A stretch of DNA of 64,000 bases from Nitrosopumilaceae archaeon (GTDB lineage Archaea > Thermoproteota > Nitrososphaeria > Nitrososphaerales > Nitrosopumilaceae). Positions 1 to 64,000 of this stretch are shown piece by piece; the first letter of the stretch is position 1, and every line of letters begins with the position of its first letter. Position numbers and translations under genes: made by a program. The notes below the pieces were generated by a model. That model ran no database searches. It saw only the letters and a list, made by a program, of their open reading frames with translations, and was not told the origin of the DNA. The stretch is taken from positions 576,001-640,000 of the forward strand of contig CBDBCR010000001.1 in NCBI GenBank assembly GCA_965203465.1, read 5' to 3'.

Positions 1-1252
1 CCAGCGCGACAACGCGCGCCTCATAGACACGCTGACAAAGCTGCGCGACCTCGGCAACACGGTGATAGTGGTGGAGCACGACGAGGAGGTGATGCGCAGC
101 TCCGACTGGCTCGTGGACATGGGGCCCGGCGCCGGCAGGCACGGGGGCAGCGTGGTCTTCGAGGGGACCGTCGGCAGCATGGTAAGGAAAAAAAACTCGC
201 TCACCGGCAAGTACCTCAACGACAGCTCGATAATACGCAGGGAACGCGCGCCGCGGGGGGGCCGCTCGCTGACGGTGCGCGGCGCCGAGGCCAACAACCT
301 CAAAAAGATAGACGTAAAGATACCGCTCGGCCAGATGGTCGTGGTCACCGGCGTGTCCGGGTCGGGCAAGTCCACGCTGGTAAACGACGTGCTGTACAGG
401 GCCGTGCACGCCGAGTTCTACTACGGGTACAGGCGGCCCGGCAAGCACGCGGGGATAGACGGCGTCGGGCTCCTCTCGGACGTGGTGGCCATAGACCAGT
501 CGCCGATAGGCAGGACGCCGCGCTCCAACCCGGCCACGTACATCGACGCGTTCTCGCCCATACGGGCGCTGTTCGCCGAGACGCCGCTGGCTAGGGAGCG
601 GGGGTACGCGTCGGGCCAGTTTTCGTTCAACACGCCGGCCGGCCGGTGCTTTGCGTGCGACGGCGACGGGGTCAAAAAGATAGAGATGCAGTTCCTCGCC
701 GACGTGTTCGTAAAGTGCGACGAGTGCGGCGGCAAGAGGTACGACAGCGAGACGCTGGCGGTCAGGTACAAGGGCAAGAACATATCCGAGGTGCTGGACA
801 TGACCGCCGAGGAGGCCCTCGAGTTCTTCGGCAACGTGCGCGCCGTGAAGCGCAAGCTGCAGACGCTCAACGACGTGGGGCTGGGGTACATACGGCTGGG
901 CCAGTCCTCCACGACGCTGTCGGGCGGCGAGGCGCAGCGCGTAAAGCTGGCCTCGGAGCTTTCAAAGTACCAGACCGGAGAGACGCTGTACATACTCGAC
1001 GAGCCGACCACCGGCCTCCACTTCGCCGACGTCGAGAGGCTGCTCGCCGTGCTCGACAGGCTGGTGTCCATGGGCAACACCGTGCTGGTCATAGAGCACA
1101 ACATGGACATCATACGCAACGCCGACTGGGTGGTGGACCTGGGCCCCGAGGGGGGCGAGGAGGGCGGCAGGGTGGTGGCGGAGGGCACGCCCGAGCAGGT
1201 GGCCCGCGCGCCGGGCAGCTATACGGGCAGGTACCTCAAGAAGGCGCTATGA
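1..1252 (+). CDS. uvrA: Excinuclease ABC subunit A (C-terminal part, truncated by window start)
   Basis: GVSGSGKS Walker A, CxxC...CxxC zinc finger, [12 protein letters not shown] signature, [11 protein letters not shown] Walker B. Confidence 0.97.
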
Positions 1253-2844
1253 TCCCGGCGTTCGCGGCAGAGGCGCCGCCCCAGACCGGCATCTACATCA
1301 TGCGCGACGCGGCCGGCGGGGTCATCTACGTGGGCAAGGCCAAGAACCTGAAGAACCGCGTCCGCTCGTACTTTTCGGGCCGGACCGACTACAAGACAGG
1401 CAAGCTCGTCGAGCGCATAGCCGACATGGAGTTCGTGCTGACCGACAGCGAATCCGAGGCGTTCGTGCTCGAATCGAACATGATAAAGCGGCACCGGCCG
1501 CGCTTCAACATGGAGCTCAAAGACCAGGAGCGCTACACGTACCTGCGGCTCACCGACGAGCAGTACCCGCGCCTGGCCGTGGCGCGCAGGGCGCGCGGCG
1601 GCGTGCTCCCCGGGGCCGGCAGGGTGTACGGGCCGTTCACCCACGGCAGCTCCAAGCTGCTCACCGTCGGCTCGCTGCGCAAGGCCTTCAAGATACGCAT
1701 CTGCAAGCCGCTGCCCAAGAAGGTGTGCCTAGAGTACCACCTCGGCAACTGCGAGGGGCCGTGCGAGTTCGAGCGGGCCCGGCAGAGCTACCCCGGCCAC
1801 GTCAGGGACCTGGAGGGCGTGCTGTCCGGCGGCGACTCGGCGGCCGGGTTCGTGCGGTGGCTGGAGGGGCAGATGCGCGCCGCCTCGGGGTCGCGCGACT
1901 TTGAGAGGGCCATCGAGATCCGCGACACGCTCAAGAGGCTCTCTGCGCTGCGCGCGCCGCAAAAGATGGATTCGCCGGGCGGCGCCGACGAGGAGTACTT
2001 TGGCGTGTCGGTGCGCGAGCGCCGCGCGGTGGTCATGACGTTCCGCAAGACGGGCGGCCTCATACGCGACAGCGACAGGTTTTCGTTCGATGTCATGGCC
2101 GACAACACGTTCGGCAACTTTGTGTACCAGTACTATACCACCCGGCCCATACCGGCCCGCGTGCTGGTCAGCAGGCGGCCGGAAAACGCCCGCGCCCTGG
2201 CAAGGGCGCTCTCCGATAGGGCCGGCCAGGAGGTGTCCATAAGCGTGCCGCGCAGCGGGCCCGAAGCCGAGATGATGGCCCTGGTCATGCGCAACATCGC
2301 CCTGATACGCTCAAAGGGCGGCGCCGATCCGGCCCTTGCGCGCCTGCAGGAGCGCCTGCGCCTGCCCTCGCTCCCGAGGATCATAGAGTGCTTTGACGTA
2401 TCGAACCACGGCGACGAGTTCGCCGTCGGCGCCATGTCCAGGCTGATCGACGGCAGGCCGGACAAGTCGGGGTACAGGCGGTTCCGCATAAAGACGGTGT
2501 CCGGAAGGGACGACTTTGCGATGATGGCCGAGATAGTCGGGCGCAGGTACCTGCGCCTGTCCAGGGAAAAGTCGGAGATGCCGGATCTAGTGCTGGTGGA
2601 CGGCGGGCGGGGGCAGCTGAGCTCTGCGCTGGGGGCGCTGCGCAAGGCCGGCGCCGACATACCGTGCGCCGCGCTGGCAAAACAGAACGAGGAGGTGTTC
2701 ATGCCGGGCCGCGGCGTGCCGGTGCGCATGCGCAGCACCGACCCCGCCCTGCACGTCCTGCAGAGGGCGCGGGACGAGGCGCACAGGTTCGGCGTGGCGT
2801 ACAACCACGCGCTGAGGAAAAAAATGCAGAAAATGGCTAGTTGA
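1249..2844 (+). CDS. uvrC: Excinuclease ABC subunit C
   Basis: ATG at 1249 overlaps the uvrA stop (ATGA). GIY-YIG motif (GIYIM...[16 protein letters not shown]), ECFDVSN and [11 protein letters not shown] RNase H-like domain, RDEAHRFG. Confidence 0.95.
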
Positions 2845-3505
2845 CCTGTATGGTGCCTATCATCCACGGGTGGAGCTGGCACAGGTACGGATAGTCGCCC
2901 GAATCGTCGAACGTCCATTCGAACGTGTCGCCTGCCATCATCAGGCCGCTGTCGAACCCGTTGGGGTAGTCGAAGCCTATGGCCGAAGAGTCCTCTGACA
3001 GATCGCCTGCGTTGACCATGTGGATCAGGCTGTCGTCGTTCGTCCACACGACTGTGTCGCCCGCGTTGATCTCGACGCTGAACGGATCAAAGCACGCGTC
3101 GTCAGCCTCGCAACCCGGAATCCCAGTTCCCTCGGGTATGCTGATCTGAGTTATGGTGCTGGCCCCGTCCATCGCTTCGTCCATCATCATGGCCTCGTCC
3201 ATAGAGTCGTCCATCGCTTCGTCCATCATCATGGCCTCGTCCATAGAGTCGTCCATCGCTTCGTCCATCATCATGGCCTCGTCCATAGAGTCGTCCATCG
3301 CTTCGTCCATCATCATGGCCTCGTCCATCATGGCATCTTCTGCCATGGTGTCCTCCATCATGACGTCCGTCGTGGTATTGTACGCGACCGGCTCGGCCGT
3401 AGGCTGCGCTGCCTGCTCAGAGGCCGGGCCTAGAGCCGCGATTCCCACCGCGACTAGCACTATGCCGATAGACCAGCCGATTGCCGCCTTGTCTACTGTT
3501 CCCAT
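2837..3505 (-). CDS. Membrane-anchored plastocyanin/cupredoxin (type 1 blue copper) protein with Met/Asp-rich linker
   Basis: N-terminal TM segment, GDTVVWTN, His in LIHMV, C-terminal CQLHPWM copper ligands. Confidence 0.9.
   Translation of the reverse strand: MGTVDKAAIGWSIGIVLVAVGIAALGPASEQAAQPTAEPVAYNTTTDVMMEDTMAEDAMMDEAMMMDEAMDDSMDEAMMMDEAMDDSMDEAMMMDEAMDDSMDEAMMMDEAMDGASTITQISIPEGTGIPGCEADDACFDPFSVEINAGDTVVWTNDDSLIHMVNAGDLSEDSSAIGFDYPNGFDSGLMMAGDTFEWTFDDSGDYPYLCQLHPWMIGTIQVN
3167..3328. repeat. In-frame 42-bp tandem repeat, nearly 4 copies, encoding DEAMMMDEAMDDSM
   Basis: Unit tcgtccatcatcatggcctcgtccatagagtcgtccatcgct starts at 3177, 3219, 3261 and partially at 3303. Confidence 0.95.
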
Positions 3506-3586
3506 TGGCGCGCCCGCCGGACGTGTCTAAATAAATTTAACTAGCGGATCGAGGCCTCTGGCCGACGCGGGCGAGGCCCGCGCGCC

Positions 3587-5179
3587 CTACGCCGCCCGCC
3601 GGACGTGGTATATGGCAAGGTCCCGGTTGTCCGATATGTGAAAGTCGGCCCCCCGCTCGAACTCGAACCCCGCGCCGCCCGACACTTGTTCGTACAGCGC
3701 CTCGCCTATCACGAGGCCGTTGGGGCGCGCAAAAGAGTTGATTTTTGAGCACGCGTTCACCGTCGAGCCGAATATGTCCTTGGTCTCGGAAGTGGACATT
3801 TTCGCGACGCTGACGGGCCCCAGAGTGGCGCTGACGCGGTAGTCGACGTTCGGCAGGCCCTTTTCGTCGAGCAGGCGGCACAGGCTGCCGTGGTGCTCGC
3901 ACATCTGGACGCAGCACTCCAGCACCTCCCCCGCCCTGCCGGCCGGAAAGCAGAACAGCAGCGCGTCGCCCACGTTCTTGACCACGGTGCCCCCGTGCCT
4001 GCCCACTATCGAGGCCATCGAGTTGATGAACGCGGCGTACAGCGAGGCGGACTCGTCGTCCGAGAGCGGCATGCACACGCGCGTCGAGCCCCGTATGTCC
4101 ACGAAGCAGACGCACGCCTCCTCGGTCCGGTCGGAAAACCGGAGCAGGATGTCCTCCTGCTGGCTGATTATCTCCTTTTGCTTGACCAGCGCGATCTCGG
4201 ACTCTAGGAGCCGCGCGGCCATCGCGTCGAACGAGCGCGACAGGTCTCCGATCTCGTCGGACGAGCGTATGCCGGTGCGCACCTCGAAGTTGCCGCGCTC
4301 CACCTCGCCGACGGCCCGCCTCATGCGGCGCAGCGGGTAGGACAGGCGCCTCGAGAGCATGTACGAGACGGCGGCTAGCGCGCCGGTGACCGAGAGGCCG
4401 GCTACCGCCATGTCGCGCTCCAGCTCCAGCAGCGGCGCGAGCATGTCGGACTCTGCGAGCTCTGCGACCGCCGCGTACCCGTACTCGGGCCGGCAGTACG
4501 CCGAGCCCACCGTCCGGCCACCGGGCCCCGCGTACGAGGCCGTCCCGCCGCCGAGGGGGCACATCTGCTCGAGCGGCGGCGGCGGGCCGGGCGGCAGGCT
4601 CGCGCCGCCCGAGATCAGCCGCAGGGCCGGGCCCCCCTCGCCGTCTACCATGCGCCCGACCGCGGCGGTCCCGGTCGCAGCTGCCAGCACGCCGCCGCCC
4701 TCGAGCGGCAGCGCGATCAGCAGGACTGTTCCCCCGCCGGGCCCCCCGGCGAACCCGGCCAGCCTGCCGGACGCAAGCGATCTTACAAGCTCCGCGTCGG
4801 CCAGCGCCGCCCCGCCGTCCAAGTCCAGCCGCTTTTCCATGCCCGGGCCGAAGACGGCCGCGTCGAGCAGCTCCGTCCTGCCCCCGTACGATGACTGGAA
4901 CGCCGTCAGGTTGACCTGGGCGTTGACCGTCTGGCCGCCCTCCGAGGCCAGCACGACTGCCGGATCGCCGGCAAGCTGCGAGAGGGCCACTATTCGCGAC
5001 TCCACCAAGCTGCCCACTGCCAGGCCCATCTCGCGTGACTGGCCCTCGAGCGTCTCTGCGGCCCTCTCGCGGAGCATGCCGTCTATGAGGCCCAGCGAGA
5101 GGACGGCAGTCGAGAGGGCGGCGAGGGCCGCCACCGCGAGCGCGAAAAAGACCAGTTTCTTGTCTAGGCTGAATTTCAC
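3587..5179 (-). CDS. Membrane-bound class III adenylate/guanylate cyclase with sensor and HAMP domains
   Basis: Two TM segments, HAMP (PLRRM...DEIGDLSRSFDAM), cyclase motifs FVDIRGST, KNVGDAL, DIFGSTVN. GTG start at 5179 inferred from a TATA-like box near 5203. Confidence 0.88.
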   Translation of the reverse strand: MKFSLDKKLVFFALAVAALAALSTAVLSLGLIDGMLRERAAETLEGQSREMGLAVGSLVESRIVALSQLAGDPAVVLASEGGQTVNAQVNLTAFQSSYGGRTELLDAAVFGPGMEKRLDLDGGAALADAELVRSLASGRLAGFAGGPGGGTVLLIALPLEGGGVLAAATGTAAVGRMVDGEGGPALRLISGGASLPPGPPPPLEQMCPLGGGTASYAGPGGRTVGSAYCRPEYGYAAVAELAESDMLAPLLELERDMAVAGLSVTGALAAVSYMLSRRLSYPLRRMRRAVGEVERGNFEVRTGIRSSDEIGDLSRSFDAMAARLLESEIALVKQKEIISQQEDILLRFSDRTEEACVCFVDIRGSTRVCMPLSDDESASLYAAFINSMASIVGRHGGTVVKNVGDALLFCFPAGRAGEVLECCVQMCEHHGSLCRLLDEKGLPNVDYRVSATLGPVSVAKMSTSETKDIFGSTVNACSKINSFARPNGLVIGEALYEQVSGGAGFEFERGADFHISDNRDLAIYHVRRAA

Positions 5180-5294
5180 GGTACGAAACGCGCACGGACG
5201 GTTATAAAAGGCGCGTCTTGTCAAAATAGGGGACACCTTTGGTGTAGAAAATTCTGCCACGCCCTTTTTGTCCTTTGCCGGCAAGGGGGTGCCC

Positions 5295-5453
5295 GTGGAG
5301 ACGCGCTTTGCCAGGATGGTGGACGAGCTGGTCGTGCTCGCAGAGGACGATCGCGAGCTGGCAGAGGGGCTGCGGTGGCTGGACAGGAGGGCCCGCGAGC
5401 GGCGCGTCAGCTTTTACGACGCGGTCTTTGATGTGCTCTACGGGCGGGGTTAG
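5295..5453 (+). CDS. Small hypothetical protein
   Basis: Protein-like ORF filling the gap between the cyclase and citrate synthase; start uncertain. Confidence 0.65.
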   Translation: METRFARMVDELVVLAEDDRELAEGLRWLDRRARERRVSFYDAVFDVLYGRG

Positions 5454-6610
5454 CGCAGGTCCAGTTCGGTGTACTTGCAGCCGTCCGGCCCGCAGTACTT
5501 GCCCACGTAGACTGCCTTGGGCCGGTACAGCGCCGGCTTGGGGGCCGCCTCGGCGAACTTTTCCTCTATGATGTGCGCGGCCCACCCGGCCGCGCGCGAG
5601 ATGGCGAAGATGGGCGTGTTCAGATCCATGGGTATGCCCATCATGTAGTATATGGACGCGCTGTACAGGTCCACGTTGGGGTAGATGTCCATCCCTTTGC
5701 GCTCCTTCATCTGGCTCACCGTGACGCGCTCGACCTCCTGCGTGATGTCGAACCAGGCGTCCCCGGTCTTTGCCGCGAGCTTGCGCGACATCTCCTTGAG
5801 CACGCGCGCGCGCGGATCGTAGGTGCGGTACACCGCGTGGCCCATGCCCATCACCCTCTCGCCCGCGTCCATGCGGGCGCGTATCCAGCCGTCGACGGCG
5901 CCGACCGACTTTATGTCCAGCAGCATCTTCATGACCTCGTAGTTGGCCCCGCCGTGCAGCTCGCCGCTCAGGGCCCCGATGGCCGCGCTGGCGGCAGAGT
6001 ACATGTGGGCCCGGGTGGAGGCCACCTGCCGCGCGGCGAACGTGGACGCGTTGAAGGTGTGATCGGCGTGCAGTATCAGGCAGACGTCGAATATGCGGGC
6101 CGTCTCGGGGTCGGGGATCTCGCCGGTCAGCATGCGCAGAAAGTTGGCCGCGTGGCCGAGATCCGGATCCGGATCCACGACGGGCAGCGCGTTGCGTATG
6201 CGCTGCCAGCTCGCAACGATGGTCGGCACCTTGGCTATCAGGTTGATGGACTTGTCGTAGCTGGACTCTTTGTTGTGGAACTCTTCGTCGTAGTACCCCG
6301 CGAGGGCGGCCACGAACGCCTGGAGCATGTCCATGGGGTCGGCGTCGCGGCGCCAGTTGCCCATGTTGGTCTGCATCTGCTTGGGTATCCAGCGCGCCTC
6401 CTTCAGCTTTGACTCAAAGTCGGACAGCTGCGCCCTGTTGGGCAGCTCGTCGTGCAAAAGCAGGTACGCGGTCTCTTCAAAGCTGGACTTTTCCACCAAG
6501 TCCCGTATGTTGTAGCCGCGGTAGATCAGCTCGCCCACGTCGCCGCGTATGTTCGAGACGCGCGTGTCGGCCACGGGTATCCCGCGCAGGCCTGTGTTCT
6601 TGGTCTCCAC
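5450..6610 (-). CDS. gltA: Citrate synthase
   Basis: HADHTFNASTF, LHGGAN, GMGHAVY...DPRA, YPNVDLYS motifs. Confidence 0.96.
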   Translation of the reverse strand: METKNTGLRGIPVADTRVSNIRGDVGELIYRGYNIRDLVEKSSFEETAYLLLHDELPNRAQLSDFESKLKEARWIPKQMQTNMGNWRRDADPMDMLQAFVAALAGYYDEEFHNKESSYDKSINLIAKVPTIVASWQRIRNALPVVDPDPDLGHAANFLRMLTGEIPDPETARIFDVCLILHADHTFNASTFAARQVASTRAHMYSAASAAIGALSGELHGGANYEVMKMLLDIKSVGAVDGWIRARMDAGERVMGMGHAVYRTYDPRARVLKEMSRKLAAKTGDAWFDITQEVERVTVSQMKERKGMDIYPNVDLYSASIYYMMGIPMDLNTPIFAISRAAGWAAHIIEEKFAEAAPKPALYRPKAVYVGKYCGPDGCKYTELDLR

Positions 6611-6697
6611 GGCGCCCCCCGCGCGCCGGATCTATATCTTTTTTGGCCCGGGGCGGCGCCGCATGGTAATTATTGGCGCCCACGGGCCGGCGCGCAG

Positions 6698-7414
6698 ATG
6701 GGCTTTCCGGAAGCCGAGGTCTTTGAGACCCGCAGGGCCGAGTACAACAGCCCAACCATCTTCGCCGGCTTCGTGGGGGCCGGCCAGGTGGGCCCGCTCG
6801 CGGCGGGCCAGATAGTGCGCGCCATGGGCATGCGCGAGGTCGGCTACATGCGGTCGGGCCACCTGCCGCCCTCGACGGTTTTCCAGAACGGCAGGCTGCG
6901 GCACCCGTTCCGCTTCTACGCCACCCCCGACGGCGCCGCGTGCGCCATAGTCTGCGAGGTGACCCTGAAGGCCGAGGGGCTCTACACGATAGTCTCTGGG
7001 ATACTGGACTGGGCCGAGTCAAAGGGCGCCGGCGAGTTCGTGATACTCGACGGGGTGGCCTCCGACTCGCACGACCAAAAGGCGTACTGCGCGGCCGAGG
7101 AGGACCTGTGCCGGGTCATGGCCGACAAGGACATCGAGATGATACCAAAGGGGTTCATCACCGGCGTGCCCGGCGGCATACTCAACGAGTGCCTGATGAG
7201 GAAGATACGCGGCATCGCGCTGCTCGCAAAGGCGCACAGCGAGAGGGCCGATCCGGCAGCCGCCATAACGCTGATCGACGCCATAAACAGGTTCTACGGC
7301 GCGCGGATGGGCACCGACGAGCTGCGCAAGGAAGAGGAGATGATCGAGGAGTTCCGCGAGATATCGGCAAAGTACGCGGAGCACCGCCAGGAATATTCCG
7401 GCATGTACATGTAG
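6698..7414 (+). CDS. PAC2-family proteasome assembly chaperone
   Basis: GFVGAGQVG, PFRFY, GFITGVPGGILNEC, DPAAA motifs; ATG at 6698. Confidence 0.85.
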   Translation: MGFPEAEVFETRRAEYNSPTIFAGFVGAGQVGPLAAGQIVRAMGMREVGYMRSGHLPPSTVFQNGRLRHPFRFYATPDGAACAIVCEVTLKAEGLYTIVSGILDWAESKGAGEFVILDGVASDSHDQKAYCAAEEDLCRVMADKDIEMIPKGFITGVPGGILNECLMRKIRGIALLAKAHSERADPAAAITLIDAINRFYGARMGTDELRKEEEMIEEFREISAKYAEHRQEYSGMYM

Positions 7415-7447
7415 GATTTTTAAGAGAAGCTGGGCCCGCGCGGCGCG

Positions 7448-8461
7448 GTGAAGCTGACCTACAAAAAGGCCGGGATCGACGTGCGCGCCATAGATTCCGC
7501 CCTGTCGGCGGTGGGCAGGCACGTGCGCTCGACGCACCGGCTCGGGCCGGGCAGGGTGCTGGACGGGTTCGGCGGGTACGCCGGGACGGTGCGCGCGCCC
7601 GGCGGCGCCGAGCTTGCGTTCCACACCGACGGCGTGGGCACCAAGGCGCTGGTCGCATCGTCGCTCAAGAGGTACGACACGGTGGGCATAGACTGCGTCG
7701 CGATGAACGTCAACGACATCGCCTGCGTGGGGGCCGTCCCGCTGGCGTTCGTGGACTATGTGGCGGCCAGCAGGAACGACGGCCGCGCCCTCGAGCGGAT
7801 AGCCTCGGGCCTAGCCCGCGGGGCGAAAGAGGCCGACGTGCCCATAGTCGGGGGCGAGACGGCCGTCATGCCGGACATGATCCGGGGGGGTGGGTTTTCG
7901 TTCGACCTTGCCGGCTCGGTGGCCGGGCTGATCCCGGACGGGGGGCGCATCGACCCAAAGTCCATCAAGAAAGGCGACGCGATAATCGGCGTCGAAAGCT
8001 CGGGGCTGCACTCCAACGGCTACACTCTCGCGAGGAGGGCGCTGGAGGGCCTGCCGTACTCTGCAAAAGTCGGCCGCCGGAGCCTCGCCGACGCGCTGCT
8101 CTGCCCGACGCGCATATACTCGGGCCCGGCCCAGAGGGCCGCCCGAAAGTTCGAGGTGCACGGCATGGCACACATAACGGGGGGCTCTTTTGCGAAACTG
8201 ATGCGCCTCAAGAAAACCGGGTACACGCTCGATTCCATGCCGCCGCCCCCTCCCATAATGGATCTGATAGCCTCGCGCGGCGTCGGATCCGCGGAGATGT
8301 ACAGGACGTTCAACATGGGCGTGGGGTTCTGCATCGTGGCCCCCGAGAGCCAGGCGCGCGGCATCCGGGCCGTGTTTTCGAGGCGCCGCATGCGCAGCTG
8401 GGTGGTCGGCACCGTCTCGGGCGGGCCCGGCGTGCGCGCAGGCGGCGTAAAGGTGGCCTGA
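7448..8461 (+). CDS. purM: Phosphoribosylformylglycinamidine cyclo-ligase (AIR synthase)
   Basis: YKKAGID, TDGVGTK, GGETA, SSGLHSNG, AHITGG, TFNMGVG. Confidence 0.96.
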   Translation: MKLTYKKAGIDVRAIDSALSAVGRHVRSTHRLGPGRVLDGFGGYAGTVRAPGGAELAFHTDGVGTKALVASSLKRYDTVGIDCVAMNVNDIACVGAVPLAFVDYVAASRNDGRALERIASGLARGAKEADVPIVGGETAVMPDMIRGGGFSFDLAGSVAGLIPDGGRIDPKSIKKGDAIIGVESSGLHSNGYTLARRALEGLPYSAKVGRRSLADALLCPTRIYSGPAQRAARKFEVHGMAHITGGSFAKLMRLKKTGYTLDSMPPPPPIMDLIASRGVGSAEMYRTFNMGVGFCIVAPESQARGIRAVFSRRRMRSWVVGTVSGGPGVRAGGVKVA

Positions 8462-8611
8462 CGGGGCGGATTGGCCAGATCGCGCCCGCCCGCTCCGGTG
8501 GGCCGAGGCGGAGGAAGGCGCTCGGTGGGGGGGGGGTGGACGAATTTCGGGATACTACAAAACCGCCCGGCCGGGTAATCGCCTTATATAACCGGCCCCC
8601 GGCGCCTCCCC

Positions 8612-9865
8612 GTGGCAGCGGAAGCCGAATTCGTCCAGATAATAGTGGGCATCGGGATACTGCTCTTTGCGGCAAAGCTCATGGCGGAGCTGTTCTTGCG
8701 CCTAAAGCTGCCCATCGTGCTCGGCGAGCTGCTCGCCGGCATGATAGTGGGCCCGTTCGCCCTGGGCTCGTTCCTCACGTGGGACGGCCAGCATCTGCTC
8801 GAAATCGGGCCGGAGCTGAGGACGCTCGGGCAGATGGGCGCCATAGTGATACTGTTCATGGCCGGCCTCGAGATGACGCCGAAGGAGTTCATCAGGGGCG
8901 GCAAGGCCTCGTTCACGGTCGGCACGCTCGGCGTGGTGGTGCCGTTCTTCGTGGGCCTGCTCGCGTTCCAGTCGTTCGGCTACGACGCGCTCCAGTCGAT
9001 GATGATAGCCACGGCGCTGACCGCGACCAGCATCGCCATATCGATACAGGTGCTCAACGAGTTCGGCAAGATAAAGACGCCCGAGGCCAGGCTCATAATC
9101 GGCGCGGCCGTCATAGACGACATACTCGCCATAGCGGTGCTCTCGGTGGTCTCGTCGATCGCCGCGGACGGCAGCATAGACGACATCAGCATCACCGACG
9201 TGACGCTGACCATACTCGAGGTGCTCGGCTTCTTCGCGGCCATGCTGCTCGCCGCCGTGTTCCTGGTCCCCAAGATGGTCAGCCAAAAGCTGTGGAAGGC
9301 GCGGGGGGGCATAGAGGGGATAGTGACGGCCGTGTTCTTCGGCGCCGCGGCCCTGGCCGGATCGCTGGGCCTCTCGCCGATAGTCGGCGCGTTCGCCGTC
9401 GGCATGGCGCTCTCGACCACCAAGGTCTTCGAAAAGGTGGAGGACTACATAGGCAAGGTCGGCCTGATATTCGCGCCGCTCTTCTTTGCCATCATCGGCG
9501 CGGAAGTGGACTTTACAAAGATAGACGCCAACATACTGATGCTAAGCGGCATAGTCATAGTCATAGCGGTGGCCACAAAGATGCTCGGCTGCGGGCTGCC
9601 CGCCGCGTTCTTCCTCAAGGACCGCAGGCAGGGCATGCGCGTCGGCATAGGCATGGTCTCGCGCGGCGAGGTGGGCCTCATAGTGGCCGGCGTGGGGGTA
9701 TCGCTGAGCATACTGACCCCCGAGGTCTACTCTACCATCATACTGATGGTGGCCGTCACCACGATAATCACGCCGCTGTGGCTAAAGGTAGAGTACCGCC
9801 GGGAGGCGGCGAGGGGCGGGGGAGGCGAGCCTGCCGACGCGAAGCTGCCCGATCCAAAGGGCTAG
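8612..9865 (+). CDS. CPA2-family cation:proton antiporter
   Basis: About 12 TM helices; ATSIAI, AAVIDDI and RGEVGL motifs. Confidence 0.92.
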   Translation: MAAEAEFVQIIVGIGILLFAAKLMAELFLRLKLPIVLGELLAGMIVGPFALGSFLTWDGQHLLEIGPELRTLGQMGAIVILFMAGLEMTPKEFIRGGKASFTVGTLGVVVPFFVGLLAFQSFGYDALQSMMIATALTATSIAISIQVLNEFGKIKTPEARLIIGAAVIDDILAIAVLSVVSSIAADGSIDDISITDVTLTILEVLGFFAAMLLAAVFLVPKMVSQKLWKARGGIEGIVTAVFFGAAALAGSLGLSPIVGAFAVGMALSTTKVFEKVEDYIGKVGLIFAPLFFAIIGAEVDFTKIDANILMLSGIVIVIAVATKMLGCGLPAAFFLKDRRQGMRVGIGMVSRGEVGLIVAGVGVSLSILTPEVYSTIILMVAVTTIITPLWLKVEYRREAARGGGGEPADAKLPDPKG

Positions 9866-9931
9866 CGCCCTTGGCACTATGAGGCGATTTTTTACCACTA
9901 GTTTAAATATAGGCGGCGCCCCACCACGCGC

Positions 9932-10837
9932 GTGAAGGTCTTGGCGCTTGCAGCGGCGGCAGCGTTCCTGCTCGCAGGATCGGCGGCCTCGGCCCAAGAG
10001 GCGCCGCCGTCTTGGGTGCGCGAAAACGCCGGGTACTGGTCCGAGGGGATACTGGACGACGCCGCGTTCCTCGACGGGATAAAGTACCTGATAGACAACG
10101 GCATAATGACGGTGCCCCGCACCGACGTGGAGGCCGCGCCGGGCGACGGGGCGGTCCCGTCGTGGATAAAGAGCAACGCGGCCCTGTGGGCCTCGGGCCA
10201 GCTGGACGACGCCTCGTTCATGGGCGGCATCGGGTACCTGGTGGGAGCCGGCGTCATCGCGCTAGATCAGCAACGGGACGCGGGCAGCCCGCCGTCCGGA
10301 TCTGAGCCGTCCGACTCCGAGCTGGCCCGCCTGCAGGCGGAGCTGGACGCGTGCGACGAGATCAAAAAGGCCGTAACCCGGCTGGACTGCCAGGACGGGG
10401 CGCGCCACGCCATCGCGGTCTATTCGTACAAGTCCCAGTACGAGCCGCTCAGCGTGGGCCCGATCAACTACTACTGGGGCGGCATCGGCAGCGAGGGCAA
10501 CGAGTTCGAGATCAGCCCGACCGGCCAGGCCCTCCTGTCCATACGCATGCTGGCCGAGAACACCTCGTCGGAGAACGTCGCGCTCGCCTGCACCAGCCCT
10601 CAGATCTGCGCCTACGACGTCTGGGACGGGCAGTCGGAGTTCAAGTATTCGGGAATGGACTTTACCAACGGCCAGATACTGGTGAGGCCCGGCGACGCCA
10701 AAGAGTTCAACATGCTCTTCGGGCCCGACATAGGGTACGGCGGGACGCAGTTCGTCTACGATCCGGGAAGGGACTACGTGTTCCGGATAAGCGAGGGGTT
10801 CGGCAGCGCTTCGGTGCCGCTGGGGCTCGGCAGATAG
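9932..10837 (+). CDS. Secreted/surface protein with two thaumarchaeal PSWIK-type repeats
   Basis: Signal peptide; two PSW(V/I)xxNAxxWxxGxLDDxxFxxGIxYL repeats. Confidence 0.8.
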   Translation: MKVLALAAAAAFLLAGSAASAQEAPPSWVRENAGYWSEGILDDAAFLDGIKYLIDNGIMTVPRTDVEAAPGDGAVPSWIKSNAALWASGQLDDASFMGGIGYLVGAGVIALDQQRDAGSPPSGSEPSDSELARLQAELDACDEIKKAVTRLDCQDGARHAIAVYSYKSQYEPLSVGPINYYWGGIGSEGNEFEISPTGQALLSIRMLAENTSSENVALACTSPQICAYDVWDGQSEFKYSGMDFTNGQILVRPGDAKEFNMLFGPDIGYGGTQFVYDPGRDYVFRISEGFGSASVPLGLGR

Positions 10838-10855
10838 CCTCCCGGAGAAGCGGCA

Positions 10856-11695
10856 ATGGTTTACGTCAGGACAAAGAGCGTCGGGGGGGAAAAATACTCC
10901 TACATCGTAAAGAGCGTCTGGGATCCTGACCGCGGCGGCCCGCGCCAAAAGATAGTAAAGTACCTGGGCAAGTCCTCGCAGATCTCCGCGCTGGACATAC
11001 CGGCAGAGTACGCCAGCGAGCCCAAGGTGCGCGAGTTCGTCGATTCGCTGTCGGGCAGGGCCTCGGGGCGCACGCTCGACCTTGACCGAGCCAGGGCCGA
11101 CCTGCTCGAGGCGGCGCTGTCGGGCAGCACCGACTCCGCCCTGCGCGTGCGCGACGGGTGGGAATCGGCGCACGGCATCATCGCATTCTACGACTTGGTG
11201 CTCAGGCCCGTCATGTACAGGGTCGGCGATCTGTGGATGTCCGGCTCGATAGGCGTGGGCGACGAGCACGTCGCGAGCAACGTGGCCTCGATGCTGGTGC
11301 GCGAGGCGCGGCCGGTCAAGCGCAGGTCCGGCAGCGTGCTCATATGCACGCCCGTCGGCGAGGAGCACAGCATCGGGTGCGCCATACTGGAGGCGGCCCT
11401 CTCCGAGTCGGGGCTGCACGTCTGCAACATGGCCCCGTCGGCGCCCGCGGCCGAGGTGGCAAAGTTCGTCCTGGAGCACCGACCGGACCTGGTGCTCGTC
11501 TCGGTGACCGCCGGGGACAACGTGGCCGCCGCCAAGCGCCTGGTCAAAAAGCTGACCGGGATCGTCGGGGCCCGGGTCATGGCCGGCGGGCAGGGCGCGG
11601 CCGGCAGATCCGACCTCGGCTGCCCCGTCGTATCCGATCAGTCCCTCGAGCAGACTGTGCGCTCGGTGCGCTCGGCAGTCTTCGGCAGGCTTTAA
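10856..11695 (+). CDS. Cobalamin (B12)-binding domain protein, putative regulator
   Basis: W-x9-EH cap motif (WMSGSIGVGDEH), EEHSIG His ligand, SVT and GG Rossmann motifs, basic N-terminal domain. Confidence 0.85.
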   Translation: MVYVRTKSVGGEKYSYIVKSVWDPDRGGPRQKIVKYLGKSSQISALDIPAEYASEPKVREFVDSLSGRASGRTLDLDRARADLLEAALSGSTDSALRVRDGWESAHGIIAFYDLVLRPVMYRVGDLWMSGSIGVGDEHVASNVASMLVREARPVKRRSGSVLICTPVGEEHSIGCAILEAALSESGLHVCNMAPSAPAAEVAKFVLEHRPDLVLVSVTAGDNVAAAKRLVKKLTGIVGARVMAGGQGAAGRSDLGCPVVSDQSLEQTVRSVRSAVFGRL

Positions 11696-11721
11696 ATCGG
11701 CCGGGGCCGCCGCCCGGGCCG

Positions 11722-11844
11722 GTGGCCGGCCTCGACTTTTCGTGCCAGTTCTGCGGCAGGGGCTTCGGCTCGGACGTCATGGCCCTGGCCCGGCACATCG
11801 GCGACGAGCACGACCGGCGCCCGCCGGCGCGCGACATTCAATAG
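11722..11844 (+). CDS. C2H2 zinc-finger microprotein (40 aa)
   Basis: TTTAAAT near 11691 then GTG at 11722; CQFC-x13-HxxxxH. Confidence 0.65.
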   Translation: MAGLDFSCQFCGRGFGSDVMALARHIGDEHDRRPPARDIQ

Positions 11845-11866
11845 TGGCCGGGCCCGCAGGCGGGGC

Positions 11867-11965
11867 GTGTCCCGGATAAAGGCCATAGCCGCCTGGGTAG
11901 CCATCATCGGCGGCGGGATAGCGTTCTACTTTTTCTACGGGGTCGCCGCCGAATGGATGAGGTAG
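11867..11965 (+). CDS. Single-TM microprotein (32 aa), not in ORF track
   Basis: GTG...TAG encodes MSRIKAIAAWVAIIGGGIAFYFFYGVAAEWMR; AT-rich box near 11837-11843. Confidence 0.6.
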   Translation: MSRIKAIAAWVAIIGGGIAFYFFYGVAAEWMR

Positions 11966-12402
11966 GGCCCGTAACGCAGGAGATGAAAGAGTTCCTCCGC
12001 AAGAGGCGCCTGGCCTACGTGGCGACCGTCTCGCCGGACGGCTCGCCCAACCTCTCGCCAAAGGGGACGGTGCTGGCCATCGATTCGCGCAGCCTGGTCT
12101 TTGCCGACATACGCTCGCCGCGCACCGTCTCGAACCTCGCGGCCAACCCGGCAGTCGAGATAAACTCGGTGGATCCGGTCTCGCGCAGGGGGTACCGGTT
12201 CGCCGGCAGGGCCAGGTTGCTCGGGCGAGGCGAGCCCGAGCTTGAAAAGGCCGCCGCCATGTACGCGCAGATGGGCGTGCGCTCTGAGGTGCGCGGCGTG
12301 GTGCTCGTCTCGGTGGAGAGGGCCTCGGAGGTGACGTCCCCCGTCTACGACCTGGGCGACACCGAGGAGCAGGTGCGCAAGGCCTGGTCAGGCAGGATCT
12401 GA
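11953..12402 (+). CDS. Pyridoxamine 5'-phosphate oxidase-like FMN-binding protein
   Basis: YVATVSPDGSPNLSPKG, TVSNLAANP, RGYRF motifs. Confidence 0.88.
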   Translation: MDEVGPVTQEMKEFLRKRRLAYVATVSPDGSPNLSPKGTVLAIDSRSLVFADIRSPRTVSNLAANPAVEINSVDPVSRRGYRFAGRARLLGRGEPELEKAAAMYAQMGVRSEVRGVVLVSVERASEVTSPVYDLGDTEEQVRKAWSGRI

Positions 12403-13032
12403 CTCGCCGAGGCGCGCGCGCAGGCGGGCCACCTCAGCCTCGGCGGCCTCGAGCCTGGAGCGCATCGAGGCCACCACGGCGCTGGCAGCCTCGACCACGC
12501 CGCGCGGCTCCGCCTCTGCGGGCGGCGCGGGGCCGGCCTGCGCCCTTGCGGCCTCGACCGCCGCCAGTTCCCGGCGGGCCGCGGCCTTGCTGGCCTCGAG
12601 CTCGTCTAGGGCCGCGCGCGCGCTCGCGGCCTCCTGCAGGGCGCGCGCGCGAGACTCCCTGGCCTCTTCCAGGTCGGACTTGGCGCGGCCCAGCGCCTCT
12701 TGTGCCGACGCGAGCTCGTCGAGCTTCTGCTTGCCGCGCCTGCACTCTTTGTCCATCTGCTCGGCGCGCGACTTTGCTATCGCGTACCTGCGCTCCAGCG
12801 ACTCGGCCCTGTCGCGCTCCTCGTTGGCCTCGCGCCGGACCGACATCAGGTCCGAGACGGTCTGGTCGTACTCTGACTTTACGTCCGCGAGGCGCTTTGC
12901 GAGCTCGTCAAGCTCCGAGCGCCGCTCGACTATGCGCGCGCCCAGCTCTTCTGCCTCGCGCGCCTTTTCGGCCGCGCCGTCGCCGGGCTCTGGGGCCGGC
13001 TCGGCCTCGGGGCGGCGGCCGAACAGCCTCAC
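12388..13032 (-). CDS. Coiled-coil hypothetical protein
   Basis: Heptad-rich A/E/R composition; co-oriented with the lysS operon. Confidence 0.7.
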   Translation of the reverse strand: MRLFGRRPEAEPAPEPGDGAAEKAREAEELGARIVERRSELDELAKRLADVKSEYDQTVSDLMSVRREANEERDRAESLERRYAIAKSRAEQMDKECRRGKQKLDELASAQEALGRAKSDLEEARESRARALQEAASARAALDELEASKAAARRELAAVEAARAQAGPAPPAEAEPRGVVEAASAVVASMRSRLEAAEAEVARLRARLGESDPA

Positions 13033-13223
13033 CTGCCACCCCTCCGCACGAAGCGCAGGTAGAACCCGAGCCCGCCTACGGCAAAGCCGAAGCCTATGGC
13101 CGCCGCGCCCAGCCCGGGGCTGTCCTGCAGGTACAGCGGCGCGGTGATGAATATCAACGCGCCTAAAAGTATCAGGAAGAACCCGCCGCTGCCGCGCGAG
13201 CGGCCCGGAGCCCTGTGCGCCAT
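13029..13223 (-). CDS. Small two-TM membrane protein
   Basis: Two hydrophobic segments; start overlaps the lysS stop. Confidence 0.75.
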   Translation of the reverse strand: MAHRAPGRSRGSGGFFLILLGALIFITAPLYLQDSPGLGAAAIGFGFAVGGLGFYLRFVRRGGR

Positions 13224-14782
13224 CAGAGCGCCCCCCTTATGGCGGAGGCCGCGCGCGCGCGCCCCATCTCGGATATGAGCGGCCCCAGCCGCGGGCCGCG
13301 CGGCCTGCCGAGCAGTATCATGTAGAGCAGCTCAAAGACGTCCTTTGCGCCCACGCCGCCCTGCTCTGCCGCCGCGCGCACCAGATCCGGGACGTCCCCG
13401 CCCCCCTCCAGCCCGTCGGCGAGGCCCGCGAGCGGCGCGCGCATGCCCTCGGGGATCCGGGCCTCGCCGGCGCCGGACATAAAGTCGTCGGCAAAGTTGC
13501 CCGCGCGCTCTATCATGCCGGCGATCCCGGGGGCGCCCGCGTCGATGCCGGCGGCCTCGAGCCTCCTGCAGACGCGCGCGGCCCTGTCCTCCGCAAACAC
13601 CGAGCACAGCCGCGCGAGCATCGCGTAGTCGACGCGCGGGCGCGGCCCGCCGGGTGGGCGCAGCAGGTGGACGTACTCGTACAGGCCGCGCATGCGATCG
13701 AGGCGCTCGGCGCCCGGCTCGCGCCCGCGCCCAAAGTACACGTCCTCGAGGGAATCGTACTCTGCCTCCAGCGACGGTATGTCCTCCAGGCCCAGCTCGC
13801 GCGCGCCGCTTATCCTCTTGTACAGCAGCAGCAGCAGCGACTGCGGCGTGCCGTACCGCAGCCACGCCTGCGCGGTGACCACGTTGCCCGACGACTTTGA
13901 GATCTTGCGCCCGCCCCTGTCGAGGAACATCTCGTACTTTGCGTGGTGCGGCGGGGCCCTGCCCAGCACGTCCGAGCAGACCCAGTCGTTTACGCGCACC
14001 GAATCCATGATGTCCTTGCCGTACGCCTCGAAGCGCACGTCCAGCGCGGCCCACCGCGCCGCAAACTCGACCTTCCACGCGAGCTTGCCCGGATCCTCGC
14101 CGAGGCGCGCCCTTCCCCGGTGCCCGCACCCCTCCACCGACAGCCCGCCTATGCGGGCCCCGGAGCACTCGTATTCCACCGCGCGGCCCCGCTCGTCGTA
14201 CGATGCGGCCTCTGCGGTGTACAGCCGGCCGCACCGCGAGCAGACGGGGTGGTACGGCGGCCGGCCCGAGTACTTTGACTGCCCCGTAAGCTCTGCTATT
14301 TTTTCGCCTATCCTGCCGCTGCTGCTCAGTATGGCGTGGGACTGCTCGTCCAGCTCGCCCGCAGAGTACACCTCCGAGGCCCTCCTGTGCGTGTACGATA
14401 TACCCAGAGAGTCGAGGCCCTCGAGCAGAAGCGAGGACATGTGCTCGCCGTACGAGCCGTGGCAGCCGCCCGGATCCGGCACAGACGAGACCGGCTCTGC
14501 GATGTGATCGCCGAGCCAGCCGGGCATCCCGTCGGGGACCTTGCGCAGCCCGTCCATGTCGTCCGAGTACGCCACAAGCTCGGAGCCGTACCCCATGTCA
14601 CGCAGGGCCAGGCTGACGCCGTAGGCGCGCACCGCGTCGCCGAGGCTGCCCACGTGCGGCACGCCCGAGGCGCCCAGCCCGCTCTCGACGCGCACCATGT
14701 CGAGGCTGCGGCCCAGCTTTTTCTCGCGATCTATAAGCTCGGATGCAAGCTTGTCTATCCAGGTGCCCCTTCCTATCTTCAA
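13223..14782 (-). CDS. lysS: Class I lysyl-tRNA synthetase
   Basis: TTG start overlapping the elp3 stop; SGVPHVG (HIGH-like), GKLAWKVEFAARW, KISKSSGN, GPRLGP. Confidence 0.95.
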   Translation of the reverse strand: MKIGRGTWIDKLASELIDREKKLGRSLDMVRVESGLGASGVPHVGSLGDAVRAYGVSLALRDMGYGSELVAYSDDMDGLRKVPDGMPGWLGDHIAEPVSSVPDPGGCHGSYGEHMSSLLLEGLDSLGISYTHRRASEVYSAGELDEQSHAILSSSGRIGEKIAELTGQSKYSGRPPYHPVCSRCGRLYTAEAASYDERGRAVEYECSGARIGGLSVEGCGHRGRARLGEDPGKLAWKVEFAARWAALDVRFEAYGKDIMDSVRVNDWVCSDVLGRAPPHHAKYEMFLDRGGRKISKSSGNVVTAQAWLRYGTPQSLLLLLYKRISGARELGLEDIPSLEAEYDSLEDVYFGRGREPGAERLDRMRGLYEYVHLLRPPGGPRPRVDYAMLARLCSVFAEDRAARVCRRLEAAGIDAGAPGIAGMIERAGNFADDFMSGAGEARIPEGMRAPLAGLADGLEGGGDVPDLVRAAAEQGGVGAKDVFELLYMILLGRPRGPRLGPLISEMGRARAASAIRGAL

Positions 14783-16302
14783 CGCAGATCCCTTGCCATG
14801 TACGGGCCGCGCCGCTCGTACCCCAGGCGCCGGTAGTACGGGCGCACGCCGGCCGCGCTGAGCACCAGCAGGCGCCGCGCGCCGGCCTCGCGCGCGATGC
14901 CCTCGGCCTCTGCCATCAGCCTGGCGCCGAGCCCCCTGTGCTGTATGCCGCCCCTGCCGCCGAGCGGCAGCGACCTGCCGTACACGTGCAGCTCGCGCAC
15001 CACGGCCGCGCCCGCAAGCTCGGGCCGGTGCGGACTGCGGGGCTCGCGCACCCGCACGAACCCCTGTATCCCGCCGCCCTCCATGGATACAAAGTGCTCG
15101 GCCCCCCCAGAGGCCGAGTACCGCTCGCGCAGCATCCGGGGCTCGCATGGCGCGCCGGCCTCGCGGCAGCGTATGCACCTGCACGCCAGCCCCTCTTTTT
15201 CCATGAACGCGCGCACCTCCTGGCGCAGGTTGCCCCGGCGCGGGCCGGCCGAGATCTGGCTCGGCTGCATCTCGCGCTGTATCCTCATGATGCGCGCCCA
15301 CGGCGGCACGCGCGACTTTGCCAGCGCCAGCGTGCGCACCAGATCCTCGTGCGGGTAGGGCTCGTACTGCCCGCGCTCGTGCTGCTCGTGGAGCAGGGTG
15401 CCGGGCAGCGCCAGCGCGGGGTAAATCTTTAGCATGTCGGGCCGGAAGGCCGGATCCGAGAACAGGCGGGTCAGGTCCTCCAAGTCTTTTTCGGGCGTGG
15501 CCGTCGGCAGGCCCGGCATCATGTGGGCCACTATCTTGTACCCGGAATCGCGCGCGGAGGCGAACGCCTCGCGCACCTCGGCCACGCCGTGGCCGCGGTT
15601 GACCAGGCGCAGCACATCCTCGCGCAGCGACTGCACGCCAAGCTCCACGCGCGTCACGCCGCACTCGAGCATGTCGTCTATGTGGGAGGGCCCGCACCAG
15701 TCCGGCTTGGTCTCTACGGAAAAGCCCACGCTGCGCGAGGGCGCCGATTCGTTTGCGAGCTGCGCCGATGCCAGCGTCGGCGAGGCGTGCCCGTTGAGCG
15801 CGTCGTAGCACGACTTCGCGAACCACGCGCGGTACCGGCGGGGCAAAAACATGAACGTGCCGCCGACCACTACCATCTCCACCTTGGACGTGTCGTGGCC
15901 CGCGGCGGCGAGGCGCGCCAGGCCGTCGCCCGCCTGCAGCCGCGGATCGTAGCCGCGCGCCATCGCGCCGGCGGCCGACGGCTCGAGGCCCGTGTAGCTG
16001 TTGGGCGTGCCCGCGGCCGGCCCTCCGGGGCAGTAGGTGCACCTTCCGTGGGGGCAGGCGTACGGCATCGGCATGACCGTCACGACGGCCACGCCCGAGC
16101 CGGTCCTGACCGGCTTGCTCGCGAGCGTCTGCCGGAGGCGCCCGCCTGCGGCGCGCGCGAGTATCTCGCGGTTGCGCGGTATGCGCTCGGGCGAGTGCCT
16201 GGCGCACGCGCTCATGATCACCCGGCGCGCGTCCGAGCCGGGCCTCTCCTCCAGGTTCCGCACTATCTCTTGGCACGCCCTCTCGAAGCGCTCGGACTCC
16301 AC
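14779..16302 (-). CDS. elp3: Elp3 tRNA uridine(34) acetyltransferase (radical SAM plus GNAT)
   Basis: CPHGRCTYCPGG, ETKPD, VELGVQS, CRCIRCRE, VRELHVYG, QHRGLG; GTG start inferred. Confidence 0.95.
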   Translation of the reverse strand: MESERFERACQEIVRNLEERPGSDARRVIMSACARHSPERIPRNREILARAAGGRLRQTLASKPVRTGSGVAVVTVMPMPYACPHGRCTYCPGGPAAGTPNSYTGLEPSAAGAMARGYDPRLQAGDGLARLAAAGHDTSKVEMVVVGGTFMFLPRRYRAWFAKSCYDALNGHASPTLASAQLANESAPSRSVGFSVETKPDWCGPSHIDDMLECGVTRVELGVQSLREDVLRLVNRGHGVAEVREAFASARDSGYKIVAHMMPGLPTATPEKDLEDLTRLFSDPAFRPDMLKIYPALALPGTLLHEQHERGQYEPYPHEDLVRTLALAKSRVPPWARIMRIQREMQPSQISAGPRRGNLRQEVRAFMEKEGLACRCIRCREAGAPCEPRMLRERYSASGGAEHFVSMEGGGIQGFVRVREPRSPHRPELAGAAVVRELHVYGRSLPLGGRGGIQHRGLGARLMAEAEGIAREAGARRLLVLSAAGVRPYYRRLGYERRGPYMARDLR

Positions 16303-16374
16303 GGCGGGCCCCGGGCGCGGCCGGAATAAATGCCTTGTATTGGTTTTAATACGGCCCGCGCCCGCAGAGCCGCC

Positions 16375-16680
16375 GTGACCGTCGTGGTGACCTCTATGCC
16401 GGGCGGCATAGCGCAGGTGTTCAACCCCGATACGGGCAGGATCACGTACAAGTGCAAGTCCGAGCGGGGAGCGGTAATGGAGATAGAGGCGCTCGGAGGC
16501 GTGGTGCGCTTTTTCGGCAGGGGCTCGAGCGCCGCGGTGGCCGGCCCGTCGGCCGAGCTGCACGAATGCGAGGTGCTGTCGGAGGGCGACGAGGGGTACG
16601 CAGAGGCGGTCGCCGAGGCCGGGCGCTGCCGCGCAGAGTTTGCGCGCGAGCGCATAGCCGAGCTGCAAAAGAGCCTATAG
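16375..16680 (+). CDS. Hypothetical protein
   Basis: TTTTAATA near 16344 then GTG at 16375; protein-like composition. Confidence 0.65.
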   Translation: MTVVVTSMPGGIAQVFNPDTGRITYKCKSERGAVMEIEALGGVVRFFGRGSSAAVAGPSAELHECEVLSEGDEGYAEAVAEAGRCRAEFARERIAELQKSL

Positions 16681-16755
16681 AGGTTATGCGCAATCTACCA
16701 AATCTCGAATATCCGTGCCTAGAAAAACTCAACCGGCGCGTTTACGCATAGACTC
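16680..16755. mobile_element. MITE-like element, copy A (about 76 bp)
   Basis: Imperfect terminal inverted repeat GAGGTTATGCGCAATC versus reverse complement GAGTCTATGCGTAAAC (12/16); homologous copies near 52222 and 52552. Confidence 0.7.
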
Positions 16756-17580
16756 TTATGACTTTGTGCACGAGGCCACCAGGTAGTCTATGGCGCCGCG
16801 CTCCGAGGCGCGCGCCATGCTGCGCAGCGAGGCGTTGAGTATCTTTTCCACGTATCCGGGGTACTGCGAGCGTATCCTGCCCGCTATGGACGCGCGGTGC
16901 GAGCTGTAGTGGCGCCAGAGCGGCGCGTACACCCTGCCGCCGGCCCGCTCCACCGAATCGACGCGAAAGCTAGCGCGCAGCAGCTCCTGGACGCGCCCGG
17001 CGTCGTGGCGCTGCGAGGGCCACGTGGCCCCGAGCAGGCCGAGGCCGCCCCCCGTGGCGACCGGCACGGCCACCACGAGCCTCCCGCCGGGGCGCAGCAC
17101 GCGCAGCGACTCGCCGACGAAATCCGGCATCCTCCCAAAGTGCTGGGCCGACTCCAGGGCGATGACCGCGTCGGCGCACCCGCCGCGCAGGGGCAGCTTT
17201 TGCGCGTCGGCGCAGACGCCGCCGGCGGCGTGCGCGAAGTTGATGTCGGCGCGCAGCACGTCCAGCGGCCCGAACTCCGCGTTCCAGATCCGGGCGGGCT
17301 CGCCGTAGCCGCACCCCGCGTCGACTACGGTCTGCCCGGGCCCGAGCCGGGCGAGCTCGCCGGTCTTTAGCGCCATGCGCCTCTGCGCCTCGGCCGGCCC
17401 GTCGCCTTCGTCCCAGTACCCGAAGTTGAGCATCGTGCCGCCGGTCGCCAGGCGCATTATGGCGGACAGAGAATCGTACATGCGTATGACGTCGCGGCCG
17501 CTCCTGCGCAGCACCCACGGCACCATGTCCAGCACGGACGGCGTGCGGGCCGGCGCCATCGGTGAACCGTCCAACCGCAA
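16756..17580 (-). CDS. Class I SAM-dependent methyltransferase
   Basis: LNFGYW, VVDAGCGYG motif I, ALESAQHF, LRPGG; start uncertain. Confidence 0.88.
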   Translation of the reverse strand: MRLDGSPMAPARTPSVLDMVPWVLRRSGRDVIRMYDSLSAIMRLATGGTMLNFGYWDEGDGPAEAQRRMALKTGELARLGPGQTVVDAGCGYGEPARIWNAEFGPLDVLRADINFAHAAGGVCADAQKLPLRGGCADAVIALESAQHFGRMPDFVGESLRVLRPGGRLVVAVPVATGGGLGLLGATWPSQRHDAGRVQELLRASFRVDSVERAGGRVYAPLWRHYSSHRASIAGRIRSQYPGYVEKILNASLRSMARASERGAIDYLVASCTKS

Positions 17581-17763
17581 GGCCGGCCCGGCGCGCCGGT
17601 ATTAACGTTGGGCGCCAAGCGTAAGCGGTCAGGTCGTGGGATAGCCTAGTCACGAAAAAGCGCCGCAGGCGGATCTGGCCGTGCCTAAACGCAAGCCAGG
17701 CCTGACCGGCTACCGCCACGCGTCGCCAACGAATATTACCGGAAAGAGAGGCCGGCCCCGCGC

Positions 17764-17835
17764 GGCCTTCGTCGTATAATGGCAGTATAGGGGATTGTGG
17801 CTCCCCGGACAGGGGTTCGATTCCCCTCGAAGGCC
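17764..17835 (+). tRNA. tRNA-His (GTG), intronless, genome-encoded G-1, no encoded CCA
   Basis: Acceptor GCCTTCG/CGAAGGC, anticodon arm GGGGA-TTGTGGC-TCCCC, T arm AGGGG-TTCGATT-CCCCT, C73. Confidence 0.95.
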
Positions 17836-17838
17836 TTT

Positions 17839-18501
17839 TCAGGCGGCCATGCGGCGCACCTGCGCCAGGCTGTACTGGCCGGGCGCGACCGGCGGGCCCA
17901 TCGAGACGTACGTCCACGGGCTGCCCATGTACAGGCACAGTATCCGCGAGAGGCGGCCGTGCTCGCCCATCGAAAAGGCCACCAGGCTGCCGCCCTCGAA
18001 GCCAGAGTACAGCGAGAGGGTGCGCGCCGCGTCGGCCGGCCCCGCGGCCGTCGTGACCATCTTTACGTGCGGCGAGAGGCGCCGCATGGACGCGAGCCTG
18101 CGGGCAAGCTGAGCCGAGGGGGGCGTCCCCCCAAAGTCGTGCCACGACGCGAGTATCGGGGTGCCTGTGCCGCGCACGTACGAGGCCAGATCGGAGCTGC
18201 GCGAAAGCGCCGAGGCCTCGATGTCCGCCATGTGCGGGCCGTACTCGGCTATCAGCTTCAGGACTGATACGCGCTCCGCTTCCGTGCCGGAAAAAAAGCC
18301 GCCCTGCGAGGCCGGCCTCAGGGTGCAGACGCAGCGCGCAAGGCCCCTGCCGACGGCCTCGAGGGCCCGCGGCACCGAGGCCGGCCTGAGGAAGTCCAGG
18401 CGCAGCTCCGCGTACTCGGAGGAGCGCAGCGCCGTTTTAGCGCGGGCCGCCATGGCCCCGGGGGTCTTTGCGGCGACCGAGACGCACGTAGTGTACTTCA
18501 T
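17839..18501 (-). CDS. aroD: Type I 3-dehydroquinate dehydratase
   Basis: AELRLDFL, SWHDFGGTP, KMVTTA, FSMGEHGRLSR, APGQ. Confidence 0.92.
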   Translation of the reverse strand: MKYTTCVSVAAKTPGAMAARAKTALRSSEYAELRLDFLRPASVPRALEAVGRGLARCVCTLRPASQGGFFSGTEAERVSVLKLIAEYGPHMADIEASALSRSSDLASYVRGTGTPILASWHDFGGTPPSAQLARRLASMRRLSPHVKMVTTAAGPADAARTLSLYSGFEGGSLVAFSMGEHGRLSRILCLYMGSPWTYVSMGPPVAPGQYSLAQVRRMAA

Positions 18502-19529
18502 TTCTCCAGTATGCTCTCGTCGGAGACCTCTACGCCAAAGTGCCTGCCCGCCGCGGGCCGCGAATGCACCATCACCCTGTCGCCCTCCTTTAGGTGCGTG
18601 ACCGGGACGAGCCTGCCGTCGGGGCGCACGAAGCGTATGGTCTCGGCGTCCTGCGCTATTATGCCGCCGGTCCTGCCGCCTGCCGAAGCTTTGACCATGA
18701 GCATCGGGCGCCGCTCTATCTTGGAGCGGCCCACGGCGACGCGCCGCGCCCGGCCGCCGCTGCCGACCACGAGCACCTCGCTGCCCGACTCCAGCTCGGA
18801 GAGGTAGCGGGTAGTGCCGTCCGGCGCCAGCGTGTAGCAGTGGACAGCGCCGGCGTTGACTCGGAAAGGCCGCGGGGACGTAAACGACGAGCCGACCGAC
18901 TCGTTGTGGACCAGAAACATGAAATTGGAGCTGCTGCCCACCAGCATCCCCTCGCCGGCGCCCAGCATGGACACCGTGTCCACGCACACGCGCTCGCCGT
19001 CGCCCACCTCCTTTACCTCGAGTATCTTGCCCGGCGAGGTGGAGAGGCTCAGCGCGCCCATGCGCGAGAGGATCTCGCGCGCCCCGCCGGCCGACGAGGC
19101 GGGGAGTATGACGCCGTCGACGCCCACCTCTAGCACGGAGAACATCTTGCGCGCCTCGGCCGGGCTGGAGGCCGAGACGTATATCCTCGTGCCGGTCTTG
19201 CGCGCCCTGGCCACGATGTTTTCCAGCGGTATTATCTTCCAGTCGACCGACTCTATGACGGCGAAAGGCACGCCGCGCTCGGCCGCCTCGACAAGCGCGT
19301 CGATGTCCGCGTTCGACTTTACCCTGAACCGGGCGCCCGCCTTCCTGGAGCGGCCCCCCACCACCATGTCCGCGTCGGCGGATTCGTGCATGGTCGAAAG
19401 GCCGTGCTTGCGCGTGTACCTCGACGGCTTGGCGTATACGGTCTTTACGCCGGCGCGCGCAAGCTCGCCGAGCAGCCTGTCCTGCCCGCCCGCGCGGGCG
19501 CGCGGGGCCACCACGAGTTCCTTAGCCAA
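18498..19529 (-). CDS. 3-dehydroquinate synthase II
   Basis: WKIIPLEN, GERVCVDT, RPFRVNAGAVH, GRSKIERRPM, QDAETIR, RHFG; TTG start inferred. Confidence 0.93.
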   Translation of the reverse strand: MAKELVVAPRARAGGQDRLLGELARAGVKTVYAKPSRYTRKHGLSTMHESADADMVVGGRSRKAGARFRVKSNADIDALVEAAERGVPFAVIESVDWKIIPLENIVARARKTGTRIYVSASSPAEARKMFSVLEVGVDGVILPASSAGGAREILSRMGALSLSTSPGKILEVKEVGDGERVCVDTVSMLGAGEGMLVGSSSNFMFLVHNESVGSSFTSPRPFRVNAGAVHCYTLAPDGTTRYLSELESGSEVLVVGSGGRARRVAVGRSKIERRPMLMVKASAGGRTGGIIAQDAETIRFVRPDGRLVPVTHLKEGDRVMVHSRPAAGRHFGVEVSDESILEK

Positions 19530-20304
19530 GGCGGGCTGACGCCTCCTGCGCGGACGCGCCCTCGAAGACCACGTCGGCAAGCGCGCGGCACATGTCCGCC
19601 GGCCTCCGGTGCGCAAAGACGTTCCTCCCGAACGTCACGCCGGCAGCGCCCGACTTTACGGACTGCTCAGCCATCCTCAGCAGGTCCAGGTCGCTCGAGG
19701 CGCGCGGCCCGCCGGCCACCACGACGGGCACCGGCGTGGAGCGCACCACGCGAGAAAACGACTCCGCGTCGCCGGTGTACACCGTCTTTACTATGTCTGC
19801 GCCGCACTCGGCGCCTATCCGGGCCGCGTGCGCGACCACTCCGGGCTCGTGCGGGTCGGGCACGTTCTCGCCGCGCGGGTACATCATGGCCAGCAGCGGC
19901 ACCGACCATGCCTGGCAGCGCTCGGCCGCGGCCCCCAGCTGCTCTAGCATCTCGGGCTCTTCCTTGCCGCCTATGTTGATGTGCAGCGAGACGCCGTCGG
20001 CCCCCATGCGCACGGCCTCCTCGACGGTGCCGGTTACCATCTTGCGGTTGGGCGAGAGCGACCTTGACGTGCTGGCCGAAAAATGCACCAGCACGCCGCA
20101 CCGCGGAGGCCTCGGCATCGACTTTAGCACGCCCTTGTTGACTATGACCGACGTTATGCCGCTGCCCTCGCAGGCGTACGCGGTCCGGTGCGGATCCTCG
20201 AGGCCCTCGACGGGCCCGCTCGACACGCCGTGATCCATGGGGATGGCCAGCATCTTGCCGCCGCGCGTTATGCGCGACATCCTGATCTCGAAGCCGCTTG
20301 CCAC
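19522..20304 (-). CDS. 2-amino-3,7-dideoxy-D-threo-hept-6-ulosonate synthase (class I aldolase family)
   Basis: PMDHG, MMYPRG, ADIVKTVYTGD, VAGG, GRNVF; adjacent to DHQ synthase II. Confidence 0.9.
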   Translation of the reverse strand: MASGFEIRMSRITRGGKMLAIPMDHGVSSGPVEGLEDPHRTAYACEGSGITSVIVNKGVLKSMPRPPRCGVLVHFSASTSRSLSPNRKMVTGTVEEAVRMGADGVSLHINIGGKEEPEMLEQLGAAAERCQAWSVPLLAMMYPRGENVPDPHEPGVVAHAARIGAECGADIVKTVYTGDAESFSRVVRSTPVPVVVAGGPRASSDLDLLRMAEQSVKSGAAGVTFGRNVFAHRRPADMCRALADVVFEGASAQEASARLG

Positions 20305-20575
20305 GGGGCCGGCCCCCGGCGTCCTCTTAAAAATCGTTCAGGAGCCCCGCGTCTGCTGTCCAGAACTTGGCATCGCCCCGCGGGCGGGGCCTCCGCCCGC
20401 CCCTCGCGCACGGGATCGTCCGCGGCATGACGGGGGCGGCGGCCGCCAAGGGCTAGCGCGGGGCCGGCAGACGCATATCGCCCGCCCCCGGTCCGGGCGT
20501 TCGCTTTCCGGCATGTCGCGCCCGGACGAGCCGCCCGCGCCGAATACATAAGTGGGCCCCCGACGCTCGCCCGCC

Positions 20576-21160
20576 GTGGCAAGGCGGTCGAGCGTGAGGC
20601 GCCAGACTGGCGAGACGCGCGTCTCTGCGTCCGTAAACATCGACGGCGCGGGCAGGGCCTCGGCCGACACGGGCGTCGGCTTCATAGACCACCTGATAAC
20701 GGCCCTTGGCAGGCACTCGATGATGGACGTATCGGTGCGCGCCGAGTCAAAGGACGGCATCGTGCACCACCTCGTGGAGGACGTGGCCATAACGCTCGGC
20801 TCGGCCGTGGACCGGGCCCTGGGCGGCCGCGAAAAGATATGCAGGTTCGGCCAGGCCTCGGTCCCCATGGACGAGTCGGTAGCCGAGGCCGTGGTGGACC
20901 TGGTGCGCAGGCCGTACCACCGCACCTCGCTCTCGCTCAAGAGGCAGCGCACCGAGGGCGTCGAGCGCGAGGACCTGGAGCACTTTTTCCAGTCGCTGCT
21001 GCAGAACATGTCCTGCTGCGTGCACCTAGACGTGGTGCGCGGCTCCAACGACCACCACAAGGCCGAGGCCGCCGCAAAGGCGCTCGCGGTGGCCTTGCGC
21101 CGGGCCGCGGCCAAAGACCCGCGCCAAAAGGGCGCGCCGAGCACAAAGGGCGTGATGTGA
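20576..21160 (+). CDS. hisB: Imidazoleglycerol-phosphate dehydratase
   Basis: RQTGET, FIDHL, HHLVED, PMDES, NDHHKAEA, PSTKG. Confidence 0.95.
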   Translation: MARRSSVRRQTGETRVSASVNIDGAGRASADTGVGFIDHLITALGRHSMMDVSVRAESKDGIVHHLVEDVAITLGSAVDRALGGREKICRFGQASVPMDESVAEAVVDLVRRPYHRTSLSLKRQRTEGVEREDLEHFFQSLLQNMSCCVHLDVVRGSNDHHKAEAAAKALAVALRRAAAKDPRQKGAPSTKGVM

Positions 21161-21753
21161 TGCGCGTCGGCATACTCGACTACGGCGCCGGCAACATACT
21201 GAGCCTCAAGAACGCGCTGGAGCGGCAGGGCGCCTCGGTCGGCGTGGAGCGGCGCGCCGACCGGCTGTCAGGCTACGCGGGCGCCGTGCTGCCCGGCGTG
21301 GGCAGCTTTGATCCGGCCATGCGCGTCATGGGCGGGACCGGCGACATCAAAGAGTCGTGCGGCGACAGGCCCGTTCTCGGAATCTGCCTCGGCATGGAGG
21401 CGTTCTTCGAGTCGAGCGCCGAGGGGAGCCTGCCGGGCCTGGGCGTCGTGTCCGGCTCGGTGGTGCCGCTGCCCGGGACACTCAAGGTGCCGCACATGGG
21501 GTGGAACTCGCTGGACATCACGGGCCGGAGCCCGCTGCTCGACGGCGTGGACGACGGCGCGTGGGCGTACTTTGTCCACTCGTACTTTGCGCGCCCAGGC
21601 GAGGACGTCGTCTCGGCCGAATCGGACTACGGGGTGCGGGTGCCTGCCGTCGTCTCCAAAAAGAACTATTTCGGCACGCAGTTCCACCCCGAAAAGTCGG
21701 GCGGGGCGGGGGCGCGCATGCTGGCCAACTTTCTGCGGGAGTGCTCCAGGTGA
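21160..21753 (+). CDS. hisH: Imidazole glycerol phosphate synthase, glutaminase subunit
   Basis: DYGAGN, LPGVG, GICLG, PHMGWN, YFVHSY, QFHPEKS. Confidence 0.95.
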   Translation: MRVGILDYGAGNILSLKNALERQGASVGVERRADRLSGYAGAVLPGVGSFDPAMRVMGGTGDIKESCGDRPVLGICLGMEAFFESSAEGSLPGLGVVSGSVVPLPGTLKVPHMGWNSLDITGRSPLLDGVDDGAWAYFVHSYFARPGEDVVSAESDYGVRVPAVVSKKNYFGTQFHPEKSGGAGARMLANFLRECSR

Positions 21754-22454
21754 TAGCCATCCCGGCCATCGACGTGATGGGCGGCAGGGTTGTCAGGCTG
21801 TACAGGGGCGATCCGCAGAGGAGCACCGTGTACGGCAGCGATCCGGCAGAGGCGGCGCGCAGGTGGCGCGACGGGGGGGCCGCGATGCTCCACGTGGTGG
21901 ACCTGGACGCGGCGCTGGGGCGCGGCGACAACTCCGAGCACGTAAAGAGGGCCGCGCGCGCGGTAGACATACCGGTGCAGGTCGCCGGCGGGCTGCGCAC
22001 GCCCGGGGCCGTCGCGGCGGCGCTCGAATTCGCCGACCGCGCGGTGGTCGGCACCATGGCCTTCGAGGACCGCGCCTCGCTCGAGGCCGCCGGCGACGAG
22101 TGCGGCCGCTCGCGCATAGTCGTCTCTGCCGACCACAGCGACGGCAGGATAGTCACGCGCGGCTGGCAGCGCGGCACCGGCATCGGGGTGCCGGAGGCCG
22201 TCAGGCGGCTGGTCGGCGACGGCTTTGCCGACGTGCTGCTCACGCACGTGGGCAGGGACGGCACCATGGACGGCCCGGACACCGAGCACCTGGGGGCCGC
22301 GTGCGCCGTAGGGGGCGCGCGCGTGATAGCGAGCGGCGGCATATCGGGGCCCGACGACGTGGATCTGGTGCGCGAGGCGGGGGCCGCCGCGGTGGTGCTC
22401 GGCAGGGCGCTGTACGAGGGGCGCGTGACGGCGGCAGGCGGGCGCCCGTGCTGA
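21750..22454 (+). CDS. hisA: HisA ProFAR isomerase
   Basis: IPAIDVMGGRVVRL, LHVVDLD, QVAGGLR, RDGTMDG, ASGGI. Confidence 0.93.
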   Translation: MIAIPAIDVMGGRVVRLYRGDPQRSTVYGSDPAEAARRWRDGGAAMLHVVDLDAALGRGDNSEHVKRAARAVDIPVQVAGGLRTPGAVAAALEFADRAVVGTMAFEDRASLEAAGDECGRSRIVVSADHSDGRIVTRGWQRGTGIGVPEAVRRLVGDGFADVLLTHVGRDGTMDGPDTEHLGAACAVGGARVIASGGISGPDDVDLVREAGAAAVVLGRALYEGRVTAAGGRPC

Positions 22455-23203
22455 CAAGGCGCGTGATCCCGTGCCTCGACGTGGACGCGGGCAGGGTGGT
22501 CAAGGGGATAGAGTTCGGCTCGATCCGCGACGCCGGCGATCCAGTCGAGATGGCCTCGCGGTACGTCCAAGAGGGAGCCGACGAGCTCGTATTCCTGGAC
22601 ATCACGGCCTCGGAGCAGAAGCGCGCCACCGTGGCCCGGCTGGTCTCGGACGTGGCCGCCGTGCTCGACATACCGTTTTCGGTGGGCGGCGGCGTTTCCA
22701 GCATGGAGGACGCGCGCAACATACTGCTCAGCGGCGCCGACAAGGTGGGCGTGAACACGGCCGCCGTGCGGAACCCGCAGCTGCTCGCCGAGCTTGCCGA
22801 CGCGTTCGGCAGGCAGTGCGTCGTGCTAGCCATAGACGCAAAGCGCGGGCCCGGCGGGTACGGGGTGTACACGCACGGCGGCAAAAAGGCGGCCGGCCTC
22901 GACGCGCTAGAGTGGGCCAAGGAGGGGGCGAGGCTCGGCGCCGGCGAGATACTGCTTACCAGCATGGACATGGACGGGACCGGCGGCGGGTACGACCACC
23001 GGCTGTGCCGGTCGGTCTCGGAATCGGTCGGGGTGCCGGTCATCGCCTCGGGCGGGTGCGGCTCGGCCGGGCACATGGCCGACGTGTTCGAAAAGACGGG
23101 CGTGGACGCGGCCCTCGCCGCCACCATATTCCACTACGAGCGGACCTCGGTCGGCGCGGTCAAGAAACACCTGGCGGGCCGCGGCATCCCCGTAAGGTTT
23201 TAA
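22448..23203 (+). CDS. hisF: Imidazole glycerol phosphate synthase, cyclase subunit
   Basis: RVIPCLDV, GADELVFLDITAS, GADKV, GAGEILLTSMD. Confidence 0.96.
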   Translation: MLTRRVIPCLDVDAGRVVKGIEFGSIRDAGDPVEMASRYVQEGADELVFLDITASEQKRATVARLVSDVAAVLDIPFSVGGGVSSMEDARNILLSGADKVGVNTAAVRNPQLLAELADAFGRQCVVLAIDAKRGPGGYGVYTHGGKKAAGLDALEWAKEGARLGAGEILLTSMDMDGTGGGYDHRLCRSVSESVGVPVIASGGCGSAGHMADVFEKTGVDAALAATIFHYERTSVGAVKKHLAGRGIPVRF

Positions 23204-23229
23204 GCGGAAGGGCCGGAGCGCGCACGCGC

Positions 23230-23535
23230 TTGATAGACTTTGAAAAGGCCGGCGGGCTCGTGCCGGTCATAGTGCAGGACGCCGATTCGCTGCAGGTGCT
23301 GACCCTGGCGTACGCCAACAAAGACGCCCTCGAGCTGGCGCAAAAGACGGGCAAGTCGTGGTTCTGGAGCAGGTCGCGCAAAAAGCTCTGGATGAAGGGC
23401 GAAGAATCGGGCAACACGCAAAAGATACGCAGGATACTTGCCGACTGCGATTCGGACGCGCTCATATACATGGTGGAGCCGTCGGGGCCGGCGTGCCACA
23501 CCGGCAGCCGCACGTGCTTTTTCAACGAAGTCTAG
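23230..23535 (+). CDS. hisI: Phosphoribosyl-AMP cyclohydrolase
   Basis: WSRSR, LWMKGEESGN, DCDSD, ACHTG..TCF; TTG start. Confidence 0.94.
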   Translation: MIDFEKAGGLVPVIVQDADSLQVLTLAYANKDALELAQKTGKSWFWSRSRKKLWMKGEESGNTQKIRRILADCDSDALIYMVEPSGPACHTGSRTCFFNEV

Positions 23536-23993
23536 CAGACGTCCTCGAACCGGTGCTCCTGGCCGGGCACCTTTACGCCTCCGTCTATCTCGAAGCGCAG
23601 CGGCGGGTACGGCGTGCCCTCGAAAGCGACGATCCACCAGCCTGCAAGATCCTCCCCGCTACATATGCCGGCCGGCTTGAACGGGACCGGGGTAAAGTAC
23701 TGGTTGAACGGGGTGTTGCGGCCCTCGAACGGTATGGTCTTGTAGGGCACGTGCCCCCCGCCGGACGGGCGGAGGAACTCGATGCTGCCGCTGACCGACG
23801 GATCCGTCTCGGAGACGACCAAGAATATGTTCTCGCCGAGCGCGTACTCGGAGCTGTCCAGCTCGAACGGCCCCGAGGACTGCGGCGCCTTGGCCCGGTC
23901 GGGATCGTACTGCGGTGCCGACGCGGATAGCGCCACGACCGAGATTATGGCCGCCGCGGCGGCCGCCGCCCCGGCCATTGCGCGCCTGTCCAC
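23532..23993 (-). CDS. Secreted or membrane-anchored hypothetical protein
   Basis: N-terminal hydrophobic segment then a beta-rich domain; GTG start inferred. Confidence 0.7.
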   Translation of the reverse strand: MDRRAMAGAAAAAAAIISVVALSASAPQYDPDRAKAPQSSGPFELDSSEYALGENIFLVVSETDPSVSGSIEFLRPSGGGHVPYKTIPFEGRNTPFNQYFTPVPFKPAGICSGEDLAGWWIVAFEGTPYPPLRFEIDGGVKVPGQEHRFEDVC

Positions 23994-24134
23994 GGCCGCG
24001 CGCGCACGCGCGGGCGGTAAAAATCTTTGGGGTTGCCGCGGGGCGAAAAGGGCCCCGCGGCTTTGCGGCCCCTTTGAGGGGCCATGTAGCAAGGAAGGGA
24101 CGGCCCTTACTCGCCGCGTCCGTATAAAAGAGGA

Positions 24135-24374
24135 CTATTCCTGCCCCTCGATGCCCATCAGGGTCAGGGTGGAGCGGATCTTTGCTATCTTGCGCACCTT
24201 CCAGGTTATCGTCTCGCGCAGCTTTTCGACCTGGTCTGACTCTATCTTGGCCAGTATGTCGTAGGCGCCGAATGTGCCGTGCACCTCGACGACCCCGTCG
24301 ATGGTCTTGAGCTCGCCTATGACGGCCTCTTCGGAGCCCAGCTCGCAGTTGATAAGCACGTATGCTGTTGCCAT
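24135..24374 (-). CDS. Lrp/AsnC ligand-binding (RAM) domain protein
   Basis: AYVLIN..G.E, FGAYDILAK, STLTL. Confidence 0.92.
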   Translation of the reverse strand: MATAYVLINCELGSEEAVIGELKTIDGVVEVHGTFGAYDILAKIESDQVEKLRETITWKVRKIAKIRSTLTLMGIEGQE

Positions 24375-24973
24375 GCCGCCCGTAGGGGGCGCGAATTATT
24401 TAACCTTGGCCGCGCATTGGCCTCACACATGGGGGGTTTGCGCCGCGTTTGACGGACGAGTGTCACCTGCCCGCGCCAACACTCCTAAGGACGGACCGGC
24501 GCTTTTCGGCGTGGAAACCAGAAAGGCGAGGCCAAGGATCGGCCCGGTACGGAAGCGCGGCCCGTCTTTGCGGCCATGCTCGCGGCGGGCGGCGGCCCCT
24601 TGGCGGCGAGCCTGCCGTCCGGCACCGTGGCCGGGGCCTGGCCCTTGTTTTGGCGTGACCGGCAGGGCCGTTCACGCCGTGGACCGCGTTCGGCACAGGC
24701 GCCGGATTCTCTGGCAGAGCCGATCGACAAGACATCGGAATCTCGGGGCAGAATATGGGTTCCAGGGCGGCACCGCGGGGCTGCCGGAGCATGACAAAGA
24801 ACGGCGGCGCTGGGGCCTGGCGGACTTGCCCGAACCGGGCGGGGGCATTTACAGACGGCCGAGCCGGCGCGCGTCGCGGACGGGATTCGTTCAAGACTGC
24901 TGGCAGCGCGGCCCCGGCGCGCGCAAGCCGCGCCCGCCCGGAAGGCGGCTGCCCGGGCGAAACCGGCGCCGCG

Positions 24974-25618
24974 TCACGCTCCTAGTTTCTTCCAGTCGGC
25001 AAGGAAGGCGGCCAGCCCCGAATCGGTTAGCGGGTGGCGCATCATCTTGTCGAGCACCGCCGGCGGCAGCGTGGCCACGTCGGCGCCGGCCTTTGCGGCC
25101 TCTATGACGTGCAGCGGGTGGCGCACGCTTGCCACCAGGACCTCGGTCTCAAAGTCGTAGTTTGAGAATATCTCCACCATGTCGCGCACCAGTTCCATGC
25201 CCTCCTGGCCGGCGTCGTCCAGCCTGCCTATGAACGGGCTGACGTACTTTGCGCCCGACTTTGCGGCCAGCAGCGCCTGGTTTGCAGAAAAGACGAGCGT
25301 GACGTTGACCGGCGTGCCCTCCGAGGACAGCGCGCGGCACGCGCGCAGGCCGTCGGGCGTCATGGGCACCTTTACGACCACGTTGGGCGCGTAGCCGGCA
25401 AGGCGCCTCCCCTCGGACAGCATCTGCTCGTATTCGGTGGCTATGACCTCTAGGCTCACGTCGCCCTTTACTATGGAGGCTATCTCGCGCATGGCGCGCG
25501 CCGGATCGCCCCCCTCGCGCGAAAGGAGCGTGGGGTTGGTCGTGATGCCGTCGACCAGGCCCATGTCGTTGTACTTGCGTATGGCCCCGGCGTTGGCGGT
25601 ATCCAGGAATATCTTCAT
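24974..25618 (-). CDS. tal: Transaldolase (fructose-6-phosphate aldolase family)
   Basis: FLDTAN, GITTNP, VVKVP, NVTLVFS, SPFIGRLDD, ASVR. Confidence 0.93.
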   Translation of the reverse strand: MKIFLDTANAGAIRKYNDMGLVDGITTNPTLLSREGGDPARAMREIASIVKGDVSLEVIATEYEQMLSEGRRLAGYAPNVVVKVPMTPDGLRACRALSSEGTPVNVTLVFSANQALLAAKSGAKYVSPFIGRLDDAGQEGMELVRDMVEIFSNYDFETEVLVASVRHPLHVIEAAKAGADVATLPPAVLDKMMRHPLTDSGLAAFLADWKKLGA

Positions 25619-26571
25619 CTCTTGCCCGCCATCCTGCGCGCGGCCTCTGCTATATTAACCGGCGCGATCCCGTGCTTGGCCAGCAGCCGGGGCACCTCGG
25701 CGTCGCGCGCCGACTCGCCGAACGCGTCCTGCGCGCCGATGCGGTGCACCGGGACGGGGTATGAAGAGCACACGGCCTCTGCCACCGCCGAGCCGGCGCC
25801 GGCAAGCACGTTGTGCTCCTCGCAGGTCACGATGCCGCCGGTCTGGCGCGCCGCCTTTTCCACCGCGCAGGCGTCGAGCGGCTTTACCGAAAACACGTCG
25901 AGCACCCTGCACGAGACGCCCTCGCGCGCCAGCGTCTCGGCGGCCTCGAGGGCCATCCGCACCGTTATGCCGCAGGCGGCGATGGTGCAGTCCGCGCCGT
26001 CGCGCAGCGTCACGGCCCTGCCGGGTTCTATGCGCTGCGAGCCATCGTGGACCTCGGGCGTCGACGAGCGCGACATGCGCATGTAGTGCGGCCCCGGCCG
26101 CTCTGCCATCGAGCGCGTCAGGGCCGAGACCGACGCGCCGTCTGCTGGCACCAGGACCGTAAAGTTGGGGATGGCGCGCATTATCGCTATGTCCTCTATC
26201 TGCTGGTGCGATCCGCCGTCGGCGCCCACCGAGAGGCCGCCGTGGGAGACGACTATCTTGACGTCCAGCCCCCTGCCGGCGCCGCGCGAGGGGTATGCCA
26301 CCGAGTTGCGCAGCTGGTCCACGGCGCGCCCGGGCAGGAATATGGCGTACGTGCTTGCAAACGCCTTCTTGCCCGAGGACGCCAGCCCGGCGGCCATGGA
26401 CACCATGTTCGCCTCGGCTATGCCGACGTTGAAGAAGCGTTCGGGAAACTCTTTCCCAAAGGCCGACGTCTTTAGCGAGCCGGTCGTGTCAGCGCCGAGC
26501 ACCACGACCGACTCGTCGGAGCGCCCGAGCTCGACGAGCGCGCTGCCGTACGCGGCGCGCATGTCGCTCAA
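25615..26571 (-). CDS. Transketolase C-terminal subunit
   Basis: NVGIAEANM, GADGGSHQ, EEHN; TTG start overlapping the upstream stop. Confidence 0.92.
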   Translation of the reverse strand: MSDMRAAYGSALVELGRSDESVVVLGADTTGSLKTSAFGKEFPERFFNVGIAEANMVSMAAGLASSGKKAFASTYAIFLPGRAVDQLRNSVAYPSRGAGRGLDVKIVVSHGGLSVGADGGSHQQIEDIAIMRAIPNFTVLVPADGASVSALTRSMAERPGPHYMRMSRSSTPEVHDGSQRIEPGRAVTLRDGADCTIAACGITVRMALEAAETLAREGVSCRVLDVFSVKPLDACAVEKAARQTGGIVTCEEHNVLAGAGSAVAEAVCSSYPVPVHRIGAQDAFGESARDAEVPRLLAKHGIAPVNIAEAARRMAGKR

Positions 26572-28229
26572 GCGCACCCCGACTCCCTCGCGAGGGCCCG
26601 CAGCTCCGAGGCCGCCTCGCCGATCTCGTGCAGCGATATCCACTTTGATACGAGCTCGGCGCCGCCCAGCCGGTGCGCCTCGGCCAGTATGGCAGAGCGC
26701 CTCGCCTTTTTTATGGCGGCCCGGAACTCGGCGATGGCCGAGCGCGCGTCCGGCCTGCCGGCGATGGCGCTGCCGCCGACGAACGCGCGCGCGCCGTCGG
26801 CAAAGCACTCTCCGGCGTTGTCCGGGCCCACGCCGCCGTCGGCCTCTATCGTCCCGGCAAAGCCCAGCTCGGCGAGGCGGAGGGCCAGCGCGGCGGTCTT
26901 TGCGTGCGCGGCTTGGATGTATTTCTGGCCGGCCCTGCCCGGCTCCACCGACATGACGATGACCTGGCCGAGCTCGGGGACGAACCGCCCGGCCCAGCCC
27001 GGAAGATCGGTGCCGGGGTTTACCGCGAGCCCGAGGCCCGCGCCGGCCGAGCGCAGCGCGTCGCGCACCGCGCCGAACTCGGCCTCGTCGCACGCCTCGG
27101 CGTGGACCGTCACCATGTCGCTGCCAGCCTCCGCGTAGGCGCGCGCGTGCCTAGCCGGCTCTGCTATCATCAGGTGCGTGTCGAACGGCAGGTCCGTGAC
27201 GGGGCGCAGGCGGGCGACGGTCTCGTGGCCGAAGGTGCGGGCCGGCACGAACTTTCCGTCCATGACGTCCAGGTGTATCCAGTCGGCCCCGCCCTCGGCG
27301 CACCTCCTCACGGTGCCCTCCAGATCGGACATGTCGCCGGCTATTATCGACGGCGCTATCGCCGCCTCCGAATCGATCTCTTTGAATATGAGCGGGACCA
27401 CGTCGGCCGAGGCGGCCTTGCCGTGCCAGGCCGGGTTGTCCTCCATGTGCTCTACGGATCTCCCCTTTACCGTCCTTGCTATCACTATGGACGGGGAGCC
27501 GGGCGAGCGGGCTGCCTCGTCGAGCGCCGAGCTGACCTGCTCGACGCGGTGGCCGTCGGCCTCCAGCACGTTCCAGCCGAACGCGCGCCACTTGTCGCAG
27601 ACCCTGCGCACCGACGGATCCGAGCGCGGCTGCGTCGGGCTGCCCGTCGGGCCGTCCAGCGGCATGACCTGCTCGGTGTACGAATCCTGCTGTATGAGGT
27701 TGCGGTCCAGTATCGCGGTCAGGTTGTCCAGGCCGTATTTCGAGGCCGCCATGGCGGCCTCCCAGACCTGCCCCTCGTCGGTCTCGCCGTCGCCGAGCAC
27801 CGCGTATATCCTCCTGCCGCTGCCGTCGAGGCGCGCGGCCAGCGCGGCGCCGACCGAGAACGAAAGGCCGGTGCCCAGCGAGCCGCCGCAAAACTCCACG
27901 CCGGGGCACTTTAGGTCGGGGTGGCCCTGCAGCCGGCTGCCGAGGGCGCGCAGCGTCTCGGTCTCGGATTCTTCGATGAAGCCTGCGACGGCCAGGCCCG
28001 CAAAGAGGCCGGGCGCGGCGTGCCCCTTTGAGAGGACTATGCGGTCCCTGTCCTCCCAGCCGGGCTCGGAGGGCCGCACGCGCGCGTGGCCGTGCAGCAG
28101 GCACCCGATTATCTCGGCCATGGAAAACGAGCCCCCCGGGTGGCCGGAGCCGGCCGCCGTCGTGGCCCGTATGACCAGCTTGCGGGCCCGCCTGACGTTT
28201 TTTTTGATCAAGGAATAGTCTGGCCCCAT
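26568..28229 (-). CDS. Fusion of transketolase N-terminal subunit and ribulose-phosphate 3-epimerase
   Basis: GSGHPGGS, LSKGH, GDGE...N, WHG, followed in frame by IAPSI, HLDVMDG, DTHLM, MSVEPG, DGG. Confidence 0.92.
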   Translation of the reverse strand: MGPDYSLIKKNVRRARKLVIRATTAAGSGHPGGSFSMAEIIGCLLHGHARVRPSEPGWEDRDRIVLSKGHAAPGLFAGLAVAGFIEESETETLRALGSRLQGHPDLKCPGVEFCGGSLGTGLSFSVGAALAARLDGSGRRIYAVLGDGETDEGQVWEAAMAASKYGLDNLTAILDRNLIQQDSYTEQVMPLDGPTGSPTQPRSDPSVRRVCDKWRAFGWNVLEADGHRVEQVSSALDEAARSPGSPSIVIARTVKGRSVEHMEDNPAWHGKAASADVVPLIFKEIDSEAAIAPSIIAGDMSDLEGTVRRCAEGGADWIHLDVMDGKFVPARTFGHETVARLRPVTDLPFDTHLMIAEPARHARAYAEAGSDMVTVHAEACDEAEFGAVRDALRSAGAGLGLAVNPGTDLPGWAGRFVPELGQVIVMSVEPGRAGQKYIQAAHAKTAALALRLAELGFAGTIEADGGVGPDNAGECFADGARAFVGGSAIAGRPDARSAIAEFRAAIKKARRSAILAEAHRLGGAELVSKWISLHEIGEAASELRALARESGCA

Positions 28230-28300
28230 CGGGCGCCGCGCCGCGCCGGTTCGAATAAAAATCTATACGGGGGTAAATTTTTAATCGGGCCGGCCGCAAC

Positions 28301-28687
28301 GTGGCCGTGGGCTGGCGGGACGACGTGCCGATCGTGCTGTACGACGACAGGTGCGCCGCGTGCTCGGTGTTCGCCTCGGCCGTGCACCGCGCCGCGAGGG
28401 GGTGCGTAAGGACGGTCGGGCACTATACGCGCGCCGGCGAGGCCATACGATCCGAGGCGCTCGAAGGCGACGCGCTCAGCATGTTCTGGTTTCTGGACGG
28501 CAAGACCGCCTACGGCGGGCGCGCCGCGCTGCTTCCGCTGGCGAGGCAGGTGCTCGGGGGCAGGTGCCCCGGCGGGCGCGCGGTTTTCGATTCAGCAGAT
28601 TGCGCATCCTGCAGGGATCCGCGCTCGGTGCTGCTCCGGTCGGCTAGCCTGCTGTCGCACAGCAGAAAGATAGACACGAGCCTGTAG
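28301..28687 (+). CDS. DCC1-like (DUF393) thiol-disulfide oxidoreductase family protein
   Basis: VLYDDRCAAC DxxCxxC motif. Confidence 0.75.
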   Translation: MAVGWRDDVPIVLYDDRCAACSVFASAVHRAARGCVRTVGHYTRAGEAIRSEALEGDALSMFWFLDGKTAYGGRAALLPLARQVLGGRCPGGRAVFDSADCASCRDPRSVLLRSASLLSHSRKIDTSL

Positions 28688-28706
28688 GCGCCGCGGACCG
28701 GGGGGC

Positions 28707-28832
28707 TCAGTACCCCCTGCTGTTGCGGTCAGGCGCCGCGTTCGGGTTGCGGAACCCGTGCTTTTCCATCATGTGGTTGAGCAGCCGTATGTCGTCTTCG
28801 AGCGGCTGGCCGCACACCGAGCACGTGCTCAC
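28707..28832 (-). CDS. C2H2 zinc-finger microprotein (41 aa)
   Basis: CSVC-x12-HMMEKH; GTG at 28832 downstream of TTTAAT near 28855-28860. Confidence 0.65.
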   Translation of the reverse strand: MSTCSVCGQPLEDDIRLLNHMMEKHGFRNPNAAPDRNSRGY

Positions 28833-28862
28833 GGCGCGCGGCCGAGGGCCCCTGATTAAAGT

Positions 28863-28980
28863 GATGCCGGCACTGCTGCTTCCCAAGAGCTCTCGCATCT
28901 AAGTAGCACAACAGCGACGGCAGGTTTGACTTCCAAGTTCGGAACGGGATTGGGTCGCGCCCTGCCGCTATGGCCGGCTT
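28863..28980 (-). rRNA. rrf: 5S rRNA (stand-alone)
   Basis: Minus strand reads GCCGGCCAUAGCGGCAGGGCGCGACCCAAUCCCGUUCCGAACUUGGAAGUCAAACC...GUGCCGGC, with the conserved CCGAAC loop and terminal helix. Confidence 0.95.
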
Positions 28981-29068
28981 GAACCGGGGCCGGCCGGCCC
29001 CACCTATTAAGATATCGCGCCGGCGCGCCCCGCGAAGACGTTAAGAACTCCGGCTTTCCAGCTAGGCC

Positions 29069-30853
29069 GTGTCACACCGGGTAGCCGTGCTGGACAGGGA
29101 CGCCTGCCAGCCCAGAAAGTGCGGGCTGGAATGCGTAAAGTACTGCCCCGTCAACAAGTCCGGGGCCGACTGCGTCGCGATAGACGAGCAGACCGGCAAG
29201 GCCCGCATAGACGAGAACATATGCAACGGCTGCGGCATCTGCGTCAAGGTCTGCCCCTTCGAGGCCATAACCGTGGTGAACCTGGCCTCCGAGACGGGCA
29301 GGGACAAGGTCCACCAGTACGGCCGCAACTCGTTCCGGCTGTACAGGCTGCCGGCTCCCAAAAAGGGCCAGGTGGTCGGGCTGCTGGGCAGGAACGGCAT
29401 GGGCAAGAGCACCATCGTGGGGATACTGTCGGGCAGCATCGTGCCCAACCTGGGCAGGTACGAAGATCCACCCGGCTGGGACGGGGTGCTGGACCACTAC
29501 GCGGGCACCGAGCTAAAGGCCCACTTTGAGTCCGTGCTAGGCGGCGCGGCCGTCTCCATAAAGCCCCAGCAGGTCTACGACGTGGCGCGCGCCTTCGACG
29601 GCACCGGGGCCGAGCTGCTCGCAAAGTACGGCGGCCCGGAGCGCGCCGGGCGCGTCTCGGGCCAGCTGGGGCTGGAGCCCGCGCTGGGGCGCAGGACCGA
29701 TCAGATGAGCGGCGGCGAGCTGCAGAGGCTCTCGGTGGCCGTGGCCGCCTCGCGGGAGGCGGACCTGTACTTTTTCGACGAGCCGTCCTCGTACAACGAC
29801 GTGTTCCAGAGGCTGGCTGTGGCGCGCGTCATACGCTCGCTGGCGGCCGAGGGAAAGAGCGTGATGGTGGTGGAGCACGACCTGACGCTGCTGGACTACC
29901 TGAGCGACCACATCGACGTGCTCTACGGAGAGCCGTCGGCGTACGGCATCGCCTCTGGCGTGCTGTCCACAAAGGTGGGCATCAACGTGTTTCTGGACGG
30001 GTACCTGCCGTCGGAGAACGTGCGGTTCCGCGACAAGGCGTTTGCCATGGACGCCTCTGCCTCGTCGGCCGACGAGTTCCAGGAGGGCAGCGGGGTGCTG
30101 TCGTACCCGGGCTTTTCAAAGCGCCACGACGGCTTCGAGCTGGAAGTCGAAGCGGGCACCGTCCACCGCGGCGAGGTGGTCGGGATGATGGGGGCCAACT
30201 CGCTCGGCAAGACCACGATGATGAAGATAATGGCGGGCGAGCAGAAACCCGACTCGGGCGGGGCCCCCTCCAAGACGAGCATATCGTACAAGCCGCAGTA
30301 CCTGCGCTCGGACTCCGAGGCCGGCGTGCTCGCCGTGCTCGATTCGGCTTGCGGCTCGCAGCTGGAAGGCAGCATGGAAGAGGAGCAGATCGCCGTGCCG
30401 CTGCGCGTCCAGAAACTCTACTCGCGCAGGGTGAGCCAGCTCTCCGGGGGCGAGCTGCAAAAGGTGGCCATAACGGCCTGCCTGCTGCGCAAGGCGGACC
30501 TGTACGCGCTCGACGAGCCGTCGGCGTTCCTGGACGTAGAGGACCGCATCGCCGTCGCAAAGTTCGTCCAAAAATTCGCAAGGTCGTTCGGCAAGTCCGC
30601 CCTTGTCATAGACCACGACCTGCAGCTCATGGACCTGGTCTCGGACACGGTCGTCGTGTTCGAAGGCGAGCCTGGCAGGCGCGGCAGGGCAGCTGCCCCC
30701 GCGCCCAAGGCCGAGGCCATGAACAGGTTTCTGGGCTCGCTTGGCATATCGTTCCGCCGCGACGAGCGCTCCATGCGGCCGCGCGTCAACAAGCAGGACA
30801 GCAGGCTGGACAAGGAGCAAAAGATGGCAGGCAATTTTTATTACTCGCGCTGA
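29069..30853 (+). CDS. rli: ABCE1/RLI ribosome recycling ATPase
   Basis: N-terminal two-cluster Fe-S Cys motifs, two ABC domains, FRRD...RPRVNK. Confidence 0.97.
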   Translation: MSHRVAVLDRDACQPRKCGLECVKYCPVNKSGADCVAIDEQTGKARIDENICNGCGICVKVCPFEAITVVNLASETGRDKVHQYGRNSFRLYRLPAPKKGQVVGLLGRNGMGKSTIVGILSGSIVPNLGRYEDPPGWDGVLDHYAGTELKAHFESVLGGAAVSIKPQQVYDVARAFDGTGAELLAKYGGPERAGRVSGQLGLEPALGRRTDQMSGGELQRLSVAVAASREADLYFFDEPSSYNDVFQRLAVARVIRSLAAEGKSVMVVEHDLTLLDYLSDHIDVLYGEPSAYGIASGVLSTKVGINVFLDGYLPSENVRFRDKAFAMDASASSADEFQEGSGVLSYPGFSKRHDGFELEVEAGTVHRGEVVGMMGANSLGKTTMMKIMAGEQKPDSGGAPSKTSISYKPQYLRSDSEAGVLAVLDSACGSQLEGSMEEEQIAVPLRVQKLYSRRVSQLSGGELQKVAITACLLRKADLYALDEPSAFLDVEDRIAVAKFVQKFARSFGKSALVIDHDLQLMDLVSDTVVVFEGEPGRRGRAAAPAPKAEAMNRFLGSLGISFRRDERSMRPRVNKQDSRLDKEQKMAGNFYYSR

Positions 30854-30864
30854 GCACCGCCTCC

Positions 30865-31233
30865 GTGGACGCCCTGATGGAGGCCGCAAAGGCCGCCTCG
30901 GCGCTGGCGCGCTGCCCGTATTCGGGCTTCGCAGTCGGCTCGGCGGCGCTCGACTCGGAGGGCCGCGTGTACTCTGGCTGCAACGTGGAAAACGCGGCCT
31001 ACGGCTCGAGCATGTGCGCCGAGCGCGTGGCGCTGTTCAAGGCGGTCTCGGAGGGCTGCGGCCGGATAGTGCGGATGGCAGTGTACGCGCCCGGCGGCGC
31101 CGCGCCGTGCGGGGCCTGCAGGCAGGTCATCTCCGAGCTTGCCCCCGGCGCCCGGATAGCGGTGCACGGCCGGCCCGAGCTTCCCGCCGAGTCGCTGCTG
31201 CCCGGGCCGTTCGGGCCCGGCTCGCTGCCCTGA
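30865..31233 (+). CDS. cdd: Cytidine deaminase
   Basis: PYSGF.VG, GCNVENAAY, CAER, PCGACRQ; start could be CTG 30850, GTG 30865 or ATG 30877. Confidence 0.92.
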   Translation: MDALMEAAKAASALARCPYSGFAVGSAALDSEGRVYSGCNVENAAYGSSMCAERVALFKAVSEGCGRIVRMAVYAPGGAAPCGACRQVISELAPGARIAVHGRPELPAESLLPGPFGPGSLP

Positions 31234-31282
31234 GGCGATCATGTTATACCCGTCCGGGTACCCACGCGCGCCGTTGGCCGGC

Positions 31283-32104
31283 ATGCTGAAGCGCGAGCTG
31301 GCGGGCGTGCTGCCCGCATCCGAGCTTGCCATGATGTGGTCTGCGTTCGACCAGGTGGGGGACATCATCATAGTCCGGATACCGGACGGGCTGTCGCACA
31401 GGAAATCCCTGATAGGAGAGACGCTGCTGGAGCGCTCGGGCCCGGCGCGGTCGGTCTTTGCCCAGTCCTCGCCGGTCGGCGGCGAGCACCGCACGCGCGG
31501 GCTGGAGCTGCTCGCCGGCGAGGACCGCACCCTGACCGAGCACACGGAGAACGGGTGCAGGCTGCTGGTGGACGTCGAAAAGGCGTTCTTTTCCCCGCGC
31601 CTCTCGACCGAGCGCATGCGGATAGCCGAGGCGTGCTCGGACGGCGAGACGGTGGTGAACATGTTCGGCGGCGTCGGCGCGTTCTCGCTGGCCATAGCGC
31701 GGGCGAGAAAGTGCACCGTCTACAGCATCGACGTCAACGCCGAGGCGGCCAGGCTGTGCGCGGCCAACGCGAGGAGGAACAAACTGAAGGGGCGCGTGAT
31801 CTCGGTGGCGGGCGACGCGGCGTCCGCCACCTGGGGCATGGACAACATCTCGTCGCGCACGCTCATGGTGCTGCCCGAAAGGTCGGCCGAGTTCCTGCCC
31901 GACGCCCTGCGGGTGTCGGCGCCCGGGGGCATCGTGCACTATTACGCGCACACGCACTCTTACAAAAAGTCCGGCGCCACGAGCGCGGCGCGGGAAAACC
32001 TCGCGGCCGCCTGCCCCGGCAGGCTCGACGTCCTCGGGGCCCGCAGGGTCAGGACCGTCGGGCCCGGATACCACCAGACGGTCGTGGACGCGCGCGTGCG
32101 CTAG
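31283..32104 (+). CDS. Trm5/TYW2 (Met-10+) family SAM-dependent tRNA-modifying transferase
   Basis: FDQVGDI, FFSPRLSTER, NMFGGVGAF, NARRNK. Confidence 0.88.
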   Translation: MLKRELAGVLPASELAMMWSAFDQVGDIIIVRIPDGLSHRKSLIGETLLERSGPARSVFAQSSPVGGEHRTRGLELLAGEDRTLTEHTENGCRLLVDVEKAFFSPRLSTERMRIAEACSDGETVVNMFGGVGAFSLAIARARKCTVYSIDVNAEAARLCAANARRNKLKGRVISVAGDAASATWGMDNISSRTLMVLPERSAEFLPDALRVSAPGGIVHYYAHTHSYKKSGATSAARENLAAACPGRLDVLGARRVRTVGPGYHQTVVDARVR

Positions 32105-32319
32105 CCGTCCGGCTCTGCCGACGCGGGCGACCTCTTGGTGGTGGCCATCGTGTACCCCGTCCAGGCGACGGTCCCGAGCACGGCGCCGACTATCATCAGA
32201 ACCGACAGCTCTAGGACCACCGGGCCCCACTCGGAGACCATGACGAGGTAGGCGTACGCGAAAAAGGCCGGTATGCAGAGGCAGAATATCAGCACGCCGA
32301 GGGCCCTGCGCCTTTCCAC
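32101..32319 (-). CDS. Small two-TM membrane protein
   Basis: Two hydrophobic helices ending in WTGYTMATT. Confidence 0.75.
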   Translation of the reverse strand: MERRRALGVLIFCLCIPAFFAYAYLVMVSEWGPVVLELSVLMIVGAVLGTVAWTGYTMATTKRSPASAEPDG

Positions 32320-32349
32320 CGCCGTGCCCGCCCCCCGGCGCTTATAATC

Positions 32350-32859
32350 CTAGGCGCGATCCAGCTCCGCGGACATGAGGTATGCGTCCTCGCCGTCGCG
32401 GTAGTACGAGTGCAGGCGCTGCCTGGAACTGAAGCCGAGCGCGCCGTACAGCTTTATGGCGCCGGCGTTGCTGCAGCGCACCTCTAGGTAAAACTCGTCG
32501 CACGAGCGTATCCGGGCGCCGGTCACGGCCTCTTCGACGAGCGCCTTGCCCATGCCCCGCCCGCGGAACTCCGGCAGGACCGCCACCGAGACCATGTGGC
32601 CCTTTTTTACGAAGCCGAGTTTCTTAAAGTTGGAAAACCCGAACTCGGTCTTGCACATGATGTACCCGGCGCACCTTCCGCCGGCCTCTGCGACCAGGAA
32701 CGCCTCGGGCATCTCGGCGAGCAGGCTCTGGTAAAAGTAGTCCGTATAGTGCTCGGGCAGCGTCTTTAGGTTTATCTCCATGGCCGGTATCAGGTCTTCG
32801 GGCCCGGCGCGCCGGACGACGCACCCGTCCATCTGGCGCAGGATCTGCCTCTTTGTCAT
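32350..32859 (-). CDS. rimI: RimI/Ard1-family N-terminal acetyltransferase
   Basis: LPEHY, GHMVSVAV..RGRGMG, LEVRCSN, YYRDGEDAY. Confidence 0.92.
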   Translation of the reverse strand: MTKRQILRQMDGCVVRRAGPEDLIPAMEINLKTLPEHYTDYFYQSLLAEMPEAFLVAEAGGRCAGYIMCKTEFGFSNFKKLGFVKKGHMVSVAVLPEFRGRGMGKALVEEAVTGARIRSCDEFYLEVRCSNAGAIKLYGALGFSSRQRLHSYYRDGEDAYLMSAELDRA

Positions 32860-33038
32860 CAAGGCGCGGGCAGCTCCGGAGAAATTATCAATATGCGGGG
32901 GCCGCGCGCTAGGATATATGTGAGTTTTGAGCCGGGGCGCCCGGCAATGTGCTGCGTGGAGGCGACCCCGTCGGGCCCGGCGACTTTGAGTCAGCCGGGG
33001 GCATGGACGCACAAGATTGCACCGGGCGGGCCGAGATC

Positions 33039-34019
33039 ATGAAGGGCGTGATACTGCACGCGGGCAGCGGCACGCGCCTGCGCCCGCTCACGCGCGCGTG
33101 CCCAAAGCAGCTGCTGCCCGTGGCCAACAAGCCCATGTCCCAGTACGCGCTGGAGGACTTGCGCGAGGCGGGCATAACGCAGATAGCCGTGGTGGTCGAT
33201 GCCGCCCACCGCGGCAGGGTGTCGGGGTACTACGGGGACGGCTCGGGCTTTGGCGTCTCGATAACCTACGTGGAGCAGGACGCGCCGCGGGGCATATCGC
33301 ACGCCATAGGCCTGTGCCGGGAGTTCGTGGGCCGCGACAGGTTCGTAGCGTACCTGGGCGACAACATGATGCAGGGGGGCCTGCGCGCCCACGCCGAGGG
33401 GTTCGGCTCGGAGGCGATGGCGCTGCTCTGCCCCGTGGCCGATCCGTCGCGCTTCGGGATAGCGGAGCTGGACGCCGGCGGGGCCGTGCGCAGAATAACC
33501 GAAAAGCCCGAGGATCCGGCGTCCAACCTGGCAGTGATCGGGGTGTATTTCCTGAGCCCGTCCATATTCGACGTCATAGGCTCGCTGGAGCCGTCCGGCA
33601 GGGGCGAGCTGGAGATAACCGACGCCCTGCAGATCGTGCTCGATTCGGGGGGGCTGGAGCACCGCGTGGTGCGGGGCTGGTGGAAGGACGCCGGTACCCC
33701 GGAGGACATGCTGGAGGCAAACAGGCTCGCGCTCGGCGCGCGGGCGCGCGCGGGCGGCTCTTGCCTGATGCGCAAGACGCGGCTGGACGGGCCGGCGCTG
33801 GTGGGCGAGGGCTGCACCGTGGATCACTCCAAGCTCGGACCCAACGTCTCGGTGGGCGAGGGATGCACCGTCAGGGGCTGCGCCGTGCGCGATTCCATAA
33901 TCATGCCCGGCTGCGTGCTCGAATCGGGCACCATATCGGGCAGCATAATCGGGGCCGGCTCGCGCGTGCGCGGCGACCTAGAGGGCGCGCTGCTGGCAGA
34001 AGGGTCGGTCCGGGAGTGA
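33039..34019 (+). CDS. Glucose-1-phosphate thymidylyltransferase (long archaeal type)
   Basis: AGSGTRLRPLT..PKQL, YLGDN, EKP, RGELEITD, C-terminal hexapeptide repeats. Confidence 0.92.
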   Translation: MKGVILHAGSGTRLRPLTRACPKQLLPVANKPMSQYALEDLREAGITQIAVVVDAAHRGRVSGYYGDGSGFGVSITYVEQDAPRGISHAIGLCREFVGRDRFVAYLGDNMMQGGLRAHAEGFGSEAMALLCPVADPSRFGIAELDAGGAVRRITEKPEDPASNLAVIGVYFLSPSIFDVIGSLEPSGRGELEITDALQIVLDSGGLEHRVVRGWWKDAGTPEDMLEANRLALGARARAGGSCLMRKTRLDGPALVGEGCTVDHSKLGPNVSVGEGCTVRGCAVRDSIIMPGCVLESGTISGSIIGAGSRVRGDLEGALLAEGSVRE

Positions 34020-34085
34020 GCCGCCCGCGGCGCTAGGTTATATTGGACGCGGGGAAAACCGCGGCATGGGCGGGGCTGGGCGGCG

Positions 34086-34829
34086 GTGATATTCATACTG
34101 GGCGGCTCGGGGTTCGTCGGCTCTGCGTTCGCCCGGTTCTGCGACGCGGAGGGGCTGGACCACGAGGTCGTCACGCGCTCCAACTACGCCCGGCACGCCG
34201 GCAGGCGGTGCGAGACGCTCGTCGCGGCCCACGGCAACTCGAGCAAGCTGCTCGGGCGCCGGGACCCGGTGGCGGACTTTGAGCGCACCGTCTCTGCGGT
34301 CAAGAAGAGCCTGGCCGACTTTGGCTTTTCCCGGTACGTCCTCACCTCTTCGTGCGACGTGTACCCCGACTGCTCCTCGCCCGGGGCCACCGGCGAGGGC
34401 TCGGTGCCGCCGGCAGCGCGGCACCCGTACGGCTTCCACAAGCACCTGGCCGAGCAGTGCGCCCTGCACGCGTGCCCCGGCGCGCTGGTGCTGCGCCTCG
34501 GGGGGATGGTGGGGCCGGGCCTGAAGAAAAACCCCGTCTACGACATACTGCGCGGGGGGCCGCTCTGGATATCGCCGGACAGCCGGCTGCAGTACATGCA
34601 CACCGACGACGTGGCCCGCATCGCGATGGGGCTGGAGGGGGGCACGTACAACCTGTGCGGGTCGGGCACCGTCCGCGTAGGGGACCTGCCCGGCGCGGAG
34701 GGCGTGGAGGTGGCAGACGGCGCGCCGCGCGTGACATACGACGTCGACGTGAGCAAGATATCTGCCGAGGCCCGCCTGCCCCGATCCGAAAGGGCGGTGC
34801 GAGAGTTCATGCGCGAGCCTGGCGTATAA
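34086..34829 (+). CDS. NAD-dependent epimerase/dehydratase
   Basis: GGSGFVG, SSCDVY, YGFHK catalytic YxxxK. Confidence 0.88.
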   Translation: MIFILGGSGFVGSAFARFCDAEGLDHEVVTRSNYARHAGRRCETLVAAHGNSSKLLGRRDPVADFERTVSAVKKSLADFGFSRYVLTSSCDVYPDCSSPGATGEGSVPPAARHPYGFHKHLAEQCALHACPGALVLRLGGMVGPGLKKNPVYDILRGGPLWISPDSRLQYMHTDDVARIAMGLEGGTYNLCGSGTVRVGDLPGAEGVEVADGAPRVTYDVDVSKISAEARLPRSERAVREFMREPGV

Positions 34830-34868
34830 ACTTTAAATGATACAATACCTGTCGAAGAATCCGGGCCG

Positions 34869-35411
34869 TCATCCGGGCTCCGGGCCGCCGCGGAACGATC
34901 CGCCGCCTATCATCCCGACGAGAGCTTTCACGGCCTCGTCGGGGGTCGGCGCGCCGACTATCCGGGCGCGCTTCCTGTGGTCCAGGTGCTTTCCTGCGTA
35001 CGCGTCGGCGACGCCTCCGGTGCCCAGCACCGCGACCGTCGGCTTGCCGTGCATGTACGCGGCGCACGCCTCCGAGAGCGTGCCGACCCCGCCCCCGACT
35101 ATCACCAGGCCGTCGGCGGCCAGGGCGTTGAGAAAGTCGCGCGTCATGCCCATGCCGCTTGGCACCACCACCTGGCAGTACCGGTTGGCCGAGGCCGCGT
35201 CGTCCTGCGGTATTATCCCAACCGTCAGGCCGCCCGCCTCCGAGGCGCCCCTGCACGCCTCCTCCATGACGCCGCCGAGGCCGCCGGTGATCAGCACCGA
35301 GCCGGATTCGGCGACGCACCTGCCCACCCGGTAGGCTATCCGGCCGTGCTCGGGCAGAAACCCGTCCTCGCTGTAGCCGATCACGGCTATCTGCCGGTAC
35401 CTTGCAGGCAC
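34869..35411 (-). CDS. LOG/TIGR00725 family protein
   Basis: ITGGLGGVMEE, GIIP, GGGVGTLSE. Confidence 0.88.
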   Translation of the reverse strand: MPARYRQIAVIGYSEDGFLPEHGRIAYRVGRCVAESGSVLITGGLGGVMEEACRGASEAGGLTVGIIPQDDAASANRYCQVVVPSGMGMTRDFLNALAADGLVIVGGGVGTLSEACAAYMHGKPTVAVLGTGGVADAYAGKHLDHRKRARIVGAPTPDEAVKALVGMIGGGSFRGGPEPG

Positions 35412-35533
35412 GGGGGGCCTCGGCCGGGCGGGCCTAAAACCCTACCGGCCGCTGAATTTTGCAGGCGCAAAATTTAAGCGGCGCTAAACTTCATATTAGA
35501 ACCGGTTATCTAGCATCCGTGGCCGGCCAACCC

Positions 35534-36736
35534 GTGGCAAGGACGTTCCTAAGGTGCAGGGAGTGCGGCAAAGAGCGCGAGGCGGACTTTCTGTACGTGT
35601 GCGACGAGTGCTTTGGGCCCCTGGACGTAAAGTACCGCTTTCCGAGCGTCTCGAGGGGGTCGTTTGAGGGCAGGGAGCAGACCTACTGGAGGTACTTTGA
35701 GATGCTGCCCATCGAGGACAAAAAGAACATCGTCAGCATAGACGCGGGCATGACCCCGCTGGTAAAGGCCGAAAAGCTGGGCGCCGAGCTGGGCCTGGAC
35801 AACCTGTACGTCAAGAACGATTCGGTAAACCCGACCTTTTCGTTCAAGGACAGGCCGGCCGGCGTGGCCGTCTCGAAGGCGCGCGAGTTCGGCCTCGGCG
35901 CAGTGGGCTGCGCATCGACCGGGAACTTGGCCTCGGCCACCGCCGCGCACGCCGCGCGCGCGGGGCTGGAGTGCCACGTGTACGCCCCGGGCGACATCGA
36001 GATGGCAAAGATCGCGCAGGCCCTCTCGTACGGGGCCAACTTCGTGGCCGTCGACGGCACCTACGACGACGCCAACAGGATGGCCGCGCAAAAAGGGGAC
36101 CGCCTGGGGCACGGCATCGTAAACATCAACATGCGCTCGTACTACGTGGAGGGCTCCAAGACGCTGGCCTACGAGGCGGCCGAGCAGCTCGGCTGGAGCG
36201 TGCCGGACCGGATAGTGGTGCCGGTGGGCAGCGGCGCCATGCTCAATTCCATATGCAAGGGGTTCGAAGAGCTCGAAGAGCTGTCGCTTACCGGCACCGC
36301 GAAGGGCATGCGGGTGGCAGCGGCCCAGCCGCGCGGGTGCGCGCCGATAGTAAAGGCGTACGAGGCCGGCGAGGCGCGCGTGCGGCCCGTCGAAAAGCCG
36401 CGGACCGTGGCAAAGAGCCTGGCCATCGGGGATCCGGGCGACGGCGCGTACGTGCTGCGCCGCCTCGAGCAGTACCGGGGCACGGCGCGCGAGGCGGGCG
36501 ACCGCGAGATACTCGAGGCCATACTGCTCCTTGCGCGCACCGAGGGGATATTCACCGAGCCGGCCGGCGGGGTCTCGGTGGCCGTGCTGCGCAGGATGGC
36601 CGAGCAGAACCTCATAGGCAGGGACGAAAAGGTCGTCTGCTACGTGACCGGCAACGGGCTAAAGGCGACCGGACCGCTCATGGACGTGCTGGAAAAGCCG
36701 CGCCTGGTGCGGCCCGACGCGGGGGTGGCCGCATGA
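35534..36736 (+). CDS. thrC: Threonine synthase-family PLP enzyme
   Basis: N-terminal zinc ribbon, NPTFSFKDR (PLP lysine), ASTGN, PVGSG, EGIFTEP, TGNGLK. Confidence 0.88.
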   Translation: MARTFLRCRECGKEREADFLYVCDECFGPLDVKYRFPSVSRGSFEGREQTYWRYFEMLPIEDKKNIVSIDAGMTPLVKAEKLGAELGLDNLYVKNDSVNPTFSFKDRPAGVAVSKAREFGLGAVGCASTGNLASATAAHAARAGLECHVYAPGDIEMAKIAQALSYGANFVAVDGTYDDANRMAAQKGDRLGHGIVNINMRSYYVEGSKTLAYEAAEQLGWSVPDRIVVPVGSGAMLNSICKGFEELEELSLTGTAKGMRVAAAQPRGCAPIVKAYEAGEARVRPVEKPRTVAKSLAIGDPGDGAYVLRRLEQYRGTAREAGDREILEAILLLARTEGIFTEPAGGVSVAVLRRMAEQNLIGRDEKVVCYVTGNGLKATGPLMDVLEKPRLVRPDAGVAA

Positions 36737-38061
36737 GCAAGATAGCTTTCGTGGTGCCGTCGGTCCTCAACAAGGGCGGCGGCGAAAGGAGGCTGGAGCT
36801 GTCCGCGGCGACCGCCGGCGAGGCGTTCGCAAAGGCGGCAGAGCAGATGGGCGATGACTTTGCCAGGCGCGTGCTCGAGCCGGACGGCTCGCCGCGCTCG
36901 CTGATAAACGTGTACATCAACGGCAAGAACGCCGACTTTGCCGGGGGCGCAGAGGCGCCCCTCTCGGACGGCGACGAGCTGTACATACTGCCCGCCGTCG
37001 CGGGCGGCTCGCTCTCAGAGGCCGAGCTGGACAGGTTCTCGAGGCAGGTGATGCTCGAAGAGATCGGCTACGGGGGGCAGCTGAAACTGAAAAACGCGCG
37101 CGCCTGCATCGTGGGCGCCGGCGGCCTGGGCAACCCGATAGCCGAGCGCCTGGCCGCGATGGGCATAGGGGCCATCCGGCTGGTGGACCGCGACGTAATC
37201 GAGACGTCCAACCTGCACAGGCAGACGCTGTACGACGACGCCGACGTGGGGCAGGTAAAGGTCGAGGCCGCCGCGCGCAAGCTGGCCCGGCTGGGCCCCT
37301 CGTGCAGGCTCGAGGCGCTGGCCATGTCCGTAAACGAGTACACCGCCCCCGAGGCGGTCTCCGGGTGCGACGTGGTCATCGACGCGCTCGACAGCGTCGA
37401 TGCCCGCTACGCGCTCAACAGGGCCTGCGCGGAGGCCAAGATACCGTTCGTGACGGGGGCCGCCGTCGGGGTCTCGGGGCAGGCCTTTACTGTGCTGCCC
37501 GGCGAATCGGCGTGCTACCACTGCATGTTCCCGTCGCTGGACGAGGAAAAGATGCCCACCTGCAGCATAGAGGGAGTCCACCCTTCCGTGCTTTCCGTGA
37601 TCGGGGGCATAGAGGTGGCCGAGGCGGTGCGCGTGATACTGGGGCAGCGGCCCGCGCTGGCCGGCAGCATGCTGCACGTCAACATATCCACGATGGACTT
37701 TGAAAAGGTGCGCACGTTCAGGGCGCAAGAGTGCGCCGTGTGCGGCTCGGGCAAGAGGGCCGAGGCGCCCAAAAAGGATCTCATCGTGGAAGAACTGTGC
37801 GGCAGGGGGCGCGGCAAGAGGACGTTTTCGATCACGCCGACCGGCCCGTTCAGGCTGGACGCGGGCTCGGTGGCCGCTGCCGCCCAGAGGCGCGATCTGG
37901 CCTCCGAAGACATGGGCGAGCTGGGCCTCTCGCTGCGCAACCAGGACTATTCGGTCAGCATCATGAACCGCGGCTCGGCCGTGATCGTGGGCGCGCGCGA
38001 CGAGGACGAGGCCGTCTCGATGTACCGCTCGCTGGTGGGCGGCGCGCCGGGGCCCCGATAG
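36733..38061 (+). CDS. Fused MoaD/ThiS ubiquitin-like domain and ThiF/MoeB E1-like adenylyltransferase
   Basis: ATGA overlap with thrC; Ubl ends at LPAVAGG, then RFSRQ, GAGGLG, SNLHRQ, DALD, CYHC, PTC, CAVC. Confidence 0.9.
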   Translation: MSKIAFVVPSVLNKGGGERRLELSAATAGEAFAKAAEQMGDDFARRVLEPDGSPRSLINVYINGKNADFAGGAEAPLSDGDELYILPAVAGGSLSEAELDRFSRQVMLEEIGYGGQLKLKNARACIVGAGGLGNPIAERLAAMGIGAIRLVDRDVIETSNLHRQTLYDDADVGQVKVEAAARKLARLGPSCRLEALAMSVNEYTAPEAVSGCDVVIDALDSVDARYALNRACAEAKIPFVTGAAVGVSGQAFTVLPGESACYHCMFPSLDEEKMPTCSIEGVHPSVLSVIGGIEVAEAVRVILGQRPALAGSMLHVNISTMDFEKVRTFRAQECAVCGSGKRAEAPKKDLIVEELCGRGRGKRTFSITPTGPFRLDAGSVAAAAQRRDLASEDMGELGLSLRNQDYSVSIMNRGSAVIVGARDEDEAVSMYRSLVGGAPGPR

Positions 38062-38092
38062 GTTAAATACGCGCCGCCCGCGCCGAGGCTCC

Positions 38093-38512
38093 GTGAAGCT
38101 CGTTCTGGCCGCCGCGGTGCTCGGCTTGGCCGCAGCCGCCCAGCCTGCCTGGGCGCAGTCGGACCTGTACGTGCACGTGCAGACGATACTGCGCGACTCC
38201 GACGGCACGCTGATAGCGTACCTGGAATCCTCAAAGTTTACGGATCTCAACCTTGCGTTCATGGACAATTTCCTGGATCTGGAGGCCTCGCGCGAAGCGC
38301 CGGCCATAGTGGACCTGGGGGGGCAGTTCTTCGAGGTGATACGGCGCGTGCAGGTGGTGCCAATAGACACGTACACCGTGGTCGCCAGCACCAACCTGAC
38401 CTACGAAGTCGGCGGGCAGACGCAGCTGCTCGCGCGGTTCGCCCACAACGGGTACCCCACGGTGCCGGGCGACACGCTGGAGTCCATCTGGACGTTCGTG
38501 CGCCCCGCGTAG
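38093..38512 (+). CDS. Secreted hypothetical protein
   Basis: Signal peptide with AWA cleavage site; TTAAATA box upstream. Confidence 0.75.
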   Translation: MKLVLAAAVLGLAAAAQPAWAQSDLYVHVQTILRDSDGTLIAYLESSKFTDLNLAFMDNFLDLEASREAPAIVDLGGQFFEVIRRVQVVPIDTYTVVASTNLTYEVGGQTQLLARFAHNGYPTVPGDTLESIWTFVRPA

Positions 38513-38545
38513 GGAATCTTAGTTGGCGCGCCTGCGCGGGCCGCC

Positions 38546-38710
38546 GTGAACAGGGCCGTAAAGGTGCCCATGTGGCAGCACGCGTGCGAGCGCTGCGGCT
38601 ACCGCTGGACCACGAAAAAGAGGCTGCCGGGCAACTGCGCGCGCTGCAACTCGCCGTACTGGAACAAGGCGAGGCTGCCGACCGGGTGGGTGTACGTGGG
38701 CAAAAAGTGA
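38546..38710 (+). CDS. Zinc-ribbon microprotein (46-54 aa), not in ORF track
   Basis: MWQHACERCGYRWTTKKRLPGNCARCNSPYWNKARLPTGWVYVGKK; start GTG 38546 or ATG 38570. Confidence 0.75.
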   Translation: MNRAVKVPMWQHACERCGYRWTTKKRLPGNCARCNSPYWNKARLPTGWVYVGKK

Positions 38711-38717
38711 CCCGTTT

Positions 38718-40082
38718 TCAGGCCGCCGCCTCTTGCCGCCCGGTCTTTCCTAGCACGGCGCCCACCCCGATGGCCACGAACGCGATCAGGGGCAGGAACC
38801 TGTACGGCTGGTTGGTCTGGTCGGAAAAGCCGGTCAAAAACGGGGCTATGAGGAGCATCCCCGAGATCATCACCATTATGGAATCGGCGTGCCGCATGCC
38901 CAGGCGCGAGGCCGCCGTCAGGCCCACCAGCAGGGGCATGAGCAGCACCAGCACGAGGCCGTCGAAGCGCATCTGGTAGGCAAACGAGGTGAACCCCTCC
39001 CAGAACTCCGAGGCCGAGAACGCCTCCTGCCTGCCCGTGATGAGGTCGGTGCTGGTGCCCTGCACGACAAAGACCGTCGCCATGATGACGAGCACCATGG
39101 CCGTGCCCACGGCCATGACTATCCTGCGCCTGGCGGGCAGGCCCGAGCGCAGCACGAAATAGACGGACATGGGGAGGAACGCCACGGTCAGCGCCTTTGC
39201 CGGTATGGACAGCAGGTAGAACGCCGGCGCGGCCTGCCACAGCCTGACGACCAGGTATATCGACGTCAGGTACAGGAGCGCCCAAAAGCTGTCGTACGTC
39301 ACGCTCGTATCGTACGTGAGGAATATGCCGCTCTGCATGAGCACGGCGGCCGAGATCAGAGCGGCGAAGCGCTTGCCCGATATCGTGCGCGCGGTCTCAA
39401 AGACCAGCAGGATCAGCGCGATGCTCGAGACGAACGGCAGCACCGCGTAGTTGCCGAACGCCTGCATGGACGCGTATATGAAGGCGTACTTTACGTGCGG
39501 CTCGGTGGACGTCAGGGCCGTCTCCGGAGTCCAGGTCTCCATCCTGGCGAGTATCCCGGCGTAGTCTTCCCACTCCTCGTCCTCGTACAGCTCGCCGTAG
39601 CTGAGCGCCGCGTACGGCACCAGCATGGCCGCAAGGACCGCGTACGAGACGTTTCTGGAGACCTCGAAGCGGAACGGGGCCGCTATCACGCGCGTAATCC
39701 GGTGGGGAAGCATCCCCATGTACTGCATGAACCCTACGCCCAGTATGGCCGCGCCGCCGGCGAGCACGGGCGCGGCCCACGGCCCGAACTCGTAGACGCC
39801 AGGCCCCGTGTAGTCGAGGCCCGGCACGGGCGCCTGGCCAGTCGAGGTCATGGCCGCGGGGAACACCACCGAGATCATGCTGATGCCGGTCACCACGACC
39901 GCGAAGAAAAAGACCGCCGTCGAGGCGCGGTTGTCCCTCTCTGCGGTCCTGCGCGCCTTTTTGTGCCGCCGGACGGGCGCCTCTGCCGGCTCGGGCGCCT
40001 TCGGCTCCGGAACCTTGGGCTCGGCCTTCGGCTCCGCGTCTGCGGGCCCGGATCTGAAATGCCGCCTTTTCCTGCGCGCCAT
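38718..40082 (-). CDS. Polytopic membrane protein, possibly a GT-C-fold glycosyltransferase
   Basis: About 11 TM segments with an acidic DEEWED loop after an early TM; in the glycan cluster. Confidence 0.7.
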   Translation of the reverse strand: MARRKRRHFRSGPADAEPKAEPKVPEPKAPEPAEAPVRRHKKARRTAERDNRASTAVFFFAVVVTGISMISVVFPAAMTSTGQAPVPGLDYTGPGVYEFGPWAAPVLAGGAAILGVGFMQYMGMLPHRITRVIAAPFRFEVSRNVSYAVLAAMLVPYAALSYGELYEDEEWEDYAGILARMETWTPETALTSTEPHVKYAFIYASMQAFGNYAVLPFVSSIALILLVFETARTISGKRFAALISAAVLMQSGIFLTYDTSVTYDSFWALLYLTSIYLVVRLWQAAPAFYLLSIPAKALTVAFLPMSVYFVLRSGLPARRRIVMAVGTAMVLVIMATVFVVQGTSTDLITGRQEAFSASEFWEGFTSFAYQMRFDGLVLVLLMPLLVGLTAASRLGMRHADSIMVMISGMLLIAPFLTGFSDQTNQPYRFLPLIAFVAIGVGAVLGKTGRQEAAA

Positions 40083-40383
40083 GGCGCGGCCCCCGGGGGG
40101 CCGATAATAAAGGATTGTCTGGAGGGCCGGCCGCCGGAGCGCGTGCCGCAAGACCTGTCTCCGGCCAGCAGAGTCCGGCCGACGGACCTCGGATGTTTTA
40201 CGGGCCGAGCCGGTTTCGCGTCGGCCGGCCGACGCAAATTGTGCGCCGCCCCGCCGCAAGCCGGTGCATGCGGGGCGAAAACTCTCGCGGGCCTGCCTTG
40301 GGCGGTTACTTGCTCGAGGTGCCGCCCGGGCCGGACGCCCTCCCCCGATAGGCACTTAAGTGAAACGGCGGCCGCGCGCGCCG

Positions 40384-41397
40384 TTGGACATCCCGCTGAG
40401 CCTCGATCCGAGCGGAATGCACCGGGCATACGACGACTGGCCGCGGCTCGCGCGCGAGGCGTACGAGCAGCGCCCAGAGCCCGCCATGGACTACCGCTTC
40501 GATCACGTGGTGTTCGCCGGCATGGGCGGCTCGGGGGCGCTCGGAGAGATATTCCACTCGCTGCTCTCGCGCTCGCCTGTCCATGTGGACATAGTCAAGG
40601 GGTACCGGCTCCCGTACACCACCGGGCCCGGCTCGCTGGTGGTGGCAACGAGCGTCTCGGGGCAGACGGCCGAGACCATATCGGCGCTGCGCTCGGCGCA
40701 AAAGACCGGGTGCAGGGCGGTCGGGTTTTCGTCCGGCGGCCTGCTGCAGGAGATATGCCGCAGGGACGGCATACCGCACTACCGGATAGGCGAGGTGCAC
40801 TCGCCGCGCGCCTCGCTCGTCTCCTACCTGTATTCCATGATAGGGGCGCTCGGGCCCGTCCTGCAGCTCGGCCCCTCGGACGCAGAAGAATCGCTCGGCC
40901 ACCTGAGCTCGCTGGCGGCCCGCGTATCGTCGTCCAACCGCGACGGCAACCAGTCCCTCGAGCTTGCGTCCTGGCTGTCGGGCACGCCGGTGATACTGTA
41001 CCCGTGGGGCCTGCGCGCCGCGGCCGTCCGGTTCAAAAACTCGCTCCAGGAGAACGCAAAGATGCACGCCATGACCGAGGACATCATAGAGTCGTGCCAC
41101 AACGGCATCGTCGGGTGGGAGTCCGCCTCGGACGCGCGGCCGGTCATGATACGGGGGCACGGCGACGGGCAGACCACGCGCGAGCGCTGGAAGGTGATGT
41201 CGGAGTACTTTGCCAGCCGCTCCGTGGAGTTCCGGGAGGTGTCATCGCCGGCCGGCTCGCTGCTCACAAAGCTGGTCGGCCTCATATACGTGCTGGACTA
41301 CGCGTCGGTGTACCTTGCGCTGCTGCGCGGCGCCGACCCCGCGCCGGTCGAATCCATCGACTACGTAAAGTCACGGATCGGCCCCGGCCAGGCTTGA
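40384..41397 (+). CDS. Bifunctional phosphoglucose/phosphomannose isomerase (SIS domain)
   Basis: AGMGGSG, SVSGQTAET, SSGG, PRAS, QENAK, ESCHN. Confidence 0.88.
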   Translation: MDIPLSLDPSGMHRAYDDWPRLAREAYEQRPEPAMDYRFDHVVFAGMGGSGALGEIFHSLLSRSPVHVDIVKGYRLPYTTGPGSLVVATSVSGQTAETISALRSAQKTGCRAVGFSSGGLLQEICRRDGIPHYRIGEVHSPRASLVSYLYSMIGALGPVLQLGPSDAEESLGHLSSLAARVSSSNRDGNQSLELASWLSGTPVILYPWGLRAAAVRFKNSLQENAKMHAMTEDIIESCHNGIVGWESASDARPVMIRGHGDGQTTRERWKVMSEYFASRSVEFREVSSPAGSLLTKLVGLIYVLDYASVYLALLRGADPAPVESIDYVKSRIGPGQA

Positions 41398-42534
41398 GTA
41401 CATGCGCAGCGCCCTTTCGGAGGCGCGCGCCATGGAGTACTCCGCGGCGAGGCGCCTCGCGCCCTCGGCGCCCATCGCCGCGGCCCGCGCCGGATCCGAG
41501 GCGATCTCGAGCATGGCGCGCGCCCAGGCGCGCGCGTCGCCGCGGGGCGCCACCACGCCGCCGGCGCCTGCCACCGTGGGCAGCGGCTCCGAATCCGAGA
41601 CTATCACGGGCACCGAGCACGAGAACGCGTCGAGTATGGCCAGGCCGAACCCCTCGCAGGAGCTCGGAAAGAGCAGCGCGGCCGAGCCCTTTATGGCCGA
41701 GTACTTTTGCTCGTTGTCCAGGTACCCGGCAAACTCGACGCCCTCGCCGGCCTCGCCGCGGAGCCGGTCCATCTCGGGGCCGCCGCCTATGACGCGCAGC
41801 GTGATATCAGGGTTGCTCCTGCGCGCTATGGCAGCCGCCTTTATTATCACGTCGACGCCCTTGTAGAAGACCAGGCGCCCGACGTACACGAACGAGGCCG
41901 GACCGCCGCCGCGCGCCGCGGCCCGGCGCCCCGGCTCGGGGTCTATGGTGTTGGGGACCACGTGCACCGGCGAGACCGATCCCATCGCCCTTACGTCCCT
42001 CTCGGTGGCCTCGCTTGGCACGTGTATGGCGTCGTGGCCGCGCCGCAGCATGATCTTTTCGAAGCGCGGGGCCAGCGCCGCCGCCAGGCGCGAGACCCCG
42101 CCCTGCCGCCTCCACCTCTGCCAGTAGCAGTCCCCGCACAGCGAAAAGACGTCGTGGACGGAGGTGACGTGCGGGATGCCGGCCATCCTGGATATGGCGG
42201 CGCCCGCCGCCGCCGGGGCGAAGTTGTTGGAGTGTACCACTTGTATCCCTTCCCTCCTCGCGATGGACAGGCCGCGGCGCACCGCGCCGAGCACGTACGA
42301 GGCGTTCTGCGCCATGCCGGTCGGCAGGCCGGCCTCGTAGCCGAGGCGGGCGCCGGCGAATTCGAGCGAGACGCCGGGCAGGTCGGGGTAGCGCTCGCCC
42401 GGGACCCTGCCGCACACCACCCACGCCCTGCCGCCCGATTCGCCTACCATGCGGGCAAGCATCCGCATCACGTGCTCGCCGCCGCCCTTGGAATCGGAAA
42501 AGTACTGCGAGAGCAGCAGGACGCGAACCGTCAC
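41371..42534 (-). CDS. GT4-family glycosyltransferase
   Basis: GGGE, SVHD, YVGRL..YKG, EGFGLAILDA. Confidence 0.9.
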   Translation of the reverse strand: MTVRVLLLSQYFSDSKGGGEHVMRMLARMVGESGGRAWVVCGRVPGERYPDLPGVSLEFAGARLGYEAGLPTGMAQNASYVLGAVRRGLSIARREGIQVVHSNNFAPAAAGAAISRMAGIPHVTSVHDVFSLCGDCYWQRWRRQGGVSRLAAALAPRFEKIMLRRGHDAIHVPSEATERDVRAMGSVSPVHVVPNTIDPEPGRRAAARGGGPASFVYVGRLVFYKGVDVIIKAAAIARRSNPDITLRVIGGGPEMDRLRGEAGEGVEFAGYLDNEQKYSAIKGSAALLFPSSCEGFGLAILDAFSCSVPVIVSDSEPLPTVAGAGGVVAPRGDARAWARAMLEIASDPARAAAMGAEGARRLAAEYSMARASERALRMYSSLAGADP

Positions 42535-43265
42535 CCGCTCACCGCGCTCATGTACGCATCGACCACGTCGGCCGCCGGCCCGCTGGCGGCCACCGTGCCG
42601 CCCTCTATCAGCACCGCCGAATCGCAGTGCTGCCTGACCTGGCCCATGTCGTGCGTGACCAGTATGACCGTCCTGCCCCTCTTGCGGAACCGAGCTATGC
42701 TGTCCAGGCACTTTTTCTGGAACGCCACGTCGCCCACCTGTATGGATTCGTCTATCATGAGTATGTCCGGGTCCACCTGCATGGCCGTGGCGAAGGCCAG
42801 GCGCGAGTACATGCCGGCCGAGAACTTTTTGATCTTGGTGTCCTCGAACCCGCCCAGCTCGGCGTACTCTATGACGTCGGGTATCCTCCCGGATATCTCC
42901 TTTTTGGAAAAGCCCAGCAGCAGGCCGTACTGCACGATGTTGTCCGAGGCGGTCAGCTCGCCCATGAACCCGACGCCCAGGCTAAGGAACGGCGTCAGCG
43001 TGCCGTTGACCCTCACGGCGCCCGAATCGGGCTTGTACACCCCCGAGATTATGCGCAGCAGCGACGTCTTGCCCGCCCCGTTGCGGCCCACGATGCCGAA
43101 CATCTGGCCCTTGGGCACGCTGAACGTCACGTCCTTGAGCACCTCCAGGTCCTCGTACTTTTGGCGCCGGGTGAACATGCTGGTGACCGCCTCGTACACG
43201 GACTCGTGCCTCTCGTGGAATATGCGGAACTTTTTCGAGACGTGCTCGACGGAGACCGCGTCCAT
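42531..43265 (-). CDS. Polysaccharide ABC-2 transporter ATP-binding protein (Wzt-like)
   Basis: GRNGAGKT, FSAGMYSRLAF, DESIQVGD..FQKKC. Confidence 0.93.
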   Translation of the reverse strand: MDAVSVEHVSKKFRIFHERHESVYEAVTSMFTRRQKYEDLEVLKDVTFSVPKGQMFGIVGRNGAGKTSLLRIISGVYKPDSGAVRVNGTLTPFLSLGVGFMGELTASDNIVQYGLLLGFSKKEISGRIPDVIEYAELGGFEDTKIKKFSAGMYSRLAFATAMQVDPDILMIDESIQVGDVAFQKKCLDSIARFRKRGRTVILVTHDMGQVRQHCDSAVLIEGGTVAASGPAADVVDAYMSAVSG

Positions 43266-44018
43266 TCAGAGCATCTCCACTATCCTTGCGCGCATGGCGC
43301 GGAACACCGCGTAGCCGGCGCCGAGCACCGCCAGGGTGGTGCCGACCGCTATGAGGACGGAGCCGGCCTCCGGCACCGAATCGTATATGGCCACGTCGCG
43401 CGCCATCACCATTATCTGGACCATCGGGGTCCACTCCAGCATGCCCCTCATGGCGCCGGGCAGTATGTCCATGGTGTAGAATATGGGGGTAAGGAAGAAC
43501 CCGGCCTGCATGATAACGCGCCAGATGAACTGCACGTCGTTGAACCTGACGTTGAGCACCGAAAGCGGCAGGTTGAGGCCCAGTATCAGGACGAGTTCCA
43601 GGGCCAGTATGGGGAACAGCAGGAGCACGGTGGCCGTCGGCAGAAAGCCGAACGCGGCCATGAATATGCCGAACACGACCATCTCGAGGCACAGCATTAT
43701 GCCGGCGGTCATGGTGGCGCTGACGGCCGGCACCTCCTGCCTGATGAAGACCTGCGTCATGAGGCCAGATTTCGCCACGATGCTCGAGAGGCCCATGTCG
43801 GTGCCCCTCTGCATGGCGTTGTACACGATGAGGCCGAGCAGCAGGTACAGCGGAAAGTGCTCGATGTCGTTGCGGAAGACGTTGGTAAAGACCACGTACA
43901 GCACGCCGAGCATCAGCAGCGGCTCCAGGAACGTCCACATGAAGCCGAGCACCGAGTTGCGGTACTTTATGCGCAGGTCCGAGACGGCGAAGTTGGTTAT
44001 GAGGCGCCTCTGTATCAC
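43266..44018 (-). CDS. Polysaccharide ABC-2 transporter permease (Wzm-like)
   Basis: DLRIKYRNSVLGFMW..LEP, FFLTPIFY; GTG start at 44018. Confidence 0.92.
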   Translation of the reverse strand: MIQRRLITNFAVSDLRIKYRNSVLGFMWTFLEPLLMLGVLYVVFTNVFRNDIEHFPLYLLLGLIVYNAMQRGTDMGLSSIVAKSGLMTQVFIRQEVPAVSATMTAGIMLCLEMVVFGIFMAAFGFLPTATVLLLFPILALELVLILGLNLPLSVLNVRFNDVQFIWRVIMQAGFFLTPIFYTMDILPGAMRGMLEWTPMVQIMVMARDVAIYDSVPEAGSVLIAVGTTLAVLGAGYAVFRAMRARIVEML

Positions 44019-44064
44019 GCCGCGCGCCGGCGCGCGCCTCGTTAAAACCGTATCTTGCCGCTTT

Positions 44065-44132
44065 CGGCTAGCCTGGTGCTCTCTTCCGTGCCCTCTTCCG
44101 GCTAGCCTGGTGCTCTCTTCCGTGCCCTCTTC
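44065..44132. repeat. Perfect 34-bp tandem duplication at the left edge of the island
   Basis: cggctagcctggtgctctcttccgtgccctcttc at 44065 and 44099. Confidence 0.95.
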
Positions 44133-44645
44133 CGGCCTCGCCGCCCCGTGCTCCGTACCTTGCAGGCAGCGCGGCAGAGTGCTCCCCGCGCCCGGGCAGT
44201 CCGCCGGGTCTGCCCCGGGAGTCAGAATGCGGGATTTTGCGGGGTTTTCGGAACCGGTACCAGGCCCACAGCTTCCTGGCCCGCACCGGACCCCCACGAG
44301 GCCGCCTGTCTGCGCGTTGGCCGTCTCCGCCTTTGCCTTTTGGCGCCCTGTCCACCTCGCCTGCGCCTCGCTCATCTTCACGCCGCCCCGTCCAGCATCC
44401 CGCATGTGTTCCTGTCGGCCGAGGCGCCCGAACACACCCGCCTCCGTTTCCACCACGCGCGCTAGGATCCGCCGTTCTGCCCCGCTCTGGCCGCTCCACG
44501 CCCGCCTATGGCGGTGATGCTATTTTTGGGGGTTGCACAATTCCCCCGCGAATAGCCCAAAGCGGCGGATTCCGTCCTTTTGGGGGCTCGGCGGCGGCCC
44601 GATTCTACCCGGGGGCCGTTTCCGGCCCGTCCGGGCCCTTGCAGA

Positions 44646-45452
44646 TTACCCCGCAGCGGCCGTTTCCGCGTCGCGCCGGATCCGGTTGAGCGCGCGCACG
44701 TTCGACGTTGCCGCGAGCAGCACGCCGAACCTCTCCTGCGTCTCCTTTTTCCTGTACCTACAGAGCAGCCGGTGGGCGCGCGTCTCCGCCCCGAATATGC
44801 CCTCGACCATCCTGCGATTCCGGTAGCGCCACAGATCGAACAGGGCCGCGGCCCTGCGGCGGAACCGCTTGCCGCCGTTGCGCCTGTTGCCGCCGTTCTC
44901 CCCGCTCTGATCGATGTTGGGGCGCATGTCCGTGTCGAAGGCGGCCTCGCAGTTCCTGTCCGAATCGTACCCCCTGTAGGCGTGGGACCGCCAGCAGGCG
45001 AAACTGCGCCCCAGTTTCTTGGACTTTTCAAAAAGCGATGGCGGCATGTCGGTGTCGGCCACGCTGCTCGGCGTCATCGCGCACGAGAGGATTATCTGCC
45101 GCTTCAGCACCGCGAAAACGTGCAATTTCAGGTGCGATTTTACGCGCTCTGCGGTCTCTCTGCCGGTCTTTTTGTCCAGTTTTGCCTTGTCTTCGTACCT
45201 GTCGGTCTTCACGCCGGTGCTGTCCGCCGCCGTGTCGACCTCGCTCGCCTCGCCGATCCCGGCCCTTTCCAGGCACGCGTTGGCGATCGCCGTCAGCACC
45301 CTTTCGAGCCACTCCATGTCGAGCGCCGCGTGCGCCCTGAAAATGGTCGTATGGTCGGGAACGAGCCCGATCAGATCCAGGTTCCACGACGCCGCGTTCT
45401 CGGCTTTCTGGTAGAGGTTGAAGTGGTTCATCAGGATGCACACGATGGACAT
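44646..45452 (-). pseudogene. IS5/IS4-type DDE transposase, N-terminally truncated and probably inactive
   Basis: PDHTTIFR, AADSTG, LKLH, Y..R.MVEGIFG; the usual second Asp motif (ADxGYD) reads AYRGYD. Confidence 0.85.
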
Positions 45453-45511
45453 TTCGGCCAGGGGTGCGCTCTTTTCCGGCCTCGGGCTCTTGCGCGCCGG
45501 CCCGCCCACGA

Positions 45512-45994
45512 TCAGCCGCGGGGCCTTTCGAAGACGGCCTCGGTGCCGGCTAGGTGCTCCCGGAGGACTTCGTCGACGTGCAGCACCACGGGGGCGATTT
45601 CCACGCCACACGCGTCCTGGACCTCGACGGCCTTTTTGCAGATCGATCTGAGCGCCCTGCCCCCGTCCTCCATGTCGTGGACCGCCACTACGTGCCACGT
45701 CCCGTCCCGCAGGACGGCGTAGTGGACCCCGACCACGTGATCCAGCGCCTTGAACGCGCCTTCCATGCGCGCGACGACCTCCCCCGCGCGATCCCGCAAT
45801 CCGGCGCCCATCCGGAGCGCCAGTCCCCGCATCTCGGATTCCTGCCGCTCCACCCTCCGCTCCAACTCGCGCACTCTGGCGGCAACGGGCGTTTCCCGGG
45901 TCTGCCGCGCCGGCCCGCCCCCGACGCCGGCATTCCCGGCGGATCCGCGCGCCGCGTTCCCCTCCAACCCGATCCCGAACGCGGCCGCGTCCAT
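45512..45994 (-). CDS. Hypothetical protein (coiled coil plus alpha/beta domain)
   Basis: Protein-like ORF; occupies the place of the missing transposase N-terminus. Confidence 0.6.
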   Translation of the reverse strand: MDAAAFGIGLEGNAARGSAGNAGVGGGPARQTRETPVAARVRELERRVERQESEMRGLALRMGAGLRDRAGEVVARMEGAFKALDHVVGVHYAVLRDGTWHVVAVHDMEDGGRALRSICKKAVEVQDACGVEIAPVVLHVDEVLREHLAGTEAVFERPRG

Positions 45995-46295
45995 GTTTAT
46001 ACCCGGCGTTCGCGGGCGATCCCGGCCAAAGCCCGCGCACGGGTGGGCGTCTCCGGGCGGGGGCCCCCGGTCTGCTCGCCTACGATCTTGGGGTCCTTGG
46101 GCGCCCGCTTGGAGACTGTACCGCAGCGTCTTTTCGCTGATCCATTTGGCGCGCGCGGCAGACCCTCAAACCGGCCCCCAATATTGGCCGTAAAAGAGCG
46201 CCGGCCCGGCCGGTAGCCGATTCTTTCAATTTTCGTACAAGACAGTTTTTCCGCGCCCCAACAACGTATAAAACGTCCACGGGCCGGGGAGCGGC

Positions 46296-46412
46296 ATGAC
46301 CAAAGGCATACTCTCCAAGGACGCGTACCAAAAAGGCGAGGATGTAATTGCGCGTACGTATCCTTCCGTGGAGAAGGCTATCGAAGAGATACCAAAGGCG
46401 CTGTTTGAGTGA
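46296..46412 (+). CDS. Microprotein or truncated gene (38 aa)
   Basis: TATAAAA near 46267 then ATG; MTKGILSKDAYQKGEDVIARTYPSVEKAIEEIPKALFE. Confidence 0.45.
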   Translation: MTKGILSKDAYQKGEDVIARTYPSVEKAIEEIPKALFE

Positions 46413-46586
46413 GGGCATATCCGGCCCAGATTTTTGACGAACCGCTTCAAGCCTGGCGTAGACCGCGCCCACCCGTACGCCCGGCGCGGATCCGGGCAGC
46501 GCGGGACGCGCCGCCCTAGCGACGACGCGTTCCGGCCCCGATCCGCGGCATTTTATCCGATACTGCATCCGAAAAAGAAAGCGGGG

Positions 46587-46685
46587 CTAGTCTTCGCCGA
46601 GCTTTTTCCACTCGTCGTGAGCCCTTTTGGCAAGGGCGTCTCTTACGTCGTCCATTTTCATGGTTCTTTTATCCGGGTTGCCCAT
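46587..46685 (-). CDS. Microprotein (32 aa)
   Basis: MGNPDKRTMKMDDVRDALAKRAHDEWKKLGED, amphipathic helix. Confidence 0.4.
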   Translation of the reverse strand: MGNPDKRTMKMDDVRDALAKRAHDEWKKLGED

Positions 46686-47012
46686 GGCGCTCGGTTGGGG
46701 CAAAGATCCACAAGAGCGTTAAGCGCGGCGCAGGCGCATGGCGTCAGGCGGCCGGATCGGCGGCGCGGGTCGCCCCTCCGGGCGCGGGCCGCGCCCCGAA
46801 CGCGCTTTCCCGCGGGGCAGCGGAAAACGCGTTCCGGGCCGGGGCACGTCCCCCGGACTGCCCGCTACCGGCGCGTCAAGCTCTAATGCCGGCGAGCGGC
46901 GGATGCGGGGTTTTTCCGGCCAACGCGGGAGCCGGCCCGCTCGGAGGGGCCAAATCCCCGCCGAGAGCCAAGCTGCGTTTATTACGCGACGAATCTGCCC
47001 GCCAGTGCGGAA

Positions 47013-47471
47013 ATGGCGACCAAAATGTACAACCGTCTCGCAGACCCCGGCCTGGGGCGCCGGCCGGCCGGGAAAGGCGCCGCGACGGCCGGAAAAGGGC
47101 CGCGCCCGCCGGGCGGCGACGCGGAACCGGAAAGCGGGCCCGATCCGAGGCTTGGCCCGCGCCGCCCCGACCCGCCAGGCTGCGGCTCCGCGGACGAGGT
47201 GCTCAGAAAGGTCGGGATCCTGGTCTCGCGCTTCCGCTTCCCCGAGCAGATAGCCCGGGTCATGGCGCGCGTGGAAGGCGGGGGCACGGTCCGTATCCTG
47301 ATAGTCCACCGGTACGAGAGCCACGGCGAAGCGATCGACGTCGTGCGGGAGGACTTTGGCGCGTTCGACGACGACGTGCCGGGCGCGTACTTTGAGTTCA
47401 CGTACGCCAGATCGGAGGGGTTCGACGCGGGCGATTTCCGCGACTTTGTGGACGTGCCGCGTCTTGGATGA
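47013..47471 (+). CDS. Hypothetical protein (disordered N-terminus plus alpha/beta domain)
   Basis: TTTATTA near 46978 upstream; ordered C-terminal half. Confidence 0.6.
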   Translation: MATKMYNRLADPGLGRRPAGKGAATAGKGPRPPGGDAEPESGPDPRLGPRRPDPPGCGSADEVLRKVGILVSRFRFPEQIARVMARVEGGGTVRILIVHRYESHGEAIDVVREDFGAFDDDVPGAYFEFTYARSEGFDAGDFRDFVDVPRLG

Positions 47472-47989
47472 CGCGCGCTTGGCGCGCAAGAGCCCGCAAC
47501 CGCGGCGCGCACGGGCAGAACGCAAAAGCCCGGGCAGGGAACGGCGCCTTTCCTGCAGGGCCGGCGCGCAGCGGCCGCGGCAGAGCCGCGGGCGGCCAGA
47601 CGGGATCGCGGGCCGCCTTGATCGAAACGCCGCGGGGCGCTCCGGGCGGCGCCGGCCGCCGCGGCCGCCGGTAAAGGAGAGCCGCGATGGTTCGCCGGAA
47701 CGGCTTGTCGTTCCGCCTTTCCGACATGTCGTTCTGCCTGAGCGCTCGCGGGCTAGAAAACCTCGGATGCGCTTCCGCCCGAAAGGCGCGCCGCCCGCCC
47801 GCATCCGGGGGTTTCCTCCGGTCTGGCCGGCGGGCGCGTAGAGTGCGCCCGCGCCCGGAAACCGCCCGAGACGCCGCTAGAGCCCCCCTCAGACGGCCTC
47901 CGGGCGTTTCCCGGGCGCGGCCTCCGGGCCGGCCCGTGAATCCGGCAGGTTTTTATGTGGCCCTGCGTTAGCCTGCGCGGTGCTGGCAA

Positions 47990-48307
47990 ATGGGCTCTGA
48001 CATGGCTTATCTGGGCGATCCAGAGTCCCCGCAGGTAAAAGCGGCAAAAGAGCTGATAGGCAACAACTACGACAAGATACGCGCCGATCTCGCAAGATAC
48101 AGCGCCGATATGAGGTGGGTGGCGGACAATCGCGAGGCTCTGAAGAAGGACTACGGCGACATGTACGTAGCCGTCCTCGATAAAAAAGTCCGCGCCAGCC
48201 ACGCGAACCTTACGAAACTCCTCGAAGAGATCGACGAAAAAGGCATCGACAGAAGAAACGTGCACATAGAGCGCATCTACAAGCAAGATGTGGCTCTGCT
48301 GTTCTAG
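47990..48307 (+). CDS. DUF5678-like protein
   Basis: W...N...L.K.Y...YVAV.D.KV.AS pattern; directly upstream of a retropepsin-like gene. Confidence 0.7.
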   Translation: MGSDMAYLGDPESPQVKAAKELIGNNYDKIRADLARYSADMRWVADNREALKKDYGDMYVAVLDKKVRASHANLTKLLEEIDEKGIDRRNVHIERIYKQDVALLF

Positions 48308-48351
48308 CGCAGTTTGCAAACTCTTATACGGGGGAAACAATCGGAACACAC

Positions 48352-48808
48352 GTGAAAATAGCCACGGAAGTGAATGGCACGTCGATCTGGATCAGCGGCA
48401 CGATTGTCAACCCGTTGATGCGCGAACACAATTCCAGCAAGATACCATTCTTGGTAGACACGGGAGCCGTCCGCACGACCTTGCTACAGGGCGCGGCCAA
48501 AAAAACTCGGAATCGACTTTGCATCGCTAGAAAAACACCCAATCGACATGCTGGGCATAAGCGGACGGCAGGACGTATACGTGATGAAGAACACGCTGCT
48601 GGTGTTTTCAGACGAGCAGACAGGCGAGCTCATCCTGCGGCACATCGACATGAATGTTTTGAAGCCGGATCCGGACAGCGGGGACGAATCCGCCTTTGCG
48701 CTGTTCGGCACGGATCTGCTCAGCGGCTTTCGCTTCGAGTACGACCTGCCCTGCGCTATCTTGGAGACGGATATCTGGCTAGCGGCGCAGGCTCCAGGCC
48801 GGCCTTGA
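48352..48808 (+). pseudogene. Retropepsin-like aspartic protease, frameshifted at an A7 run
   Basis: FLVDTGA in the first frame; removing one A at 48499-48505 gives AKKLGIDFASLEKHPIDMLGISG...LFGTDLL. Confidence 0.85.
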
Positions 48809-48972
48809 GGCGCGCGGCCGCCTCCGACGTACGGGCGAAGCCGGGATCCGCGCTTGGCGTTTAGCCGATCTTGTCCGGCGCGGGCGGGGCGATCCGGCTT
48901 TAAAGACAAAAACAAATGCTAAAATGAGAACCGGGCGGCGTTGATTGCGATGGCCGAAAAGCCGGAAAAAAC

Positions 48973-49051
48973 GCTGAAAACAAAGCTGAAAACAAAGCTG
49001 CTAACAGTGGCGCTGAAAGTAGCGCTGAAAGTAGCGCTGAAAGTAGCGCTA
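48973..49051. repeat. 12-bp tandem repeats, GCTGAAAACAAA x2 and GCGCTGAAAGTA x3
   Basis: Units at 48973, 48985 and at 49010, 49022, 49034. Confidence 0.9.
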
Positions 49052-49455
49052 GTGGTGGTTCGGTTATATCTTGAGCGTCCACAAGACGGGCGACGCCGGG
49101 GCAAAAGAGAGCGTGAGAATCCGGGGTAAAAACCCGTCACGGCAAGGCGGGTGCCGATTATGGACGCTTGGACGGCTACCAGATCCCGTATCCCGGAGTC
49201 GGATCTGGCGCCGCGCGACCGAAGGCCACAAAAACGGCTCGCCGGTGACGTACAAAAAACCGCATTCGCGGGGGGCTCGAGGCTTGATTCAGGATCTGTG
49301 CAGGTGCCTTAGGTTCTTCACGATCCGACATATTACCGGAATCGGCTCTGCGGCGGCCCGGCCGATGCCGGAGCCGGGTTTCCCTCCGCGTCCGGGACCT
49401 GCAAAAGCGCCTGGCCCGACTGAGCGTCGCCGGCCGTGCCTATCGCCCGTCCTCA

Positions 49456-52161
49456 TCACTTGGCCTTGCTTTTCTTCAGCGTCTCCAGCAGGCGGAATCC
49501 AGCATTGCGCTTGTTTTCGTCCGCGGACTCGGTCAGCGATTCTGCGTAGGACGCGATCTCGTCCGCGTGCTTTTGGTTTCCCATCTCTGCGGCTAGCATG
49601 TACGCGTCGTACTGATCCCTTCTCTCCAAGTTGCGCGCTTTTGTGACATACGCGTTCGAGATCGTAGCCATCAGGCCGGAGTCAAGCTCTTCGTAGCGTC
49701 CGTTCGCGTCATTCAGCCGCAGCCCGTATTTGAAGGCGCCTTTGGACGCGATGGCGTCGAAAAAGGCGGATCCGACGTGTTCTTTCAGGCTGTCGGGCGT
49801 GCGCGTGAGAAGGAACCACGTCAACCTCGGATTCATGTCTCCGTCTCTGAGCAATTCCAGCATCGAGTCGATCGCAGCCTTTGTCGTCAAGAATTGCCGA
49901 TACTTCGGATCGTCTAAAATCTCGAGCAGCTCGTACAGGAAGCCTGTCTGCTTGAACTCTTCAAACGCGTCGCTGGCCGTCTCGAGATACTCCGTGTCTT
50001 CGCCTTTTTTTCCAGCCAAGATCCTGAGGATCTCGGTGTTGTGCCTCTGATCGGAGCAGGACTGTAGCACTTTATGCAGCGCCCTGTCGATTTTCTTGTC
50101 CAAGTCGATCCTGCCGATCTGCTCCAGCAGACGGTGAGGAAGGGGCGCATTGGCGCCGGCACACTGCATCGCTAGATCGGCGATCCTGGAGCGGAGCGTT
50201 TCGGCCTCGTCTGGAGACATGGACCCGGCCAATTGGGCGCACAGTATGTCGTACCCGGCGCTCGGCGCGACGCCGAAGGTGGCCTCGGATATTATCTTCG
50301 AGACCAGGCCCGACATCCTGGCGCCCTCCCGGCGGTATTCCAGGCATTCCGCGACGAAAAATTCGTCCCACAAACCGGCCGCGTCGATCTTTTCGACCGC
50401 CATTTCGCCCATGCGCTCGGCCAAGCCTGCCCCGACTACGGCGCGGTTCTTGGAAAGCAGCTCTAGCGCGGCCAAGTCCGGCGGGTCGGCTAGGAACGCA
50501 TCGGACACGAGTCTTTCGCAGACAATGTCCCGCATGCGCGCCGGCATCAGGCCTACCTGCTCGGCCCCGATCCTTTCGACCATGCCGCGCGCGTTTCCGA
50601 GCAGCGGGCCCGCGACGTAGTGCCCGAGAGTGGCGGCCATTCTCGCGCGGACCGGAGAGTCGGGCGCCGCCTTTACCAGTTCTGCCAGCATCGCCACGTT
50701 GCCGCTCAGCGCGGGCATGCCGGGATCGGACTCCGAGGCCGATTCCCTCAGTATCTCGTCGATCCTGCCCATGTACGCCTCTTGAGCCCCCGCGTCCAGT
50801 TTTCCGAACATCCGGACCGCCTTTGGGTCCGAGCGGGAGAACGCGTCCTCGAACTCGCTTATGCCCGGCAGCGCCGCGTGCGGCGCCTGGCTCATCCGGA
50901 GGAACGGGACTATGTCCGCTCCGGGCATCTGCGTGGCGCCCAGGAACCTCAAAAGCCGCGAGCGCTCGGCCTCGGGCATCTTGGCCGCCTTTTCGCACCA
51001 CTCTTTCTGCTTGGCGCCGTCTTGGTACATGCCCGGATCCCCCTCCAGCGCCTTGCAGAATTCGGGCCACTCGTGCATGAGCACGACCGACTTGAGCAGC
51101 GAGTTGGTATCGCCCGTGACGAGGCCGCTTTGGAGCATGCCTGACTTTTCCCTGGATTCTGCCAGCCTGTACAGCGCCACGGCTATGTTGAGGAACTGGT
51201 TGATTTTCCTGGGGTTGTCGATCGCGCCGGACAGCAGTATCGTGAGGGCGAACTGGTCGAACTCCACGCTGCGCCTGCCGATCTGCTTCTTTGCGTAGGA
51301 CCTGAGGCTCTCGCCCAGAAACGACGGCACCCGGAGCGAGACCTGGAAGAACTTGCTCAGAAACTCGTTGCCGTCCCTGTCGGTGCTCGCCGCGCCCGTT
51401 CTCTTTAGGTGCGAGACGAGCGCCTCGTCGTCGCACGCGAGCACGTTGACGCAGCCGTCCTTCACCATGAACGTCTGGATCAGGCCCAGAATTTTCACGG
51501 CCACGGCGCTCTCGCACCTGTCCAGGTTGTCTATCACGACCACCAGTCTCTTGGGCCTGTGCTTGCCGACGATCCCGTCGTAGATCCTGCCGAACTGCCT
51601 CGGGGACGCGGTGGGCGGGATCGTCTTCCTCGCCGTGCTGAAAATCATCTTTGCCGACAGCGCCAGCAGGGTGAGGCACAGCGCCCCGATCACGGTCATG
51701 CCCGCCATGTCCGGATACAGAGCGAGGGCGGCAGCGAGGGCGGCCGCCGCGCCCGCGCCGCCGAACACGGTCCGCCGCCGGCCCCCCAGGCGGCGCAGCT
51801 CCGCGTGCTGGATCTGCCGCCGGTTGTACAGCATGTCGTCCAGCTCTTCCCGCTTGTACGGGGAGCCGGCCTGGGCATTGAGCTCCTCGAGCAGCCCCTG
51901 GGGCAGGGATTCGGGCGAGAGCCCCCACGCGTCCACCTCGGCGTACCCGAAGCCCTTGAGGTTCTCGTCGCTGCGTATCCTGTCGCGGAGCATGTGCGCT
52001 ATGGACGACTTGCCCACGCCCCATTTACCGAAAAGCCCGACGTTGAGCGGGGTCTCGGACTTTAGCAGGATGTCGGCCAAGGAATCGACGTAGTGCCGGT
52101 GCGCAAACTCGTCGCCGGCCCGGCCTTCCAGGGCGCTGTCTTTGAGGTAGTCTTGGCCCAC
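49456..52161 (-). CDS. KAP-family P-loop NTPase with two TM helices and a long helical C-terminus
   Basis: GLFGKWGVGKSS Walker A, DAW, TM pair, VVIDNLDRC Walker B, FLSKFFQV, NPRKI..F.N; GTG start at 52161. Confidence 0.9.
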   Translation of the reverse strand: MGQDYLKDSALEGRAGDEFAHRHYVDSLADILLKSETPLNVGLFGKWGVGKSSIAHMLRDRIRSDENLKGFGYAEVDAWGLSPESLPQGLLEELNAQAGSPYKREELDDMLYNRRQIQHAELRRLGGRRRTVFGGAGAAAALAAALALYPDMAGMTVIGALCLTLLALSAKMIFSTARKTIPPTASPRQFGRIYDGIVGKHRPKRLVVVIDNLDRCESAVAVKILGLIQTFMVKDGCVNVLACDDEALVSHLKRTGAASTDRDGNEFLSKFFQVSLRVPSFLGESLRSYAKKQIGRRSVEFDQFALTILLSGAIDNPRKINQFLNIAVALYRLAESREKSGMLQSGLVTGDTNSLLKSVVLMHEWPEFCKALEGDPGMYQDGAKQKEWCEKAAKMPEAERSRLLRFLGATQMPGADIVPFLRMSQAPHAALPGISEFEDAFSRSDPKAVRMFGKLDAGAQEAYMGRIDEILRESASESDPGMPALSGNVAMLAELVKAAPDSPVRARMAATLGHYVAGPLLGNARGMVERIGAEQVGLMPARMRDIVCERLVSDAFLADPPDLAALELLSKNRAVVGAGLAERMGEMAVEKIDAAGLWDEFFVAECLEYRREGARMSGLVSKIISEATFGVAPSAGYDILCAQLAGSMSPDEAETLRSRIADLAMQCAGANAPLPHRLLEQIGRIDLDKKIDRALHKVLQSCSDQRHNTEILRILAGKKGEDTEYLETASDAFEEFKQTGFLYELLEILDDPKYRQFLTTKAAIDSMLELLRDGDMNPRLTWFLLTRTPDSLKEHVGSAFFDAIASKGAFKYGLRLNDANGRYEELDSGLMATISNAYVTKARNLERRDQYDAYMLAAEMGNQKHADEIASYAESLTESADENKRNAGFRLLETLKKSKAK

Positions 52162-52221
52162 GCGGGGCGCGTACCGTTCCCCTATAAAAAATCGGGGGAT
52201 TCGGGGCCGCCGCGAGGGCTG

Positions 52222-52296
52222 GAAGCAATGCGCAATCGCCCAAACTCCCCGCATCCGCGCCTAGAAAACCCGGCCCCGCCAGTTTACGCGCGACTT
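52222..52296. mobile_element. MITE-like element, copy B (diverged)
   Basis: ATGCGCAATC...ATCCGCGCCTAGAAAA...GTTTACGC with the same spacing as copy A. Confidence 0.6.
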
Positions 52297-52551
52297 TCGC
52301 CCGCAGACGCCGCGCGCCTCGCGGCGCTTTTGGGCCCTCGCTTACGCGGGCGCGCAGAGCCGCCGCCGCGCGCTCCCGGCTCCCCCGGGCCGCGGACGGA
52401 GCCCGGACTTGCGATGCCGCCCCCGGGCGATCTCTGCGCCCGTCGGGGCGCGGCGTGCGCGGGGGGCCGGCGCTTTCGGCGCCCCGCGGGGACGCGCGGC
52501 GCGGGCCTCGCGCCAAGCGCGGACGGGCAAAGTCAGCGCCCTATGTCAAAG

Positions 52552-52625
52552 TAGGTCATGCGCAATCTCGCGAATCCCGCAGATCCGTGCATAGAAAACC
52601 CCAACCGGCGTGTTTACGCAGACTT
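52552..52625. mobile_element. MITE-like element, copy C
   Basis: ATGCGCAATC...ATCCGTGCATAGAAAA..CAACCGGCG.GTTTACGCA aligns without gaps to the core of copy A. Confidence 0.7.
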
Positions 52626-52642
52626 ATGAACGCGGATCCTGC

Positions 52643-52804
52643 TCATTCCACCAGCTTTACGCTCTTGGCCAGTTCCAAAGCATCGTCCAACGCTTTGCGC
52701 TGAGCGGGGGTCGGGCCGCGTTTGAGGTTGTCCATGAGCCTCGCCCAGTCCTCGGCATTGAGCGGTTTTATGTACCGGTTGGACGTGCACGGCCGAGCTG
52801 GCAT
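52643..52804 (-). CDS. Small protein resembling the C-terminal part of DUF1778/TacA-type antitoxins
   Basis: IKPLNAEDWARLMDNLKRGPTPAQRKAL resembles the LxxxDWxxFxxxLxxPPxP pattern; no GNAT partner adjacent. Confidence 0.5.
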   Translation of the reverse strand: MPARPCTSNRYIKPLNAEDWARLMDNLKRGPTPAQRKALDDALELAKSVKLVE

Positions 52805-52885
52805 GCCCATCCTGTTTCCGGAACTTTCCACGCAACGGCGCACCGCGCGCTCTTATCTAAACGCTTTGGAACTGTCGGGGTCCGT

Positions 52886-53546
52886 TTACGTACCCACTAG
52901 GCACGCGCGCGAGCCCGCCGCCCTGATCTGGGCGTATTCGGGGGCCGGCGGGACGCCCAGAATCTCGCCCAGCTTGCCCATGGTCGGGAGGCCAAGCTTC
53001 TCCTCGAAGCGGGTCATCAGGATGCCGAACCTCGCCCGGCCGCCGGCAGTCGAGCATTTCTGGCGCACGCTGCGCTGCCTGATCACGGACCTCATGACGC
53101 GCTCGCACGCGTTGCTGGTAGGATCCAGGCCCGGGTGCAGGATGAACGTGAAGAGCTGGTCTGCCGCGCGCTCCAGCTTGCCGCCGAACTTTCCGCGGCC
53201 CGCCTTCTTGTACTCGCCCGCCAGTTCCTTGGCGGCCGACGCCAGCATCGCGTGGTTTTCGCTAGCGCGGGTCTGCAAGCGCGCCGCCCGGATGCGTCAG
53301 CGACCTTGCCTCGTCGTAGAGGACGAGCAGCCTGAGGTGCAGTTCCACGTCCGCTTTTCCTTGGACCGCGATGTCTGCCCGGCATCCAGGAGGACGTGCG
53401 AAGTACTGCTGGCGCACCAAGATCACGTCGTAGACTACGTACCCGTCGGCCGTGCTGGCCGCCCTGATCCTGTACTCGAAGTGCTCCCCGAATGCCGCGC
53501 CGCCGCGCGACGACGCCGGGCGCACCGCGACCAGCGTGAGGGTCAC
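52886..53546 (-). pseudogene. IS66-family transposase remnant (frameshifted C-terminal half)
   Basis: VRPASSRG...ADGYVVY in one frame, then QLFTFILHPGLDPTSNACERVMR in another. Confidence 0.8.
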
Positions 53547-53928
53547 CAGCCCCCGCGCGCAGACCTGCCTGCGCTCGGCTCATCCGCCGCCGGATCGGGC
53601 GGGCAGGTCCTGGACGGCACGGCCCGCCGTGCGGGATCGGATCCGCGGGGTGCCGCGGCTTTTCTGGCGGCACGCTGCGCTCCTTCCCCTCGCCCCGGCC
53701 GGGCGACGACTGCCTCGAGCACCGAGGCCGAGAGGTTCGGGAAAGGCGTGATCGAAAAGGACGCGTAGTGGGCGGGCAAAAGGGTGCCGCGGCGGGCGCT
53801 TCCGAGGCGGCGGGGGGCGCAAGGCACCGTACTGGCGCGGCCCTTGCGCGCCGGGCCGGAGCGCGCCGTCGCGATCTTGCCCGGCGCGGAGCCCCCGCCT
53901 GCCCGGCCGCAAAAGCGCGCGGGCCGAT

Positions 53929-54477
53929 CTACGGAGCGCGCGCGCCCTCGGTTCCGGACACGAATTTGTCCCACACGTATCTGAACGAGGCGTTCTGTTT
54001 TTTGGCCTTCTCGACGTCGAACATTTCGAGTGTTTTCGCCATGAAATCCTTCCGCGACGGCCACCCTCCCCGCTCGAGCATCCTCTCGAAATTCTCCTTG
54101 GACACGGATTCCGTGTTCGTGTGGTAGGGGATTTGCAGGCGCGCGCACTCGTCAGTTCCCATGCCGGCGAGGCACCAGCTCTCGATTTCGGTTTTTACCA
54201 CCGCGATGTTGCCGTGGCGCGCGTTGGGGATCTTGCGCAGAGTCTCCTTTCTTTGTATGTAGCAGGTGCTCTGGTCAAAGTCCGCGAACACGATGTAATC
54301 GCGCTTGATCTTGTGCAGCGTTTCGACGAACTGCACCAGCGTTTCCTTGTCTTTGCTAGCGTACAGGCGGGTCTCGACGTTGTATCTTTTGGCGAGCTCG
54401 CCGCGCATCACAGAATCGAAGAATTTCTCGTCGTCGCGCCCCTCCAAGAACACGACCACGCTCGCGTCCATCACCAC
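53929..54477 (-). CDS. TOPRIM-like protein (DUF4435/DUF4276-like), partner of the ABC ATPase
   Basis: FLEGRDD, FADFD (DxD), EIESW acidic motifs; overlaps the ATPase stop. Confidence 0.75.
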   Translation of the reverse strand: MVMDASVVVFLEGRDDEKFFDSVMRGELAKRYNVETRLYASKDKETLVQFVETLHKIKRDYIVFADFDQSTCYIQRKETLRKIPNARHGNIAVVKTEIESWCLAGMGTDECARLQIPYHTNTESVSKENFERMLERGGWPSRKDFMAKTLEMFDVEKAKKQNASFRYVWDKFVSGTEGARAP

Positions 54478-55700
54478 TCCAGCATGTTCTGCATGTGCAT
54501 CTCGGCCAAGCCCACGCCGTTTTCCAGAAACTGCGCGATCTCTTTGTTCGCCGACGGGCGGCAGATCTCTGAAAACCCCCCGGGAACTTTTTTGATCGCG
54601 TACAGGCTCTCTGTTCCGGCATGGCGGACGATCTCCGAGCTGTGGGTTGTCATTATGATCTGCCGTTCTCGGGAGGCGTCCATTGCCATATCCACCGTCC
54701 TTGCCATCAGGGAGGGGTGCATGCTCTTCTCCGGCTCTTCTATAGCCACCACGGGCATGTCCCCGAAATACATGGACGCCACCACGACAGCCGCGCTGAC
54801 GATTCCGTCGGAGAGCGGAGGCGGGGGAAACTGCGCCTTTTCGGGGCGCCTGCCTGCCGCGGCGAGCGCGACGGACTTTGCAAAGTCCTCAGCACCCATC
54901 GATTTGACGGACGGCAGCATTTCGGACACCAGGGCGTGCAGTTTCTTTCTGGATTCGCCGTCGGCTAGCGTGCGCTTTAGCACCTGCACAAGGTCGGGAC
55001 CTCCGCCCTCTAGCTCCGGCGGCCCTTGGGGGATTCCGGCCGCTCTGGAAAAGTTGTACGCGCCTATGTTTTCAAAGCGAAGGAGCCACGGAAAAAAGTC
55101 CACCAAAAGACCGGATTCGACGAGCAGCTTGCCCTCTGCGTCCGACGCCGCGCAGCGCCCGAGCTCGCCTCCGAGGCGCCCACCAAGATCCGTCTCCAAG
55201 CGAAGCCTGCCGCCGCGCCGCGCCGCGTGGACGGTTCCCTCGCGGTCTGCGTTCGAGTACTCTGGGCGGTTGCATCCGGCGCCCGCGGGCCCTATCTGCG
55301 TGCGCTGTTCGCACACGTCAAAGGCCCAGGAATCTTCGATCAGCTCGGCCTTTTCGTCTCCCGCCCTGAACTCGAGGCGCCACTTCCCGCCCGTGCTGTA
55401 CACCTTGCGCCGGCCCGGTATGCGCGCGCGCGTTTTCGGCGCCTTTACTTCCAACTCGACCACCGTGCTTTTGCCAGCCAGTTTCGGGTTGCCGACGTAT
55501 TGTGGGCCCCCCTGCGCCGAGACGGCGCCGTCCAGCCCGCTCTTGCAAAGGTCGCGCAGAAACCCGAATATGCTCACAAGGTTCGACTTGCCGGAGGCGT
55601 TGGCCCCGACCACGACGTTGAGCCTTTCCAGTTCCAGATCCATGTCTGCAAAACTCTTGAAGTTTTGGACCTTGATCCGCTTCAGGAACAGTCCCTGCAT
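54471..55700 (-). CDS. AAA_21/AAA_15-type ABC ATPase
   Basis: NFKSF, GANASGKSN, LSDG signature, IEEPE, TTHS. Confidence 0.9.
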   Translation of the reverse strand: MQGLFLKRIKVQNFKSFADMDLELERLNVVVGANASGKSNLVSIFGFLRDLCKSGLDGAVSAQGGPQYVGNPKLAGKSTVVELEVKAPKTRARIPGRRKVYSTGGKWRLEFRAGDEKAELIEDSWAFDVCEQRTQIGPAGAGCNRPEYSNADREGTVHAARRGGRLRLETDLGGRLGGELGRCAASDAEGKLLVESGLLVDFFPWLLRFENIGAYNFSRAAGIPQGPPELEGGGPDLVQVLKRTLADGESRKKLHALVSEMLPSVKSMGAEDFAKSVALAAAGRRPEKAQFPPPPLSDGIVSAAVVVASMYFGDMPVVAIEEPEKSMHPSLMARTVDMAMDASRERQIIMTTHSSEIVRHAGTESLYAIKKVPGGFSEICRPSANKEIAQFLENGVGLAEMHMQNMLEW

Positions 55701-55829
55701 GCACCAGTCACCGGCCAACGCGTTAATAACCATTGCCGGCGCGCGGGATCTTCCGTGATCGGCTGCCCGGCCCCGGAATCTGCCGGAACCGGCCCGTACT
55801 TTAAATACACGGCGCGCCCGGAAGAAAGC

Positions 55830-56792
55830 GTGGAGACTCCGGCCGTGGCCCACGCGGACATACTCGCCTTCGCGGAAGAACACGTCAACCTTCCTAGGGA
55901 TTCCGCGCGCCGGTACCGGGAGCAGGTAAACGGCCTCAGAGAGAACCTCGCGCGGCACATCAAGGAGAACCCCGGCTTCGGGCTGGTCAAGATGCTGCAT
56001 TCGGGAAGCGTCGCCAAGGGGACCGCCCTGCGCACCATCAACGACCTCGACGTGGCCGTGTACGTGAAAAAAGAGCAGGCGCCGGTCGACGAGAAAAAAG
56101 TGGTCGGCTGGATGGAGGGGTGCCTCCGCGATGCGTACCCCAACAAGGATCGGGGCGACTTTGCCTGCCTGGACCACTGCGCAAGGATCAATTTCAGAGG
56201 AACCGGACTGGACGTGGACGTAGTCCCCGTCATTTACGAGGGGGGCGACGACGACCGGGGATACCTGGTGGACAAGTACACCGGCGAGAGGCTGCACACC
56301 AGCATCCCGCTCCACCTGGAATTCATGCGCAGGCGCAAGGGGAACGATCCGCATTTCGCGCAGGTCGCGCGCCTGGCCAAGTGGTGGGCAAAGCAGCGAA
56401 AAGACGAAAATCCCGGATTCAAGTGCAAGTCCTTCCTGCTGGAACTCCTGCTGGCCCACCTGTCGGACTTGGGGGCGAAGATGAACGACTATCCGCAGGC
56501 GCTCGAGACGCTGTTCAACTACGTGGTGCGCACCGGCCTCGAGGAGCGCGTGTCGTTCGACGACTACGATTCCGGCGCCCTTCCGGGCCCCACGGGGGCC
56601 GCCATCGAAGTACTGGATCCGGTCAACGCCGACAACAACGTCACCGGCGGGTATTCGGACGGCGACCGCGACGCGCTGGTGGGTGCCGCAGAAGAGGCGG
56701 CAGACGCCATACGCGAGGCCCTTTACGCCACCACCAAGGGGCGGGCGGTGGAGCGCTGGCAGGCCGTCCTGGGGGAGTCTTTCAGGGGGTAG
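55830..56792 (+). CDS. cdnC: CBASS CD-NTase, CdnC-like (type III)
   Basis: FAEEHVNLP, SGSVAKGTALR..NDLDVAVY, third Asp in DVDVVP, KSFLLEL, DPVN..NNV; resembles E. coli CdnC as recalled; TTTAAATA near 55800. Confidence 0.92.
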   Translation: METPAVAHADILAFAEEHVNLPRDSARRYREQVNGLRENLARHIKENPGFGLVKMLHSGSVAKGTALRTINDLDVAVYVKKEQAPVDEKKVVGWMEGCLRDAYPNKDRGDFACLDHCARINFRGTGLDVDVVPVIYEGGDDDRGYLVDKYTGERLHTSIPLHLEFMRRRKGNDPHFAQVARLAKWWAKQRKDENPGFKCKSFLLELLLAHLSDLGAKMNDYPQALETLFNYVVRTGLEERVSFDDYDSGALPGPTGAAIEVLDPVNADNNVTGGYSDGDRDALVGAAEEAADAIREALYATTKGRAVERWQAVLGESFRG

Positions 56793-56796
56793 TCTC

Positions 56797-57300
56797 ATGT
56801 CGACGCATTCCTTCACGACGAGCTCCGCGTTCACCAAGACCGCCTCGGCGTACATCGCCTCCAAGGTGTCGGCGGATCTCAGGGCCATGAGCGCGTACTA
56901 CGGGAGGCCCAGCGAATCCGAGATCGCGGACTACCAGGAAGAACTGAACGAACTCTTGCCTGGAGGCTACGTGTCGAGCGTGCAGTACGGGTTCAAGCGC
57001 AACGGCAAAAAGATAGTAGTCTTGGAATACGAACACAGGCCGTCGGGCCTGCGGGACGACAACTCCGGCCGCGTTTTTTCCAGGGCAGATGTCTCTGGCG
57101 CGGAGTGGTTTTCGTTCCTGACATACAGCGCAAAGTGGGACGCGCTGCACGACGGCGCCAAGAAGCAGATCCGACTGCGCCTTCCGTTCCAACGCTCCGA
57201 GGGACACGAACCGAGGGACGGCGACGGCTACTGGGCGGCCGACAAGAGCTACTCTGCGCAGGGCGCCGGCGCGCAGCGGAGGACGTTCCGCCCGCACTAG
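56797..57300 (+). CDS. cap7: Bacterial-type HORMA domain protein
   Basis: SKV.ADL..M..YYG.PS...I..Y.EEL..LL..GY...V.YGF pattern; lies between the CD-NTase and the AAA+ ATPase. Confidence 0.88.
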   Translation: MSTHSFTTSSAFTKTASAYIASKVSADLRAMSAYYGRPSESEIADYQEELNELLPGGYVSSVQYGFKRNGKKIVVLEYEHRPSGLRDDNSGRVFSRADVSGAEWFSFLTYSAKWDALHDGAKKQIRLRLPFQRSEGHEPRDGDGYWAADKSYSAQGAGAQRRTFRPH

Positions 57301-57309
57301 GTGTTGTGC

Positions 57310-58251
57310 ATGAGCTCGCAGGATCTGTTCGACTATGTCCGGGAAATGCCGGACGAAGACGCCGCCTGCCAGTTCGAGGCGCTCGTCGGGCTGGATCGCC
57401 TAAAGGATACGGTGCTGAAAGAGGCCCGCCTCGTAGTAGTTCCGGGGTCGCTGGAAGACTGGAGCAGGGAAAAGCACGGCTCCGTGCTGCCGTGCGTGGC
57501 GCAGTTCCGCCAGCGCTCTCCGCTGATGGTTTTTTACGGGGACGTGGGCACGGGCAAGACTACGCTGGCCGATAGCCTGGGGGACGCCGTCGCCCGCAAA
57601 GAGGGGATCTCCGTGACGCTCTTCCGCCTGAGCCTGATAGCCCGCGGGCAGGGGGCCGTGGGCCAGATGACCAGCCTGATATCGCAGGCCTTCGACGAGG
57701 TGGCACGAAAGGCCGGGCGCGGGGCCGGCCGGGACGGAAAGCCCTCGTCGGCGGTCGTGTTCGTGATCGACGAGGCAGACGCGCTGGCCGAATCCCGGGA
57801 CACCGAGCAGATGCACCACGAGGACCGCGCCGGCGTCAACGCGCTGATCCGGGGCATAGACCGCCTCGCCAAGGAGCGCCTGCCGGCCCTGGTGGTGCTG
57901 TGCACCAACCGGTACGAATCGCTCGATCCGGCGGTCCTGCGCCGCGCGGCCATCAGCCACGAGTTCAAGCGGCCCAACGACGAGCAGAGGGAGGCGCTGC
58001 TGCGCAGGGCCTTCGGCGACGTCTTCGGGACCGAAGAATACGAGCGGCTGGTCGGGCGGACCGGCCCCGGCGAGGCCGGATACGGGTATTCTTTTTCGGA
58101 CATAACGCAGCGCCTCGTGCCGAACATACTCTTGGAGGCGTTTCCGGACGGCCGCGTCGGTTTCGGCACCGCCTCGTCGGTGCTAGACAGAACCGGCCCG
58201 ACCCCGCCGTTCGGCCGCCGGGGGAGGGACGGGGCACGCCCACCGGCCTGA
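57310..58251 (+). CDS. cap6: TRIP13/Pch2-like AAA+ ATPase
   Basis: GDVGTGKT, RGQGAVGQMT, IDEADALA, QMHHEDRAGVNALIRGID, LDPAVLRRA. Confidence 0.9.
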   Translation: MSSQDLFDYVREMPDEDAACQFEALVGLDRLKDTVLKEARLVVVPGSLEDWSREKHGSVLPCVAQFRQRSPLMVFYGDVGTGKTTLADSLGDAVARKEGISVTLFRLSLIARGQGAVGQMTSLISQAFDEVARKAGRGAGRDGKPSSAVVFVIDEADALAESRDTEQMHHEDRAGVNALIRGIDRLAKERLPALVVLCTNRYESLDPAVLRRAAISHEFKRPNDEQREALLRRAFGDVFGTEEYERLVGRTGPGEAGYGYSFSDITQRLVPNILLEAFPDGRVGFGTASSVLDRTGPTPPFGRRGRDGARPPA

Positions 58252-59660
58252 GCGCCAGCGGCGCCCGGATCAGTGGCGACAACTACCAGCACCTGTTCGC
58301 CTGGCTCAAGGTGCTGGAGGCGAGATCTCAAGACATCGAAAGCGTCGGAATCGAAGATCCCGACGCGGAAAACGCGGACGACGTGACGGTGTACATGAAA
58401 GACGGGAGGCGGGAATGCTACCAAGCAAAGTATTCGAACGACGCGAGCCGGCCCGCGACGCTCGAATGGCTCACCGAATCCGAACCGGGCGGGCGGAGCA
58501 TGGTGCAGGGGTTTTACGAGCTGTGGAAGGGGGCAGAGATCAAGCCCCGGATAACACTGGCGACCAACCGGCCCCCGGGCGGCGATCCGCTGGCGGGGCT
58601 GGCAGACGGAGACGACGACACCGTCGCGCGCCGCCTAGAGCACGCAAAACCCGGATCCAAAGAAGGCCGCCTGTGCGCCAGTCTGGCCGGCCACCTCGGA
58701 GCGTCCACAGCCGACACCGTGGCGTTTCTTCGCGACGTCCGGTTTTATTTCAGATCAAGGGGGGAGCTGATCGGGCTGGTCAAGGAACGCATGGGCGCCG
58801 CGGGCCTCTGCAACGACGACGACGCGGTTGCCAGAGGCGTCGGCATTGTGCGGGACTGGACGACGGGGGGCAAAAGAAGAATCGCCAGGGCGCAGCTGCT
58901 CTCTGCCCTCGAGCCCCTAAAGCGCCCGCCCCGTTCTACGGCGTCGATCCTGGTCCAGATGCTCGACCGCGATCCGGAGCCGGCAAGCGCCACTATTTCG
59001 TTCGACTGGACGGATCTGTTTCCGGGCAGCGAGCCCAGGCGCGTGCCGTCGGATCCGGGTCTGTGGAACTCTGAATTCCTGCCGGCGTTCAGGCGGGCGG
59101 CGCGGACGCTGCGCTCGCGACACCACGCGCACGTGCTGGTGCGGGGGTACATGCGCCTGCCAACGTGGTTCGCGGTGGGCGCGGCGCTGGCCGAGGCCGC
59201 CTACTCTGAAGTCTCGTACCTCGAGGGGGAGGAGGAACGGTCGTCCGCGGGGGAGATATCCAGAGTAGACGTCGAGTGCTACGTGTCCGACCTGGGCCCC
59301 GGCCGGGACGTTGCGGTGGGCGTCGCGCTGGCATCGGATCCGTCGCCCGAAGCGGTGAAGTACATACGCGGCCAGATTCCGGGCGTCGGCAGATATGCCA
59401 GCGTCCGCCACCCCGGCGGGGCCAGCCGCCGGGCTATACGGGACGCGGCCGAAGCCGGGGGCTGGGCCCTCGGAGCGTGCGACTCGATCCGCCGCCTCTG
59501 CCAGAGCGGGCCGGAACGGGTGCACCTCTTCATGTCGGCGCCGCGCGGCGTGGCGCTGCTGCTGGGCCGCCTGTGGACCCGCATGCCTTGCACGCAGCTC
59601 TACGAGGATCTCGGACCGGGCAAGGGATACTGCCCTTCCTACCTGTTCCCTGCCTCCTAG
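58248..59660 (+). CDS. Cap4-like endonuclease-SAVED effector
   Basis: GARISGDNYQH, E...DDV...YQAK nuclease motifs; C-terminal VHLFMSAP..VALLLGRLW...QLYE SAVED pattern; only CTG 58248 is available as start. Confidence 0.85.
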   Translation: MSASGARISGDNYQHLFAWLKVLEARSQDIESVGIEDPDAENADDVTVYMKDGRRECYQAKYSNDASRPATLEWLTESEPGGRSMVQGFYELWKGAEIKPRITLATNRPPGGDPLAGLADGDDDTVARRLEHAKPGSKEGRLCASLAGHLGASTADTVAFLRDVRFYFRSRGELIGLVKERMGAAGLCNDDDAVARGVGIVRDWTTGGKRRIARAQLLSALEPLKRPPRSTASILVQMLDRDPEPASATISFDWTDLFPGSEPRRVPSDPGLWNSEFLPAFRRAARTLRSRHHAHVLVRGYMRLPTWFAVGAALAEAAYSEVSYLEGEEERSSAGEISRVDVECYVSDLGPGRDVAVGVALASDPSPEAVKYIRGQIPGVGRYASVRHPGGASRRAIRDAAEAGGWALGACDSIRRLCQSGPERVHLFMSAPRGVALLLGRLWTRMPCTQLYEDLGPGKGYCPSYLFPAS

Positions 59661-59678
59661 GGCCCGGCGCGCCCGCGC

Positions 59679-60284
59679 TCACCGCATCTTGGCGAACCGA
59701 ACCACGCGCATCGCGCCGCCCGACATCTCCTCGAGCGGCTTGGCGAACGCCGTAAAGTCGCCGTCGTTCGAGACCAGCGCGGCCTTGCCATCCAGTGAGC
59801 GCGCTATCGTGACCGCCTGCATCATTATGATCCTGTCCGTTTTCGCATCCTCGTAGAGGCGCCTGAGCGCGGGCTTTGGGCTGGCCTCGGCCGACTTTGC
59901 GCTTATCCTCCAGGCGCTGAACAGGCGGGCCTTTTTGGCCTTTAGCCACGCGCGCGCCTCGGCGGTGCCCGGCTCGTTGACGGCTGCCATGTGCATCCGC
60001 TCGATTCTGCGCAGCAGGCCGCCGTCCCTTCCTGGCTCTTGGTACATGTCGTATATCCAGTTCTTTTTGGCCCCCTTTACGCGGCCCATCCACGCGATGT
60101 CGTTCCTGCCCCTTCCCCTCTTGTTGGCCTTTTGGAGGCGCTTGAACTCTGTCTCGACGGCGCGCGGGACCACGAGCTTGCCGTCCAGCCGCCTCTCGAA
60201 CCAGGCCGGCCCCCTGCCGATCTCGTGGTACGATTTGAGCACGAGCACCACCGCGCTAGTCTCCATGATGGCCGTCCCGTCCAC
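59679..60284 (-). CDS. PIN-domain protein
   Basis: IMETS, VPRAVETEF, TDRII, LVSNDGDF acidic positions. Confidence 0.72.
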   Translation of the reverse strand: MDGTAIMETSAVVLVLKSYHEIGRGPAWFERRLDGKLVVPRAVETEFKRLQKANKRGRGRNDIAWMGRVKGAKKNWIYDMYQEPGRDGGLLRRIERMHMAAVNEPGTAEARAWLKAKKARLFSAWRISAKSAEASPKPALRRLYEDAKTDRIIMMQAVTIARSLDGKAALVSNDGDFTAFAKPLEEMSGGAMRVVRFAKMR

Positions 60285-60728
60285 CCGCGCGGCCCCGCGC
60301 GCTGCTATTCATAGGTTGCAGCCGCGCCCCGGCAGGGCGGCCCTGGCCGGATCCACAAACTCGGCCGTCGCGCCCGTGCCCCTCCGGTTGAGCTGCGGGC
60401 GCGCCGTGGGCAAACCCGCGCCTTGGGGCGGCTCGTAGGCGGCAGCCGGCGACTCCGCCTGTGCCAGGCCGGCGGCCCGCCATCTGGCAGGAGCGTGGCG
60501 GGATCCACGATGTGCCCGCGGCTCGGCGTCGATTCCCGGCAGTCGGCGCCAAGCTGCGCCCCGCGCCCGCAAGGGCGTCTCGGAAAGGACGGGCCGGCGG
60601 TGAACGATAGTCCGGAACGACGGGCGGATCGCGGGCAATATTGTACAGCTCGGCCTGCTAGGGCATTCTGCACGAACGTTGACGGCGTTGCAGGGGATGT
60701 TTAAGCAGTTCCCGTTCCGTGCCCCTGC

Positions 60729-60860
60729 ATGCCAAAATACCCCGGAAAGGCCGACAAGGCTGACTTGGACAACAATGCCCACCAGCTCAATCCGGAACAC
60801 TCCGCGTACAAGGGGCCGGCCCGGCCGCCGCCCCCAAAAAGCGCCAAGAAAGGCTCCTGA
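60729..60860 (+). CDS. Microprotein (43 aa) with DLDNNAHQLNP motif, not in ORF track
   Basis: TTTAAG at 60700-60705, ATG at 60729; MPKYPGKADKADLDNNAHQLNPEHSAYKGPARPPPPKSAKKGS. Confidence 0.7.
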   Translation: MPKYPGKADKADLDNNAHQLNPEHSAYKGPARPPPPKSAKKGS

Positions 60861-61898
60861 CCGGCTAGCGCCGCCCGGGGCGGGCCCCATCACGACGACC
60901 GTCTGAATCGCCGCATTCTGGCACATGCGGCTACTTGGGACGCGCCAGAGCGACGGGCATCTTGTCGCCCACGTACGGGCGAAGGCGCCGATCCCACGTT
61001 TCGAGCCGCCAGATCCGCCGCGCAGGAACCGGCGTCGCTTGGCAGGCGCGGAGCGCGCCGCCTGCGGGCGCACTATCCGCGCGGCGCCCTGGGCAAGAAC
61101 GGGACGGCGGCAAAAAAGGCGATCGCAGGCGGTGCGTCGGGCCGGACGGACGGGGCGCGCCGCGGATCGCCTGCGTTTTTGGATCCTGGAAGAGGTCGGT
61201 TTCGGGCGCAGAAAAGCGGCCCAAGCCCCAGCGGAAAGAGCGTCCGGTTGTCCAAGTACAGCGCAAAAAAAAAAACGCCGAGTGGTACGATCTTTGATCG
61301 TGCAAGCCAATCCTTGATGGGCCGTGGTCGTCTATCTAGCCAGCACTCTTGTACTGGTTATGATCGCGCCTGCCCGGCCGTGCGGATTCCCAAAGCCCTT
61401 CTATTCTTGATCTGTAACTACCCAGTACAATTCTGCTATCGTGCAGACTATGCCCAGTATTGCGATCGCTTTTTTCAACGATGTCATTGTGCAGATGTAC
61501 GTTTACTTGGCATTTAAACCCCCCGCTACGTCTCACCGGGTGCTTTGTACGGGCCGCGGATCTCGGCGATCGGGCGTTTTGTGGCTGTTCCGGAAGCGGT
61601 TCCGCGGCCCGGGCCCCCGCTCCGCGCCTCCGGCCGGCAGGTGCGCCCTCGGCCGGCCTTTCCTCGCCGGGCGCCCGACGTGGCGGATCGAGCTTTGAGG
61701 GGCGCGCGCTTTGGCAGCCGGCCGTGACCGACAAGCGCGGCGTCCGGGAAAAGCCGGCCCCGGGCCGCAAAAACCGGTCCGCGCGGCCCCCGCAGGCGCC
61801 GGGCCTCGGATGCGCCGGAATCCGCCGTTCTGGGGGATCCTGCGGCAGCCGTCCGGAACAATGGATATATGCGGCATTCGCGGGCACGCGCCGCCGAA

Positions 61899-62180
61899 AT
61901 GGCGAAGATCGAGATCAAGGCCGTGCACGCCTGCGACGTGGCGGAGATCTTGAGAAAGTACGGTCAGTACGACGCGTTCGTGGAGAACCGCATGGCGTGC
62001 TATGTCTGCGGCAAGACCGTCAACGAGGGCAACATGGCCGGCCTGCGGAGGTCCGGGAACGGGGTGGAATTCGCCTGCGGGGAGGCGGCATGCTACGGCG
62101 CCGTCCTGAAGAGCGTAGCGGGAAAACGGGCCGACGCGGCCGCCGGCCCGCGTCGCGCGCCCGGCGGCAGCTCGCCCTGA
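61899..62180 (+). CDS. Small putative zinc-binding protein
   Basis: KAVH..D, CYVC...CGEAAC; ATATAT near 61865 upstream. Confidence 0.72.
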   Translation: MAKIEIKAVHACDVAEILRKYGQYDAFVENRMACYVCGKTVNEGNMAGLRRSGNGVEFACGEAACYGAVLKSVAGKRADAAAGPRRAPGGSSP

Positions 62181-62420
62181 GTAGGCGGCCGGCCCGCGGG
62201 GAAGCCTTGCGCGGGCCGATCCCGGCGAGCGGCTCTTCCGCCGCAATCATTCTGTCGCGCCGGGCGAGTGCAATTCGCGTCTGCTAGGACGCCGGCCCAG
62301 ACCGGTCGCGGAGGCCGAACCGCCCTTCATCGCGCGCAGGATCGTGCACGGCGGGAGGGCGACGGCCGAGGGCCAGCGGACGGTTCGCGGACGCAAATCG
62401 CGACTCATCCGCCAAGCCCT

Positions 62421-62834
62421 CTACGCCCATACGTGTATCTGGTTGCCGATCTTGCCCCCCAGCCCGATTCGGCGTATGAGATTTTCCATGGCTTCCCTGT
62501 CTCCGCGGGGCACGATCACGTGCAGCGGGGCGGGAATCTTGGTGTCGGGCATAACAAGACACCCCCATGCGCGCAGCTGTCCTTCGGCGTGTTCGGTGTG
62601 GGGGCCGGACACGTCCGTCTCTGCCTCGCCGATATGGGTCACTCCCCGTTGATCTTTGCCCAGCAGATCGGGAAACTTGCCGTTTACGGCGTACGGTTTC
62701 GGAAGGCGGCTGTATTTTTCATCAAACAGTTGTGGCGTATCCTCTACATCGATGTGAGTCACCTCGACGCCCTTTTCCTTCTCAAGCGCCTTTGCAAGCG
62801 CGTTGATCAAACTCTGGTGCTTCTCAGACGCCAT
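62421..62834 (-). CDS. Small PD-(D/E)xK-like (restriction-fold) protein
   Basis: N-terminal SEKH helix, PDLLG...IGEAET, QL..W, LHVIVP. Confidence 0.6.
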   Translation of the reverse strand: MASEKHQSLINALAKALEKEKGVEVTHIDVEDTPQLFDEKYSRLPKPYAVNGKFPDLLGKDQRGVTHIGEAETDVSGPHTEHAEGQLRAWGCLVMPDTKIPAPLHVIVPRGDREAMENLIRRIGLGGKIGNQIHVWA

Positions 62835-62997
62835 GCCGCTTTACCCACATCGGCAGTTAAGCGTGTTCCGTCGGCAGCCACAGCGACGAGGCACGCGGGC
62901 AAGGACCAGGATTGGCAGCTGTACCGGGGCAAGAAGGAGCGGCGATCTAGGCCGGGCGCCGGCCTCGGTTCTGGAGCGGCGAGGCGCACGGCCGCGC

Positions 62998-63620
62998 CTA
63001 CGCGCGCTTCACCCCGAACTCTTTCATGACCTTCTGCACGACCTCTTCTGCCTCCCTTGGGACGTCGTCTCGTTCCAGATATGACAGGCGCCTTGCGAGC
63101 TCCGCCTTGGGGTACCGTCGCCCGGACCGCCTTTTCCACTCTTCCTGCAGGACGTTGACCGCGCCGCTGCTCCGCCTGCGCCTGTCCAGTTCCTCCGCGG
63201 ACAACCCGAACTCTATCCCGTGTTTTCTCGCCAGCTGCCTGCTGTATCTTGCCAGCATCGAGCTCGGAAACAAGTCCTCAAAGTCGCCGTCCAGAAAATG
63301 GCACTGGTTCGCGGCGAGTATGCCTTCCTCTACGAGTTTGTCAACGTGCTTGCGCGCCCTGCTGTCCTTGTCCAAAAGGACGAAGATCTTCTTTCCTGAC
63401 ATCTTCAGGTACCGGATCAGCGGCCCGAGGTGCTTTGCGTTGCCGCACCCCCCTATGTCGAGCGTCCAGGGGGCCATCGCTACCTCGTAGCCCAGGGTGC
63501 GGGCCAGCGCCGGTATCGCGGTGTCTTCGGACTTGCCCTCCGCGCAGCACAGGTAGTCGCTGTCAAGCACGTCCGAGTAGCTTGTCCCCATGCTGGATCT
63601 GATCAGGTTTTTTTCCGCGC
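62998..63620 (-). pseudogene. OLD-family TOPRIM C-terminal domain lacking its ATPase
   Basis: AEGKSE, IGG, LLDKD, DFED, late K.ELA; upstream sequence is antisense to other genes; possible ATG at 63591. Confidence 0.72.
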
Positions 63621-63850
63621 GCGAAATCCCCGAATCTGCGGACGATCCCTCGAATCCGGCCCGGCACATAGTGGACGACCGCCAGGGCAGGGCGTGGCCG
63701 TGCAGCCCGGGATTCCTGCAGTACCACCTGCTGTACCCAGAGGACAGCTGGCAGCCGATCAGGGGCGGCAGCAGCGGCGCGATAACGTGGATCGTGGATC
63801 GCGCCTGCAGCATGGTGGACAGGCGGAGCCTCTGGGGGCCGGCGGTTTGA
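63590..63850 (+). pseudogene. C-terminal remnant of an E2-like (CEHH-type) protein
   Basis: RAWPCSPGFLQYH....DSW..IRG...G.I.WIV resembles the C..G..EYH....DSW pattern; in-frame stop at 63578 prevents upstream extension. Confidence 0.5.
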
Positions 63851-64000
63851 AGATCCGCCGCGTGGACCTTCCGCGCAAGATCCTGCAGCAGACGTTCGAT
63901 TTTCTGGGGGAGCGGGGATCGCGCGGGCTCGAAGCACACGCCATGTGGGCGGGCGCGGTCTCGGAAGGGACGTTCGGCGTATCGGCCGCGATATTCCCGC
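63847..64000 (+). CDS. JAB/MPN-domain peptidase N-terminus (runs off window), not in ORF track
   Basis: TTGA overlap with the upstream stop; LKIRRVDLPRKILQQTFDFLGERGSRGLEAHAMWAGAVSEGTFGVSAAIFP with the E...WAG motif. Confidence 0.68.
   Translation, partial: MKIRRVDLPRKILQQTFDFLGERGSRGLEAHAMWAGAVSEGTFGVSAAIFP

Follow-up and report, generated by a model that had tools for sequence, protein, structure and literature searches.

CdnC, HORMA and TRIP13 form the textbook assembly of type III CBASS, a class whose definition is said to go back to Millman et al. in 2020. The solved Cap4 nucleases presumably come from operons of the Cap2/Cap3 type, not from operons with HORMA and TRIP13, and the defences known in ammonia-oxidizing archaea are mostly CRISPR-Cas and restriction systems. 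One publication (PMC12988326) reports a low prevalence of defence systems in Thermoproteota and repeated transfer of CBASS from bacteria to archaea, so that archaeal CBASS of bacterial origin is already on record, and PADLOC already has full-length models for the type of effector described below.

The locus analysed here lies in a 64-kb stretch of DNA (the window) and consists of four tightly packed genes on the + strand, at 55830-59660, for CdnC, HORMA, TRIP13 and a Cap4-like nuclease-SAVED effector. The sequence-only reading had recognized four contiguous, intact ORFs of a type III CBASS; the gene coordinates agree, and all four proteins have strong family matches over their full length, with the catalytic motifs of CdnC and TRIP13 present. 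Judging by these matches, the operon is a type III CBASS with CdnC, a single HORMA, TRIP13 and a Cap4-like PD-(D/E)xK-SAVED effector. The cdnC gene, which encodes the CD-NTase, the CBASS oligonucleotide cyclase, begins with GTG (55830-56792, + strand, 320 aa), and its product matches PADLOC Cyclase PDLC00808 (4e-113) and the NCBIfam equivalog CBASS_cyclase_a (NF041116; 366 bits, cut-off 200). It carries the GS...DxD...D motifs, with the invariant catalytic residues G59, S60, D72, D74, D128 and D130, and aligns over its full length with CdnC of E. coli MS115-1 (6p80, 1.4e-85), its sole strong relative in the PDB, the next CD-NTases following at 1e-8. The single HORMA-domain protein of the Cap7 type (ATG 56797-57300, + strand, 167 aa) matches Pfam bacHORMA_1 (PF18138; 1.9e-42, 145 bits, cut-off 35.6), PADLOC PDLC00884 (3.9e-52) and the HORMA protein of E. 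coli MS115-1 (6p8v_H, 7e-26). The TRIP13/Pch2-like AAA+ ATPase of the Cap6 type starts at 57301 or at ATG 57310 and ends at 58251 (+ strand, 316 or 313 aa). It matches PADLOC PDLC00914 (2.6e-109) and the PDB chains 6p8v_A (1.3e-82) and 6pb3_A (5e-81), with E. coli and Rhizobiales CBASS TRIP13 as the closest PDB relatives (1e-82), and contains the Walker A motif GDVGTGKT and the Walker B motif VFVIDEAD.

The effector (58236-59660, + strand; 470-474 aa when counted from CTG or ACG, see below) has a predicted N-terminal PD-(D/E)xK-type nuclease domain and a C-terminal SAVED sensor. It matches PADLOC SAVED_PDDEXK (PDLC02005, 2.6e-103) and PDLC00741 (5e-94), and its SAVED domain matches Pfam PF18145 (6.7e-19) and NF033611 (81 bits, cut-off 33). 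The Pfam profile PF14130 did not match the effector, and a phmmer search against Cap4 structures detected the SAVED part alone (1e-4; 7yia). An AF2 model (pLDDT 90.7) was aligned by Foldseek with EcCap4 (7yib; E 7e-29, TM 0.58) and also with AbCap4 (6wam/6vm6). The effector is thus predicted to have a Cap4-like fold throughout its length, in agreement with the earlier designation as a Cap4-like nuclease-SAVED protein. Across 48 sequences, the putative nuclease core retains E36, D44/D45 and Q59-x-K61.

Upstream of the operon, the TATA-box-like element TTTAAATA is located at 55800-55807 on the + strand, with its first base 30 nt before the GTG of cdnC. The pattern TTTAWATA occurs twice in the 64 kb, against 0.19 matches expected, and both occurrences start 30 nt before a start codon on the + strand; the TATA-like box noticed earlier ahead of the operon is thus confirmed. 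Its distance from the GTG suggests an archaeal TATA-like promoter that would give a leaderless transcript. Work on haloarchaea has shown that GTG is a poor start codon on leaderless mRNAs, which counts against the leaderless reading.

The host is a high-GC archaeal ammonia oxidizer of the Nitrosopumilaceae, as the sequence-only reading had surmised for an ammonia-oxidizer lineage: its SSU rRNA gene scored 1442 bits with the archaeal model and 1089 bits with the bacterial one, and amoA (383 bits, 160 kb away) and amoC share a 1.03-Mb contig with the operon. The window also carries genes for class-I LysRS, DHQS-II, ELP3, RLI, PAC2 and a plastocyanin-like protein, and, among Rfam families, only one 5S rRNA and one tRNA; further downstream comes a run of small high-GC3 genes that we tentatively take to be a ribosomal-protein cluster. 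Divergent from the operon, on the - strand, lies a HEC-01/PARIS-like pair (53929-55700) that consists of an AAA_15/AAA_21 ATPase (54471-55700) and a DUF4435-like partner (53929-54477); it matches HEC-01A (1.7e-40) and HEC-01B (2e-8) as well as the Pfam families AAA_15/AAA_21, and TTAATAA is found at 55723-55729, 23-29 nt upstream of the ATPase start. This pair is part of a defence island, outside the CBASS; the island also comprises a KAP NTPase, two SIR2 genes and genes resembling OLD-TOPRIM and E1. Sequencing runs labelled as sponge and marine metagenomes contain related sequences, and no RNA run was listed as containing the stretch.

The earlier description of the operon as intact holds for the other genes and the catalytic motifs but needs correction for the effector, which has no canonical start codon. 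At the TRIP13-effector junction (58223-58251, + strand), the position of the ancestral ATG reads ACG (58236-58238), downstream of a GGAGG motif at 58223-58227, and the effector frame contains no ATG, GTG or TTG between 57903 and 58310. A CTG at 58248-58250 overlaps the TRIP13 stop codon TGA (58249-58251), and the C-terminus of TRIP13 extends four codons beyond the ancestral stop. Three other Nitrosopumilaceae operons read cATGAcc at this junction. The public annotation begins the effector at GTG 58311 (449 aa), which leaves out helix 1. Two longer readings of the effector, one extended at the N-terminus to GTG 57900 and one fused by a frameshift well upstream, were rejected: the effector frame at 57900-58235 has a GC content by codon position of 0.88/0.67/0.54, a pattern in keeping with coding in the frame of TRIP13 and not in that of the effector. 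Inspection by eye around the end of TRIP13 revealed no canonical slippery heptamer.

That the operon stems from contaminating bacteria or from a chimeric contig is very improbable. The CdnC homologues of highest identity (72%) do come from Caldilineaceae genomes, as a contaminant would predict, but the GC3 of the operon (0.81-0.86) equals that of the host (median 0.854), and the Chloroflexota operons have very different values (nearest relatives' operons, 0.36-0.68), so that chimerism, which the sequence-only reading had named as a possible refutation, is unlikely. The linkage to amoA, the archaeal core genes within the window and the putative ribosomal-protein cluster also speak against a foreign contig, as do independent contigs that bridge the operon and its neighbours: a Logan contig from run X1 spans 53195-64000 with 0 differences, and a 10.5-kb contig from a separate study (X3) spans 55359-60331 and differs from it at 100 letters, with 12 gaps. 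Moreover, three other Nitrosopumilaceae chromosomes have the same operon. Equally improbable is the proposal that the HORMA-TRIP13 pair represents an ancient archaeal module akin to the forerunner of the eukaryotic pair; the archaeal host and the adaptation of the operon in composition and promoter could be cited in its favour. Among the best 80 CdnC loci, 76 are bacterial and four belong to Nitrosopumilaceae. The concatenated tree of CdnC, HORMA and TRIP13 (28 rows x 771 columns, without an outgroup root) places the operon in a clade with three other Nitrosopumilaceae operons (99/96). The sister of this clade is formed by Chloroflexota (100/100), and both group with Nitrospinota and Planctomycetota (100/99), so that the archaeal clade is nested within bacterial diversity; a fifth Nitrosopumilaceae operon falls inside a Dehalococcoidia clade (100/99) and thus appears to be a separate acquisition with a bacterial sister of its own. 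Transfer from bacteria, previously judged the likelier source, is in keeping with this topology: the operon appears to have been acquired horizontally, with Chloroflexota as the nearest bacterial relatives, the direction being based on nesting and on the broad bacterial diversity and not on an outgroup root. The published trees of PMC12988326 likewise indicate a bacterial origin of archaeal CBASS. The distribution is sparse: HORMA was found in 5/401 genomes of the class and in 2/401 of the phylum sample, both Nitrosopumilaceae, with 0/344 among the sampled phylum genomes outside this family; TRIP13 was found in 5/401 genomes of the family, and CdnC in 0/60 of the nearest relatives. Four genomes of the same genus do not have the operon, and they are distant from the host (PGI 48-54% identical). 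A CdnC alignment search of viral contigs yielded two loci at 45% identity, outside the clade of the window, and no sign of a viral carrier. In addition, the best PDB relatives of TRIP13 are from bacterial CBASS, and eukaryotic TRIP13/PCH2 chains are absent among the 54 PDB sequences that it matches at E<=1e-6. The suggested relevance to the eukaryotic module is therefore not borne out, and the archaeal HORMA-TRIP13 pair of this locus is uninformative on the origin of that module.

A decaying remnant, in which loss of the effector start has switched off the killing arm while the remainder survives for now, deserves more weight, but it is still unlikely. It would account for the absence of ATG, GTG and TTG from the effector frame and for an annotated GTG 58311 that lacks helix 1, and inactivation does happen in Nitrosopumilaceae, because an IS that carries a DDE_Tnp_4 transposase interrupts the cdnC of genome G171. 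However, the start loss appears to be common to relatives. In the TRIP13 proteins P0122, P0123 and P0138 (71-93% identical), the C-terminus has Arg at the position of the ancestral stop, and the nearest effector clusters (63-89% identity) are all annotated short while their frames are still open; the start codons of the closest effector relatives, P0005-P0011, are deduced from TRIP13 C-termini only. A search of metagenome contigs with the effector of the window returned only one irrelevant 1-kb locus. Decay is also at odds with the state of the stretch before GTG 58311, the best-conserved of the whole effector, which contains the invariant G10 and H15 of helix 1. Its 21 codons (58248-58310) have a GC content by codon position of 0.57/0.48/0.95, a coding periodicity, and a mean identity of 72% to 47 homologues, compared with 44% elsewhere in the effector. 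The region upstream of the annotated start thus seems to be still under selection, and its conservation argues that it is nevertheless translated. Finally, the remaining genes and the catalytic motifs are all intact. Without a canonical start for the full-length effector, the CBASS could be crippled; probably, however, the effector is still produced at a low level from ACG 58236 or CTG 58248, coupled to the termination of TRIP13 translation. A further-reaching version, which we regard as possible but rather doubtful, is that the CBASS has been rewired for archaeal expression, with leaderless transcription from the TATA box and with the effector made only when ribosomes initiate at a non-AUG codon or re-initiate; the ACG behind GGAGG and the CTG that overlaps the TRIP13 stop as CTGA would be the candidate sites. 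If this were true, the dose of the effector would be tied to the translation of its own negative regulator, and the arrangement would be a conserved and selected means of keeping the amount of a nuclease that aborts infection very low. The rewiring would concern a high-GC sub-lineage of ammonia-oxidizing archaea with sequences in sponge and marine metagenomes.

The explanation that we favour, with a probability of roughly 0.85, is that the locus is a resident, chromosomal type III CBASS of bacterial derivation that has been adapted to its host, would work by an E. coli-like mechanism, and has an effector that is probably made from a non-AUG start. The operon would have been in residence long enough to acquire the base composition of the host and an archaeal-style promoter. 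TRIP13 would hold HORMA in its open, inactive form; a viral peptide would close HORMA, and closed HORMA would bind and activate CdnC. The expected product of the latter is a cyclic trinucleotide, and the ~50% identity to E. coli CdnC points to cyclic tri-AMP as the likeliest one. By analogy, the Cap4-like effector would bind this signal through its SAVED domain, oligomerize and cut DNA indiscriminately, so that the infection would be aborted. This scheme is drawn from a description of the E. coli MS115-1 system (10.1101/694695) and from a review (PMC10419184).

On this explanation, ammonia-oxidizing archaea would be able to acquire and retain a complex bacterial signalling defence, including its control by HORMA and TRIP13, and the apparent Chloroflexota donors and the sponge and marine sequences fit a sharing of defence genes across domains within one habitat. 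The lost start codon offers a concrete, inexpensive case on which to test non-AUG or coupled translation in archaea, and the truncation of the effector by gene callers in at least 10 public protein clusters is a warning.

Compared with the type III CBASS of E. coli MS115-1 (6p80, 6p8v, 6u7b), the order of the first three genes is alike and both systems have the single-HORMA (bacHORMA_1) architecture, whereas the effector is Cap4-like nuclease-SAVED here and NucC there; in addition, the present operon has an archaeal host, a predicted TATA-type promoter without a leader, and an effector without a canonical start. With the Cap4 proteins of Enterobacter cloacae, Acinetobacter baumannii and Moraxella osloensis (7yib, 6wam/6vm6, 6vm5) the effector shares SAVED and, by prediction, the two-domain architecture, the Foldseek alignments covering 498-503 columns at a sequence identity of only 14-19%. 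The closest counterparts are operons of Caldilineaceae and Dehalococcoidia (L015-L017, L020) and of other Nitrosopumilaceae (L019, L023, L025), which have the same four genes in identical order, with identities of 63-72% for CdnC, 56-61% for HORMA, 67-75% for TRIP13 and 45-55% for the effector. These operons have a lower GC3 (0.36-0.68, against 0.81-0.86 in the window) and a Shine-Dalgarno-like GGGAGG upstream of cdnC instead of a TATA box at -30, and in them the effector start still overlaps the TRIP13 stop as ATGA, whereas the operon of the window has lost this arrangement.

The window has a G+C content of 64-72% nearly everywhere (a single 2-kb bin lies at 57%), so that mechanical ORF lists are full of false frames, and the four same-direction genes of the operon were distinguished by their family matches and codon-position G+C. 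They are cdnC (55830 (GTG)-56792, + strand, 320 aa), the HORMA gene (56797 (ATG)-57300, +, 167 aa), the gene for a TRIP13/Pch2-like AAA+ protein (57301-58251, +) and a nuclease-SAVED gene that ends at 59660 (+). The cyclase has a full-length PADLOC match (4e-113), scores 366 bits with the NCBIfam equivalog CBASS_cyclase_a (cut-off 200), and keeps the catalytic GS/DxD/D residues. Full-length matches were also obtained for HORMA (Pfam bacHORMA_1, 1.9e-42) and for TRIP13 (PADLOC, 2.6e-109), which keeps the Walker A and Walker B motifs, while the effector matches PADLOC SAVED_PDDEXK (2.6e-103) and Pfam SAVED (6.7e-19). Among solved proteins, CdnC matches that of E. coli MS115-1 from end to end (1.4e-85), HORMA its E. 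coli counterpart (7e-26), and TRIP13 the CBASS ATPases from E. coli and Rhizobiales (about 1e-82). By sequence, the effector matches solved Cap4 in the SAVED half only (1e-4). Its AlphaFold2 model (alignment of 48 sequences, pLDDT 90.7) has a whole-length Foldseek alignment with Enterobacter cloacae Cap4 (E 7e-29, TM-score 0.58), the next matches being Acinetobacter and Moraxella Cap4. These family, structure and Foldseek matches therefore confirm the operon as a type III CBASS with a Cap4-like effector, as proposed in the sequence-only reading.

The description of all four ORFs as intact needs to be qualified: strong family matches extend over the four genes, but there is no ATG, GTG or TTG in the effector frame at 57903-58310. 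Three other Nitrosopumilaceae operons read cATGAcc at the junction, where the stop codon of TRIP13 overlaps the ATG of the effector; the window has cACGCcc at the same site, and therefore its TRIP13 extends by four codons, to the TGA at 58249-58251. Public annotation starts the effector at GTG 58311, yielding 449 aa (protein cluster P0004). This loss of the start codon is neither a private lesion nor an assembly error. A Logan contig from sequencing run X1 agrees with the window at the site, and in TRIP13 proteins with 71-93% identity to that of the window the C-terminus reads ...ARPPG, ...ARQQG or ...PRPPG, Arg standing at the former stop position. The effector clusters listed at 63-89% identity (P0005-P0011, P0014, P0017, P0018) are all recorded with 409-454 aa, and nine of them examined have the N-termini MLEA.. 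or MKDGR..., versus 471-490 aa and a start with MTTGLS in relatives at <=58% identity, so that the public calls in this sub-lineage, P0004 included, are N-terminally truncated. Because callers require a canonical start, automatic annotation drops helix 1 of the nuclease and in some cases the first two strands too.

A crippled effector, for which the missing canonical start could be cited, is an improbable alternative. The 21 codons dropped by annotation have a G+C by position of 0.57/0.48/0.95 and a mean identity of 72% to 47 homologues, versus 44% over the remaining protein; they supply most of the nuclease fold's helix 1, including the invariant G10 and H15, and thus behave as coding sequence. 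Because the periodicity upstream of 58236 follows the frame of TRIP13 rather than that of the effector, translation most likely starts at ACG 58236, 8 nt downstream of GGAGG, or at CTG 58248, which forms a CTGA overlap with the TRIP13 stop, and most likely involves weak non-AUG initiation or termination-reinitiation.

The TATA-like box noticed ahead of the operon was substantiated: TTTAAATA is located at 55800-55807, its first base 30 nt upstream of the cdnC GTG, and the pattern TTTAWATA has 2 occurrences in the window versus 0.19 expected. The sole other exact copy in the window (9902-9909) starts 30 nt before GTG 9932 (+) of an ORF of 301 aa that has no Pfam match, suggesting that this leaderless layout is common in the host genome. 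A TTAATAA motif precedes the ATG of the divergently transcribed ATPase by 23-29 nt. In contrast to the window, the Chloroflexota operons and two other archaeal ones have a GGGAGG-type Shine-Dalgarno motif immediately before the ATG. We infer that the cdnC box is a leaderless archaeal promoter that arose after transfer.

Transfer from bacteria, already regarded as the likelier source, is borne out by phylogeny. A scan with a CdnC alignment, using one genome per prokaryotic species, yielded 257 relatives, and the best 80 comprise 76 bacterial and 4 Nitrosopumilaceae proteins. Of 81 loci examined, 11 carry the window-type Cap4-like effector (the window, 3 Caldilineaceae, 2 Dehalococcoidia, 1 Nitrospinae, 1 Planctomycetales and 3 Nitrosopumilaceae). 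In addition to a quick TRIP13 tree (74 rows; 7 loci with <75% coverage left out), a careful tree was calculated from concatenated CdnC, HORMA and TRIP13, with 771 columns and 28 hand-chosen rows (an 18-row clade around the window and 10 others). In the careful tree, the window and three Nitrosopumilaceae operons (99/96) are sister to four Chloroflexota (100/98), joined at 100/100, and this group nests with Nitrospinota and Planctomycetota (100/99), then with Actinomycetota and others. The fifth Nitrosopumilaceae operon (genome G160, locus L011 6469-9618) is found within a Dehalococcoidia clade (100/99) and thus represents a separate acquisition, so that at least two acquisitions by archaea from bacteria have occurred. 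There, the effector position after CdnC-HORMA-TRIP13 is taken not by Cap4 but by a DUF6602 protein of 241 aa (1.8e-32), which we suspect to be NucC-like. In another Nitrosopumilaceae genome (G171, locus L014 8484-11022), the orthologous cdnC is split by roughly 1.6 kb of inserted DNA that encodes a DDE_Tnp_4 transposase (2.5e-21), and the IS element inactivates this CBASS.

The distribution of CdnC, HORMA and TRIP13 is patchy. CdnC was found in 0 of the 60 nearest relatives, TRIP13 in 5 of 401 genomes of the family, and bacHORMA_1 in 5 of 401 genomes of the class, every one in Nitrosopumilaceae; in a phylum-wide sample, bacHORMA_1 occurred in 2 of 401 genomes and in 0 of the 344 outside Nitrosopumilaceae. 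Among 54 PDB sequences matching TRIP13 at E<=1e-6, none was a eukaryotic TRIP13/PCH2. Because of the bacterial origin, the patchy spread and the lack of a eukaryotic PDB match, the suggested bearing on the origin of the eukaryotic HORMA-TRIP13 module is unsupported.

The host is indeed an archaeal ammonia oxidiser. Its genome totals 2.26 Mb in 4 contigs (65% G+C), and the window occupies positions 576-640 kb of one that is 1.03 Mb long. The archaeal model gives the 16S gene 1442 bits, compared with 1089 bits from the bacterial one, and the window's contig also carries archaeal amoA (383 bits) and amoC at a distance of 160-170 kb. Typical archaeal core genes are found in the initial 44 kb of the window, among them class-I lysyl-tRNA synthetase, type-II dehydroquinate synthase, ELP3, RLI/ABCE1, PAC2 and a plastocyanin-like copper protein; a tRNA-His(GTG) gene (17764-17836, +) and a 5S rRNA gene (28862-28981, -, 76 bits) lie amid them. 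Contig chimerism is contradicted by several observations. GC3 of the operon genes is 0.84, 0.84, 0.86 and 0.81 versus a host median of 0.854 (574 long ORFs) and 0.36-0.68 for their counterparts in the nearest relatives, which makes a recent transfer or a misjoin from a Chloroflexota genome unlikely. Contigs of X1, which may be the source sample, cover 53195-64000 with 0 differences; a 10.5-kb contig of run X3, from another study, extends over 55359-60331, differing in 100 letters and with 12 gaps, and further X3 contigs span the upstream neighbours. It should be noted that phosphoglucose isomerases of congeners are only 48-54% identical, and the 'genus' is therefore deep; the matches in two of them (L105 in G003, L106 in G002) contain one in-frame TAG each, where the match may overrun the gene end.

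The CBASS is embedded in about 28 kb of defence-type genes. Upstream are a KAP-family P-loop NTPase (49456-52254, -, 932 aa; Pfam KAP_NTPase 1e-27), with weak QatA/PifA matches under the NCBIfam cut-off, and, divergent from cdnC, a HEC-01/PARIS-like two-gene pair (53929-55700, -) encoding an AAA_15/AAA_21 ATPase (PADLOC HEC-01A, 1.7e-40) and a 182-aa DUF4435-like partner (HEC-01B, 2e-8). The island continues from 62998-64000 beyond the window end (locus L096 2998-11855, G000:C1:638998-647855) with an OLD-TOPRIM-like gene, a ThiF/E1-like gene (BilD-like at 1e-12) and two SIR2-domain genes (PADLOC SIR2, 3e-21 and 2e-26), followed by a series of small high-GC3 genes taken for a putative ribosomal-protein cluster.

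Thermoproteota are characterised as defence-poor in the accessible part of one study (PMC12988326), and the operon is not described in the accessible text of the literature on CBASS with ammonia-oxidizing archaea or names beginning in Nitrosopumil. The proposed mechanism is drawn from the E. coli system, as far as the available portions of the original report (10.1101/694695) and a review (PMC10419184) describe it. TRIP13 would hold HORMA open until a viral closure-motif peptide closes it; closed HORMA would bind and activate CdnC, and the product, cyclic tri-AMP, would be bound by the SAVED domain, whereupon the Cap4-like nuclease would oligomerise and degrade DNA. The window itself gives the parts list, and the CdnC product and effector ligand are presumed to be those of the E. 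coli system. PADLOC already includes full-length models of the window-type effector; thus, the operon represents a known defence type in a host group in which it had not previously been described, set apart by two small oddities, a leaderless start probably driven by a TATA box and an effector that has lost its AUG.

Follow-up and report, generated by a model that had tools for sequence, protein, structure and literature searches.

The edge of a Type II Bil operon, most likely a decaying relic, in a defence island of a Nitrosopumilaceae archaeon

Described systems and the layout of the locus

Among prokaryotic systems, those named Bil offer the clearest counterpart to the ubiquitin- and ISG15-type antiviral tagging of eukaryotes. 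The one closest to the locus presented here is the Type II BilABCD operon of Ensifer aridi TW10 (PDB 8TYX, 8TYY, 8TYZ and 8TZ0), which gave the best PDB matches for all three enzymes of the locus. In the part of Chambers et al. (bioRxiv 10.1101/2023.09.26.559546) drawn on here, the CEHH/6C operons are defined as Type II BilABCD, with the gene order Ubl-E2-DUB-E1; their Ubl has a conserved Gly and up to nine further residues, which are trimmed by BilC; and the CEHH residues of the E. aridi BilB are Cys138, Glu144, His146 and His151. The same four activities and the same gene order characterise the Type I Bil systems (Millman et al. 2022; Hör et al., bioRxiv 10.1101/2023.09.04.556158), the Ubl of which consists of two beta-grasp domains and ends in Gly, and the target of which is a virion protein. 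The likeness of our locus to Type I is seen in the PADLOC models for BilC and BilD, which match its proteins, while the thaumarchaeal Ubls differ from the Type I Ubl by their single domain and by the tail which follows GG.

Two other kinds of systems have to be compared. CBASS operons with Cap2 (an E1-E2 fusion) and Cap3 (a JAB protein) have in common with the present locus the chemistry of ThiF-type E1, E2 and JAB in a context of defence, but here E1 and E2 are separate genes and a Ubl gene takes the place of the CD-NTase substrate; the CBASS adjoining our locus is of type III (HORMA/TRIP13), without Cap2 or Cap3. The SAMP/UbaA system and the ubiquitin system of Caldiarchaeum resemble it as cases of archaeal Ubl conjugation with a ThiF-type E1, but the proteins of the locus resemble bacterial BilC and BilD much more closely. 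The SAMP system is not known to use an E2, and in the eukaryote-like ubiquitin system of Caldiarchaeum a canonical E2 is accompanied by a RING E3.

The window is the whole stretch of 64,000 nucleotides that was analysed (G000:C1:576001-640000, G000 being the genome under study), and 20 kb around its end were read as a region called L003, in which a coordinate equals the window coordinate minus 56000. G000 contains a full-length archaeal SSU rRNA (1441.8 bits), which shows that the host is an archaeon, as had been supposed, and an archaeal amoA (1.9e-115), and we take the host to be a sponge-associated ammonia oxidiser of the Thaumarchaeota; its GC content is ~65-70%, and the labels of the public runs which contain the stretch include sponge and marine metagenomes. 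At the end of the window three genes follow each other on the plus strand: a remnant of bilB at 63590..63850 (86 aa, the C-terminal part of a CEHH-type E2); bilC, a JAB/JAMM peptidase of 153 codons at 63847-64308 (extrapolated from L003 7847-8308), the first 154 nt of which lie in the window; and bilD, a multidomain E1 pseudogene at 64305-65798 (extrapolated from L003 8305-9798), which lies wholly beyond it. The stop of bilB and the start of bilC overlap in TTGA, and the stop of bilC and the start of bilD in ATGA, as in a coupled operon; the first of these overlaps bears out the coupling between the JAB reading frame and the preceding one which was noticed in the initial annotation.

Compared with the four-gene set of Type II, and with the E. 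aridi operon in particular, this archaeal locus has no bilA (the Ubl), only a fragment of bilB (a truncated E2), bilC, and a bilD (E1) broken by frameshifts. It is descended from a member of Type II BilABCD and is not itself a complete member. We consider it very probable that the operon whose 5' edge stands at the end of the window is of the Type II BilABCD kind, that it was acquired horizontally and that it is now a non-functional relic, decaying in a defence island. The initial annotation had proposed the edge of a Bil-type Ubl-conjugation operon, which is upheld here and made more specific (Type II, CEHH/6C).

The same annotation spoke of a defence island, and rightly so: the term is justified by what lies no more than about 15 kb away, namely the presence of a complete type III CBASS (CD-NTase 4e-113, HORMA 3.9e-52, TRIP13 2.6e-109, SAVED-nuclease effector 4e-95), of a HEC-01-like pair (ATPase and DUF4435), of a KAP NTPase and of two SIR2_2 genes. 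One can also notice in the window another E1-E2 gene, Cap2-like, at 35971-38061.

The bilB remnant and its junction with an OLD-like gene

The reading frame 63590-63850 contains WPCSPGFLQYHLLYPEDSW, with a Cys of the catalytic type. It had been described as ending in C.PG..QYH....DSW; this motif is indeed present, but it does not end the protein, since 32 of the 86 residues stand after it. The remnant corresponds to the C-terminal 86 codons of a CEHH-type E2 of ~150-159 aa: it aligns with residues 72-150 of a 150-aa relative (P0015) with 58% identity, covers positions 72-152 of the 153 positions of the E2 family profile (3.0e-24, for the remnant as P0001), and is 53% identical (tblastn 3e-17) to the gene preceding the JAB gene in G003, a genome of the same genus, the E2 of which has database relatives of 97-188 aa. 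About 71 N-terminal residues are absent, among them the NxxNWDFxPP block and the N-terminal helix region; in the form NLENWDFLPP this block is invariant in 10 out of 10 sequences of the A2 set. A genome-wide search of G000 with the family profile gave no second E2 match.

Taken alone, the 86-aa fragment has no match in Pfam, PADLOC or NCBIfam. For Pfam this reflects the fact that the CEHH signal sits in the missing N-terminal half, through which PF14455 (Metal_CEHH) matches 7 of 10 full-length relatives, at best with 7.8e-9. The PADLOC models, that of BilB included, match none of the E2s that were compared with them. The family profile matches PDB 8tyz_C, the E2 (BilB), with 9.1e-4 over profile positions 2-143. 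A mediocre AlphaFold2 model of the full-length relative P0005 (pLDDT 69.4, pTM 0.57) has BilB chains as its top three Foldseek matches, which are weak (E 0.011-0.25, TM 0.25-0.32), and in VIA-align its Z never exceeds 3.5 (3.5 for a human E2-like protein, 3.0 for 8tz0_C).

To the left of the remnant stands, on the minus strand (62998..63591), a 5'-truncated OLD/GajA/HEC-01A-like gene, of which the C-terminal TOPRIM part is left (197 aa; Pfam OLD-like_TOPRIM 0.0013, below the curated cut-off). Over 226 aa it shares 50% identity with residues 352-576 of a 576-aa ATPase-TOPRIM paralogue, which is found in full elsewhere in G000 (L002 366-2096) and which matches PADLOC HEC-01A with 2.1e-24 and also AriA, GajA and Old. 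The DNA similarity to the paralogue stops at 63593, and contigs of two metagenome runs (X4 and X8) match G000 rightwards from 63595, their leftward continuation being unlike G000. In X4 the loose end of 30 letters extends the E2 family sequence in the frame of bilB, with PP.AAYLSP before DLIRFF (compare P0015 and P0030); an ATG in this loose end was considered as a start of the E2 and rejected, as it aligns with an internal (L/W)PP of the family.

We therefore place a rearrangement junction at 63594/63595, with OLD-like DNA on its left and bilB DNA on its right. Both genes are 5'-truncated at this point, which means that two truncated genes abut head to head, and a promoter would find no room between them, as the ATG of the bilB remnant overlaps the start of the opposite-strand reading frame. 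The junction is spanned, in the same form as in G000, by a contig from the sample of the assembly (X1, 0 differences) and by a contig from another study (X3, 5 differences in 655 nt). Past the junction, the minus strand still resembles the OLD-like paralogue, weakly and collinearly, for 26 residues (10/26 residues, E 0.47 when taken alone); this stretch overlies the plus-strand bilB DNA, around the palindrome CTGATCAG, and it blurs the exact breakpoint. Through this rearrangement the locus lost bilA together with the first ~71 codons of bilB, and the remainder was fused to the OLD-like gene. The locus exemplifies the turnover of a defence island, with one junction that truncates two neighbouring defence genes and, in addition, the three indels described below.

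The JAB, E1 and Ubl genes

The reading frame which starts from TTG 63847 begins with LKIRRVDLPRKILQQTFDFLGERGSRGLEAHAMWAG...IFP and ends at 64308. The JAB-type N-terminus noticed in it is confirmed by the PADLOC model of BilC (3.2e-10). Pfam Prok-JAB gives 6.5e-4, below its curated cut-off. A profile of three archaeal BilC homologues matches PDB 8tyx_B, the DUB (BilC), over its full length (1.4e-24). The JAMM motif that had been predicted beyond the window is found there in QVHTHPGRAFHSRADD, not with the predicted seven residues between the second His and the Ser but with six: the spacing is HxH-x6-S-x2-D, identical to that of the solved E. aridi BilC. All the catalytic residues are present, E29, H86, H88, S95 and D98 of G000 aligning with E33, H94, H96, S103 and D106 of the E. 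aridi enzyme.

bilC is the sole intact gene of the locus. With its complete catalytic residues it could, as far as one can judge from its sequence, still be in use; it may be a leftover that has escaped damage, or it may have been retained for another use. The latter possibility can be given a definite form, namely that bilC is kept as a stand-alone JAB, which would for instance remove Ubl-type tags made by another system or by viruses, the other genes of the operon meanwhile decaying. Its integrity, down to the five catalytic residues, is what one would expect in that case, and the window does contain the Cap2-like E1-E2 gene at 35971-38061; but the region upstream of bilC is a gene fragment with no obvious promoter, Chambers et al. 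(bioRxiv 10.1101/2023.09.26.559546) describe the BilC of E. aridi as acting specifically on its cognate Ubl, and an intact reading frame of 153 codons may simply be a gene not yet hit. We consider such a retention unlikely, and prefer to see bilC as part of the relic.

A ThiF/E1 gene had been predicted just beyond the window, and bilD is found at this place, from ATG 64305 (PADLOC BilD 1.6e-13; Pfam ThiF 6.7e-10, for the middle piece). The middle piece also has weaker matches to the PADLOC E1-E2 models (2.3e-6 and weaker), and NCBIfam UbaA matches with 7.1e-6, far below its cut-off. An intact homologue, the E1 of the locus L018, matches PDB 8tyz_A, the E1 (BilD), with 9.2e-31 over residues 96-504, and the aligned catalytic Cys is present in the bilD of G000, in HGDCGVF. 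The homology, however, changes frame three times: it runs in frame 1 to ~64528, in frame 2 to ~64595, in frame 3 to ~65298 and then in frame 1 to the stop, while translation from the ATG in frame 1 meets a stop at 64805. tblastn with the E1 proteins of G003 and L018 gave three collinear pieces (frames +1/+3/+1), and the frame-2 piece SPSHVRLLDSGGGRDASATFV matches FPQSHVSKIIIGDGDDPSTTLIF of L018. In three other samples (runs X3, X4 and X8) the contigs of related strains are in frame at all three sites; in comparison with G000 they have one base fewer at L003 8528, two bases more at L003 8591-8595 and an extra TG at L003 9298. Programmed frameshifting and a split E1 were considered and rejected, the indels being unrelated to one another (+1, -2, -2) and all absent in the relatives.

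It could be supposed that these frame breaks are errors of sequencing or assembly, in which case bilD would be whole and the rearrangement that affects bilA and the 5' part of bilB would be the sole real lesion. An assembly of only 4 contigs is suggestive of long reads, and the indel at L003 8528 sits among six consecutive G, a kind of site prone to sequencing errors; the two remaining indels lie outside homopolymers and are differences of 2 nt (in one case a TG beside a TG), and this speaks against the supposition. Independently built X1 contigs also reproduce the assembly with 0 differences over L003 6900-8737 and 8714-10000, at a word depth of 10-11, but X1, the sole agreeing run, is not an independent proof of the indels because it and the assembly go back to one sample. 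We hold an artefact to be quite improbable and, even if there were one, the Ubl and a whole E2 would still be missing. Among the contigs of run X3 one finds both a G000-like junction and a piece of bilD that is in frame; metagenome contigs may mix several strains, and the bilD allele cannot be phased to the type of junction.

As to bilA, tblastn with the Ubl of G003 gave no match in the 20 kb of L003, and the whole of G000 (completeness 96.86%) has no match to PF10790 (DUF2604) at E <= 1. The single beta-grasp Ubl of Type II, with a conserved Gly and up to nine further residues, was thus not found in G000. A literature search on DUF2604 found no paper.

The initial annotation had gone further than the edge of an operon and proposed that a divergent Bil-like system of archaea was at work here, the E2 of which had an altered CEHH motif and the remaining genes of which stood just beyond the window. 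The JAB and E1 genes do stand at the predicted places with the overlaps of a coupled operon, and the C-Q-H-Y variant of the motif occurs in a full-length relative of 150 aa and is thus compatible with function; but the Ubl gene was found neither in the locus nor in the genome, the E2 is deprived of 71 of its ~150 residues, the invariant block among them, three frame changes are needed to read the E1, and there is no room for a promoter between bilB and its neighbour. A working system is, in our opinion, extremely improbable. The truncated bilB, the absent bilA and the three indels of bilD lead us to the conclusion that the locus is most likely a non-functional relic. With the Ubl absent, the E2 halved and the E1 broken, no Ubl conjugation should be possible in G000.

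Intact relatives and the variant of the CEHH motif

Intact copies were sought in Thaumarchaeota and found. A pattern scan of the GTDB species genomes gave 23 pattern matches, four of which were confirmed as loci: two in Nitrosopumilus MAGs, one in a Nitrososphaera MAG and one on a 2.7-kb contig labelled Alphaproteobacteria. In the three MAGs (L018, L019 and L020) the Ubl, E2, JAB and E1 genes are collinear and each of them is in a single frame; the remaining locus (L021) has E2, JAB and E1 and is cut by the end of the contig. The same-genus genome G003 (L010) also has all four genes, collinear, with an ambiguous start of bilB: its E2 frame is open and homologous over 149 codons, but one meets no canonical start in it before codon 39. 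The Ubl of G003 matches DUF2604 with 3.3e-11 and its C-terminus is GPGRGG+RR. In the relatives the Ubls are reading frames of 96-142 aa with a single DUF2604 domain and a tail after GG, and they end in GPGRGG+RR and GPGRGG+ITNP.

These intact operons resemble that of E. aridi in the order Ubl-E2-DUB-E1, in the single-domain Ubl with a conserved Gly-Gly and a tail of 2-4 residues, in the E1, which is multidomain, ~510 aa long and has its aligned Cys within a ...CG... motif, and in the JAMM motif HxH-x6-S-x2-D. If they work as the E. aridi operon does, BilC would trim the tail which follows the conserved Gly (GG) of pre-BilA, and BilD would then adenylate the Ubl and load it onto a catalytic Cys. 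From there the Ubl could pass to the Cys of the CSPG loop of BilB and on to lysines of the targets, which, by analogy with both E. aridi and Type I, are plausibly viral. With collinear Ubl-E2-DUB-E1 operons of four genes in ammonia oxidisers, the known range of the system would come to include a second phylum of archaea, and the E2 of these operons offers a natural variant by which one could learn which residues of CEHH matter. The relic of G000 itself also points to intact relatives.

Within the phylum the Bil system is rare. Matches to the JAB protein occur in 5 of 61 relatives, G000 counted; among 401 sampled genomes of the phylum the E2 profile has 1 match, which is G000 itself, and it has none in the 400 others (a draw that excludes G003). 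The metagenome contigs searched with the JAB protein gave 259 pattern matches, none of which was confirmed. In the titles and abstract openings that a literature search returned there is no report of Bil operons in Nitrososphaerota (Thaumarchaeota). Chambers et al. (bioRxiv 10.1101/2023.09.26.559546), in the part used here, know Bil systems almost exclusively from bacteria and count 162 Type II operons, mostly of Rhizobiaceae; their Supplementary Table 1, to the extent that it is drawn on here, has one archaeon, Heimdallarchaeota LC_3, and the corresponding portions of their supplementary files have no Nitroso, Thaumarchaeota or Cenarchaeum entry. Type II Bil being already published and no thaumarchaeal entry being found there, the thaumarchaeal clade thus represents further members of this type, with a variant E2 motif.

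We examined this variant in an alignment of 73 E2 sequences, made of nine earlier relatives and 64 new representatives (66 representatives of the family had been retrieved), from which the fragment of G000 was left out. The first place of the motif is Cys in 72/73 sequences; the second is Glu in 56/73 and Gln in 6/73; the third is His in 71/73. At the fourth place, one column has Tyr in 41 and His in 3 sequences, and an alternative column has His in 22, Glu in 19 and Asp in 14 (n=73). The second His (His151 of E. aridi) is confined to a 'classical' group, with FLCxPGxREYHxHPxHSGDxW. All the archaeal E2 sequences belong to another group, 'WFC', which differs from the E. aridi BilB in that the counterpart of His151 is not His: it is Tyr according to HMMER and Glu or Asp according to MAFFT. 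The sub-clade of G000 differs further by Gln in the place of Glu144. The E2 of G000 has C38, Q44 and H46 at the first three places and no His at the fourth (Y49/E51), and its signature WPC...LQYH...Y.EDSWQ is common to the full-length P0015 (150 aa) and to P0030. The altered CEHH motif reported initially is therefore real, in the form C-Q-H-...-Y, but it is a trait of a sub-clade, not a peculiarity of this locus, and it gives no evidence of decay.

It is possible, and we propose it tentatively, that the Nitrososphaerota own a rare and horizontally mobile clade of Type II Bil, the E2 of which would work without the second His of CEHH (with Tyr or an acidic residue instead, and with Gln for Glu in the high-GC sub-clade of sponge symbionts), and which would protect ammonia oxidisers against archaeal viruses, the virion proteins of which would be tagged with Ubl, G000 being a case of a system in the process of being lost.

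Finally we must note that F37P, E44Q and R53S were considered as signs of decay in the E2 of G000 and were rejected as such, the identical residues being found in P0015 and P0030.

The junction with the OLD-like gene

The TOPRIM open reading frame adjoining the bilB remnant (62998-63591 of the window, minus strand) covers the C-terminal third of an ATPase-TOPRIM protein of the OLD/GajA/HEC-01A-like type. A full-length paralogue of this protein (576 aa) is found about 120 kb away in the same genome, at positions 366-2096 of locus L002, that is, approximately 757821-759551 of G000:C1. Past the junction of the two genes, we noticed a weak collinear similarity to this paralogue on the minus strand at 63592-63675 (10/26 residues, E 0.47 when taken alone). 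This similarity overlies DNA encoding bilB on the opposite strand, and the same interval holds the palindrome CTGATCAG. The similarity may be due to chance or reflect microhomology at the breakpoint.

Bil genes in related genomes

In G003, a genome of the same genus, the bilB frame (7548-8012 of its Bil locus, L010) is open and homologous over 149 codons, with no ATG, GTG or TTG before codon 39, and the end of bilA contains a GTG that is off the bilB frame by one base. The gene may begin at a non-canonical start codon, or a small indel or assembly error may lie behind the pattern. Other genomes from the same order or family contain more distant sets of Bil-like genes: locus L011 (G058:C112) carries an E2 (23.5% identity), a JAB and an E1 gene, all on one strand, while at locus L012 (G006:C3) JAB and E1 are present and no E2 match was found.

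Other defence-type genes

A complete type III CBASS of this archaeon lies on the plus strand at 55840-59660, with its CD-NTase (Cyclase; PADLOC 4e-113), HORMA (3.9e-52), TRIP13 (2.6e-109) and SAVED-PDDEXK effector (4e-95) genes. Further defence-type genes are spread over 49456-56888 and, beyond the window, over extrapolated positions 66599-71855 (10599-15855 of L003, the 20 kb around the window end). These are a PifA/QatA-like KAP NTPase (932 aa), a HEC-01A-like ATPase accompanied by a DUF4435/HEC-01B-like gene, and a pair of SIR2_2 paralogues on either side of a 223-aa open reading frame; the latter has no family match, and we read in its sequence a zinc-protease-like motif, HEFxHxxGxxH. Finally, a 696-aa open reading frame at 35971-38061 (plus strand) matches the PADLOC E1-E2 (Cap2-like) models (best 6.9e-26) and is, by this match, a second ubiquitin-type enzyme gene of the window.
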